A stretch of 60,067 nt of DNA, the filler included, from Sphacelaria rigidula (taxonomy: Eukaryota), in NCBI GenBank assembly GCA_964200075.2. It is 7 parts of 7 records of this genome, joined end to end, with 100 filler letters (N's around TTAATTAATTAA, not from the genome) between each part and the next. Parts side by side here need not be neighbours in the genome. Positions count along the whole stretch, not along the records: positions 25,788 to 34,282 come from CAXNAA020010976.1; 6 more parts are not named here. The stretch is one strand, 5' to 3'. The position numbers and the translations under genes are program-made. The notes beneath the pieces are model-generated. The model saw nothing but the letters and a program-made list of their open reading frames with translations, did not search any database and was not told the origin of the DNA. Shown one piece after another: positions 1-60,067 of this stretch; positions within the stretch are counted from its first letter, which is position 1; each line of letters begins with the position of its first letter.

Positions 1-3
1 ATT

Positions 4-245
4 CCTACAAAGCCGGGACGGAGCACGCCGGGTTCTCGCCGGACGTAGCTCGCAAGCTATCACCAAGCGCGAAGGGCCGTGGTGTGTTCGGCGAGTCGCA
101 TAAAGGGTGAGCTGCACCCTGCGAAGATTGTTCGGCTCGAAGCGTGCTGATTATCTTGCATTTGAATGACAACCTCCAATGGGTTACTTCATTTTCTGGT
201 ACCACCACTCTCAGAGACACTGCCTCATTGGTGTCTCATCATTCA
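4..245. repeat. Dispersed repeat, direct-orientation homologue of 18888-19143
   Basis: Colinear shared blocks: cctacaaagc...agcacgcc...atcaccaagcgcgaag...gagtcgcat...gggtgagctg...ctgattatcttgca...cttcattttctg...cagagaca. Confidence 0.8.
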
Positions 246-461
246 AACACGACGTGATTTCATTATCCTCTTTGCATCGAATTGAGGTTCTCCCACCCCG
301 CACAATACGATCTAGCTCGACCACCACCATGGTCACCGCGAAAAAACCGCAAGCACGCAAATCAAATCGGTACCCTGGTCGCCTAGCCTACCCAATGAGT
401 GGCGTGTTTGACAGCATCATCACCAACCGACGCCAACCCCATAGGGAGGGGGAGGGGGGGG

Positions 462-830
462 GGGTACTCATTTGTTGCTTGTCTTCGTCGTTTGACCATT
501 GACCACGCATCCCTTGCGAGACAAAGGACCGTTCCTGTTCCTAGTAGAGAAATCTCCAACATTCGGGCGCTCATCGCGTTTCTTCTTTACACTACACAAA
601 AACATTTTCACATATCTCATCCACTTCCTGTTCCGCCGTCTCTGGCCACCACCTATCTCCTAGTGTAGCAATCGTTTTCTCGCTACTGTCTAACGCATCA
701 AACGATTCCATACCACCTTCGTTCTCTTCCCACGTTTTTCTCTTCAACATGTCCCGTTCCTCCTTGTAAAGTTGGCACTCTGCCACTATGTGAGCTCTAC
801 TCTGTATGGCTTTGCCACATAGGCAAGAGT
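462..830 (-). mobile_element. 3' end of a non-LTR retrotransposon (LINE): C-terminal CCHC zinc knuckle and C-rich tail, decayed
   Basis: Minus strand reads CLCGKAIQSRAHIVAECQLYKEERD...LGDRWWPETA (C-x-C-x7-H-x4-C) and ends ...GCVVNGQTTKTSNK* followed by a C-rich run. The same terminus recurs at 868, 20551, 25621 and 34383. Confidence 0.75.
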
Positions 831-861
831 CGGCAGGGGGGGGAGGGTGCTTGTGATGAAG

Positions 862-932
862 GGAGGGGGCGTACTCATTTGTTGCTTGCCTTAGTCATTT
901 GACCATTGACCACGCATCCCTTTCGAGACGGG
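862..932 (-). mobile_element. 5'-truncated copy of the same LINE 3' terminus
   Basis: gggcgtactcatttgttgcttgccttagtcatttgaccattgaccacgcatccctttcgagacgg, near-identical to the other copies. Confidence 0.8.
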
Positions 933-3580
933 GGGAAGGGAGATCGATACTTGAATTCATAGTATCATAGTACGTGGGCTCTTAATCGTATCAGAACTTT
1001 AAAACTGAAGCTGTTCGCATGTTCAGAGTAATGTTCGTGGACTAGGAGTAAATAAGTGTACTGTTTTCGAGATCTGGAATTGAGTCAACAGCGGATCGGA
1101 GGAATAGAGTTGAAGAGGTCATTGCGAGTCACTGGTGAGGAGACTTAGTCCAGAGTTCCCCGGAGATCGCACAGCACATATAGGGGGAGGTCGATAAAGA
1201 CCGATTCACCTGACCCGGTCGTGTGTGTACGATGGATCCCTCCTGCGTTGATGAAGCATCTTGCAGAGGTCGTCATACTGCTCTATTTGTGCAATTTTCG
1301 AGCAATCTCTTGTGTAAAGGACGACTGTAAGGTTAAAGGGGGGAGGAGGGGGGGTGGCGGGGCTTGGAGATGTTCCACTCCTCGATTGCCGGCGAATTTT
1401 CATAGCTTACCCGCAGCAAGTCGACCACTTCGTGATGCTTAAGCGATGCCCTCGGAACATTTTCGTACAGCGTCCCGGCAGACGCTCCCAGAACATCCAG
1501 CTCGCCTGCACAATCCACGAATGGGTTAAATACATGCATGGCGGAGTGGCACGATCTGTTAGCTACTATATCTCTATAAACATGATGGCAAAGTGAGACG
1601 TAGTTGCTCTGATGTTTTGTGGCACGCAGTTTTTGAAATTTGTTTGTGGTCAGGAAACAGTCTCGCTGATGGCTTTGGAAGCGCGAAGCTCTGTCGTTGA
1701 TACAAAACGGCGTGTACGAGCAACGCTATCAAGGACTCTAGGCAGATGGTGTTTTTATTTGGATCTCACAGTAACGCACGAGCATCCCCATTAAACTATA
1801 GACTCTTCAAAAACCGAAAAGAGGTACCCTTTTTCTATTCGGATGCCTGCGTGTTCCAAAGCTCGAGGTTTTCGCACTCGTTTCTGACCGTTACTGCCAC
1901 TTTGTGCACGCGTTTTCTCGTACTTAATTCAAGCGTATTTGTCAAGGCAAATCAAGCATGTAGTTATGCATCGCTTGACACACGTTGTTTTGTAAGACTC
2001 ACTTATGTAGGCTGCCAATCTCTCCATCGATGCTCCGTGGCAAAGGCCGAGTCGAATCATACACCACAAAAAGCGTGCAATCTGCACGGATGATCAAAAC
2101 AACAAAACAGCGTAAATCGTCGACAGGGTGATCTGTCGACTTTACACTTACAGCAGGTTAAATTCCGACATAGCTAAGAAGGCTGAGTGCGACCCTCCAC
2201 TTGCTCCCTACTCCGGAGTCTTCGCGGTACTGTAGCTGAAGAAAAGAGTACGAACTTCTGTGGCTCAAGACCTCCAAGGATTTGAGATGATCTCGGTTCC
2301 ATGCGTTGGACTGAAAAGGTGCTACATGATTTTTGGCCGTAGCCCTGAACGCCCAGACTTTCTGTATCGGGCCATCCCCCACTGTATTAGGTGAAAAAGC
2401 CACTACATCGTAACCTTCCATACTAACTTTCAGATGTAAGCTCAGCCCAAGTGTTTCATTTGCTCTTCTCTCAAATTCGATCCCAGCCCTGAGCGGGTCA
2501 TGTTTTTGGCCGGGGGAATTCTTGGGCCTGAGCGTCAATTCATCGTATCCCACAGAATACGATAGCTCAATATTGAGCTACCTTCGCCTTGCGCAAGGTC
2601 CGTTCTCAGTGGAAGTTGTGTAGTACTTCTCCTCAGTCCTTTGAGGGGTGAGGAATACTCCGACCTTCTCGACAGTTTCTTTGTCAGGAGACAAATGACT
2701 CCCACTAAACAAACCGAGGACGCTCGCTGGAACCAAACACGTTCTACAGAGTTTTTAGCTGGCCTCCCGTGTACCTGAGTGGTAAAAAGAGTGCTGAGCA
2801 GCAGAACGTACCTCGAATCTGACCCCCTGGAACTTCAGTCGTCTATCTTGAGACTCCAAAGTTTCTAAGCTGATATCGCTGAGTATGTCGGTCTTTTCGA
2901 CGAAATGGGACAGGAGCTGCTTTAATCCCTCCCTGGAAGGCAGCGCATAGAGGCGTCCAACGGGAGGTAGCGAGAATGCGTTCCACACGTGCCCGAACTT
3001 TGAAACAGTAGCACTCTCTTCCCTCCCCCTCCCCGGGACCACAATCGATCTGGCTACTCCGCGCCATATTAGGCTATGCCAACCGGTATTCCCACTTGAC
3101 CACAGGAGCTCGGCTCCTCGAACAGTACTGGGAATACAGGATTACTGGTCTGATACGTGGTGTCAGTGTCTTGAACGTTTTCATACTTTGATGTCCTTAT
3201 CTTCAAACGAACTATGACGCTTCCCGCAGTGAATGCGTCCTTCGCAGAATCATTCTCGAGCTTTTTCAGGCATATTCGAACTGCACTCTCGCTGGATTTG
3301 TGATCTGGGCTGATTCGCACGTGCGTTTCGGGCAAAAATGCCCACGTTCAGCAACCCGCACCCAAATTCAACGAAATTATGTCAAACAAGCTCGCCGATA
3401 CTCCTCCGCACGCGTAGACGTTCCGCGCACACTGAAAATACCGAAGTGGAGCTTCCACCGCATGATTAGCACACTGGCGCAAGGCTTTACAACGATTCAG
3501 TGCAGCTTCATCTAGCGATATGCCGGGCCCAGCACGTAAAGGCGGCGCTTGCTACGCGCCGGAAACGTAAGTGTGTGGAG

Positions 3581-3791
3581 TGTAATGCGTGAGAGGACCG
3601 CGTGCTTAGAGGACGGCGCCGAGGCTCGGATCACCACATGATCGACGTTTTTCAAAATCAATCGGGCCAGTCCCTGCAGGTACCACGCCCCTGACCCCAA
3701 CCCCAACACTAACCCTAACCCTAACCCTAGCCATAGGGATGTTCAAATTCCAATTCGGTCCTCTAAGCACGCGGTCCTCTCACGCATTATA
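3581..3791. mobile_element. MITE with 34-bp TIRs, 4-bp TSD (GGAG) and internal telomeric (CCCTAA)n repeats
   Basis: tgtaatgcgtgagaggaccgcgtgcttagaggac (3581-3614) is the reverse complement of 3758-3791 with 1 mismatch; ggag flanks both ends; ctaaccctaaccctaaccctag at ~3709-3730. Confidence 0.85.
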
Positions 3792-6625
3792 GGAGGGTCA
3801 AGTATTATTTGATTCATTTGCGACAATTGTGGGATGTTCAGACGGTATCTCTCGAGCGCGCGCGCGGGGGGGGGGCGGGGGCGACACCTTGTATCCATCT
3901 ACGATTATCAATCCCTAACCGCAGGACGATCGGCGCTACATGACACTTGCTGTAGGCTCACCTGAGATGCCCGGCCCATTCCGTCGAGGAATCGCCACCC
4001 ACGCACAAATACGCCAGGTTTGCAAAGGTACCAAGTACTCTCTGGTGCATGTTCCTTTTGCCATCTCTTGCCAGCAATGTCAGTAAGGTCCCCAAGACAT
4101 CGGAGCCAGATGGATCACCCGCGATAAAGTCCGTGAGATCGGAGGCACATCTGAGTGAAGTAAGTATGGATAATGGCCATTGCCGCGATCGTAAGGTGCC
4201 AAGTGGCAGTAGATGATGACACAGCTTGTGCTCATGTTGCGATATGACTATTGATTGGGTATCTTGTTCGATTTGGTTCCGGAAGTAATTAGGTGGTCAT
4301 GAAAACATTGTGCTACCTGCCAGCAAGTTTGCCACATTCAGTGCTCGTCGATATCTGTGTTTAGGGTAAATGTCATCACTCAACGACTCGAAACTAGCGT
4401 GCAGCCGTGTACTATGTGGTCGTGGACAGCGAAGGTTGCGTTGAACATTTCTGGTCGAGAAACCAGATGAAAGGATAAAGCAGTATACAACATTTTACTT
4501 GTTTCGGGCAAGGCATTCAAGGCGGCTGGAGTCGGGTTTACGCCCACTCGCCGCCAAAAAACGACGATTGATGCACGTTTGCTTATGCTAAACCATGGCG
4601 CTATTCCTAACCCGAACCCCGAGACATACCCACCGGTGAGGGAGGTAGTTCGAGTCCCATAGGCAACGTGTCCTATTTTTTGGCTCAAACCGGCCCCCGA
4701 GGCGTTGGTTCGAATCAAACTGCGCCTTGCGCACGCTGGGCGCACGCTCGAAACTATGAAACTCGTAATGGTCCAAACATGAGGGTTCATAATCAAGTAC
4801 TTAAAAACAATCCCTTATTTGCCCCATACTGAGGTAAACTTTGCTGTTGGAAGCTGACTGGCTGGCGGCGACCAAGTGCACAAGACTCGATATGCACCGG
4901 GGTTGCGCTCGAAAGTAGACTCTGGTTGGTAGGGGCAGAAGACACCCAACCTGAAAATAGCGCTGTCCATTCTTTGTGGGGAAGGACCAATACATTGATG
5001 GCACTTTACTACTGACAGAGTTCACTCTATTACCCACAGCCAAGAGCACACCGATTGCCATCTTTGCCAGAGAACTGTGTGATCGATTGACTGTCGCAAA
5101 CAAAGGGATGATACCCTACGGAACCAAGCGTGGTAACAATATAGACGCATTCAAGTGAAACGCACGAACCCACTTGGTGAGGGAAGCCCGAACAGAGTGG
5201 GGACTGAAAAAGGTACAAGAAAACGCGCAGAGTAAACCGGTAAGAAAAATTGAGAAACAAGAGGCTCGTTGACCACACATCTAGTTGAGGTCCCCGGAAA
5301 GATCGGCAAGCCCCTGCCACAAGGCTTCCAGTTACGGGGTCGAAGATACGTTATACCGCAGGAACAAATTACGGCTCAACTGTTCAGCGACCATTTTATT
5401 TGGACACAAGCTCTCACCTGCCAGCTCTGCAGATGCAGGGGGGGTAGCGGGGGGGACATTTTTATGGCTCAAAGAGAGACGAAAAAGAGTATTCAAGGGG
5501 AAGAAAACGGAACGCGAAAAGGGGAAAATGGGAAAAAAAGATGATGAACGAAAGACAAGACTGAGGGGAAGGAAGGGTACTTCCAAATATGCAGGAGCGA
5601 ATTCCAATTTTTGTCGTTACCGCATTAGATCGGTGGATATTGAACACTGGAAATTAAAAAATATCTTCATGAGTAGGACTGGCAAGAGGCGTGGCGCAAA
5701 CCTGCGCATGGAGGCAAGATTGTGAACGCAGCTGACGATCCTCCGAAGGACGTCTCCTTCCTCGTCATCCTGGCAAAGGAGACGGAAGATCATCTTGAGC
5801 AGCTCCGGCTGCACTAGCCCCGACGCGTTGTCCGCACGTTTGCTGAAATTCCAGATCACTATACAAAAAAGAAAGGATCGTACATACACGTACCGTAAGT
5901 GCGGAGTAGACTGGGTACAGGGCTTGCGTTGGACGTATCCCACATTACTCCGCCAAAGGCAGGTTTGCATAAATGTGGGGGATTTAAAAGTACTGGCCTC
6001 GGTAAACGCCTTGGCCACCTGAGCTACCCCGGGCGAAGACTGTGGAGCCACTGCTTTTTGCCAGAGAGTACCCAATCCGACTGAATGAAGTGAAGGATAT
6101 GCAAGTAGTAACAATTGCATTTTACGCCGGGTTTCGCCCGTTTTGAGCCCAAGATAGGCAGGTCGATCGCTAGCAGGCCTAAGGGGTGCAAACGTTCGGG
6201 AGAGGTCAAAGTTCGGAGTTCCGCGTTCGACGTGGTCGGCGAATCATAGCGAGCTACAGTTTCGTTCACACACAGATCGAACACCATGGATGAGTCTCGA
6301 AGACTACCTTGCGCAAACCAGCCACTCGAATGCCGTAAAATATGGCGGGGCGATCACACGTTCTGCGATAATGACCAAGGACAGGCCAGTTCTTCTGACG
6401 GATCATTGGCAAGCGCTTAGGAACGGAGAGTAGCCTTTTTGGTTACCAGGGAGGGTAGAACTACCTCAGGGCACCGTTCAGTGAACAACGTGCTTTTGAG
6501 CTGTGCCGCAAGACGACCCACAAGGCCTGGACATAACACAGAGCTGGCGGAGTTACTCAGAGCTATACAGTTTTTTTCAGACTGCTACCTACCTCAAGTA
6601 ACACTAAGGGCCACCAAGAATTTGG

Positions 6626-6790
6626 ATTGATTGATTGATTGATTGATTGTCGCACTTTAACTGACCCCCCAGGGGTCCCGTCGTGGTCTCATGATAGACG
6701 TACCCAAAAAAAACGAAACTGAAACACGCTCTGAGAAAAAAAAGGAACAAAAAAACACAGAAAAAGGGGGTCGACCAGAACGACATATCA
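6626..6790 (-). mobile_element. Retroposon 3' end with (CAAT)n tail; related copies at ~10634-10675 and ~36370-36510
   Basis: (gatt)n-gtcg.ac.tta....ga.ccccc.ggg.tcc shared by three loci; 6626 and 36400 also share cgtggtc.catg.t.gacgtaccc...actgaaa. Confidence 0.65.
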
Positions 6791-8496
6791 GACTAAGTCG
6801 TGACAAAAACAATAATAATCAAAAAGTATGGATGATCATATATGGGATGACTCACCGGTAGCGATGTTAAGTCTGGCTGACACGACGTACTTGTCCACCT
6901 TCGCCACATCTTTCATGTCTCGGTCGCACAGCCACTGCAGCAGCACTCGTGGAAGCATCTGCCACACCGCGACGATTGTACATCTTTGAGACATAAAACG
7001 TCTATGCTAACCAAGGTGTTCTCACATTCAAAATGCATACCGGTGTCCTGCACCGGGTGTTTCACTTCCCCATAGCCCAAGATGAGCTGCAGTGAAGATC
7101 TTAATCCCGCAGTGCAAGCACAAAGCAAACCGTTCGGTTCAAAAGCAATTTATTCGATCGCAAAACGCCGGTGGGAGATTGTCACTGCGCTGCTCGTTGC
7201 TGCTGCCGGTTTTTGCACCTAGCTTGTTGATCTTCAAGTGGATCCCCTACCATACGGACCACACATCAGGTTTACACGCCCGATCATATCCACAGCTGAG
7301 TCAGCTGCGGAAGCTCAACCAAGACAAATGCTTTGACTTGGCGAGCAAGCACCAATACGGCGATATTATGCTGCAACTCACAGCTGACAAAGTATATAGG
7401 CTTTTGATATGCCATCGACTTTAGTCGGTCACTCCAGATCGCAGTATCAACTGAAACAAGATCACGAACCTCGTCAGCAGTCTGGTACATCTGGATTTTG
7501 TTGTCATCGTGCCAGCTGAGGTTGGACAAGAAGCTGCTCACCACGCACCGTGTGCGCATCTGTCTCACATCGACGCCGCCATGACAAGCAGCAGCGAGAA
7601 CAATCGGCAGTGACGCACATGGTGTATGCGGATAGTGTTTGATTCATGGGGCAGTAATGAAGGAGGCACGGAGGCACAACACGAACCTTTCACGCTGGTA
7701 TACAAAGAAGGAGTGGTTCTACAGTAGGGGTGCACGATCGTTTTCCTTCACTTTAGGAGTCTCTCGATGACAAGCATATGGGCCTTGGCGTTCAGCCTCA
7801 GAAAACGGTTGAACTCAAAGTAATTGTACCCCTACCGAAGCATCACTTGATATGGGAGGAGGCAGGCATAGTAACGGACTTGATGCTGAAGCAAAGCACG
7901 GAGATACCGAATTCAAGCACGACAAGATACGGCAGTTTCAGTGGCCGAAAGTGGGAATATTCCTGACACACGTTTTAGTGCGGTCTCTTGGGTAGAATCC
8001 CATATTGCTGGAGAACTGCTACCGAGTGATTTTCACCCACGTGTTAATCCTCTATGACGGAAACATTATTTACATGTGTCGTGTCAATCAAGACACGTGA
8101 TGTTTGCTTCTCGTTTTTCCAGCACCAGCAAGCAACGTTGCTCCGCACCAGAAAAAAAGACAGGAAGCTGTGAGGGTATGCGCGAAATGACAGTGAGCAG
8201 AGCATGTGAACCGCACCTGGTATGAGTTTGTACGTCGTGAACCCACAGTAAGCGAACGTGAACGAAACTCGTCGTATTTCTGCTTGATCACTATCAATTT
8301 CCCCTCTGTTTCTATGAACACGCGGGCCGTGCTTAGAGTCAGCACACGTCAGCCGTTACCAATATATGAACTCGTATGCCAGGACGCGAAATCGGGCCTT
8401 AGTAAGTGCGGAAAGCCGTCTCCAAAAAATAGCCGATTCTCGAAAATGGGGTTGAAAAACAAAATGAGGTTCAACTCAAAAGCCGTGCTTTCCCTG

Positions 8497-8596
8497 NNNN
8501 NNNNNNNNNNNNNNNNNNNNNNNNNNNNNNNNNNNNNNNNTTAATTAATTAANNNNNNNNNNNNNNNNNNNNNNNNNNNNNNNNNNNNNNNNNNNN
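8497..8596. other. Scaffold gap with artificial linker
   Basis: N44-TTAATTAATTAA-N44, identical 100-bp structure at all six gaps. Confidence 0.97.
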
Positions 8597-9755
8597 AACC
8601 TCAAGTAGCAGAGCTGCAAGCAGGCAAGCAGACAGCAAGTGGTATATTGCCCCAGCAGTGGGTCATTGCGGTACAGCCGACAACACGTGTTTTGGGATCA
8701 TATGCGGGCAATAACACTCCCTCAACAATCGGGGTTGTCATCCGCGTTGCACCAAGGACACGAAGTGGGAAATGCTTCCTTAACACGACCTGTCTTTCCA
8801 CCGCATAACAACTCTCGAACTTTCGAGTGAAGGAGACCAATCGCCTGCGAAAAACAATCAATTCACAAACAATTCAACAGCATACCACAGTTAGACAAAC
8901 TGTATCGAAATAACGACAATTGACGCCGCGGTGAGGGACGAAGGCTTACGCCGTATTGTTCGAACACCGCAAAAATGGGATTTTTTTCCAGAGCACTAAC
9001 ATCTTGTGCCAATACCCCGAAACGCTAGCACGCTCGAGTGGTGAATTTAACTCTGCCTGCAGAAAAGATCTAATAGGTAATTTCCTGACTCAGATACGCC
9101 CTTCTGCATAATCCAGTCCGCATGTCCATGCGCCCGAGTTCAGTACCAATTTCCACAGAGGTTGCCCTGCACATCAATGCGGCCGGCCAACAGTATGAGT
9201 GGACGGTCAAATCTGTCCACGTTGATGATGCTGTCCGAGCAGATGTAAATGTTTTCATCGAACTTTACTGCGTCATCAGCTCTGCGTGAGCACGTCTCCG
9301 AAAGTATGGTTCCCAACTCTGTGGTCAGCCCAAGGCTCATTCACCACTGGACGTCCGGTTCCTTCAAGCGGAGGTGTTGGAAGCTGTGCCGTACGGATGT
9401 GCTACATGGATGCCGCGTTCCGAGGACACCAACAATCTGCCTTACAAGCAATATTTTCAACCCTCATCTGTGGGATAAACGAATATGTATTCGGGGTATC
9501 GAAAAAGGATGAAGCCGAGGAAATTCTAACGACAGGGCGAGATCGTGACAGAAGCCAAGAGACGATTTGCACTCGCCCCTGTCACAGGAGAAAACTCGAC
9601 CCGTGATGGGGGGTTGCGAGTGGTCTACAATATTGTGCCGAAACACATCACTAGCACAGCTACATCCACCATTTCACGACACCATCGCCATTATCCCTCC
9701 CCCAAACCAATTCTGGGTCAAACATGCCACTGACAGGGTATCGGGTTTGTATGCC

Positions 9756-9965
9756 TCAGGGACTCGGGGGTTTAAACTGGGCCACGTTTTTTGTTCTAAC
9801 CCAAGCCCAGTGCACCCCTTCGCCACGCTCGTCGACAAACTCCATACTCTTCTCGAAGCTGGTGAATGACGTATATTTCTTCTTCGTCTTCACCCCATCA
9901 AACTCGAAGCGCTTGATCACCTCCTTGAGCGATTCGTACTGAAGTCCGTCAAGTGGAGCAGGCCT
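9756..9965 (-). CDS. ROCO protein, terminal exon (not in the ORF track)
   Basis: TAGCAG acceptor, then an open phase-0 frame RPAPLDGLQYESLKEVIKRFEFDG...FEKSMEFVDERGEGVHWAWVRTKNVAQFKPPSP* (TGA 9758-9756); phase-compatible with the donor AAG|GTAGGC at 10717. Confidence 0.8.
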   Translation of the reverse strand, partial: RPAPLDGLQYESLKEVIKRFEFDGVKTKKKYTSFTSFEKSMEFVDERGEGVHWAWVRTKNVAQFKPPSP

Positions 9966-10716
9966 CTGCTAACGATGTATGGCAACGCCGGGGGAATGGG
10001 AGCGCAGGGGCAAAATACAGCCAACAAAACTGCGAGTAAGATGGAATTGTAGACACTAATAAATTCAGCACCCATGCCATTTCTACCTGTGGTAATTGGT
10101 ACCCTCCTCAGGGGGAAAAAAAAACCCTGCAAGACTTGTTCTCGGCATGTTGCGACACGCAACTATATTCATGAACCGGAGGGTGAGTATTGCCAAAAGG
10201 AGCTGTTTACGAAGCTCGTAGGGGTTTGGGATATTGTCCGCAGTTTCAGGGAAACAAGGAGTACTGGACAACTCGAGTGCATATGAAACCCCCTACAGGG
10301 GAGATGCTGTGGACAAATGATCCCAATCTTTGGGTGAGGGTAACCGATAGGGAGCCATGCCATCACACGCCAGACACATCGAGATGCACGGGGAATGAAG
10401 TATCCGGGCACTTTCCGTCGAGATCACTACGAACGCGTGTTTTATCGTGCGCTGGTCGTCAGCAGCGCGGGCGGTTCCATTCATTCGATATTTCAACATC
10501 AGCCTTCTAGAGCTGCTACGAATACCCCACTCTTTCGATTTTTTCCGTTCCGACAAACCACACCCATGCTGCCCACAAAATCTGTCGGCGTGGTTGTTAC
10601 GGGTTCAAGGGGTGGGCGTCTTCCCGCCACGGGTTGATTGATTGTCGTACATTAACGGATCCCCCGGGAATCCAGATATCATATCCATTACTCGCTTCAG
10701 ATCGAAGTATGCCTAC

Positions 10717-11523
10717 CTTTGGCTCCTCGCTCAAGTGTTCCAGCTGCTGTCCGTCGGTGCCACTCTCCAGACCACCCCTCCCAACGGCTGTCACCCCATC
10801 CACAGCTGCAGCCCCTGATTCCTCGACGATATCCGATATCGCGCCTCCCAAGGAATCGCCGAAGGCAGCGTCGATTGCGTCCGTAGGAATGAACAAACCG
10901 GTGCAAACCTTCAGCGTTATACTCGCAAGGACCAATGCCACCTTTGCAAGCGGCATTGCCTTCGCCGCCCACTCCCTCAGCTGCTTCACTTTGTATCCCT
11001 GACCGTTAGGTCCGCACTCGGCGAGACTGCAATCATGGCTGCAGAGAAAAAACAAGCGCAGTTTTCGGTTGACGATGCCCCCAACAGCCTTGCCGTTGCG
11101 CCATCGTTTCCCACTAACGTTGCCCCCACCAGCCGTTTTGCCGTCGCGGCACCAAGCCTTCAGCCGGCCAGACCAGCTCAACAAGCTTCTGTCGTCATCG
11201 CTGAGAGTGCCCTCGTGTTTTGGCAGGAGACATACCAAGCGAGGGACGGGCCACCTCAAGCATGCTACATCCAACGACACGTTCCGCCATAGTTGACGAT
11301 CCGAATCTCCCAGACCACCGTCCGAGATGCGGTCAATCTTTGATCCAAGATCGCGCACCAACCTTTCCAGCTTGGCGCTAAGCGGCGGCGGGTAGCCTTT
11401 GTTCAGGTGCAAACCGTCGAGGTTTCGAACCAGAGTGTCGATTTCCTTGCCCACTTGTCCCCGCCCATGCATCCGGCACGCGTCAAGAATGCGACCCAGT
11501 TCAACCTTGAGATCTTGCTGACC
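10717..11523 (-). CDS. ROCO protein, post-COR C-terminal domain exon
   Basis: ttcacag|GGT acceptor, AAG|gtaggc donor, 269 open codons including WPVPRLVCLLP and LRLFFLCSHDCSLAECGPNGQGYKVKQLREW. Confidence 0.85.
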
Positions 11524-12225
11524 CTGTGAAGGTGAGTGGCGGAAAACGAAGAAAGATCGAATTAATATTCGTGCTGAGGAGTACCTTTGATCATTTTCCA
11601 CACATGTAGTTTATAAACCACCAAGACAATTCCGAAGTGTCACAATTGGTAAAGGTGAATGACGGACCGCCAACCAGGACGACCGTCAGTGAAATATGTA
11701 GCATGACCCGACCACAATCATTCTTTAGACGCAAACGTTTGGCGCAATCAAACAACAGCCGGATTCAGGTCCGACATGGCCGACCTCGAGACTGCGGGCT
11801 GATTGAGAGTAAGATATCGTTATATACCCATTTTATTTTGGTGCCACGTATAATCGGAATCGGCACTTGCGATGCTGGATACTTGCAACCCTTTCGACGT
11901 ACACAGGGCGAGAGGTTGACTACGACACTAATTTTTTAGTATCGACTGCCGGTTGCACGCACTAGGTTTAACACAAGGGCGAACATACATTTGTGAAATA
12001 CACTCGGAGAACAGTATCGTTCCACTTTTTGACTTCGGTTCACCTCCATCCACGCCCGCATACTACTCTGACGGACGTGAACAGAACAGCATGGCCTTTA
12101 CATACACTCGGGCGACGCCGGAGACATGACCGCCGTTCGACAGTGGTGTACGCACCACAACCCAAGACATCGACAAAGAGGTCGGACCATGCATCATCAC
12201 TGCAAGCAATCCCACCACGACACAC

Positions 12226-13101
12226 CTCCCCGATGCGTTCCAGGTGCTCCTTGAGATTGTCCAAGCTATCTACCCAAGCCTGCACGCCAAACTTGTAATG
12301 AGGCGCTTCCGATGCATCAAACTGCAGTCCAGGGTATCGCCACTTGAGTAACTTGACCAGGGCATCTCTCACATCACACCCGGGTTTGTTCACCGCCTCG
12401 GGGGTGCTCCCTGCGATATCGATCTCAATCCTGCAGGGCAGGTCGTCATGGGGATCATGTAGACAAACCAGGTACTCCAGACCTCCCATCGCAAACGTCG
12501 CTCCTCTGTTCCAGCACGAGTGGAAGTCGATATTAGTCATGTCGCAGAAAGTCCCAAGGAATTGAGCAATCAGCCCGGCAGGCACGTATTTGCTGAAAAC
12601 TTCCACAATGATCTGCATCTGGACACCATGAGAAATGAACGTCTTCAATTGCAGAAGACCGGCTTCGCCGACACGAACCGGCAGACGTGCTGGCACCATG
12701 AGCTCATCGCCATCAGCGACGACACCGCGAGCGCCATGATCATCGTTAACGGGAGCGCAACGAAACATCGCACCGTGAGTCGCCATGGTCGAGATCATAC
12801 GATCGATCACGTCTTTGTTGTTGGGCTCGACTTTTTTACGCCACAGAAATCTGACGTAAGGCTTGGTGAGTCTGCCGGCGTTGACAAACTTCCTGTGTAC
12901 AGCCACCAGCTCGTCGAAAGCAACCCCTTTCTCACGACAGTACCCCATCAACTGCTTTTTCCACCAGCTAGCCTTGGTTGGATCAACCAGGTCATGGTCC
13001 AGCAGGGCTCGCAGCAGAACGTTGATCCATGATGGGTTGAGATGCACTAAGCCACACGTCACCAGCATCGTGCCCCCGATTTCGCGCATTTTCAGCGCCG
13101 C
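12226..13101 (-). CDS. ROCO protein, COR domain exon
   Basis: ttcag|GCG acceptor, GAG|gtgtgt donor, 292 open codons; COR-like motifs VHLNPSWINVLLRALLDH, GRLTKPYVRFLW, LMVPARLP, YVPAGLIAQFL, CWNRGA, YPGL. Confidence 0.88.
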
Positions 13102-13736
13102 CTGAACACAACGGGCGTGGATACCTACGTTAAGCGTCAAGATGCCCAGTTGCGAGGGATCACAAAGTGGTCCGGCAAGTGCGGTATACGGTATATGCTC
13201 CGCGGCAGGACACGACAAGTTATCACAATTGATTTTCAATAGTATCCCTTTCAATTAGCGTGCTGTGCCAGAAAAAGCCTGCGCATCTTCGCGCCGGCTT
13301 CCCACGAAACTCAGGTCCCAGGCATCCAAAGCAAGGGCAACATTCCAATCGATGTGACGACAGCAAGAAGTGCGTTGAAGGAAATAATAGAACGCCGCAC
13401 TCGGCATTTGTTGTTCGACCTTCGTGTGCAGTATGTGCAGCCGTCTGCCTCCACGACACCGTGAAAGTGCGGTAAAAGATATATTTGGTTCTTCTTAAAC
13501 CGAGTCATGCGAGATATATTTGGTTCTTCACCGTTCCGAGTATGAACGAGATACATCTAAGCGACGTGGTGAAAATCGATCATCTAACGGCATACAATAC
13601 ACAATGAAACATTCCATCACTCGATATTTTTCAAGATAGCCAAAGTTCGTCATCACAGACCATGACACCAGGGCTTGTCACCCACGGGTGTGATGAAATT
13701 CGTCCGCATTCGAAGCGAAGCGAAACAATCGCGCAC

Positions 13737-14432
13737 CTCGAGAACTTTTCCCTCATCTTCGGATGACCCCCCGATCTCCTCCGTCAATTTCAGGCCGCTG
13801 ACCACGGCCTTCCACGTCTCCAAGGCGTGCTCCCAGGTGACGAACTCACGCGTTTCGAGCCCTTGGGCGTGAACCACGGGTCGGCCAATCGACTGTGCCG
13901 CAACGAATGGATCAGCACCCTCGAGCAAGGCCTCCATCACAGCCCACACCCTCGCCCAGGATTTAGGAATTGTCTGCCCGACGCTCGGGAAAAGTCTTTC
14001 GCCACCCGCTGCTTGCCCTCTCTCTGCTAGATCACAGATTTTGTCTCGCAGTCGAGAAAGGTCGTCTGTGCTACAGCCAGAAGCCTCCACGACGCCGCAA
14101 ATCCTGAGCGAGGGGGCTGTCGGAGAAGAACGATTGAGGTTGTTGTTAGGGTTAGTCTGAACGGTGGCTGCCGCACAGTCCCACTCCAAACGCTTGTTCT
14201 TCATGTACTCGTCGATGGCATCTCGCAGATGATGCAGAGCTGCATCGACTTCCCCTCGATTGTCGCCGAAGCGGTCGCATTGGCTTGCAACGACCAACAC
14301 TGCGCAGTCAGGCACTCGACACAATAGGGTATCGAGCCAGATGTATATGGCGTCTCCCCAACAACATGAATCTCGATAAAACTTGTACAGATCCACGACC
14401 AGCAGCTGCAGAGCACCCTCAGTCAAAAACAG
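13737..14432 (-). CDS. ROCO protein, exon with C-terminal half of Roc GTPase and start of COR
   Basis: tttacag|CTG acceptor, GAG|gtgcgc donor, 232 open codons; LFLTEGALQLLVVDL (post-switch II), WLDTL, VLVVASQCD (G4 position), VGQTIPKSW (Roc-COR junction). P-loop, WDFAG and LRR exons were not found in the window. Confidence 0.88.
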
Positions 14433-15256
14433 CTGTAAATGCGAGCAAGCAATATGGCAAAAAAAAGAAAAGGAACAGTTTCTCAGTAGAAATGCTTGAC
14501 ATGTTCGAAATATCGAAACAATACGTGTGCGGTCCAGAAGTACATATCTCAGAAAGAGGCGTTTTGTATCATCGATCGTGTTTGCATCTCGAGGCAGTGG
14601 AGGTCATTTGAACGTCTACAGTAGTGCGCGGTCTAACTATTTACGAGTGTCTTGGGCATTTCCTCGCGTACCACTCTTCGATAGAACTCGAAATTGCTAG
14701 CGTCGGTAGATTTTGGTACCACAAACAGATCATCCCCGAAACACAGTGCCCAAGTCAGTGTCAGCTGGCGTTATCGTGCGAAACGAAAAAGTACCCCTTT
14801 CATCAGGAGGGTGTGATTGACCGTGAAACGCAGTTTTTCGATCCAACTGCAATGGGGAAGCAGAATTTCAAAAAAATAAAACTGCACATTATTCACAAAT
14901 ATGATCGGGACAGGCTCGATCGACCGAAACTACAGAAGAGTGAGAATCTGGGCTGAAACGTGGCGGGACCCCCGATGACCGGTCAGCCCGTAAGTCCCTC
15001 AAGATTGAGTAGAGATGGGTTTCTTTTCTTGGAATGTGGAGCGGATACAAATATCTTCAGGTCCCCGATGTGATAAGCGGCGGCACGCGGAAAGAGCCGG
15101 AGAAAATCACAACATGCCACAAAATGAATAGTTAGACCGCCCACCCCTGTAGGGCGCGAGATCGCACCACCTCAACCCCAAAAGAACCGCCTGCGTAACA
15201 AATTATCTCTTTGACAGAGCAATTCTTGCCCTTACGATGGCAGGCCTACAACAACA

Positions 15257-15588
15257 TTTTTTTCTTGCGGAACGGACGGTTTTTCCAGATTCACACCAAC
15301 ATGGTCGAATCATCCGAAACGGTCGTCGCCCGCGGACGGTCCGTGATCTGACGGGAGCTTTTCGCGCAATCAAGTTTTTCAACTCGGTGATGCCTTCCAT
15401 GGGATAAGGCCAAAAATGTCCACAATATTTTAAATATTTCCCCTCATAACTGCCCTGACGACGTCGATCCTATTTTTCCTTCACTACAATTCCCGTGAGA
15501 TTACGGACTCTCCGGGGGTTGACGGCGATTTCGGAAGATTCGACGTCTTGGGTGGAAGTAACGAAAAACGGCCCGTTCCGAAAAAAAA
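15257..15588. mobile_element. Degenerate MITE-like element with ~100-bp inverted arms
   Basis: 15257-15356 (cggaacgg.cg.ttttt...gtcgaatc.tccgaaa...gtccgt.atct.acggga) is the reverse complement of 15491-15588. Confidence 0.7.
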
Positions 15589-15706
15589 CGTTCATAATCT
15601 CACCAACACAGTGTACGTATCATTCCTCTGCTGTCACAATTTCACGCCGAAACTCAAAGCCATGCGCCGCGCACTGCCGTTATCGCGTGATCATACTCAC
15701 CCGAGT

Positions 15707-15779
15707 GCCCCGGTGGTCTAATGGTCAGACTGTTACCATCAAGGTACAGAGATAATGGTTTCGATTACTTTCTGGTGCG
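15707..15779 (+). mobile_element. tRNA-derived SINE head or tRNA pseudogene (Pol III A/B boxes)
   Basis: A box TGGTCTAATGG and degenerate B box GGTTTCGATTAC; colinear with 19801; no intact cloverleaf. Confidence 0.55.
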
Positions 15780-17092
15780 TTCTTGTTTTCGAAGATAGTC
15801 GTACTTGCGGAAACGATAGACACTGTTTTCGAAGATAGTCGTACACGCTGAGCGATAAAACATGAAAATAATCACTTCGGTGGTTGAGTGTTGGGGTTGC
15901 CTGATGGCGCGCCGCACTTCTAGAAAAGGTGTACAACAAGAAAACATTATTTCACCGAACGAGGTATCCACGCTCGTTGCATCACTCCTTGATTTATTTT
16001 CCGGATAAACACCACGAACCACTGCCTTGGGATATTTGTTGCGCCGCACCCTTTATATATTCATTTCTTCAATCGTGGACATCGGACAAGGAGACTTGGA
16101 GTTCGTGATCGATTTCGAGGCAGGTAAATGTGTCTCAAGATGGGCGACCTGAAAGCTTCTAGTCGACGTTTTGGCAGGCACAATGCTCCAAATAACCTGG
16201 ACAAGAAAGCATCGTCTCCCCATTCAAGCAGCACAGAAAACCAATTCGTTTTTACATACAGTGCGCGGTCCCGTTCAAGATGTATCGGTCCTTACTCGAG
16301 ACACCCAAGATACGGTTATGAACTTGTGTGACGTTGGGCGACTTGGAATTTGCAGCCGACATTCCGGCAGGAAAGTATTACATCATTGAAAACGAATAAG
16401 AAACCGTTGAAAAAACGCAAGTGATGGCGTTAATATATCCAATGCGTTGTCCCATTTAAAATATGAGGTACTCCCCCTTTTGGGACCGGACCCCCACTAA
16501 CACAGGGTTGACCGTGTTGGTAAAATAATTATAGAAATATGTCTTCGAGCGACCTACCCAATTACAGCGAGGCGAAGTTTATCGACCAGACCCGAACGAC
16601 CAGCGCGGGGATTGTTGCCGGATATTATGCCACTGCGAAGATCGTGCGGGGCCCCATCCCTGGCCCAGGTAAGCCTTCCCGGGTTCCCAAATGCAGGGTG
16701 GTCGCTGCTTGGTTTTTTAGTATTACTTGCACTCAGTATACCCTTCCCGAGTTTTTCCGGAGCGTTTCTTGGGTCCCAGATCTATACTGAAACGTAGTTA
16801 TTTACGCTGACACACGGTGGGCTGAAAAAACCCGGGAAGGAATGTACATACCACCATGTGGTCATTTTCGTGAAGCACAAAATCGAGGTGGGCTGGGGAA
16901 AGACAAAAGGAACTACCGTAATGAATTCTGTGTATCCTTCTACGGATGACTTGGAGTGTTCAGTCAACATGTATGTAGTGGGCGGAGATGAAGAAGCGGT
17001 GTATAGGCAGTTGATCTCGGTAGCTGAGGATTGCCCAGAACGTGCAACGGAGTATGCAGCGGCAGCTGCTGCTTTAGTCGGAGAGGCGTACT

Positions 17093-17192
17093 NNNNNNNN
17101 NNNNNNNNNNNNNNNNNNNNNNNNNNNNNNNNNNNNTTAATTAATTAANNNNNNNNNNNNNNNNNNNNNNNNNNNNNNNNNNNNNNNNNNNN
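17093..17192. other. Scaffold gap with artificial linker
   Basis: N44-TTAATTAATTAA-N44. Confidence 0.97.
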
Positions 17193-17331
17193 CAATTCTA
17201 ACCTCAGAAATTTATTCTGTATCCCTACCGTAGCATCACTCATTATATTAAAAAAATAAAAAATTATTCAAAATTAATATTCTGAAATCTTTTGGGGGGA
17301 TGGGACGGGGTCGGGTGAAGGCGCGTCAAAA

Positions 17332-17357
17332 CTAACCCTAACCCTAGCCCTAACCCC
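17332..17357. repeat. Short interstitial telomere-like repeat
   Basis: ctaaccctaaccctagccctaacccc. Confidence 0.7.
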
Positions 17358-18887
17358 ATCCCAAAGAATGCCCAGAATCCTCAGGCAGGGGGGAGTGCAA
17401 ATGGTGCTCGAGGCAAAGTGCGGCGTTGGCAAACCTCAAATTGGGGCCTGTAGTACCGATGTGGACTAAAATATGTTCTGGGCACGCTACTGTAGGGGTA
17501 CTCGGCACTGTCAGCCCCATGAAAGATCCGAATCTCGGTGTTCACATTCAAATCAAGTAACATCATCCATGGACATTTTGGCGCCGCGACATGGGACACC
17601 CTCTACTGTTCGAATGAGAGGAGTCATCTTCCACCAGGACATCCACAAAACATGGTGGTGTAGGGAACTTATGCTGCGCTCCCAGACGCATTGCACGCAC
17701 CCTTCCACGAGCATACTCCTGTTGAAGAGACGCCCACACACTCCCTCCCCCTTGCCGTAGTGGCCATCCCGTTGACCAAAGCAGCACCTCAAAATGACTG
17801 TGTTGGCACTAGCGTCATTTGAAAATGCGTCAACCGTGGTTATATTGGCGTCGAATTGGGGCAAGCCCATCTGCATTCGGGTGGAAGATCACTCGCACTC
17901 ATTGGCTCATCTTTTTTGGTTTGCTGCTAGGGTCTATCACACTCCTTTGTTCCGTTCATTACTTTGGCCGTTGGGTCACTCATGGTATTCTGGGAATAGC
18001 TTTCGATCAAAAAGCTCAAGTAAAACAAACAAACAAACAAACAAACAAACAAACTTTTGGATGACGTTTCTCAGTTAACTCCTTCTGATTGTTGTATGTC
18101 GTCTACCCTTGACCAAAAACCCCCATAACAAAAAAAAAATCTGAACTCTACCACCCCACTCCATCACAACCCATACACACATATATATATATATATATAT
18201 ATAGTTTTTTCTTCTCTGCCAGCGTTTCCGTCTTGTTTACCTTGGTTACATACGTCTGTCCTGTGACTAACAAGGGCTGCGTCTCTCGGGGACCAGTCAG
18301 TATGCGACAAGCAATCAATGAATCAAATCAATCAAAGTCTTTTGCTTACGTTATAGGAGGAATGCCCACGAGTTTGGCTTTCATTCATGAAAATACGCAC
18401 CGACGAACAGGAAGTGTATTTCACTGATTCCACGATGGTTTGAGAACATCGATATCCAGACCGTGCGGGGTTTTACTTGGTGCGAAGATGGTGTGAAAAG
18501 CAGCCAACATTGAGTAGACATCCCAAGTTGGGGGATCACTGATACTTGAGCAGTTGTACCCCCGTAGTAACATCTATGAAGCGTCGTTGTTTTATTTCAC
18601 GTCGGCTTCCTCTGCTCTGCAAAAATGGGAGGGACAAAAATTAACAGTAGTATACTATTTCACGCCCCGCCCATGCGTGCTGAGCAGCATCCTTCAGGAT
18701 GACGGCCACGTCGTCGAAATGTAGAGCCGATCCTTAGGTCCAGAAGAATGGAAATGCTGACGTTTTTTTGTTGCCGAAAGGGCCAGGGTGACCAATTCAT
18801 GAAATGATTTTCGTTACGATTGGTTCTGTCAACGAGGTGTACTCATGATATTGTATGTCGTAGTCACATGACCATTGGCCTCACATC

Positions 18888-19143
18888 CCTACAAAGCTGT
18901 CACGAAGCACGCCTGATTTTCGCTGGATCAGGCTCGCAATCAATCACCAAGCGCGAAGCGCCGTGATGTGTTCGACGAGTCGCATGACGGGTGAGCTGTA
19001 TCCTGCTGAGATTGTTGGGCCCGGAGCGTACTGATTATCTTGCAGATTGATGATAGCCTCGAATGAGTTGCTTCATTTTCTGATATCACCACTACCAGAG
19101 ACAGCCACAGCGTACACACTGCCTCATGGGTGTCTCACCATTC
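18888..19143. repeat. Dispersed repeat, homologue of 4-245
   Basis: Colinear identity blocks with the window start. Confidence 0.8.
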
Positions 19144-19800
19144 GGTCAATATCGGGGGGGGCGGGGCGGGTGATGTTGGTGAGGCAAGGCATAACCGCTG
19201 CGACCAGGATGGAACATGGCATCAACCCTTTGACCACGAGCAGAGGTCATCCCTCGAATCAGCATCAATTTCACTTGAAAGATGACTGCATGCCCGGATG
19301 ACCTACCCTCGCTGTCAAAGGCTCAAGGCTTGTCCAGGAATCCAAACCAACGCAATACAAATCTGTCTATATCCCTAGCGAGCTCTTGAACCGTTTCGAA
19401 GGTCGAACAAATCATCGCCGATTCGGATCACCAAATCTATGATTTATGAGACCTGACTGATGCGAAAAAGAGAAAAAAACGTTGACCGCGGGTCACAAAA
19501 CGTCTCTAGTATACGCAAATATTTCACTATTCCACCTGTGCCTGGGGTGCGCGTGTGGTATCTAGTGTGCAGTGCAATGCTGACGACAAAGCCCGAGGAT
19601 TGATTTCTTCGGTGCGAATCACTTACACTAGAACCAATTTAATCTCAGACGAAGTCATTATTCGTCCGACCCCTTAATCGTTTTCCTCCGTGCCCTCCTC
19701 CGGCAAATACCGTACATGATCGAAACGTTGTGAAGGAGAGGTATATAATACCATGTATATGTTTACAGTATGTAAATACATGTATATGAGCAGATGCCGC

Positions 19801-19875
19801 GCCCCGATGGTGTAATGGTCCGATCGTCGCCATTAGGGTGGAGAGAACGGGGGTTCGATTCCCGATGCGTTGGGT
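19801..19875 (+). mobile_element. tRNA-derived SINE head (Pol III A/B boxes)
   Basis: GCCCCGATGGTGTAATGG (A box) ... GGGTTCGATTCCC (B box); acceptor stem displaced and anticodon arm not canonical. Confidence 0.65.
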
Positions 19876-20324
19876 TTTTCTTCGTAATGTACGGTTTCCA
19901 CCGTGGAAAGCGTGAGAACGTGAGTGAACGAAGTAGTCGCCTGGGTTTGTGTGACGTGAGTTGACGCGGTGCGGGAGTGCTAATCCAATCCGCGAGACCA
20001 AAATGAAGGCACGTACCGGGGGAGATTTTAGTTGATCGCTTGAGATCACGCACTCATTCCGAGGAAGGGGAGGGGCTCAAAGTGTGAGTATAAAAAAAAA
20101 TGTATATAATGCATATTTTTATAGTCGTAGGGAGTATGCAAGAAATAACGTCTTCGCTGATGGCAACGCCCAGTGCCATACTGTAGCCTTCAGTGACTTT
20201 TAATGTGGAGGATGCGCTTAGTGGTGAGAATTTGGCCCTACTCATTTTTGCCTCTCTGCCTCTCTGCCTTTCTCCGTCTCTCTCCGTCTGTGTGTCTGTC
20301 TATCTGTCTGTCTTCTCTTTTCAG

Positions 20325-20451
20325 GGGGCGAGTACTTCTACCGGTGTTTTGGGAAAAGTTATCGAAGGGATGTGCAGAGGTGGAGGGGTTGGTGAGGACG
20401 GAGGAATCCATCAAGGGTGTGGTCAAGCAAGCGGAGGGGTACTTCAAGGAG
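20325..20451 (+). CDS. Isolated internal exon of an unidentified protein
   Basis: Long pyrimidine tract ending ttttcag|, open frame GRVLLPVFWEKLSKGCAEVEGLVRTEESIKGVVKQAEGYFKE, donor GAG|gtaata. Confidence 0.55.
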
Positions 20452-20550
20452 GTAATACAAAAACATGCATTACACATGTACACACACATATATATATATA
20501 TATATATATGTGGCATACTACACTTTCAATCCTCCCTCACCTTCCTCTTT

Positions 20551-20626
20551 GCTCCGTCTCGAAAGGGATGCGTGGTCAATGGTCAAATGACTAAGGCAAG
20601 CAACAAATGAGTACGCCCCCCCCCCC
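20551..20626 (+). mobile_element. LINE 3' terminus copy with poly-C tail
   Basis: ...gggatgcgtggtcaatggtcaaatgactaaggcaagcaacaaatgagtacg followed by a C run. Confidence 0.8.
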
Positions 20627-21305
20627 TCACCTTCCTCTGGACGAGTCGATATCCTCAAGGGACGATGGATCAGCCCGTTCTCTCTCGAGACCCATACCCC
20701 ATATTTTGGTATCGCAACTTTGACCAGCACTTTTGCACCACGTCGACTATCTATTATAGTCAGATTAGCTTGTGCGGTCCACGTCCTCGCGTTTTAACGG
20801 CGGGAATCAGATACTCCTGGGAATTATAATTGAGGACATCGATATAGAAAATATATGCTTTCGTGTTTTTCGCTCTGAAAATGTACTATTGCTACATCAA
20901 ATTTGCGAAATTGAAGAAACGCGTCACATGCGCCGTTTTGCTCGGAATTCCTGAGGCACACCAAATGAGGATATGTGCGGCACCCTTTCCTCGGAAAAAA
21001 CTGAATAAAATATGTGTTCTCTCTTCATGTGACCATGGGCAAAAGCGCGTCCGCCGACCGAAACCCCTCTTACCCTCGTTAGGCCAGATTTCGACAGGTT
21101 CTCATTATTTTGTCATTCTTTCTCACGAGTACCTTTTGCTTGCCCAGCCCACCTTTTCTACGCGGGTGCGGACTGCCTACAGCACCCGATGTACTCAGCG
21201 CGTGCGATACCCTGACTGACCTCCAGCAACAGCAACCATGACACCCGCGGAATCGGTTGTTTATTGGTTTATGTCCCATTTTCACGAAACACAACGACCA
21301 AGTCC

Positions 21306-21306
<1 letters not shown>

Positions 21307-21359
<53 letters not shown>
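21307..21359. repeat. (GT)n microsatellite
   Basis: Pure GT run. Confidence 0.95.
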
Positions 21360-21361
<2 letters not shown>

Positions 21362-21379
21362 TTTTAAAATAAAATCTGT

Positions 21380-22570
21380 GAGTCTATCCGCTCACGGCGC
21401 CAACCAACTAGTCGGCGTTTTCGGGGTAAAGATCCAGCGGGTTTTGTGTTTTCATTCCGCGGCTCTTCCTCTGATGAGCGGATTGACCGGGAACATGCAC
21501 AATTATCTCGTGTCAAACACGATCACGACATCGCTTTTTAGGGCCGAAGCTCTTGAGAGCAGGGCGGCGCGTGCACTGCGCCAAGTTGATAGGGGGTTTA
21601 AGTGGGAGCATCCCTCACACTGCCTTGAGCCACCGCTCGAGGCGCCTTCCCCCACATGACTGCCGCGAGGTGGGCTAGCCGAGCCTTCAGGTAATCGGCG
21701 CACGAACTCGCTAGCGATCGCCTGCGATCGCTTGCGGGGTAAGTGTTGAGTTGGGTTTCCTCCTTCCATCGAAGAAAAACAAACAGACATCGCTTTGCAC
21801 CTCTCCGCCGACTCGCGGGGGAGAGCGCACGTGTTATTCTATTGAGAGCGTGCTGCTCGTGGCAAGCCTCAGCAGCAGCAGCAGCCGCAGCAGCCGCAGC
21901 AGCAGCAGCAATATTCAATGTTCCATGAGTTTTCGCATGGAACACTGTTAATTTTCTTGATATCCCGTTAATATATTCACATCTCAACATCGTCATCATT
22001 TTCCACGGACAATTGTGTCACGCTCTCGCTGGAGCGGCATATTCTACGCTGACATCTGCACCACGGCTGAATCTCTGGGGGGTCAGTGAAAGTACGACAA
22101 TCAATGAAAATCAATGCAAATCAACCATCTACAAAGGTAGCAGTCTATTTTCCAGCGGCGTTGGGTTGTACTCACCGGATGACTGGAGTTGACCACCTAG
22201 TGCCCGTGCTGTATGTAACCTAGTGCCCGTGCTGTATGTAGTATGCGATCGCATGTTGTTTGTTACAGCCATACGCGTTGTCATCAGATTACCCGTCAAG
22301 GGTCGCATGCGTTGATGATATACCGTAAGCGTGCCCAAGACTTGCCACGAGCAGCACGCTCTACATACTACAGTACCACGTTCGCTCTCCCTCGCGAGTC
22401 AGCGGAGAGGCGCAGGGCGATTTCCTGATGCGCTTGACACGGGGAAACGGTACATGTTCCCGACCCCTCTGTCCATCGGGGTAAAAGCCGCGGGACGAAA
22501 ACACAAAACCCGCTGGATCTTCACCACGAAAATGCCGATTAGTTGGCTGGTGCCGGAAGCGGGTAGACTC
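21380..22570. mobile_element. Foldback / non-autonomous DNA transposon with ~230-bp inverted arms (GAGTCTA...TAGACTC)
   Basis: Left arm 21380-21537 plus 21797-21866 matches the reverse complement of ~22340-22570 (e.g. aagatccagcgggttttgtgttttc; gagagcg; gagcgtgctgctcgtggcaag). Confidence 0.8.
21538..21785 (+). mobile_element. Retroposed (SINE-like) insertion in the left foldback arm with 11-bp TSD
   Basis: GACATCGCTTT at 21527-21537 and 21786-21796; A-rich tail gaagaaaaacaaaca; homologous to 34455-34505 plus 34787-34920. Confidence 0.8.
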
Positions 22571-22589
22571 TGAAGGTTAATTTCGCAAA

Positions 22590-23860
22590 AGACGGGTTGG
22601 TTCGCCACTTGGTGGAGTGAAGAAATTTCTCGGAAATTTGTCATTTTGGATAACTCTCGCACTCCGTGATGGAGTACTGGGTACTGCTGCTGCAGTCGAA
22701 TTTACCACTTGGTAGGGGTTTGTTTGTCCGACTTGGTTCTAGTGTGGACACCGAAATTCGGATCTTTCATGGGGGCTGTGCTTGTAGCGTGCGCAGAACG
22801 CGTTTTTGTCCAAACCGTTTGAGGTCTGGCAACTCATACTTTGCCTAGGGAACACTTTACACCCTCCTTGCCCGAGGGTTCTCGGTATGCCTTCGTTGGG
22901 GTGCGGAATAGGGCGTGTCTTGGCACTTTTTTTTTCGATCGAAAAAATGAGGCGGTAGAATCAATTTGAGCGAAATTTCCTCGTTTGGATGCAGTTGGGT
23001 CCAGATAGATTTCCAAGCTTTTGATCGAAAAAAGACAAAAAAAATCGTGAAACGGTACATGGTCAGTCGTGTACAGTGCTGTACAGACAGTCTGTACTAT
23101 CTGCACTGCTTGCAAGCAGTGTCTTGAGAGTGCGTGTGTGCGTGTTTCGTACAGGACGATATAAAAGAGAAGCGGGTAACGTGCAGCGCAGACAGCCCAG
23201 GACTATCAGTTCTCAGTTCTCTCTGCTAACAATGCGACGTGAAAAGGACTTGAGCAACGTGCAGCTTTGTAGTGCCTGCACTGTCCATGAGCGTTCACGC
23301 AACTCGGTTGCCCACCATATCACGCTGTTCCATCCCTGATGCCTACCATGAGAGAAGATGCGCAAGTTTTCGCCAAGAAATAGAGAGAGCGCACCCGACT
23401 ACTGTAGTGTATCTATCCCTGGGTTCAACTCGTACTCGATGCTGCAGGGTTGCGGTGGTAGCTGAGAATGAGTTGGATGGAGTTTGCATGGTCCTGTGAA
23501 CAGTTGTTATTCGGCATGGTGGTCTGTAAGATAGGAGTCAAGTGCCGCCTCGTGCCTTTCGACCGCATGTCTTCCATCGAAAACAATTTTTTTTCCCCTC
23601 GAGTGATGCTTCTCCGCGCGCCGCTAACTCAAATTTTGTGTTGAAGCCTTCTAGGAATATAAATGTGTCGGACCTATCAGATCGGCAAAAAAAAAATTGA
23701 CCGCACTCTTACGATCGAAAAAAAAGTGCTAAGACACGCCCTTGGGGTTGAAGTTAAGGTTAGTGTTTTTCAAAATCATGAAGTTTCCGAGAAAGTTTTT
23801 ACCCCTACCAAGTGGCAAGCTAACCTCTGTGATGGAGTACTGGGTACTGCTGCGGTAGGC
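22590..23860. mobile_element. Modular DNA-transposon-like repeat; core also present inverted at ~47255-47745
   Basis: Inverted blocks 22603-22650/23769-23816 and 22910-22955/23700-23745; direct block tgatggagtactgggtactgctgc at ~22667 and ~23830; 23060-23500 matches the reverse complement of 47255-47660. Confidence 0.65.
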
Positions 23861-24630
23861 ACCCTAGAGTGTGTGTTGTCAACCTGTGTACTCTGGACTC
23901 CAGTCTGCACCTTTCGATACATGCGGGCACAACAACCGGGGTCATACAGGAGGAAGGTGAACACAGACAAAAAAATTCTTTTTTCGGAATTTGTGTGTTT
24001 TGGTTCTCCACCTTCACTTCTGCGGTGCTTGCCTTCCATTTTACCGCGAGCGGAAGGTCGACACATGATTTTATATTCTTCGTTTTTTGTGTTTTGTTTC
24101 TTCCTTTTTTTATAAATATTTCGAATGATATTCAACAAAAATATATCAAATATAGTATTCGTTATTTTTCTATAATCTCTCTCCAAAGAGATATAATTCA
24201 TTATTCCAAAATTTGGGTATAGAAAATCGTTTATTACTCACCCGTACGCCATGGATCTCAACTATACCACTCGCATGTAACTCCACCTCACCTCAGCGGA
24301 ACTTGCCTTCTATTTCATCGCGAGAAGGGTTGAGCGTTCCCTTTCCCTCATCGACCGTGAAACCTACTTTTCTGCTTTTCCCCACGACGTAGTCAGTTGC
24401 TCTCCACTGTTGAGTATGACGAGAGAAGAAAAAATCCCGGATTGTGTGACTTTACCGATTTTCGAACCCCCATTCTCAACCGTCAGGAGATCTCGATCTT
24501 TTCACCAAACCGAGCCACCGGGGCGACCGGCTAGAGAACACAACACACCCTGGGCAGTAGATTATATTGTCAAAAAGTGTTCTGTGTGCAGTATCGATTG
24601 TTGCGTCTATTGCAAAAGAGAATATATCTC

Positions 24631-24780
24631 GTACTGTACGCAGTACACTTTTTCGACGATGTAGTCTGTTGTCCAGGGACGCATGGTTCCATACTGTACG
24701 CAGTACACTTCTTGACAATGGCATTTGTTTTCCAGGGACACATGATTCCATACTGTGCACAGTACAATTTTTTGACGATT
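24631..24780. repeat. ~59-bp tandem repeat, ~2.5 units
   Basis: tactgtacgcagtacactt...tccagggac.catg.ttcca repeated. Confidence 0.8.
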
Positions 24781-25620
24781 AATCTGTCATCATTATCCTA
24801 CCCCTAAATTTGCATATAAATTTGTCCTACCATGCGAAGAGCGAGCAACGGTTGCACTCCATCGCTCACGGTGGACGTTTCACTTTGCTTTTTGCTTTCG
24901 TTTAGTTTCGATGAGGGCGTGTGCGTGCGTGTGTGCGCGTGTTTTGATTTCTTCTCGTTTAATGTTTTTTGCAGATTTTATTTCGTGTTGTTTTCCAAAA
25001 TTATACTCTTCACATGTTATATTCCACCAGGAAGAGCGCAGTCGTCAGCCTTCGTTGTGGAATGGTTGCACTCCATTTGCTGACCACGGCGACTCACCTT
25101 GTCATTCTGGTTTCGTTTTTTTTTTTTTTCCATGTGTGCTTGTGTGTATTACGTGCGTTTTTTTGCTCCCTCAGGGGTGCACGAGAAAATAGTCTTTCCA
25201 TGCCTATGTACCCGAGGGTACTCTGGAACCACATTAATGAAACAATCATTTTTTTCAACTTCGCCAAAAACTTGAAGCCCCTGTTTGTTTGTTTTTTTCA
25301 TGTCGACAGGGCACCCTAGGGCATCATAGGTGCTGTTTCCAACTTCTGATGTGCACCCCTGGCTCCCTTGTTGTTTTGAAAATGTTATTTTACAAATAAT
25401 GTTATTTTTTTATTTCCATTTTTTCTTCCCCAAATGTTGGTAGTTGTTGTTTTTTCCAAATATTCTTTCCTCTTTTTTTCTTTTCTTTTTTTCCCATCAG
25501 GAAGAGCGCAGTCGCCAGCCTTCGCTGTTCAGCGTGGTTCGTGCGGCAGTTGAAATATTCTACTACGATGGCGACCCGCAGCTTGGACTTTACGGGGCAT
25601 TCGGGTGAGAGAGAGAGAGA

Positions 25621-25687
25621 GGGGGGGGGGCGTACTCATTTGTTGCTTGCCTTAGTCGTTTGACCATTGACCACGCATCCCTTTCGA
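25621..25687 (-). mobile_element. LINE 3' terminus copy at contig end
   Basis: G run + cgtactcatttgttgcttgccttagtcgtttgaccattgaccacgcatccctttcga. Confidence 0.8.
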
Positions 25688-25787
25688 NNNNNNNNNNNNN
25701 NNNNNNNNNNNNNNNNNNNNNNNNNNNNNNNTTAATTAATTAANNNNNNNNNNNNNNNNNNNNNNNNNNNNNNNNNNNNNNNNNNNN
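25688..25787. other. Scaffold gap with artificial linker
   Basis: N44-TTAATTAATTAA-N44. Confidence 0.97.
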
Positions 25788-26649
25788 CTAGACTACTGAC
25801 AAGTCAGCGCTGACTTGTCAGTAGTCTAGTTGGTTGTCTCTTAAACCGTCACGAATCAAAACGCTACGAGGGGTACAGATTTTGCATTTCACTGTCAGGG
25901 TTTTTTCACAAAGACTATGGAGAACCCTGTACGGACCCTGCACAGTGCGTCCCACAGGGTGCTATCTGTCCACGTTTGAGGGCGTGCCTGCCCGCACCAG
26001 CTGCCGAAGCAGCTTTGCACGGGGTTTGACAAACGGATAATGAGTGTTGACGCCGTACCCTACGGCGATGGTAACATTTGATGCCGCGCTACGCTGCCAT
26101 ATGTATCACTATTATAACAAACGGTACTGTACTCTCCTCGTCTGTTGTCGCTGTACTTGAGGGGTGGTGTAGGGCACTGCACTGCTGAACTCTTCTCGCG
26201 CACTGATTGTTCACTTTTCTCGTGATACCGACGGTGCCGTCATCATGCACTGTACCACACGGCATGATTGTGCACTGTATTAAATGGGGTGTTATGCATT
26301 GTATTACCCTAGGGAACCAAGGTACGGCACTGTACTCGAAGGATTATTGACCGCCTGCCTGCCTGCTCTTCGGCTTCATGCACAAGTACGCAATACCACA
26401 TTCGTGCAGGAAATGGCCGTCGGTGTACAGAACTTTGTCACAAATTTATGATACCGTCTGAACCATAAAACGGGCCCCTCCCCCGATTTGGAGTTCGCGA
26501 ATTTGCGGTCCGGTCTGAAACAATCGAGATTCGTTGCCATAAAAGACGGTCTTACACGTTGTCTTGTTGACGGGCAACAGTGATTTCTACATTTTTTCTT
26601 CATACTACTGTCGATGCTGTCATATCCCTTCATAGGTAGTTCTTGATTC

Positions 26650-27010
26650 TGCAGGATCAGTGTCTTCTGCGTCGCTGAGATTCTTCATTTTCGGTCGAGT
26701 TTTGTCCATGTTCGAAGGTTGAAATGAGTTCATTTTGGGCAGATATCTGAGACGCGGAGGATGGGTGGAGAACGACGGTCATTCTTTAGTTCTGTACGAT
26801 CGGTGTCTTCTGCCTCGTTTCGATTCTGGATTCTTGTTCAGGATTTGTCGTTTCTTGAAGGTTGAATGCGTTCATTTCGCCTCGATTTCTCGGACGGAGA
26901 ATGGGTGGAGCTCCGCGGTTCTCGTTTTTGTTGTGCAGGACCAGTGTCTTCTGCCTCCTTCCGGCTCTGTTTTGGTCAGGTTTAATCGTCGTCGACGATG
27001 TTTGAAAGTT
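26650..27010. repeat. Degenerate ~140-bp tandem repeat, ~2.5 units
   Basis: gtgtcttctgc at ~26660, ~26803 and ~26944; gaaggttgaa...gttcattt and gatgggtggag/aatgggtggag each twice. Confidence 0.7.
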
Positions 27011-27609
27011 CAAAGAGGCAAAAAGAAGAGAACGAGTTATCTCTGGATCTTATCTTCGCCTCTAAGCACTCCTGTATGTGGGCGACGGCTGATTTCGGTT
27101 GCAACACTCCACATCATCCTTTGCCTTGGGTAACGCTTCATTGAGCGGGGGCGCGAAGCGCCAAAAACCTTGTACTATTCTTATTCCTTACGGTTGTCCT
27201 CATTCTGGGTCTCTGGACGTAGGTGCAACAATCACAGGGTCTGACAGCGCATCATTCCTCCGAAGTCCGACGCACCAGCGGCCAGTAATATTCCGCTCAT
27301 GCTTTCCCGTGTTTTTGGGAGGAATTTGCCCTATATCCACACTTTTCCGTATCCCTTCGCAGAATTTACCCGTTTCTCCGCGGAATTCGCTCTGGGACCA
27401 GTGATTTCCCTAGCCACCATAATCTCACGTTTTCCTACACGGATTCACCACCACCTGTTCCCGTGGCACTTTTAACTTATTTCTCCTCCTGGGGATATAA
27501 CGCGCAAAACCTTCAACACCAGTAACGTCCCGAGCCGTTTGACTTTCATCTCATAAACATCTAACGCATCTTATTTCCCCGGCACCAGTGACTTACTCTT
27601 CACCCGTCA

Positions 27610-29932
27610 ATGCAACGGAAGCTGTATGTTTCCCCGGTACCAACAATGCATGTTCTCATCTGTTTGACGCCCCTTTCCAGCCCCCTCCCCCCCCCCTCCA
27701 GTGACACAGTGGCTTTGGCGCTTGCCAGTGTCACCAGTCACTTTTCTCACGCCGATTGGGCCCGGGAACAGCAAGCTGAACCTGCTTGTAGAGCAGCTAT
27801 ACATTATCTATCCCAAGGAAGCCCCCCCCCCTTTCCAGAAACTGAGTTCCTTTTGCCAGTAGGGCCCCACCGAGCCCCCACACAGGATGAAGTTACTGAA
27901 TTATCGCGTAAAGGCATGCTTTATACGGATGATGATGGCGTTGTTCTTTTAGTTTACCGGCCCCCCACGAACCCTCCTGGAGGGAAATCTACAAGTAGTC
28001 ACGCCCGTTTGTTGGGTGATGTTCCCGTATGTATTTATGTTCCGATGCTTCTGCGTCCATGGATCCTCCATGAATGCCACTCACAAGCATCCACACATCT
28101 GGGCGTCGCTAGGACCTCTCAGATGCTTCAGCGTGTTTTTTCATGGATTTGTATGGGCCAATGTGTGCGTTGGTGGGTTCGGCGGTGTCTTCTTTGCCAA
28201 GCACGGAAAACTTCGCGTCAAACAGTTAGATGGCCAGTAATCTCTATGCCCCTCCCCAATGGGCCTGGTGAAATAGTTTCATGGGACTACTTTGGCCCCC
28301 TGCCCCTCACTGATAGTGGTAACAAGTACATTGTGTTGTTTACGGATCGGTTCAGTCGACATGCTGTGATGAATGCTATTTCGGAGGCCAACTATAGTGC
28401 AGAAGGGACTGCCGACGTCCTTGTGTACACAAACATCCCTCAGTGGGGTGTCCCGAACGTTTGTTATCCGATAACGGCCCACAATTTGCCGGCAAACTTT
28501 CTGCCGCGATCGGTAATCTCCTGGGTGCCCATCGTATTTTTACTTGTTCATACCATCCGTCCACAAACCGTGGGACCGAACGAGTTAATCACACGATGGC
28601 GCAAATGCTTGCCACAGTGATCAATGAGCGACAAACGGACTGGGACCTGCACTCACCCCTTGTCCAAATGAACTACAACAACTCCGTTAATGCCGCCACA
28701 GGCTTGGCTCCCAATGAAGTTCATACTGGTCGTATGCCCAGGCTGCCATTGACAGTGTTCGACAGGAAACCCCCTGGTGGTCATCAGAGTTTGGATCGGG
28801 ATATTGTGGAGCGTCATATTCTGTTAGTAATCGTCTTCGTCTTGCATATGAGGTGGCACGGGAGCAGAACTTGATCAACGCAGCCAAGGTAGCTAAGGCA
28901 AACAGCGTGTTGAATGACGCAGTGAACAGCCGTCCGATGTGGAAAGTAGGTGAATGGGCATGGGTGTATAATGATGTGAGAACTGTAACCCAAGGTGCCA
29001 GCTCTGCTAATTCGTCGTCGGATAAGGTGTTGAAGTCGAAGCTTTGCTTGAATTGGACTGGTCCTTGGAAGATTTTGGCAGTTGGGCCCTGTGATACCGC
29101 ACCTGACGATAAACCAGTAGGCGAGAAGCTTTTGTATTTGGATTTTCCCACGAATGAACCTGGCGTCGAACAAAAAAACCGGGTCTCGATGCTTCGGTGC
29201 AAGCCGTGTCTGCCCCCTCACGACACTAGTGATACGCCCAAGCAATTGCCTATGGGGTTCAGTCAGTATGTGCTAACCAGGTATGCGACGAAATCCCCAC
29301 CGTACCACATGACGGTTGAAGACGCTGACAGTCCTGTTGAACGTGTAGTGGTAGATCGCATCTCGGGCTATCAATTAGTTCGAGGTCGTGGCGGTAAGAT
29401 TGCGGTTATGTATCAGACTCACTGGAAAGGCCTCATGCGTGTTACGTGGGAACGGTAGGAGGATTTGCGTCATTTTCGAAGAGAGATACTTTTATATTGG
29501 ATCGGAGATGTCGTCCAGCAACACCCGTTGAACAAACGATATAGGTCTATGCAAAAAGGCGCAGCAGCTCGTGAACTGACCCGAGAACACTCGGCACGAT
29601 TTGTAATTTCGAGCTATAGTCTCATTTCTCATTCGCAATACCTGCGCTCTTTTTCGAAGAAACGCTTGCCGAAAGGTGCATATTATTGGTACAGGGCTAT
29701 GGATTCGCGGTGGTGGCTGGGGAAGATTCATTTGATAGATCCTGAGGCGGACGACTCCTACTACATCCGCTTCCTCGATGATCCGGGTCATCTCAAGATC
29801 CGTCTTCACGACGATTAGTACACCGAGATGCCGACCGCTCGCCGAGGATCTTGGTACCTACACCGACACGACAAAGGGGACATCGACACGGCTGTCTTGC
29901 GCAACCCCGACACGGCGTGGGACACGGAATGA
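27610..29932 (+). pseudogene. Ty3/Gypsy integrase region (HHCC, DDE, GPY/F, chromodomain, Tudor-like domain), disrupted
   Basis: HECHSQASTHLG...CLLC; WDYFGP / LSDNG / GTERVNH; NWTGPWKI; VDRISGYQLVRG...MYQTHWKGLMRVTWE; frameshifts near 28450 and 28815; in-frame TAGs at 29456 and 29816. No RT/RNase H recognised upstream. Confidence 0.92.
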
Positions 29933-31717
29933 TCTTCATAATGAATTGCGTTCCTTCCGATTTGTTTTTTTGGCGTTCCTTAACCCCCCCCGTGTTTTTG
30001 TCTTGTCGTTGGTATCGTTTTCTCAAGTACCGTTGTGAGTCGGTTGTCTACGTTTTTCCCTACCGCCAATCGTCGTCCCCCTGGTCTCGGCGTGTATTTT
30101 TTTGAATTCCCCCCTGTTTCCCCTTCTCCTCTCGTGGTCTCGTTTCCTTGAACCCAGTGTAGCCCGCTTACCTACGTTTCCCCCGGCAGTACCCAGTAGC
30201 CGCGTATGCCCGTGCTCTGTACTGAACCGTTGCCGCGTATGCCTATTCCTGTATGAAGCTTTTGTTCTCTTTCTCTTGTTTTTGTTAGCTGTTGTTTTTT
30301 GTTTTTTGTTTTTTGCTTATTTTGTTTTTTCTTCTGTTTTTTGTTTTTGTTTTTGTTCTGCCCTGTTTCCCCTTCTTCCTACCTTGCATGGCCACCTGTT
30401 TTCCTTGCTTTTGTCTTTGGTTTTTCTTGTTGTTTGTATTCGGAGGCGGCCGATGCACACCGTTGGTATTCTCCAGCACGTCCCGTACCAACCCCTTTCC
30501 GGGGCACACACCTGGTGTGTGCGATTGCCCAACCACGTCCGCCATCAACCTCTCCAACGGATTGGTTCTTTTGGCGTACCCTGCTATTCGTTCCCCCCCT
30601 ACTCTCTTCTTTGTTTTGCGTTTTTTTTTCTTTGACAGCTTGATACCGTTGGACTCACGTTGGCTTTCGATGACCGGGTTATGTGTTGCATGTCCAACAA
30701 GCCCTCTCCTTGAGTACCGTCGCAGATTCTGTGTAATTGCTCGCTGTATCAGGTGTTCCATGTTCGGGGATACTTCTTTTCTCTTGCATTATGTTCAGTT
30801 CCGTTGCTACAACAGTCCGCCAAAACAAAAAGAAACAAAATCATTTTGTTTTTCGCAGTCTCGAGGTCGTACATCCGGTCCGCCGCTTCGGAAATCAGCG
30901 CGGTGGTTTGTTTTTGTTGTAGGGTTATTGCAGGCGAATTATCGCGTTGATGTGCTCGGCGGGAGTCTTCCGTTTGTATGCACACCCTCTCGATTTTCTC
31001 GTCAGAACGGGCATGTATCTAAGAGCGGACCGCATCGGCCCCTCTTTCTGTATACTTGCCGTGGTTCACCACGAACGCATCGGATTACCCGCCTTGGATT
31101 TATCTCCTACGATTGTGTGTTATTCGTTGACGCTTTGTGGGACGATACCGGCACCTTTTTAATTCGATGGGCCGCCCTTCATCGTCACGTTGGTGCATTA
31201 TGTTGCCTCACGGCTGCATGTTGATTTTGGTTTCCGGTGTCTTCCGCTGAGCGATTTTCTTCTCTCGCTGGAGCAATCAACACCGTTGGTTTCTACTGAT
31301 GAAAGAAGTGTACGATCGTTTGTGCTTCCCCGGTACTGTGAAACGCCTTGGCGGGCTTCTTGAAAAAACTCTTACAGCGGAACTGCACGTCTATTAAGAC
31401 ATGATTTCCCCTTCGCATGATAGCAGTCAAGGTTTATATCAAGGGTTTGAAGCGGATGGACTACCGGCTTGTTTATTTTTCGCTGCTTCAGTTTTTCTTT
31501 TCTTTTTTATGGCGGATTTGTCCTGAATTCCCGGATATTTTGTAGCTCCCAGCGCTATTTTTCGAGGGTTGTCGATTCTTGGGTTTTTCACTTCTTTTGG
31601 ATTATTTTTTCCCCATATATCGTGTCGCCCTCTGAATCCCCATCACAGTACTCCCCCCTTAACGTGTCTCACATTTTCATTTTATTATGGTATCTTGTTT
31701 TACTTTCTTTTTTCTGT

Positions 31718-31729
31718 GGTGTGGGGGAA
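31718..31729 (+). promoter_or_regulatory. Polypurine tract of the Gypsy element
   Basis: ggtgtgggggaa immediately before TG at 31730. Confidence 0.55.
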
Positions 31730-32459
31730 TGGAATGTGTGGGTAAAGCAACCTCGTTTCACTGCGTTCTCCTGCGATTACTTTACCCATTAGAGGCTAGT
31801 GTGATATGATGTGACTGCAGGACATAGCCATGATCTTGGGCAAAGGTGACATTGAATGATGGAAATTTTTATGTTCAATTAGCGGAGAATTCGCTGACCC
31901 TTGAGGTTGACGTTCTACGGAGAGCATGTCTTTGAATTCGAAAAAAAGGTAGTGACCCAACCATGGCATGAATTGAGGAGCACGGCTTTTGGGTTTTATG
32001 GTATGACCTCAGCTTATGTTGATTTAGGGGGCGGCGATACACGTTTGAAATAGCAGCCCCTACGACCCCACTCTCGTTTCATTTCGGTTTGGGCTGCGAC
32101 TCGACAGTTCTCATTGGAGTATCTACAAACCGCGAGAAAGTGAGTCCCAGAGATAGGAGCAGTAGTCGGGCTGCTGTTTTGTCTGGTGTGTTATATTTAT
32201 ATAGTTTTCGGCTTGTTTCGCTTTGTGTTGTATCTCTCTGTTCTTTAAATGAGGTTGGATGCAACCAGTTGCGTGATAAAAGTGCTAGTCTGGTCTGTAT
32301 TATTTGCTTGTCTCCTTATGTGAAAGCAACACGAGAGCGACTGTGGTCAGCCCGCGCTGTTGAGCTGAGTAAACAAACAATGTACGCAGAGGTCTGGGCC
32401 TGGAACAATCGTGGTGAACACCATTACATCCTTCTCAAGGTCCCTTCACCCTTTTCACA
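31730..32459 (+). mobile_element. Putative 3' LTR of the Gypsy element
   Basis: Begins TG after the PPT and ends ...ttttcaCA exactly where Copia RT coding sequence begins; the second LTR is not in the window. Confidence 0.6.
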
Positions 32460-34052
32460 TCACACTACGATCAAAGTGATCATGATATGATCTCCTTGTC
32501 GTCCTCTCGCATATACACATGGATCACTTCCACTTGTTTGGCACCTATGCTTTGCAATTTAGTGCCGATTGTAAAGTTCCACATTAGGATTGCGTCGGAG
32601 TCCGTACAGAGCACGGCGAAGACGCATCACATGCGGTTCACCAGTATCTGGATGTTTTGATGTTTCGAACCCAGGTGGCTGCATTCGCAACACGGTGTCT
32701 AATAACTTGTAGTTTCAAAATGCGGTCTGTACATCCAGAACTAGTATGTCCCAATTTTAGCTGTAGCTATTGCTTATAGAGTTATTTTTCTCCCCAGTCG
32801 ACATACAGGCGCGAAGGTATGTTCACAGTCAAATCCATGATTTTGTGCCCAATCTTGGAAAACTAGACGGGCCTTGAATCTTTCGTCTGCTATAGCTTTG
32901 TGCACCCAACGCGTACCAATCATATCGTTGTTTGGAGGTACAAACTTGATGGAATAGTGTCTGCCACTCCATGATCCGAGATTTGTTGTAGTTTATCTAG
33001 CATGGCAGCTTTCCAATTCGTCGCATACGGTGAAGATGATGCCTGCTTAAAAATAGTAGGAATTGGAATGGATACAGGTGGTGCTACATCGTCGATAGCT
33101 ACAACAACTCCTGTACAATGAGTAAGACTGGAGAGTTTCGGAAACGCTTTTTCGTCATTTTAGAGTGTAATCATCTCAGGATCAGACTGTAACGAGAAAT
33201 GGATTCCCTTTCCGTCAAATATGGTAATCCCTTCACGTTTTTTCGATGAGATGTTTTTTTAATCTGCTCTCTGATCCTGAGATATTTGCACTCTGAAATG
33301 AAAAGAAGCGTTTTCCGAAACTTTCTACGATATAGAATTTGTTTAAGTGTTGATAGTATACAACGGAGCTCATAGCTAGTTTGCGCGATTCTATGGTTTG
33401 GCGTGTCTTCGACGATTGAGATGCAGCTTGATCTGAACTGCCTGTAGAACGAAGTAATACTGGTATTCTTCGCTGAGTGAGTGAATGGTCCAATCGAGGA
33501 ACTTCGGTTCTAGTCAAAATTTGAAATGTATATTTCTCTTCATCAGTTGGAAGTTTGAAAATACTATCTTCATTCCTGTTTTGTACCCCACTAGGAGACT
33601 GTTTATTTTCGGGGATTGTTCTGTCTGCTTGTTCTACGAAGATAATATTTCGCAAAGTTTCAAATAGACCAGTTTCTCGATTATATACATGACGAAACGG
33701 ACTATCAGAGTCATAACCTACCGGGATACGTTCCCATGCCTTTTTCTCTAACTTATTCATATGACGCTCTACGTGTACACACGCCATTCGATTATGCGCC
33801 AAAATGAAAATTTGGCATGTTCTCCGAACATAATATGACATGGGATCTCACCAGTAGTGACACTATGTGGTAGGCTATTGATTGCAAATACAGCAGTCCC
33901 GCCCATCTATCCCCATAATTTCTTGGGTAAGTTTTCTCCATTTACTAGACATTGAGTGACGTTCATGATGATTCTCCCGTCACGTCCCGACATGCCGCTC
34001 TGTTGTGGGGTATACGTTGCTGTACATTCTTGCAAAATGCCTGTCATTTTAC
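32460..34052 (-). pseudogene. Old Ty1/Copia integrase and reverse transcriptase remnant
   Basis: Minus strand, many stops and frameshifts: TPQQSGMSGRDGR, VGYDSDSPFRHVYN, WKAAM, GTRWVHK...FKARLV, TFAPV, LDVQTAF, MQPPGF, LRRALYGLR, DPCVY; integrase precedes RT. Confidence 0.9.
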
Positions 34053-34282
34053 TGTTATGGGGGTGAATGAAGGCCTTACCGACCAAAACTCCGTGGCCAA
34101 CTAAAAAGAATACGAACGCGGAGGGATATTAAAGACGTATTAAAGACGTCATTGACTGGTCGGACCTGTGCCGAACCTGTGCCAAACAGAACACACGCTC
34201 CACCCTAAGTTACCTACGTTTAGTATGCGACATGTAGCGACTGCCAGACGACCTGGACAAGAGGGCTATTCAGTGAGGGACT
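34053..34282. mobile_element. Probable LTR end inserted into the Copia integrase, cut by the gap
   Basis: Copia frame stops abruptly at TGTTATGGGGG; sequence runs to the contig end. Confidence 0.45.
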
Positions 34283-34382
34283 NNNNNNNNNNNNNNNNNN
34301 NNNNNNNNNNNNNNNNNNNNNNNNNNTTAATTAATTAANNNNNNNNNNNNNNNNNNNNNNNNNNNNNNNNNNNNNNNNNNNN
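34283..34382. other. Scaffold gap with artificial linker
   Basis: N44-TTAATTAATTAA-N44. Confidence 0.97.
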
Positions 34383-34452
34383 GGTGCGTATTCATTGGTT
34401 GCTTGCCTGAGTCATTTGACCATTGACCACGCATCCCTTTCGAGACGGAGCA
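34383..34452 (-). mobile_element. LINE 3' terminus copy at contig start
   Basis: gcgtattcattggttgcttgcctgagtcatttgaccattgaccacgcatccctttcgagacgg. Confidence 0.75.
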
Positions 34453-34454
34453 CG

Positions 34455-34920
34455 TTGAGAGGGGGGGGGGGTTTAGTGGGTTCAACTCCCACACTACCTT
34501 GAGCATAGCTTTCGAAACGCTCCACGGTTCGGACGAATAATCGCCGGTTCGAATAACTAAATCTACGATTTTTAAGGCGTGATTGCTCGAGAGAGAGAGA
34601 AGAACGTTGGCCGCTGGTCAAGAAGGTCTCCATGCAACGTTTGCGCCATTCCACGTCCCCGGGCCGCCTGTACCTGGGTTGCAACGCTGAACTCGAAGCC
34701 TAAGGATTGATTCGTCCGGTACGAATCATTCACACTAAAATCAAGTAATTTCTAGAGGAATCATTGATTCGTCCGACCCTTGGAACGCTCGAGGCGCCTA
34801 CCCCTCATGAATGCCACGCGTTAGTCTAGCCGAACCTCCGGGTAAGGGGCACACGAACCCATTTGCGGGGTAGGTGTTGAGTGAGATTTTTGCCTTCCTT
34901 CAAGGACAAAGAAGAAAAAT
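34455..34920 (+). mobile_element. SINE-like element (family of 21538-21785) with an internal insertion
   Basis: T-arm-like GTGGG-TTCAACT-CCCAC; gctcgaggcgcc...gcggggta.gtgttgagt...A-rich end; inner 34703-34780 matches 19596-19672. Confidence 0.6.
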
Positions 34921-35358
34921 GATGGTAAAACATGAGTGCACGAGTTAGGCGTTAAACCTTCGCCGCGCGCTTTTGTATTAAAGCGTAATGCGCTTTTGTA
35001 TTTGGTATATATGATGTGTGTGTAAATATTTACCCATTTGGGTAGCGAAGGGTGAAGTTGCTAGATGATGCAGAAATGTTAGGTTAGAGAGCTATTATAT
35101 GTAGTTTGCGGAATCAGACGTGTTTTTTTTCTCTCGATATTTTGTTGCCATTTTCGGTTCCTTTGTATATGCCTCTAGGCATCTCTGCGCCGATTGCGTG
35201 GGTGCTTCTTGAGCGTGTCTCCGCGTAGTCTGTTGTATTACTGTATCGCGCAGCTGGACAATATCAATTGAAACACGTGAAAATAAACGTACGGAAATCG
35301 TCCCTGAACGGCACTCTCAAGCAGCCTTTCATTGAATCGGGAAAATTTAATCGGACAG

Positions 35359-35531
35359 ATCGAGGTGCGGCATGAACTGCGGAGGCGTTTTCCCCGTCGA
35401 CCGTGGCTGGATGTCGTGAGCAAAGCCGATCTCCCGCGCATTGGATTGGAAGAGGCAAGATTGGCTCTTCCCGAGGGTTACCTCGATTTGTCCACAGAGG
35501 ACGGCACCGGAGTCGAGGAGCTGAAAGAGAG
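35359..35531 (+). CDS. Exon of a NOG1-like (Obg superfamily) GTP-binding protein, G4-G5 region
   Basis: ggacag|ATC acceptor, AG|gtcagt donor; IEVRHELRRRFPRRPWLDVVSKADL...YLDLSTEDGTGVEELKER (SKAD = G4; ST..G.GV.EL = G5). Other exons not located. Confidence 0.75.
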
Positions 35532-37297
35532 GTCAGTAATAAGGGTCACCGTACTCTGATTTGTGGAGTTACGTTACGTCAACCTGTGTGTGCTCTGAAC
35601 CGAAACGTACGATGGGTTCGACGCGTATTTGAGCTGGAACGATGATGCATGAGCCAGATGATCCGATGAGCGTTTCCGCGATCTTTTTATTACTGTCCAG
35701 CGGTCGATGTGCTTTTGCTGCGACATCGCGTGCTCGATCGCGGGAAAATCAACATCCCTGCCTACGCCCCTCGATTGGTCAATTTTCACAAAACTAGATC
35801 AAGGCGACCAATAGATGTGATAAAGGCGGTCCGTCGTGGATATTCCTCGTTGGTCGCGGTCGATGGGGTGTTGGAGTACGACAGGGATGGATGAGGTGCA
35901 GCAGGCGGGGCACGGCCCAACCCGGTCTGTCTTCTCCGGCAGGACGTTTTCTGCATGTCGCGGTGCTCTTGTGTTTTTGTGTGGACGTATCGCCGCTGTA
36001 CCCGTTCCACGTCACAGACCAGTATGTGTCCGGATGCTGTTGCTGTTGAGGGGCGACGCCGCCGTAAATTGAGCCGGGCGTTCCACGTGGATACTGCTCG
36101 AGTTCCAGAACCTGTGTCTCAATATGCTCGGCTTGGTATAACCGTTCCGTGAAAATATAGACATGCATGTTATGGTTGTACTATAGATTCTTTTGAGAAG
36201 GTCCTGGTGTTGCCCCGCTATCACTGGCACGAGGAAGTTGGAGCGGTTTGCAAGTTCAGGAAAAGTCGGTCTTCCTCGGTGATTTTATTTTGTCGGCTGC
36301 ATGTGAGTTTTTCACACGTCGGACAGCTTATATGAGCTACCTCAGTATTACTTCTTAGCAGTGCCATCGATTGATTGATTCATTCATTTTGATTTGATTT
36401 GATTGATTGTCGCACATTACTTGATCCCCCAGGGATCCAGCCGTGGTCACATGGTGGACGTACCCGCAAGAGAAAACAAGACTGAAAACACTCGCTGAAG
36501 AAAAAGAAGGAACAGAAAAAGTCGAACAGAGGTGTACTTACCCGGATTGTGAGCTAGCTGTTTTGGCCCCCTTTTTGCCAAATTTTCTTCCTACAGCGCT
36601 GGGCGCCGAGCGCGCGGAGTACCGCAAAGGTAGTGTTTTGCCTTCTCGGACCCGCTGCCACGTATCTTGTGTATCTTGTGTTCTTGGACAACGAATCTGA
36701 GGGTCCTTCTCGATTTATTAGTTTTGGTTGTGAGCTGTCCCACGTGTGAAGTATATTGTATGCCCGTATCGATTACTCTTACAGGCTGGTTCACGGGGGG
36801 AAAAAAAAACTGTCAGCAAATGCCTTCTGCACTACGCACCTAATAGTCGCATACATGGTATCATACTGACCGCAATCAACAGACGAAGAGGATGACATAG
36901 TCGGATTTTTTTTCAAGGCTATAGCGGTGGCGTCATGGACAAAAATGTGTCTCGACCAATCAGCGCCTTTCAAACTGTTCCGAATTTCCAATTTTCACAT
37001 TGGTTGTTGTCTCAGGCTATCCCAAATTTGGCTTTAGATTTCTGTGACAGAAATCACTTTCGTTTTTTCGGAATACTTCTCAAAAACGAGCGGAACTTTT
37101 TGAAAACGTTTTGAAAAACCAGCAGAACTTTTTGAAAAACTGCTCGTACCATGACCCCATTATCTCGAGTACAGGGCAGTACACTCAAGACAAGATACTT
37201 TTGCAGTGGTGTATGCACTAAAGAGTACTAGACTCAACATAACAGAACACAGATGTTCTACAGCATCACGAGAAATCACGCGCCGTTCTTATCGCGT

Positions 37298-37635
37298 TCC
37301 GCACGAGAAGGAGAAGAAGCAACAGCAGCAGTATCAGCAGCATCTTTACTGCCAATAGATGTACGCGGCTGGGGGTGGGTCTAAATCAGCCGGTGCCGAT
37401 TCGTGTGTGTCAGCGCTGTCCAGCACGGTGGCTATCACTCGTAAGGTGTGTAGGTGTTGTCGCACGGTCGAAACGCGGACCGTCTACGATCAAGAGCAGC
37501 GGCAGCAGCACCAGCAGCATCGGCGCCGGTTGATTCAGACCCACCCCCAGCCACGTACATTTACTGGCAACGAATATGCTGCTGATACTGCTGCTGCTGC
37601 TGCTGCTGCTGCTGACTTGCTGCTTCTCGTGCGGA
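37298..37635. repeat. Inverted repeat with ~105-115-bp arms and ~118-bp spacer
   Basis: 37298-37400 matches the reverse complement of 37519-37635 (tccgcacgagaag...cagcagcagtatcagcagcat...ggctgggggtgggtct.aatca.ccgg.gccgat). Confidence 0.8.
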
Positions 37636-39252
37636 CGGTCCACGGCACTTGACAGCCCCCCGCATACAAACAAGATCTAGAGGACCTTTCTGCACTGGAG
37701 CCCTGACATGAAGTAGCCGCCAGCTTTGTCTTTCTTCTTTCAACTCTCCCTCTGTAGTTCGACACTTCAAAGGATACTCGCCATGCGCATTCACTGTAGT
37801 TACGTTGGTGTGTAGCGGCCACAACAGCTGCTGTTCGTGCTCTTGTCTTATTATCTTCGCAATGACGGTAAACGTGGGGTGGCAGCTCGGGGGCGTGTGC
37901 TTCCCGACTGGTACAGACAAAGGGAGGACACTCGCTAGTGCAACAAGATTGTCCATCTACTGATGTGGAGCGAGCTTTCCGGAGGAACAAAATCACCTCA
38001 ACACCGACCACTCCCAGACTTGAATAAATGCGCAAAAAGTATATCCACCTACGGGGACCCACATTTTTTTAATCAGCTGCCCGCCACGGATGCTTTCAAA
38101 GAAGGTGAAGCCTCCACGCGTAGTACCGGAGTGCAGGCAGTACACAGCAGTAACACACACATAGTAAACAAAGTGAAGCCTTCACGTGTAGTACCGTAGT
38201 GCAGGCAGTAGTCAGTAGTCATATCCTCTGCATCTGCATCCACTGCCATGGACGTGCATCTGAATGTGACCTCGAACCCTACAGTGAAGACGGTATAGTA
38301 CTGTACTGTATTGGCAAAACACAGCTACCTACTGTGCTCGCGAGTACAGCCCGTGCTTGTAACCTGGCAGAGTACAGCCTGTACTCGGAAAAGGAGTAGT
38401 ACAAGATAACAAGTACAGGCTACAGCTGTGTCGTGTTTGCGAAGCATAGCCTATACTTGTAATGTCGTACTGTTTGCAAAATCCACGGCCTGTATTGTGA
38501 ATACTCTTGCCTGCTGCAACACCCTGGCATTTTATTGTACTACCGTTTTACCGTGAAGTCTATATCGTACAGTATATTTTGTGCCCATCATCTCGAGAAA
38601 AAAATATCATCCACGGCATCACCGGATGATGAAAGATCAAAGTGGGTGTTTTCCGTCGTGCTCAACATTGGGGTGTTTGCGCGGATGAAACTCGGGTTTG
38701 GTCGTGAAGTTCAGAGCAAGATGCAACTGTCACCCTACTTCGGTTGAACAACTATCTTTTAAAGACCCCGTCGACTATGGCGATGTGAAGACCAAATATC
38801 TGTGTTGGGCCAGGTTGGGCTCGGTCTTTCCTATTGGCCACCAATCTCAAGTCCTCTCGATCTTCACCAGTACGGTGTTTTGGGAAGAAAATTTGCCCCC
38901 AAAGTCCGTAGCAAAAAGACGGTTTTGATTTTCCCTCGGTTTGGTCTTTCAGATGTTCATGCTATTGGTCGACAGACCCAAAGGGTTCTCCGTCCTCCCG
39001 GCACGTACCACACCAGCTCTATCATCGCGCGTAGGGCGTACACCACACCATACGCCGAAGACGCTTGGTGTGACATTGGTGTTCACATGAAGTCAGCACA
39101 GCAGCATATGCACAAAGAAAGAGTGTTGAGCACAACTTGACACAGACAGCGAGTAGCACGAACAACATGAGACAAACGTGATGTGTATCCGGGCTGCATG
39201 GAAGTTCAGAGAAGGAAGGAAACATGCGACACAGCAGGACACGTTTTTCGGT

Positions 39253-40137
39253 TCACCTCCAACAGATAAGGCTGAGTCGAGGGGAATTGAAGGTTTTCGC
39301 GCAAACCGCGATCATGGCCGGGTGTTTCAAAATCGGCCCTCGGCAAAAATTGAGAACCCATCTGAAATGAGGGGAAGACCTATCACATTGGATATGTGCT
39401 GTTTCACCGTGCTGCAGCGCAAACATGCTCACGCTCTCTCTCATGTGCTGTAGCTGTCACACTTGTGCTGTGGTGTGTTCGGACCTTTGGGAAGACGGTT
39501 TGATCTCCGCTGGGAGTGCGTCAGTTGCCTGACTGTCACTGCATTAGGCTTTACAGAAAATGAGCGAATTTTTTTTTTCGGCCGGCAGTCCTACATACAC
39601 TACTGTTGTCGTTGTTGAATGTTTCGTCTCACGTCAAACGAACAAGGTGCTTCCCACACCCATCATTTTTATGCTGTATTTTGTTGTCGCTGTACTGTTG
39701 TGCATTCAAGAACTCTATGACGAACATGGCGTGATGTGCGCTGGAGAGGGCCTGACAGTTGTACTGCTGTATGCTGTGTTTCGGTTCGCACAGAATTTGG
39801 GTGGGATCCACGTGCTGTTCATAAAGTTAAAAATATTACGTACGGGACGACTGTGCAGCTGGTCTTTGGTAGTTCAGTTGTAGTCAGGTGCTGTGATCAG
39901 AAAAGACACGCAAGGTGGACGCGTGCAGGTTGGGGCAATCAAATTGATCCAGCACGGGGCTGCTGCATCCCAAGCGGTTGATGGTAGCAGCTGTCTGCCT
40001 TGATGTCCCATTCTCTACCTTATTTCAGACGGGTCCTCCTTTATTGACGCGTGCCGATTTTTAAACGCGCGGCGATGATCGTGCTTCGCGCCAAAATCTT
40101 GTACCTCACCTCGAGTCATCCTCATCTGTGGGAGGTG
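39253..40137. mobile_element. Non-autonomous TIR-type element (CACCTCC...GGAGGTG); second partial copy at 40720-41250
   Basis: 39253-39340 is imperfectly inverted at 40053-40137; internal blocks ggggaagacctatc, gaagacggtttg and gatgtgcgctggagag recur in 40720-41250. Confidence 0.6.
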
Positions 40138-42877
40138 CAGGGTGAGACAAATTTCAGACAGTCGGGCAGAGGTTCATCACTGCTTTCTGAACACGTTGGA
40201 CAGACAGTGTTGCCCAAGGTCAGCCTCTCGAGCAGTGCGTACCCCGTTGTGCTGGACGGTGTTGAAGAGTTGGTAGGTGCATAGCGAGTGACGCTTGAAG
40301 CTATGCCGAGAGCAGAAAGCAGCGCGGATCTGCTTTAATCGCCCCCAAAAGCCGGGGAAGGAAAGCATGTCACAAGGTCATGGCGCACCCTCGACAACAG
40401 TAGACTACATGAGTAAAAGTGTACTGCGTACAGTACAGGAGCGGAAAAACTGTTTCTCCGGTACGCGGTACACTGTTTGCCCGACGTAGGCCGTTGGCCG
40501 GGGTGTGTCGTTTTTCAAGGCCGTGACCTCGGGATTGCTCAAGTCTCAGAAGTAGTCAGCAAACTCGATGCGTAGCCGCATGCCTCTCTAAGCGCATTGG
40601 GGTTCAGAACTTCACACTGCGCAAATTACGTTGTTCGTGCTAATCGCTGTTGTGTACAGTCAGTACTACTGTTGTACACTGTTGTCAGTTGGATGTGCTC
40701 CAGTCAGCTGATTATCGGCTCACCTCCCACAGATGGGGACAACCCCAAGTGAACATCAATTATGTTGGGGATAACCCCAAGTGAACATCAATTATTTTCG
40801 CGCGAAGCGCAAATATATAGCGCTGCGTTTTCAAACCGCCACTCGACCAAAATCTAGCCCATCCGAAATCAGGGGAAGACCTATCGCATGGAATATGTCC
40901 TGTATCACTGTGCTGCAGCACAGACACACTCATGCGCTGTCTCTTGTGCTGTAGCTGTCGCTGCGTTGGGGTGTCCCCGGGTCTTTTTGAAGACGGTTTG
41001 CTCTCCGTTGGGACTGGCAGCGAGAGTCGCTTCAAACCCACAATTTATATGCTGTAGTTGTCGCTGTGCTGTCGCGCATCTGAACAGTTCACAATGATCA
41101 CGGTGCGATGTGCGCTGGAGAGTTCCTGGACAGTTGTAGTGCTGCATGCGGTGTTTCGGTCTGGACAGAGTTGGGGTGGGACCAAAGTACTTAGCGCCCC
41201 TTGGAGGAATCATACTTGGCTTGGGACTGAACACGGCTAATACACTTTACGCTACGACCTACTGTCTTATTCACGTACGTGAAGTTTTCCTGAATGCTTC
41301 GTAAATATAGAGAAAATAGTACAGGAGAAACCCTCACGAGTTTACTCCCACCCGGACTCAAGTGCGGACAAAGTCAGTGTCAGATGTATATCTTCGCTGG
41401 ACTCAGCAGCAAGAAACAGTGAGCGTTCATCGTTCTGCACTGAACACAGTATACTGCACGCTACTGGTGTCTCTGCTTAGTCTTGCACAACAACACTGCA
41501 GTGTGAAGCTATGTGGGCAACACAAGAGGGGTCAGGCAGGCGGCAAAGACAGGCCACAAGTAAAAAGTACGTCGTTTGTGCCCATGTGATTCGTGACTCG
41601 TTATCAAAATGATTCTCCTGGTCTGCAACAACTGCTGTGTCAAGTTGTGCTCAAAATACTGTTTCTTTGGGCATATGTTGCTATGCTGACCTCAAAAGAA
41701 CACCACTGCCACACCATCCCCCGTTGATTTGCCATGTTCCGGGCGTGTGCTCTGGTATTCGCGAGAGCAGCGAGGTGGCTGGTGTGGTGTTAGTTGTCGG
41801 GAAGACGGTTACGCGCTACACGTCACGCCTGTTGGTCAATTATTATTATTATTATTTCCGCACATTAGTCGGCCAATAGTATCTCATATTGAAAGTCCAA
41901 CCCGAGCGACACGCAATCATCGGATGTTGGGCTGACTTTGGACTTCGGGGGAATTACAAAGTCCAAGTCCTGACCCGAATTTGGTCTCCGCAAACACCGT
42001 GTTGACTCGTGCTGGCTGGACTTCGATACTCCGTCGGTCCTCTTTTTGGTTGTCTCTACTATACGCCGCTCGCCCCGGTGGCTCAGTTCGTAACCTCGAA
42101 ACCTTCTGACCTTGTATGCGTGTAGCTGTGTTCATGTGAACTATGTGCGTGCTGTTCACCTGCCCGCTGAGTGGGTTTGTAGAGGTGGCGCTCTCAAATT
42201 CAAAAACTTGGCTGTGGTTTTGCTCGTAACCCGAACCCACTTTGCTTGAAAACATCCGTAATGGGCAGCTGATTGAAAAAATGTGGGCTCCCGAATTAGA
42301 AAAAAACAACGCGGGATCGGCCATGATAAAAGGTCACAGTGAGAATAAGGATCCAGCTATATAGGTGGATATACTTTTGCGTGAATAAATGTACTAAAAA
42401 TATAGTTCATTTCCGGCCGGCGTATATCTGCCTGTACCTTAGAACCAGTTCCATGCTACGTTTGAGCATACCCGCCAGTCTAGAATCGAACACATTTTTG
42501 AATACACCCACCACCCCCAATAGTGACGACGCATCATAATGCGAACAGACCACGACATGTACACGCGCAGTACTACATGCACATGCCGTCGACGCAGTCG
42601 TTGGCGTTCCCCGCGACGCGTCCGAGACTGTCTCTTTAGGCGTAGAGTACTCCTTGATCTCGGTTGTGTAACTCATCTGGGTGGGCGCCCACTACGTCAC
42701 GTAGTTCCGTCTGCAGTGAAAATGGCTCAAGTACGATTGCACTACTGGGAGTGGCACTAGCGCGTTTGCCTCGTTCGATGCCCACTGGCATTCCGGGAGG
42801 CACGTGTTGTACGTGTACGTCAAGACGGATCTACAAGTAGTGGCCAGGGATAGATCGAGAGAACCTAGCGGGAACTT

Positions 42878-42977
42878 NNNNNNNNNNNNNNNNNNNNNNN
42901 NNNNNNNNNNNNNNNNNNNNNTTAATTAATTAANNNNNNNNNNNNNNNNNNNNNNNNNNNNNNNNNNNNNNNNNNNN
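42878..42977. other. Scaffold gap with artificial linker
   Basis: N44-TTAATTAATTAA-N44. Confidence 0.97.
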
Positions 42978-44893
42978 ATGACTCACTTACAGCGAATGAT
43001 CAAAGCCACTCTCAGTCGTATCATCTACTCTCAATCTCACGAAAACACTGTTGACTCTGAATCTGAAACTACACTCTGAATCTCACGAATATAGTGTTAG
43101 CTCTTATAGTACAGAACGCGTTTCGGGCCTCGCGAATGGGCATTTCGGAACTTGAATTATTCATTCACTAATAATTGACCGCCCTCACTCTTAATCGTAT
43201 CCTCTAAACTCATCCTCACGAAAACATTGTTCGTGTAACACGCGGCGGTTTTTTGCGGCCCACAATGTCACTTTTTGTGCCAAACGGGCTGTCGGGTTTG
43301 CCAGAAAAAACAGTCATTGCAACGTGATTACTCACCAGATTGGAGCCAAAATACAGTTAGAAGAGACCATTAAAAAACACGGTTATTTTTTTCTTTGCGA
43401 AGACATGCCCTCACGCCATCCTCGTCCTCGGGATATTTTTGCACGAATTTCTTGAATAACCCTTCTTCCTTGCTGCTGCCTATCCTCACCTTGGGCTGAC
43501 TCATCGATAGAGGGTGCCGCCGTCGAAGAAGGTACACCCCCATCGTCTCGCGAGCGCAGCTCTTCCCGCCAGCAGCTCAGAAGTCTCCTGGAAAGGCCTT
43601 GGTACTCGGGGAAACCGTTAAGCTCGTCTCTGCTCGAGAAGCGCGACATACATGGGTCAGACTACGTCGTTGGCTGATGAAAAGGGCATGTTAACTTTGA
43701 CCGGCGGCGTTGTGGTCGCTTGCTTGGGATCTCGTGTTGCGGTCAATTCCTCGTCAGTCCACTAGTGCACCCTGACATTCGTCCTTGAATTGGACACTGA
43801 GCTGTTGCTGGAACGGGTGAGTATCGGTGCTCGACTAGCGCGATTGCTGACTCACATCGCATCTCGGGTGCATGTACGGGTGGCCTACGGAGGGAAAGCA
43901 GAATTCGCGCAACCCATGCAACTGCACGCTCCACGTACAAGGATATATGTACAGCATCATCACCGGACTTACATTGTTTTAGACTCGTCTTCCAGGTCTC
44001 GTTCTAGAAGCACCCGCTCTTTCGTGCCTAGGGCCTCCCATTCCTGACATTTGTCCATAACCCTTAGCGAGGGAGACCAGGGCTGCAAATAAAATTGTTG
44101 GATTTCCGAAGCTCAGGCGCTACCCTGTGGGAAGCATGCCCCGGGATATAAACGGCTGCAAAGATGCCGCCTGAAGAGGCGGAGCGTGTAACGGATCGCA
44201 CCCCTCGCTATTCTCTGTCATTATCCATTGAAGCCCCCCTATTTGTTCAGTATTCCTTGATCAACACTCAGGTCTCGGATAGTGTTGATTGAAGTCCTCT
44301 GTCGACAAGCTATTGATGCATCCTCTCTCGCGGCATTAGATGTGTGATGCGCATGGTGTGGACAGAGGTACGTCCATTTCTACCGGGACGTGCACAATGT
44401 GACCGCGGGTCTGAGCAACCGCGTATGTCGACATCGTGCTCTTTGGCTCTGAAGATCCAAGATTTCCGCCGCATTTCCCAGCGACCCATCAGTCTCGATC
44501 AGTCTCGATATAATGGGTGAGCGTGGTCGGAAGCACTGGAAACACAGCACTCTGATGTCATTCTCAGTCAAGCTCTTTCGCGAGTATCTATCTGGCAGGG
44601 CTTTTCTACCGGAGGCGGAGGCCATGTAGCGACCGCGGTGTCTCCGGTTATTTTCCCCGGGTTTCTGGATCCTATAAAACCCAGGTTCGATGACAGTTGG
44701 GTACGACTGTAGTAGGTGGGTCTCATGGGAACTCACTCGGGTTATCCGGGAATCATCGGAACGAGATTTTAAAGGCGCCATATAACCTCCAAGGTTTCGA
44801 GTCAGGCAAAGTCAGACCTTGCTGTGACCGAGCAAAGCGATGCACCATATATGTGGAAACTATCTTCGACAGGGCGCGGGCCAGACGCATGTG

Positions 44894-45186
44894 CACGGGT
44901 GGCCACTGGGGTCTGTAACCTGGTCATTTTGGGACCTTATCCACCTTTGGCAAGGTCCGCGGGTTGGGTAGACAAGTGAGGAGGATTCGTACAGCATGGA
45001 CAGGATCGAAACAAAACATGTCCCAGTCTATAGGCGGGTGACTCCCCTGTAGACTGGAACATGCTTTGTTCCAAACCTGTCCATGCTGTGCGAATGCTCT
45101 CCAGTTGTCTACCCAACCCGCGGACCTTGCCAAAGGTGGATAAGGTCCCAAAATGGCCAGGTTACAGACCCCAGTGGCCACCCGTG
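44894..45186. repeat. 293-bp hairpin; candidate small-RNA precursor
   Basis: 44894-44975 pairs with 45105-45186 (81/82), and pairing continues imperfectly to a short loop near 45040. Confidence 0.9.
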
Positions 45187-45690
45187 TGGGCGCCGATACA
45201 AGTGGTGTCCCGCCCCTTGTGAGTTCGTGCATCGCTTCTCTATATATTTTTCGTCAGCACCATCTGTGCAAAAGGCCACAGCGCACTGCTCCATCACCCA
45301 GTCAAGCAGTCCCAAACACTGCGGGCCGAGCCCTATCACCCGGGTGTACGAATGAAGCAATCTGACACAGGTACCGGTATTTGGGACATTTCATACCCTA
45401 CCGAGACCGACCTATTAATCGTATTTTTTTCAAATGCTCAACGTACCTACGGTACCGATGATACCACGGTATTTCGAGATTTCAGTACCTGCCGTACCCG
45501 CTCAATCGGGTATTCTCATAACTCATAGAACGATACCTACGATACCACGGTATTTCGATATTTCAATACCCGCTCAATCGGGTATTTTCAAAACTCATAC
45601 CTACGATACCTACGCATACCACGGTATGGGATACCCCGGAAAAATACCAGTATACCACATACTCTGTAACTGTCCATTTGGGCCTATTTG

Positions 45691-46480
45691 ACCCTAAAAG
45701 TGATATCGCGATACTATCGCGATACAAAGAAAGACAAGTTTCTCTATCGACTATTGCCGAGATAGCCCCCCCCCCGAAACGTGCACCGGCACCATCCAAC
45801 GAACCGGCTGCGACCCCACAATTGGGCTCGTTTGCAGCAACTTCGCCCACATGAGAGGCGTGTAGCAGTCCGAAATCAGCTACGACGCCCAAATCAGTCG
45901 CGTCGTGCAGCACGAAACCAGCTTTAACGGCAGTTATGATCATCGCCTCCGTGCACGTTTTTGGCCAGTTTTTTTTTGGGGGGGGGGCTATCTCGGCAGC
46001 AGTCTATCGCGATGCTATCGCGATGCTATCGCGATGGACAGAAATTGCCAGGATTGGCATCGCGGTAGCGTCGCGATAGAAAGAAATTGCTTTTTGTTAC
46101 TGCCATACTATTGCGAAATAAAAGCCATTCCTCTCCATCGCGATGCTATCGCGATAGCATCGTTTACGACCAGAGGAAATCAAGTTGAGGTAAATTGTCT
46201 GGTCCTAGATATTTCCCCGTGAAAATGTTTGATGTCGCCAGTGGTCGTTGCAAGAAACTGTGTGATCCTGTGGCAGATAGTATCGCGATAAAAAAATACA
46301 AATTCTCTCTATCGCGATGGTATCGCGATGGTATCGCGATGCTATTACGATGGTATCGCGATGCTATCCGAGCCAACATTCCCTATCGCGATACCATCGC
46401 GATACCATCGCGATAGGGAAATTTGGCTTTTTCTATCGCGATACTATCGCGATATCATCGCGATAGGAAATTTTAGCCTA
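45691..46480. mobile_element. MITE-like element built from ATCGCGAT palindromes, often at 11-bp spacing
   Basis: About 19 TCGCGA cores by eye; ends ctaaaa.. / ..ttttag with inverted ATCGCGAT clusters. Confidence 0.7.
45749..46004. mobile_element. MITE with 27-bp TIRs and 4-bp TSD (TATC), nested in the ATCGCGAT element
   Basis: gactattgccgagatagC10 / G10ctatctcggcagcagtc (2 mismatches); tatc at 45745-45748 and 46005-46008. Confidence 0.8.
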
Positions 46481-47254
46481 AAGGAGCCGTCTCAGAATAT
46501 GTAGGGGTCCCGTAAATACCCGGGGTATGCCCGGTAAATACCGGAGGGTATACCCGGTAAATAGCGGACACGATGCACTCCCCACGGTGCAGCAGCTGGT
46601 CCCAACTTTTGCAAAGGCCAGAAGAAGTTGTCGGAGCAGGCACGTACTGTTTTCAAAAGAAATATAAACACAGCTTCCCCCTGATTTTCGTGTGTGAATC
46701 AGATCGAATGAACTTATTATTTTGTAGTCGGAAGTGCGGTCGAATTCTTTTTCTCAATCTGATAGGCCCGCCACATTTCTGTTCTTTGAAGGCTTCAACT
46801 CAAACTTGTAGTTAGTGGCGCGCGAAGAAAAACTACAAAACGATGACCCTGAGCCTTTTCAATCGAAAAAATGCGGTCGAAAGGCACGAAGCAACATTTG
46901 GGAGTCATCCTATGATAAGGGTGGGGGTACTTGATTGCACGAAAAACGAGGCTCATAAGTGCGTCGGACGATCTGTCACACTCGCAGTGCGCTCGTATTT
47001 GGCCGAGAGCGGTGTCGATCGGTATGAATGCGCATTATTTATCTTTATCAAGCTCGTTCGACTAACCGTTGCTGATTTCCACGACGATTTGGCTTGGAAT
47101 TTCGTGCAAAACGTGGCACACAATAACCCCCCCCCCCCTCCGAGGTCAATGATCTTATGACTTTGGCATGCATGATCACGAGTAAACCCTATCGTACGAT
47201 GATTCTTGACTCCTATTTTACAGACCACCACGCCAGATAACACCCGTTTACAGA

Positions 47255-47745
47255 ACCACGCTAACTCCATCCAACTCATTCTCAGCTACCACAGCAACCC
47301 TGCAGCATCGAGTACGAGTTGAGCGCAGGGATAGATACCCTGCAGTAATTGAGTATGATTCGTTCATTTCTTGGTGGCGAAACCTTGTGCATCTTCATTC
47401 ATGATAGGATCAGCGACGGAACCGCGGGGCACGGTGGAGAACCGACTTGTGAACTCGCTCATGGACAGTGCAGACAGTATAAAGCTGCACGCTGTTGAAG
47501 TCCTTTTTCATGTTGCATTGTAAGCAGAGAGGACTGATAGTCCTGGGTCGTCTGCACTGCACGTAGCCCGCTTCTCTTGAAACCCCTATTGTACAAAACA
47601 CGCATACACACACTGTAGACACTGCTTGCAAGCAGTGCAGTTAGTACAGACTGTGCTGTACACGGGTGAACATATTCTACCGTTTCACTCATGCCACTGG
47701 GTTTTTGCGATCGAAAGCTTGAAATTCGCTTGGACCCAACTGTTA
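47255..47745. repeat. Inverted homologue of 22990-23500
   Basis: Shared cactgcttgcaagcagtg, cccaggactatcag, caactcgtactcgatgctgcagggttgc, agctgagaatgagttggatggagtt. Confidence 0.8.
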
Positions 47746-47869
47746 GAACAGCAGATTTGTTATTGGTTTCTTCTTTCGATAGTCGCTCATATCGGGTAAT
47801 TAGCAGTACAACTTACGCATCCTCAGAAGATTGCAACTGTTCCAAGATTGTTAGCGGAGCTTCCATCTC

Positions 47870-48248
47870 TGTCGGGTTAATGTAAAGTTCTAGGATTCTC
47901 ATTACTTTGTTCTAGACTTCTGTCGGGTTAATGTAAAGTCGTAGGATTCTCATAAGTATGAATATTTTTATAAGAAGATTATTATTAGAAGATTCTCATA
48001 AGTAAGATTATTCTCATAAGTAAGACCGTAGGCGTAGCGCATTGATCCGAGGGTACTTGTGGGTTGCCCCCACACCCTCTCTCTCTCTTTTTCTTCTTCA
48101 CTCTCTTCACTGAGATTCTCGGCCACATGAGCGCCAATTTCCAACATCAGTCTTTTCGACAAGCAAGTGTGCTTTACCGCCACTTCGTGCTGGCTCCGTG
48201 CATCTCCTTGAGATATCACGCCACATCAAGAACTACCTCGTTCTTTCA
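47870..48248 (+). mobile_element. 5' LTR of a Ty1/Copia element (first 33 bp duplicated at 47921)
   Basis: TGTCGGGTTAATG... to ...TTTCA directly followed by the PBS. Confidence 0.75.
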
Positions 48249-48259
48249 GGTTATGAGCC
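48249..48259 (+). promoter_or_regulatory. Primer-binding site complementary to the tRNA-iMet anticodon arm
   Basis: GGTTATGAGCC is the reverse complement of GGCUCAUAACC; there is no TGG (CCA-complementary) start. Confidence 0.75.
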
Positions 48260-48437
48260 TCGATCGTGATCAGCACACCGCATCGACGTTCTTCTAGGTC
48301 CGTCACTTGAAGCCGTATCCTCCGAGGGAGCACCTCCGAGGACCACCGCAATTCTCCGGAGATTTTCGTCTAGAATAATTTCGACGAGATATCATCTCCA
48401 TCTTCGACTACTTCTAGTTCAACCGCCAGTGCCTATA

Positions 48438-51400
48438 ATGGGAGAGTCCACTTCGGTGGCTAGTCAACTCATACGGAGTATCAGCAAGTTCGATGGTCAC
48501 CACTTCGTGCCGTGGCGGAGGACACTCCGCGCAACGACTGACCTTCTTCATCCCGAAATTTCTCGGATTCTGGACGGCGAGCCTCGACCCGCCGTCACCT
48601 ACGAGCGCAGGACTGCGACCACCCCAGCCGTCTCAACCCGCAGGACGAGAGGCTCAGGGGGCGACATCGGCGCCAGCGCTGACTCCGGGAGGACCGGAGG
48701 AACCGAGGCCAGCGGAGCTGAGGGCGGCCTCTCCAGCGGGCGCTCCGCGGAATTCCCGCGTCAACAGTCCCTACCGACGACCTGTTCGTCGATACGACGA
48801 TCAGCAACCAAACAGATCTGGACGCTTGGGATGGCTACAACAGGCAGCTCTTCAGCGTCCTCCTGCTGTCCACCAAGGGAGCCGCCAGCAGCTTGGTCAG
48901 TAGCCTTGCCGCGCGCGAGGGCCAAAAGCCGAACGACCAAGCTGCGTGGATTGCTCTGAACAAGAAATACCTCAATTCTTCGTCACAAAGACGGCGCATT
49001 TTAATGTGGGGTCTCCAGCAACATCTTATGGCGCCCGATCAAGACCCGGACGAGTACATCCTGGCCATGCATCAAAAGCGGGACGAGCTCCAACAGATCA
49101 ACGAGCCCGTATCGGACGCCCGCATGCAGGACTTCACTCTCGAGGGCCTGACTGGTGAATACGAGACACTTCGCTTTGCGGCGGAGAGGGACCCCGAGAT
49201 GACGCTCGAAGAGATCGAGACCACTGCTCGGAACAAGTTCGTCAATCGTGTGGCGCGCGGCGAATTGTCGGCGCCATCGCGCACAAAAGGGCGCGAGTCC
49301 GCTATGACTGCGACTCCATCGTTTCGGAGCACGTGCGATTACTGCAACAAACCTGGAAATAACAAATCGTCCTGTTTCATCCTGCAACGCGATCGCGACG
49401 CTGGCTCATCAACATCCAGCCGGAGAAGCAACTGGTGGTGCAGCTACCACAAAACGCATCTCCACGACAACGCCGACTGCATGAAGCAGCAACGGCAAAG
49501 GAACGGCGGCTCCAACGGGACCGACGGAGCCGGTCGCAACGGCGGCGGCAGCAACGGCGGCGGAGGCCGGAACCGCAGCAACAACAACGGACGCCGGAGT
49601 GGCGGAGGATCGACCTCAGGACAGGCCAACACGGCTGTCACCGTGGACTCTACGACTACAGCAACAGCTGCACCCCCGGCTCCACCTCTAGCGGCAGCGG
49701 CTACGCCCGCGCCGTCAGCGACGACTACACCATATAACAACCTATCTACCGCCCCCCCGTCCGGCACTGGCTACGCTTTCCTTGCAGCCGGCTCTCCTAC
49801 TCCAGATCCAGTCCAGTTAACCATGACGTCGGACTGCGGAGCTTCGTCACACTTCGTTGACAGCCACCTTATCAAGGACATCGAATCGCGCATGTCCGAC
49901 TTCGTCCGGCTCGACCCGCCGGTGACGATCGTCGTCGCCGGCAACAACACTCTCGCCGGAGTCAGCATGGGCACTCTCACCGTGAGCGCCATCGACGACC
50001 GCGGCAAGGCCCACGACATCCACCTGCCGACCATACACGTGCCGGGCCTAGGGCGTCACCTGTTTTCGGGAGGTACGGCAGCACTCAAGAGGGTTAACAC
50101 GGTTGTCACCAAGCAGTCGTACTTGGACGTCGGACCGTTCAAGATTCCACTTCGAAAGGACATCGACTGCCCCACTATCGATTATGTCGATCTCAAGCTA
50201 GCCCCTACCATGACGACCCGTGCGGAGGCAGCCTTTCCAACTAGAATCACCTCTGGACATACTCTTCCAATCGGAAGAGCAATGGCCTCACGTCTAATTT
50301 GTAGCGGGGCCACAGCGGCACCTACAGCAACACTGCCGGCTCTGATGGCCACGCCAGGGTTGCCGGCCACGTCAACTACCCCTTTGCCGGTTCAACCGGC
50401 TACCGCCATGCCGGCGGCGGGGGCACACACGTGACACCAGCGCCTTGGACATCCCAACGAGCGCACGATGCAGGCGGCGCGGGACATCGCCGAGACGGGT
50501 GCTCAGTTTACCGGCTCGCTGATCTCGTGCGAGGTCTGCCAAATCAACTAGGGCGTCAGACAGCCGATTCGGAACAAGCCGGCTTCAACCGTCATCTCCG
50601 AAAGGCTGCAATTGGTCAGCATGGACCTATTGGGACCCGTGACCCCCCCGGCGCGTGAGAATTTCAGGTACATGGCCACGTACTCCGACCACCACAGCGA
50701 ATTCAAAGCCGTCTACTTCATTTCCACCAAGGACGAAGCACCTACAAGGCTTGTCAAATTTGTGCAAGACTTGGCTATGCCGCTGGGACTCCGAATTCAG
50801 CACCTACGGGCCGACAGTGGTGGCGAGTTTATCGCCGGCTACTACCGCAAGTACTGCAAGACCACCGCGGTCGTCCAACAGTTCAGCTCGCCCAATACGC
50901 TGGAGAAAAACGGCCTCAGCGAGCGCGACGGGCGCACAATCATGGACGTGGCCCGGTGCCTTCTCAACGGCGCAGCCCTCCCAAAGTCCCTCTGTGGGAA
51001 AATGGCGGCCACTGCGGTTTTTCTCCTGAACCGCCTGCCGAACAAGACTATCGGCGGAAACACCCCCTACTACAGGATGTTCGGCAAGCACGTCGATCTA
51101 TCCTTCCTGCGCACCATCGGGGCGCGCACCTTCGTCCACCATGAGGGGCATCTACGCAAGTTAGATCCTAGGGCGCGCGAAGGAGTTCTCATCGGCTACG
51201 ACAACAACAAGCCTACCTACCGAATCTACGACCGTCACAGAGGGCAGGTCATCAGCACCCGCAACGTCACTTTCATGGAGACGCCGCCGGTCGCTGTTCG
51301 CACCACAACCGGCGCCCGGGGGCAAGATTACAGCGACGAACCAATTTATGAGGACTTCGCGCTGGACAGCAACAGTGCCGATGACAGTATCGACATCATC

Positions 51401-51472
51401 AACGACAACACCAACGACCGCTTTTTCAACGGCATCAGCAATTTGGACGCAGCAGACGACTCGAATGATTCA
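48438..51472 (+). pseudogene. Ty1/Copia gag-protease-integrase polyprotein, lightly disrupted, truncated by the gap
   Basis: KFDGHHFVPW Gag start, zinc knuckle CDYCNKPGNNKSSC, protease DCGASSH, pre-integrase T*HQRLGH...CEVC, integrase SMDLLGP / LRADSGGEF / NGLSERDGR, REGVLIGY; frameshift near 48770, stop at 50432. Confidence 0.93.
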
Positions 51473-51572
51473 NNNNNNNNNNNNNNNNNNNNNNNNNNNN
51501 NNNNNNNNNNNNNNNNTTAATTAATTAANNNNNNNNNNNNNNNNNNNNNNNNNNNNNNNNNNNNNNNNNNNN
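51473..51572. other. Scaffold gap with artificial linker
   Basis: N44-TTAATTAATTAA-N44. Confidence 0.97.
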
Positions 51573-51605
51573 AGACCCCATAGAGCGGAGGGAGGGCGGG
51601 GAGAA

Positions 51606-51637
<32 letters not shown>

Positions 51638-52192
51638 GCCGACTTCAACCCACGTGACTTACATCTCCGTGAAGTGTTCCATTTTTTTTTCCACTGGTGT
51701 GTGTTGTGCGTTACTGACGGTGAACTAAAGCCGGACTGCTAGTGTTTCTTGGTGTTGCTCCCCATGTTTTGTACTGTACTGTACTATGCTACTACTCTGC
51801 GTTGAGCACTACGGTACTACTGTGCATCTTTGAGGCAAAAACACCTTGCCTTGCCCCGTGTTGTTACACCAACTACGAGATCATGTGACCACCAAGCAAA
51901 ACCTCCCTGTCGGAGTTTTAGTCGGCGGCGTCGGCGGCGGTCCCCCGTGTTGGCGTGGTAGGCTGGCTGACGGTCCCGCGAGACCCAACAATTCTGTAGG
52001 GTGTGTATGTTACTTTGAGGTGCCGGTTCATAACTCTGTGCCGTCCTCACCCACTGGGTGACTGACTGTACTTACCACCTGCCGGATGCAAGGTCAGTCT
52101 GTCGTTGGATCGGGTGGGCAGAAACACTGCCTCGTACGCCCCCGCCACCACTGCAATCTACTACGGCATGTGCTCGTTTGGTCATCACCCAG

Positions 52193-52275
52193 GTTGTGCG
52201 TTCCTGACGTACTGTGCTCGCCCTTCGGCGGACGCCGCGATCGCTGCGCTGCACGGACAACGGAGGTTAGACAGG
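52193..52275 (+). CDS. CELF: CELF/Bruno-family RNA-binding protein, exon with second half of RRM1
   Basis: cccag|GT acceptor, AGG|gtgagc donor; GCAFLTYCARPSADAAIAALHGQRRLDR. The 5' exon(s) were not found. Confidence 0.85.
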
Positions 52276-53168
52276 GTGAGCGCGTAGTTGTGCTGGATGC
52301 CACTCCTGCGGTCCTAGATGGCCTCAAACCGCTCCACCTCCACCAGAGCAAACGCAACACAGCGGACCTAGAGGCACAAGATGCGGACACCCCGAAGTTG
52401 GGATCGGACATTATTCGTATTTTTCTCCGTCAGAGCGTCGTGCCAGTCAGTACCATTCTTTGAGTGAATTGCATGTGTTGGATCCGATGTTTCGGCAAGG
52501 TCAACAAATGGCTGACAAGTTCTGACAACAGCCGTGAAGCCTCAAACTGTATGCGATGCCATGTATCGTCTTTAGTACGGGAAAGGGGCCATGGAGATTT
52601 TTTCAGGCGAGTGGCAGCCGTCCGTCTCTGGTCGGGCTGCACCGACATACCGCAACCCTCGTTTTGCTTCCAAGAGTACAGTAACTCAATTGTTTCCAGG
52701 TACAGTAACTAAAAAAATTAAGTTGGGCAATCAGCACAGGTTCTCCTGGGCTCCAGGAAGTAAGCGGAGGTGGGAACTAGTGTGGTGCTTCTTCACGATC
52801 TCGTTCATCTCTTGAGCGTCCAGTCTGTCAAGAGTTGGCTCTTCTCACGGCAGTCAAAGACAGCCTGCCATACCACAGAGTACAGTTCTTGACGGACATA
52901 ACCTGCTGCCTGTTTGCGCTTTTGCTGGGTCCTCGCGGTCTCCAATTCCTCGCAACATTTACAAGAGTATCAAATCTCGCGACCAACCTACCTGTCTCTC
53001 ATGGAAATCAGGTCGCACAGTCGGCGTCCCTCGGCGCATATCACAAATCCAGCAGGCGAACGTTTTAATATTGTAGTTTGATTTTTCAAAACATGGCACG
53101 ATGCGACATAATGTTTCCATCTCCTTTTTGCTTCTACATACACTCCTCAACATGACCCGGTCCGGCAG

Positions 53169-54105
53169 GGGCAAAACCCGCTTCAGGTGCGGCCGGCAGA
53201 GGGCCAGGCGGAGCAGGAAAACAAGCTTTTCGTTGGCATGGCTCCCAAATCGGCCAACGAGGATGAAATCCGGGCCGTGTTTTCGCCGTATGGCACTCTG
53301 CGCGAGATTCACGTCATTCGCAACCAAGATGGCACCAACAAGGGTTGTGCATTTGTCAAGTATACCACGCGCCAGAGCGCTCTCGACGCAATCGAGGCCC
53401 TCCACGAGCAATACACGATGCAGGGGGGACCGCGCCCTCTCGTTGTCAAGTTCGCCGACAACAAACGCGGAGCGCAGGCGGCGGGGCGTCTCGGCGGTAT
53501 GGTCGGCTCTCCCGGCAGGCACGGCGGCCCCCACCCCGAGGCCGGATGGCTGCACCCGGGGGCGGGACAAGGAGGGGGGGGGGGGGGGTACGGTTACCCT
53601 GTGCCAGGGCCAGGCATGTCCCCGCATATGATGAACATGCAGGGTGGCTACGTTCCCTACGGCGGCACGCAGGCCCAGGGTGCTCCTCCCCAGGGGTACC
53701 ATGTGTACTACCCTTACGGCCCTCCGGGTGGGTACCAAGGTGGCGCTGTGGGTGGCGGCGGCGGAGGCGGGAGCGGAGGCGGAGGCGGAGGCGGCGGCGG
53801 CGGTGGACACTACCATGCGGGACCACCCAGCCCGCCCCGTGGAGGCGGTGGGTACGGCGGGGTGGGCCACGCCCGTTCCCCGGAACATCGTCATGCGCCG
53901 CGCGGAATGTATGAAAGTGTGGAAGATGCCGGGATCGCAGCGGCGTCCAGGCCAGCCGAAGGCCCGCCGGGGGCAAACCTATTCATTTACCATCTGCCGC
54001 AGGACCTATCGGATGCGGACCTTGCCACTGCATTTGCGCCATTTGGTCACGTGCTGAGCGCGAAGGTGTACATCGACCGGGAGTCGGGGGAAAGCAAGGG
54101 ATTCG
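53169..54105 (+). CDS. CELF: CELF/Bruno-family protein, exon with RRM2, Gly/Pro/Tyr-rich linker and start of RRM3
   Basis: ggcag|GGG acceptor, G|gtgagg donor; ENKLFVGM...KGCAFVKY...PLVVKFAD; EGPPGANLFIYHLPQ...GESKGF. Confidence 0.93.
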
Positions 54106-54387
54106 GTGAGGAACTCTAGGGCCTAATTTTTTCCCCTGCCTACCGCGGAGAGGCTGGCGGGGAGTTGGAGCACGGAGGGGGCTAGGGCACCCAAAATCTG
54201 TACGATAGGGTGACTTCATGCACAAGACATGGAGTTCTGGCGTCGATTCGTACAAATCTCTTCTTGGCGGCGATCGATAGATCAGTCAGTCCTGTTTTTG
54301 CCTTCTTTTTGCCTTCTCACGCGCATCCTTTCCCTTGCCGGTGTTCGCCATCCGCATTTCCCCCCGATGACGTCCGTGCATCAACAG

Positions 54388-54602
54388 GCTTCGTGTCTTA
54401 CAACCAGCCGACACACGCAGAGGCGGCTATCGCGCAGATGAACGGCTTTCAGATTGGCTCGAAGCGGCTCAAGGTGCAGCACAAGCGCCGCGGGCAGAGA
54501 GCGGATGATCCAGATGATCGCGGTGGCGACGGAGGGAGCGGATACGGCGATGAAGGGGACTTCTATCACTCGGAATACATGAGGCACCAAGATGCCAGGT
54601 GA
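54388..54602 (+). CDS. CELF: CELF/Bruno-family protein, exon completing RRM3 (probably last)
   Basis: caacag|GC completes [40 protein letters not shown] at 54600-54602 overlaps a possible donor CAG|gtgagg. Confidence 0.88.
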
Positions 54603-55656
54603 GGATAGGTGGGTTGCCGTTGGGGCGGCCAGATGGGGTACACAGCGGTTTTCGTACATGTATGGGCTTCGGGTTACCCACCTCATCTGTGTGTTTCTGT
54701 GAGGAACCAAGTGTTATGGGTATAGGTTGAGAACGTAGACGGCAGTTGATTGTAGTCATGTTCCACTACCGGCAGCTCTCACTTCTCCGGTTCTTCCACT
54801 CCAAGCAGCGCATGTTCACCGCCATAGCACCTAGACGGACCATTGGCGCTGTGCTGTCTGCACAAGGGGCTTGTTTTGGGCGCATCTCGCGGCGACAGTT
54901 GACACACCAGGCGCCACGCTCCAGTGGTGAGGTGTGCATCGCACTCATCAGAAGCTGTTGGCGCCTTCCCAACTCCTACCGAAACAACCGCGAGCATCAT
55001 CAACCGCGGTTTTTTGTGCCCGAACTTGACGGCAACGCAAGCCATCAGCGTACACAAAGCATGCATTTTTTTAGCTTACATGCGGCACCACGTACTGCAA
55101 CACGATTTTAGTCATCACCATGACAGTTTTGTGTTCATCACGCTGTAGAGTGAAATCGAGCAAAGCGTCGGTGGAGTTTCCTCAGTTAGGTAGCATCGAC
55201 GATTGCGCTGTACCACTACAGGCTCATAATTCTGCTTGGGAATGGGCAAGGGGCCCGACTATCAGAGCAGTGGCTTTAGCCCACTCGATCTGTTTCACAC
55301 CGCGTGCTCGTTGTGATTCCTTCTTGTTTATTGTGTATACCTCGTCTGACTACTCTAGACGGTGCGTGGGTGTTTTGGGGACCGAAGCTGAGAAAGACAA
55401 ACTAGGCATTTTGAGGCTCTGGCAGTTGATATGTGTTGGTTCGGCTTGTCATTTTTGTAGCAAGCGGGAGTGCTCCTGTGATTCGAAGCTGCCGTATTTT
55501 TCGGGGGTGGATCCAAGAGCTCCACACGAAAGTGGCCAGAGTGCTACCATGATGTTGACATGTCCACAGCTATTGGTTCCCAAGGGTTGAGATAGACAGA
55601 AGTACACACACCGTGGTTGATTGGTTGATATCTCAAAGCAACCCTGTTGTCGGTGG

Positions 55657-55991
55657 TGTGCCGCTTGAAGGCAGTCGACATCTGCCCGCACTATTTTGTC
55701 GTACTCTCAGACGGTTGACAACTTTGAACCGCCATGAAGTAGGAAGGGGCTTGGACACCTCGCAACCGCAGTACATGCGCCAGCTTTGTTTCCAAGGTTT
55801 AAGATGAACGGAAGTACCAAAACCACGGGTTATATTTCAAAGCAGCCCTTTTCGCGGCTGTGTGCCACTTGGAAGGCAGTTGAATGGTGCTCGCACCATT
55901 TTGTCGTACTCTCAGGCAGTTGACAACTTTGAACCGGCGTGAAGTAGGAACAACGTGGGACACCCCGCAAATGCGGTACATGCTTCAGCTT
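55657..55991. repeat. Direct duplication of ~130 bp, ~200-bp period
   Basis: gtgtgcc.ctt...gaaggcagt...attttgtcgtactctcag...gttgacaactttgaaccg...tgaagtaggaa...gtacatgc occurs twice. Confidence 0.8.
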
Positions 55992-58900
55992 GTTCGTGTG
56001 CCAGCTGCCAACCGCTGGTGTTTTTTATTTTCTGGAACTTGCAGCACTAGTACTCTCGAGAGAAGGGGGAGGAGACATGGAGTGAGTTCAAAACCGCCGC
56101 ACGCAGAACTGTATGCGGTAGAGCATGGCGGCGCCGTGCAGTAAACAACCCCAGCAGCGTTTTTTTTTTGGCAAGCCTGATTGGTTTTCATCGCACCGCG
56201 AGCATAGCAGTCAGACTTGAGGGCATTTGTGAGGAAATGAGAAAACAATTTTCAGCGCTTGAAGCACGAATGTTGATGCGATTGCTATGCCGTGGTGTAG
56301 CGAATCGTTGGCGCCTTCATGTCCGTCAAAACCGCGCTATGGCCATGGCTGGGGAGCTTGCCCACCACAGACAGTAGGGTGCATTGTTGTGCAGTATGAC
56401 GGTAGAGAAAGTAACAGGACTCTACTTGGCATCTTGTGAGTTGTTTTAACCGGAGGGGTATGGCATCGTACCTAATCAGTCCCGTCTATGGAAATGAGCA
56501 TTTAAGAGAAAGTTAACGCCTGGATCGTCACGATTCATTCCAGGACAACTTGTGAAAATCGTCCTAGTGGCCAGTCATCGGCTGTTTCAAGTGCCGCGGC
56601 TATCTCTGTATCCATGCTCGTGGTCTGTGGTGAAGACTTCATCTGTTGTGCGTTTGAATAATTTGTGGCTTGAGAGGAGATCGATATCTTGGCCGTGGCA
56701 GTGCGGGAATGAGGCTGTAGCATGGTGGAGTGCGAAAGAGCACTAAATTCGCGTTCCAATTCACGGCGGTTCCGCGAGAAGCAGCTGAAAGAAAAAACCA
56801 AGCACGGAGCCCCCTCTACCACGGGAAAAATTTCCCAACTCCAAACCACGTCCACGTGATACCGTTGCTATACAGCCCGTCAAGCCAAAATAATACGTTT
56901 ACTCTGCGCTTATCGCCGGCTGCACTTGGAAGGCAGGACGAATACTTTACCGACATCTCGTCTGTCGCGAATGCATCCAACTCAGCACACTAGTTCCAAC
57001 ACGGGAACGTAACCCTCGTACTGTCCGTTTGCCGGGGGGGATCATGCCCGCCAATCGCTCCAAGTCATGATCTCCGGAGAATGCGTATGAGTTCAGCTCC
57101 GCTACACGCGGCACAGCCCCACCTGCTGTTCAGGTGTTCGTATCATACGTACATGGGTACATACAAACACATATTTATTTATGCGTACATACGGACGAAC
57201 ATGCCTGCATGACGACTCGTTGTGACCTTCGCAAGGCTCGCCTTTAGAGCAGTTTCACGTCCGTGGATAGTGTGGCGGGGGTACGCAGTTGTTGGTGTCT
57301 TCTTTGTACAAGTTGTCGGCTGTTGACGAAAGCGCTGATCTGTCGCGGAGAATATCAGGGGGCACTAAAGCACCACCCCAACACCCCGTTGACCCATCGT
57401 ATCTGCGCAAGATCTTGCTGCTGTCGTGTGATGATGGATAGTAGAGCATGGCTCACTCTGTTCGGCCAATTCTGGCTGGCCTAAGCTACCATTGCTATAC
57501 CAAATACAGTACTGTCCATGCTGTTTGCCAGGTCAGCGTAGTGTGCTTTGCATCCGATGATATAATAGCTGCGAGCCCGTGAACCGCACGCCCTCGCATT
57601 GAAACAAGAACTTGAAGATCCAGATACTTACGGGAGACCCTCACCTGTGCGTGAGCTCGAATCACGGTCAGTCAAGGGTACAGTACTGTACAGCAACCCT
57701 GCCTGCCTTCGTGTCCCCTTCACTCACACTGCGTCACCGTTGTAAGAAGCGAGGTGTTGTGCTCTGCCGCAGCCGCTTCTGTGGGTCAGTGTTGCCAAGC
57801 GAGCACTTGTCGCGGTGGCGATCGTGTTTGTTCCACATCATGGCAAGCGTTTTGCGGCTAGGACTGACCGGCGATCGTACGATTGGTTGGAGGCGTTGTT
57901 TGTCTTGATTTTTGTTCCCGCCTAAACGGTGCCCTAGACAAAGTAGAGATGGCGAACAAAGGCGGCGATTATCACAGGATTGTGGCAAATCGAAGATGTA
58001 CCAGGACAGAATCTGCTATATTAAAATAGTAGGCGAAGCCCGCATCACAAGCCAAACCTCCCACACGAAGAGGAGGGTAACCCAAAGTGAATTGACAGAA
58101 GCGCGATTATTGCCGAGTGTTCAAACTCTGCACTGGTCCAAAATTGAAGACCTGTCCACGATCAGACGGTAGACTAAAACATTGGACACGTCCTGTTTCA
58201 CTACTGTACCGCAGCAAAGCACTCAAGCCTCTCTCATATGTTGGGGCTTGCATTGCCTGTTCTGTTGTGGTGTGTTCACGCATTGCGAAGACGGTTTGGA
58301 TTGCATGAGCTGCGATATTGTCGTTATGTTCGTCTCTCCACAAAACAATGTCAGTCGGCACGCAGTGCTGGCTGCACACTGTTGAAAGCTTCATGGGTGA
58401 GTTGACTGTTTCGTCTTCGGTAAGACGAACAACGCGCTGTCCGTTGCTGCGACACCCCTGCTGGTGCCGTGCCTTGGGCGCCTGTACTGTACCGTACTGT
58501 TGTATTGTGTTCGGTGTACAATACTGTACTATCTGTGATACTGTATTCGTCTGAAACGCGCTACGAGTTACACCGCACAACACTGGGTGTTAGAGTACTC
58601 CCCTGGCGATTCCCAAGCGAAATGGAGCGATATGATTGGTAAGTTACCGAGCGATCTGTCCCGCTCCAAATGCAGTTTGCCAGGATTCTTGGAGTAATCA
58701 AGATTCCTATCAAGGCCCATATGGGGTAGACTGGTAGGAGGACGGTCTGCCCCATGTGGAACAAGGGGCATAAAAGGTAAATTAGAGACCGGTGAGTGTT
58801 AGGTGTTACGACGAAGGGGAGATGGATAGTCTCTTCAAAGTATTGTGGTTGATGAGGCGATGTTGACGTGAAATGGCGGATAAGAAAGCAAAAAAAATAA

Positions 58901-60042
58901 GAACTTTTCAAGTCATCCGTGGCTGATTTTCTTTGCCCCTATCTGCTGGTGGCGCTCACGTAGCCTCCCGGTTTCATAGCAAAGACGCTTTACCGTCTGC
59001 GATACACCTCAATCGTATCGATCATTTCACCCCCTCCCCACTTTCCGTTGTTAGCTAGACTTCGCTCACTGGCACCGTCGATTTCCAAGAGATATTCGTC
59101 GAATAGTCTCTCCCCTCTCCCCCCTCCCCTAGGAATTCCCGTCCAAGGCTTTGATTGAAACATGACGTCAAGAGGTGAAACAGTGATGCGCTGCACACAA
59201 CCTTCGCTGTGCCGGGAAAAAAAAACTGAAGTCTGATGCTTCTATCTATCGCTGCCTGTTTGAAGTCATTGCTGCCTTTCGCAAATGCGCGAGTTCCTCA
59301 ACTGTGGTCCCCAAGACGGAGGTATCACGAATCCGTGGCGGTCCCGTGCGACACGTGGGTGCTGCAGTAATAATAACGTCGGTTACGAACCCTGTCTTTT
59401 TATTTGAAAACGCATACGTTGCACGCGGTACGGCACAACATTCAACTCGGAAGGCCCAAAACATGAACGGAAACCGCAACTTGTTTTTTTCACTTTTTCG
59501 TTCCAAGTTGCATTTCCCATATTTGAAACGCTCATGGTTCGCCGCGACCGACTGGTTGTAATATGCACGAGAACTCGGGGAAATTATTGCCATATCTCGG
59601 TACGATGGTGTAGACCCGGCTCTCTTCACGGCGATTAAAGTCGGTGTTGCCGACCGCCTGTCGGCACTTTCAGCACTTTGCCCACTTCTGTCCCAGCAGA
59701 ATCCTCCGCGCATGCGCATTTTCCCCGTTGTACTATACCCCACTCCTCATCACCATACACTTCATGCGGTGTCTCATGACGAACCACACACGTCTCTCAG
59801 TCGGCGCGTAACAAATGATGAGATCTGCGTATCAAAAGAGGTACTATTTTCTCAAACTCGAGGTTCCCAGCGTGTTTCACTGTCACTGAGAGTCATTGAC
59901 TGTGAAATACACGGGGAATCTCGAGTTTGAGATACCTATCCTGAACCGTATTCCGGTGGAATTCATTGTTGGTCGCCCCGAGCATGGCAGGCACTTGGAG
60001 AGACAAGATAGTTTTCGACAAAACAGACTTGAGATTTCACTC

Positions 60043-60067
60043 CACACACACACACACACACACACAC
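60043..60067. repeat. (CA)n microsatellite at window end
   Basis: Pure CA run. Confidence 0.9.

Follow-up and report, generated by a model that had tools for sequence, protein, structure and literature searches.

Reader domains fused to integrase are the best understood way in which retrotransposons choose their landing sites. In brown algae the usual heterochromatin marks are missing, which makes the target of their many chromodomain-bearing Gypsy elements a live question, and a locus of Sphacelaria rigidula raises it in a particular form: does the integrase of a Ty3/Gypsy element carry, behind its chromodomain, a second domain suited to reading chromatin? We analysed the whole stretch of 60,067 nucleotides in which this locus lies (the window), and we read 27709-29932 as a 5'-truncated, decayed brown-algal Ty3/Gypsy LTR retrotransposon, whose C-terminal module would probably have been a chromatin tether in active copies (a reading to which we give a probability of about 0.7). 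With its conserved second barrel of the Royal-family type behind a chromodomain poor in cage residues, this module would offer a concrete and testable candidate for the recognition in question.

The copy in the window

The window bears six identical 100-nt linkers (44 N, TTAATTAATTAA, 44 N), one every 8595-8596 nt, a regularity from which it follows that seven fixed-size pieces have been joined artificially and that the two flanks of a linker do not adjoin in the genome. The chromodomain-barrel element sits in the piece 25788-34282. A 61-nt direct repeat (92% identity) lies before one linker and after the next (25627-25687 and 34383-34443), and the pieces bearing it may be related or overlapping.

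Full-length relatives, used as tblastn queries, match the element in frames 1 (27709-28455), 3 (28446-28802) and 2 (28823-29926) in succession, with frameshifts near 28446-28455 and between 28802 and 28832, and the match starts at about residue 890-1450 of these relatives (Table 1). Pfam recognises Integrase_H2C2 on 27592-28617 (E 3.7e-13). The GPY/F module of Ty3/Gypsy follows the integrase core, reading GPW in the window copy (29060-29068); all 17 aligned sequences share its G and P, and by majority the homologues have GPF there. Translation of the plus-strand frame 28718-29932 meets two TAGs as the only in-frame stops before its natural end, which bears out the initial annotation, where a frame at 28853-29932 was described as broken by just two TAGs, and carries the open stretch back to 28718; the peptides quoted there were found in the frame exactly as given.

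With the same queries, gag, NADAR, RT and RNase H gave no match anywhere in the window, and NADAR is missing because the 5' part of the copy is gone. There are no further copies of the element within the window and no second LTR in the piece 25788-34282, hence the 3' LTR and the PPT are undefined. Given the 5' truncation, the two frameshifts and the two nonsense codons, the window copy is a dead relic and cannot function.

Table 1. Features of the element and of the window (positions along the whole stretch)
Feature	Position	Strand	Basis or remark
Pol remnant, first frame: pre-integrase region, H2C2 zinc-binding domain, start of rve core	27709..28455	+	tblastn with full-length relatives
Pol remnant, second frame: remainder of rve core	28446..28802	+	tblastn; rve matches split over two ORFs
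Integrase C-terminal region, third frame, including GPY/F-type motif	28823..29335	+	tblastn, alignment
Chromodomain	29336..29503	+	broken by TAG 29456-29458
First in-frame stop	29456-29458	+	TAG, inside chromodomain
Linker with long helix (29534-29584)	29504..29608	+	AF2 model
Pre-barrel segment: strand 29615-29623, helix 29630-29650	29609..29665	+	AF2 models
Tudor-like five-stranded barrel (predicted)	29666..29869	+	AF2, Foldseek, VIA-align wide, PHF19 profile match; broken by TAG 29816-29818
Second in-frame stop	29816-29818	+	TAG, inside barrel
Short C-terminal tail, small helix, then TGA	29870..29932	+	AF2 model, alignment
Natural end of frame	29930-29932	+	TGA
Linkers	8497-8596, 17093-17192, 25688-25787, 34283-34382, 42878-42977, 51473-51572		

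Several other features were seen in the window. Upstream of the truncated element, a unit of roughly 142 nt is repeated three times in tandem at 26642-26969 (75-77% identity over the 44 nt reported). The same piece also carries, on its other strand, part of a Ty1/Copia element (32774-33847, minus strand; RVT_2, E 3.2e-8; retroviral SH3-like domain, E 2.7e-6). A 121-aa stop-to-stop ORF that is at most putative runs antisense to the sequence encoding the barrel (29492-29857, minus strand). Farther away, 48722-51517 (plus strand) contains ORFs for a Copia-type gag (Retrotran_gag_2, E 5.7e-8) and a Copia-type integrase (rve and SH3_retrovirus, E 2.6e-20), the latter entering the linker at 51473, and an ORF with two RRM_1 RNA-recognition motifs (53112-54116, plus strand; E 3.1e-25) is probably part of a host gene.

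Intact relatives and the two C-terminal folds

The 404-aa read-through of the window copy, with X at the stops, served as the query in a search for longer proteins among 2617 candidates, and 16 of these match it (E 3.6e-131 to 3.2e-65). According to the alignment, chromodomain, linker and tail lie in one unbroken ORF running to the protein's own Pol C-terminus in 14 of the 16; the other two, P0016 and a fused gene model from Undaria pinnatifida (P0015), stop within the chromodomain or shortly behind it. Intact copies therefore do not terminate at the position of the first TAG (29458), the outcome that would have spoken against the initial annotation; the ORF passes through, and the second module that it had placed behind the chromodomain and a linker belongs to the same ORF in intact relatives. 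The closest of them (73-87% identity) have sense codons at both TAG sites: P0192, an "unnamed protein product [Sphacelaria rigidula]", is 73% identical and covers 100% of the 212-aa module, while P0193 and P0194 reach 86-87% identity to the window copy. Where a comparable C-terminus is kept (P0192 and P0017), the protein ends within 2-3 codons of the TGA of the window. Queried alone, the 119-aa tail piece (29459-29815) matched 214 representative clusters at E<=1e-3, of which 60 passed E<=1e-10 and 3 passed E<=1e-30; most of them are short fragments.

Among the 14 Pol homologues with the continuous ORF (P0001-P0014), mean pairwise identity is highest in the chromodomain (0.71) and the integrase C-terminal region (0.67), followed by the barrel and the loop with the last strand (0.59 each) and the linker (0.53); it is lowest in the extreme tail (0.43) and the pre-barrel segment (0.40). 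The tandem is conserved among relatives that are just 45-50% identical, and we hold with high confidence that two Royal-family-type folds stand in tandem at the integrase C-terminus, within one ORF.

The folds themselves were modelled with AF2 on the 212-aa module of the window (X at stops, 144 homologues in the alignment), which gave a two-domain model with a pLDDT of 91.5 and a pTM of 0.82: residues 20-70 form three strands plus a helix and residues 81-97 a long helix, and the second half comprises a short strand with a helix (108-119) and five strands (130-192). The first domain is predicted as a three-stranded sheet (29351-29383, 29399-29425 and 29441-29452) with a packed C-terminal helix (29468-29503), that is, a chromodomain fold, and the chromodomain claimed earlier appears structurally genuine. 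Between its first two strands lies a VRGRGG hairpin with an RGG-like turn (29378-29395, model residues 29-34), invariant in 17 aligned sequences and strongly conserved in the wider family alignment.

The tail modelled alone (113 aa) gave a pLDDT of 84.7 and a pTM of 0.73, and its strands (29681-29695, 29711-29737, 29756-29773, 29789-29803 and, after a 16-residue loop, 29852-29869) form the five-stranded SH3-like barrel of the Tudor and Royal family in the AF2 prediction. The initial annotation had placed such a barrel at 29666-29810; AF2 and Foldseek predict it there, extending to 29869. In the PDB, the top Foldseek rows are the Tudor domains of PHF1 and PHF19 (E about 0.01-0.02, probability 1.00, rmsd 1.9-2.3), followed by those of MTF2, PHF20, TDRD3 and PHF20L1, with nothing at E<=0.001 for the module. 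Among viral models (BFVD) there was likewise nothing at E<=0.001 and no retroelement Pol, the rows being confined to small barrels of a generic kind from phages and giant viruses. A family profile run against PDB sequences returned the PHF19 Tudor as its best three matches (E 0.013-0.016, over the stretch LpkGahfWykarDglWwLGki...YivrFldd), the MPP8 chromodomain coming after it (E 0.06-0.3), and the ESM Atlas gave several Tudor or Agenet clusters, every score below 0.9, which we take as leads at most. As far as these models go, the best structural and profile matches of the second module are Royal-family readers, and the barrel is likely to be homologous to Tudor/Royal-family domains.

The likeness to PHF1, PHF19 and MTF2 comprises the motifs DGLxxLGKI and F-x-D (F-x-D-D/N in the PHF19 alignment) and 25-28% identity over 47-49 columns, with match E-values that are marginal. 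The present barrel differs in that two of its four cage positions are non-aromatic, in an extra N-terminal strand and helix, and in the 16-residue loop before the last strand. Furthermore, those proteins, whose Tudor domains read H3K36me3 according to their PDB titles, are PRC2 accessory proteins, whereas the present barrel sits on a transposon integrase, and brown algae are described in the available text of PMC13076208 as having no PRC2.

At curated thresholds, Pfam reports neither a chromodomain nor any Tudor family, in the window or in the full-length relatives, and annotation at those thresholds misses both domains in this lineage. The Chromo family (PF00385) reaches 13-15 bits, short of its gathering cut-off of 25.1, and one relative (P0200) has a precomputed PF00385 match. 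Below threshold (E<=0.1), the 145 family members match SH3_VIII-1_N (15), Agenet (9, best E 0.0018), Chromo (6) and BRWD_AD (1, E 0.0014), Agenet and BRWD_AD too remaining under their curated cut-offs.

The barrel is also present without an integrase in a second protein family, and on the strength of these sequences it appears to behave as an independent module. Two of these proteins, P0076 and P0082 (and with them P0191), share homology from end to end (29% identity, E 5e-59) and consist of a coiled-coil and a Ser/Arg-rich region, then the pre-barrel segment and the barrel, with no chromodomain and no integrase; in P0076 and P0082 the module starts at the pre-barrel segment (the equivalent of 29609..29665). 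Another protein, P0086, has chromodomain and barrel after an unrelated N-terminus. The N-terminal parts of P0076, P0082 and P0086 gave no match to the gag-pol relatives at E<=1e-3 or 1e-4, which rules these proteins out as simple internal-deletion derivatives of the gag-pol proteins compared. Element fragments are fused to a kinase (Undaria), a TIMP/WSC protein and a Copia integrase in P0015, P0041 and P0227, and these fusions are likely annotation chimeras.

Lineage and published counterparts

In the relatives, Pol has the Ty3/Gypsy domain order of RT, RNase H and integrase (H2C2, rve), seen in Pfam as RVT_1, RT_RNaseH, Integrase_H2C2 and rve in that order. Gene models of 1618-1848 aa hold only these four in Pfam. 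Longer forms have a precomputed PF08719 match, and in all four of the longest relatives the N-terminal portion of Pol bears a NADAR domain of the YbiA type (Pfam, E 1e-43 to 4e-49). Two of these four, P0172 and P0179, fall in the clusters, formed at 90% identity, to which P0006 and P0009 belong, and at the very C-terminus they carry the motifs of both chromodomain and barrel. With 197 members in the P0009 cluster, on contigs of up to megabases, some sublineages are abundant; the named matches come from Ectocarpus sp. CCAP 1310/34, Sphacelaria rigidula and Undaria pinnatifida. Because the full-length relatives carry an N-terminal NADAR, we place the family in the NADAR-bearing brown-algal Gypsy lineage, already published in 2025, which fits these observations. 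Intact relatives encode NADAR, RT and RNase H, an integrase with H2C2, rve and GPY/F, a chromodomain, a helical linker and a Tudor-like barrel.

As far as the available text of PMC12477816 goes, there are four Gypsy lineages in Ectocarpus, three of them, ECR-1 included, with "putative C-terminal chromodomains", and the chromodomain lineages are unrelated to chromoviruses. NADAR occurs at the N-terminus in one lineage, Gypsy-12_Ec32 exemplifying both the NADAR and the chromodomain lineages. The fourth, "the final lineage" (Gypsy-10_Ec32), has a C-terminal Tudor and is the first transposon reported with one, Tudor-bearing Gypsy elements being found in Ectocarpus and Tribonema. Contrary to what the initial annotation implied, the element is probably no chromovirus, strictly speaking: it belongs to the NADAR lineage, which the same text sets outside the chromoviruses.

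That annotation had also called the architecture unfamiliar, and here the answer is divided. A Tudor on a Gypsy element has already been published (Gypsy-10_Ec32), PMC12477816 being the sole report that we found of a Tudor on any transposon in the literature, supplements aside; in the same body of text, again supplements aside, no description was found of a chromodomain and a Tudor in tandem on one integrase. Our material looks like an unreported detail of a published lineage, of which the tandem arrangement alone may be new. One could go further and suppose that the element simply is the published Tudor-bearing Gypsy-10_Ec32 lineage, with nothing new about it, since PMC12477816 does report Gypsy elements with a C-terminal Tudor in Ectocarpus and Tribonema. 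This we regard as improbable: NADAR is present in four of four full-length relatives, and the available text gives NADAR to one lineage (Gypsy-12_Ec32) and the Tudor element to "the final lineage".

Compared by description in that text, the Gypsy-12_Ec32 NADAR lineage has in common with the present family the Ty3/Gypsy Pol, the N-terminal NADAR and a chromodomain after the integrase, and differs in that a "putative C-terminal chromodomain" is all that is mentioned, with no downstream barrel. Gypsy-10_Ec32, compared in the same manner, also has a Tudor-type domain on a brown-algal Gypsy integrase, but it is a separate lineage for which neither chromodomain nor NADAR is mentioned, whereas the present barrel follows a chromodomain. 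The centromeric ECR-1 of Ectocarpus is likewise a brown-algal Gypsy with an integrase-chromodomain fusion, in which all three cage aromatics are kept according to the available text of PMC11541908, against one in the present family. In the plant chromoviruses Tekay, Reina and Galadriel, the group II chromodomains likewise are integrase C-terminal and lack the first and third cage aromatics, and by the available text of PMC3605345 they had been seen in plants only; the present lineage is a stramenopile one, reportedly outside the chromovirus clade, and has the second barrel.

What the module may recognise

In active copies, by analogy with chromoviruses, the module would probably tether the integrase and cDNA complex to chromatin, and would thereby bias target choice as chromodomains do there. 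The chromovirus chromodomain directs integration, as cited in the available text of PMC11541908.

The aromatic cages were compared with the canonical cage residues of MPP8 and PHF19. The MPP8-aligned cage (F/W/Y) corresponds to model residues 18, 44 and 47 of the family, where position 18 is L/I/V (30/38), position 44 is W (52/59) and position 47 is L/I (40/56); the window copy has V (29345), W (29423) and L (29432). The three-residue cage is thus reduced to its central Trp, one of three, which corresponds to the group II pattern of PMC3605345. In the barrel, the cage Trp of PHF19 aligns with A135 (A/G/S, 113/138), the cage Tyr with W141 (117/132), the cage Phe with F160 (84/118) and the fourth position, placed by ungapped extension, with P166 (88/114); two of the four cage positions (W141 and F160) are aromatic. 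W132, Y133, W140, Y156, Y176 and W187 are further strongly conserved aromatics of the barrel region. The HP1 chromodomain, by comparison, has a Y-W-Y cage (PMC3605345, available text).

The earlier description of the second module as a Royal-family aromatic-cage reader consequently stands for the Royal-type five-stranded barrel (AF2, Foldseek and profile) and falls short for the cage; by the same token, two readers on one integrase hold as a tandem of both folds, and not as a pair of canonical cages. Since both canonical cages are incomplete, that the module acts as a histone-mark reader can only be inferred, and on the models at hand we put this at slightly below even odds. For the same reason recognition is probably non-canonical, perhaps through a composite surface of the two domains or with a ligand other than H3K9me/H3K27me, and the loss of an H3K9me-type cage together with the presence of a second barrel is consistent with the recognition of something else.

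That the tail might be no real domain at all, just a frame left open by accident or a 3' stretch of the element that is never translated, is an idea which the stops of the window copy and the blank in Pfam at curated thresholds could encourage; it is extremely improbable, and the 214 clusters matching the tail, the continuous ORF of 14 of 16 homologues and the confidently predicted AF2 fold refute it, as does the conservation of the barrel (0.59). A more serious rival accepts the domain and takes the barrel for a generic SH3-like adaptor that binds DNA, RNA or a host protein and reads no histone mark, for example as another DNA-binding barrel of the integrase CTD type or for docking, with the degenerate chromodomain serving as no more than a scaffold. 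The incomplete cages (1/3 and 2/4) agree with it, as do the commonest weak Pfam match, which is to an SH3 family (15/145), the KOW and other nucleic-acid-binding barrels among the structural matches, and the TraI matches. Against it, the sole sequence-level signal points to a methyl-lysine-reading Tudor (PHF19, E 0.013), the motifs in common with PHF19 surround the two cage positions that are still aromatic, and the barrel is paired with a chromodomain. On balance we consider the adaptor rather unlikely, and a chromatin tether remains our preferred reading of the module.

According to the available texts, brown algae have no DNA or H3K27 methylation, and H3K9 methylation is mostly undetectable (PMC13076208), weak at most (PMC13076208, PMC7784034); H3K36me3 marks active gene bodies, whereas H4K20me3 and H3K79me2 mark transposons and silent regions (PMC13076208, PMC7784034), H4K20me3 marking transposons in Ectocarpus (PMC7784034). 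It is conceivable, though in our opinion rather unlikely, that chromodomain and barrel act together as a single composite reader adapted to the chromatin of brown algae; such a reader would recognise a mark typical of the lineage and thereby steer the integration of NADAR Gypsy elements. Candidate marks would then be the transposon-associated H4K20me3 or H3K79me2, or else H3K36me3, the ligand of the barrel's closest structural match. A complex prediction of the P0192 chromodomain and linker against its barrel, run without controls and without a family alignment, scored 0.14 (mark 0.34) and carries no weight here. Were the composite reader real, the barrel-only proteins P0076 and P0082 would represent a second use of the same reader.
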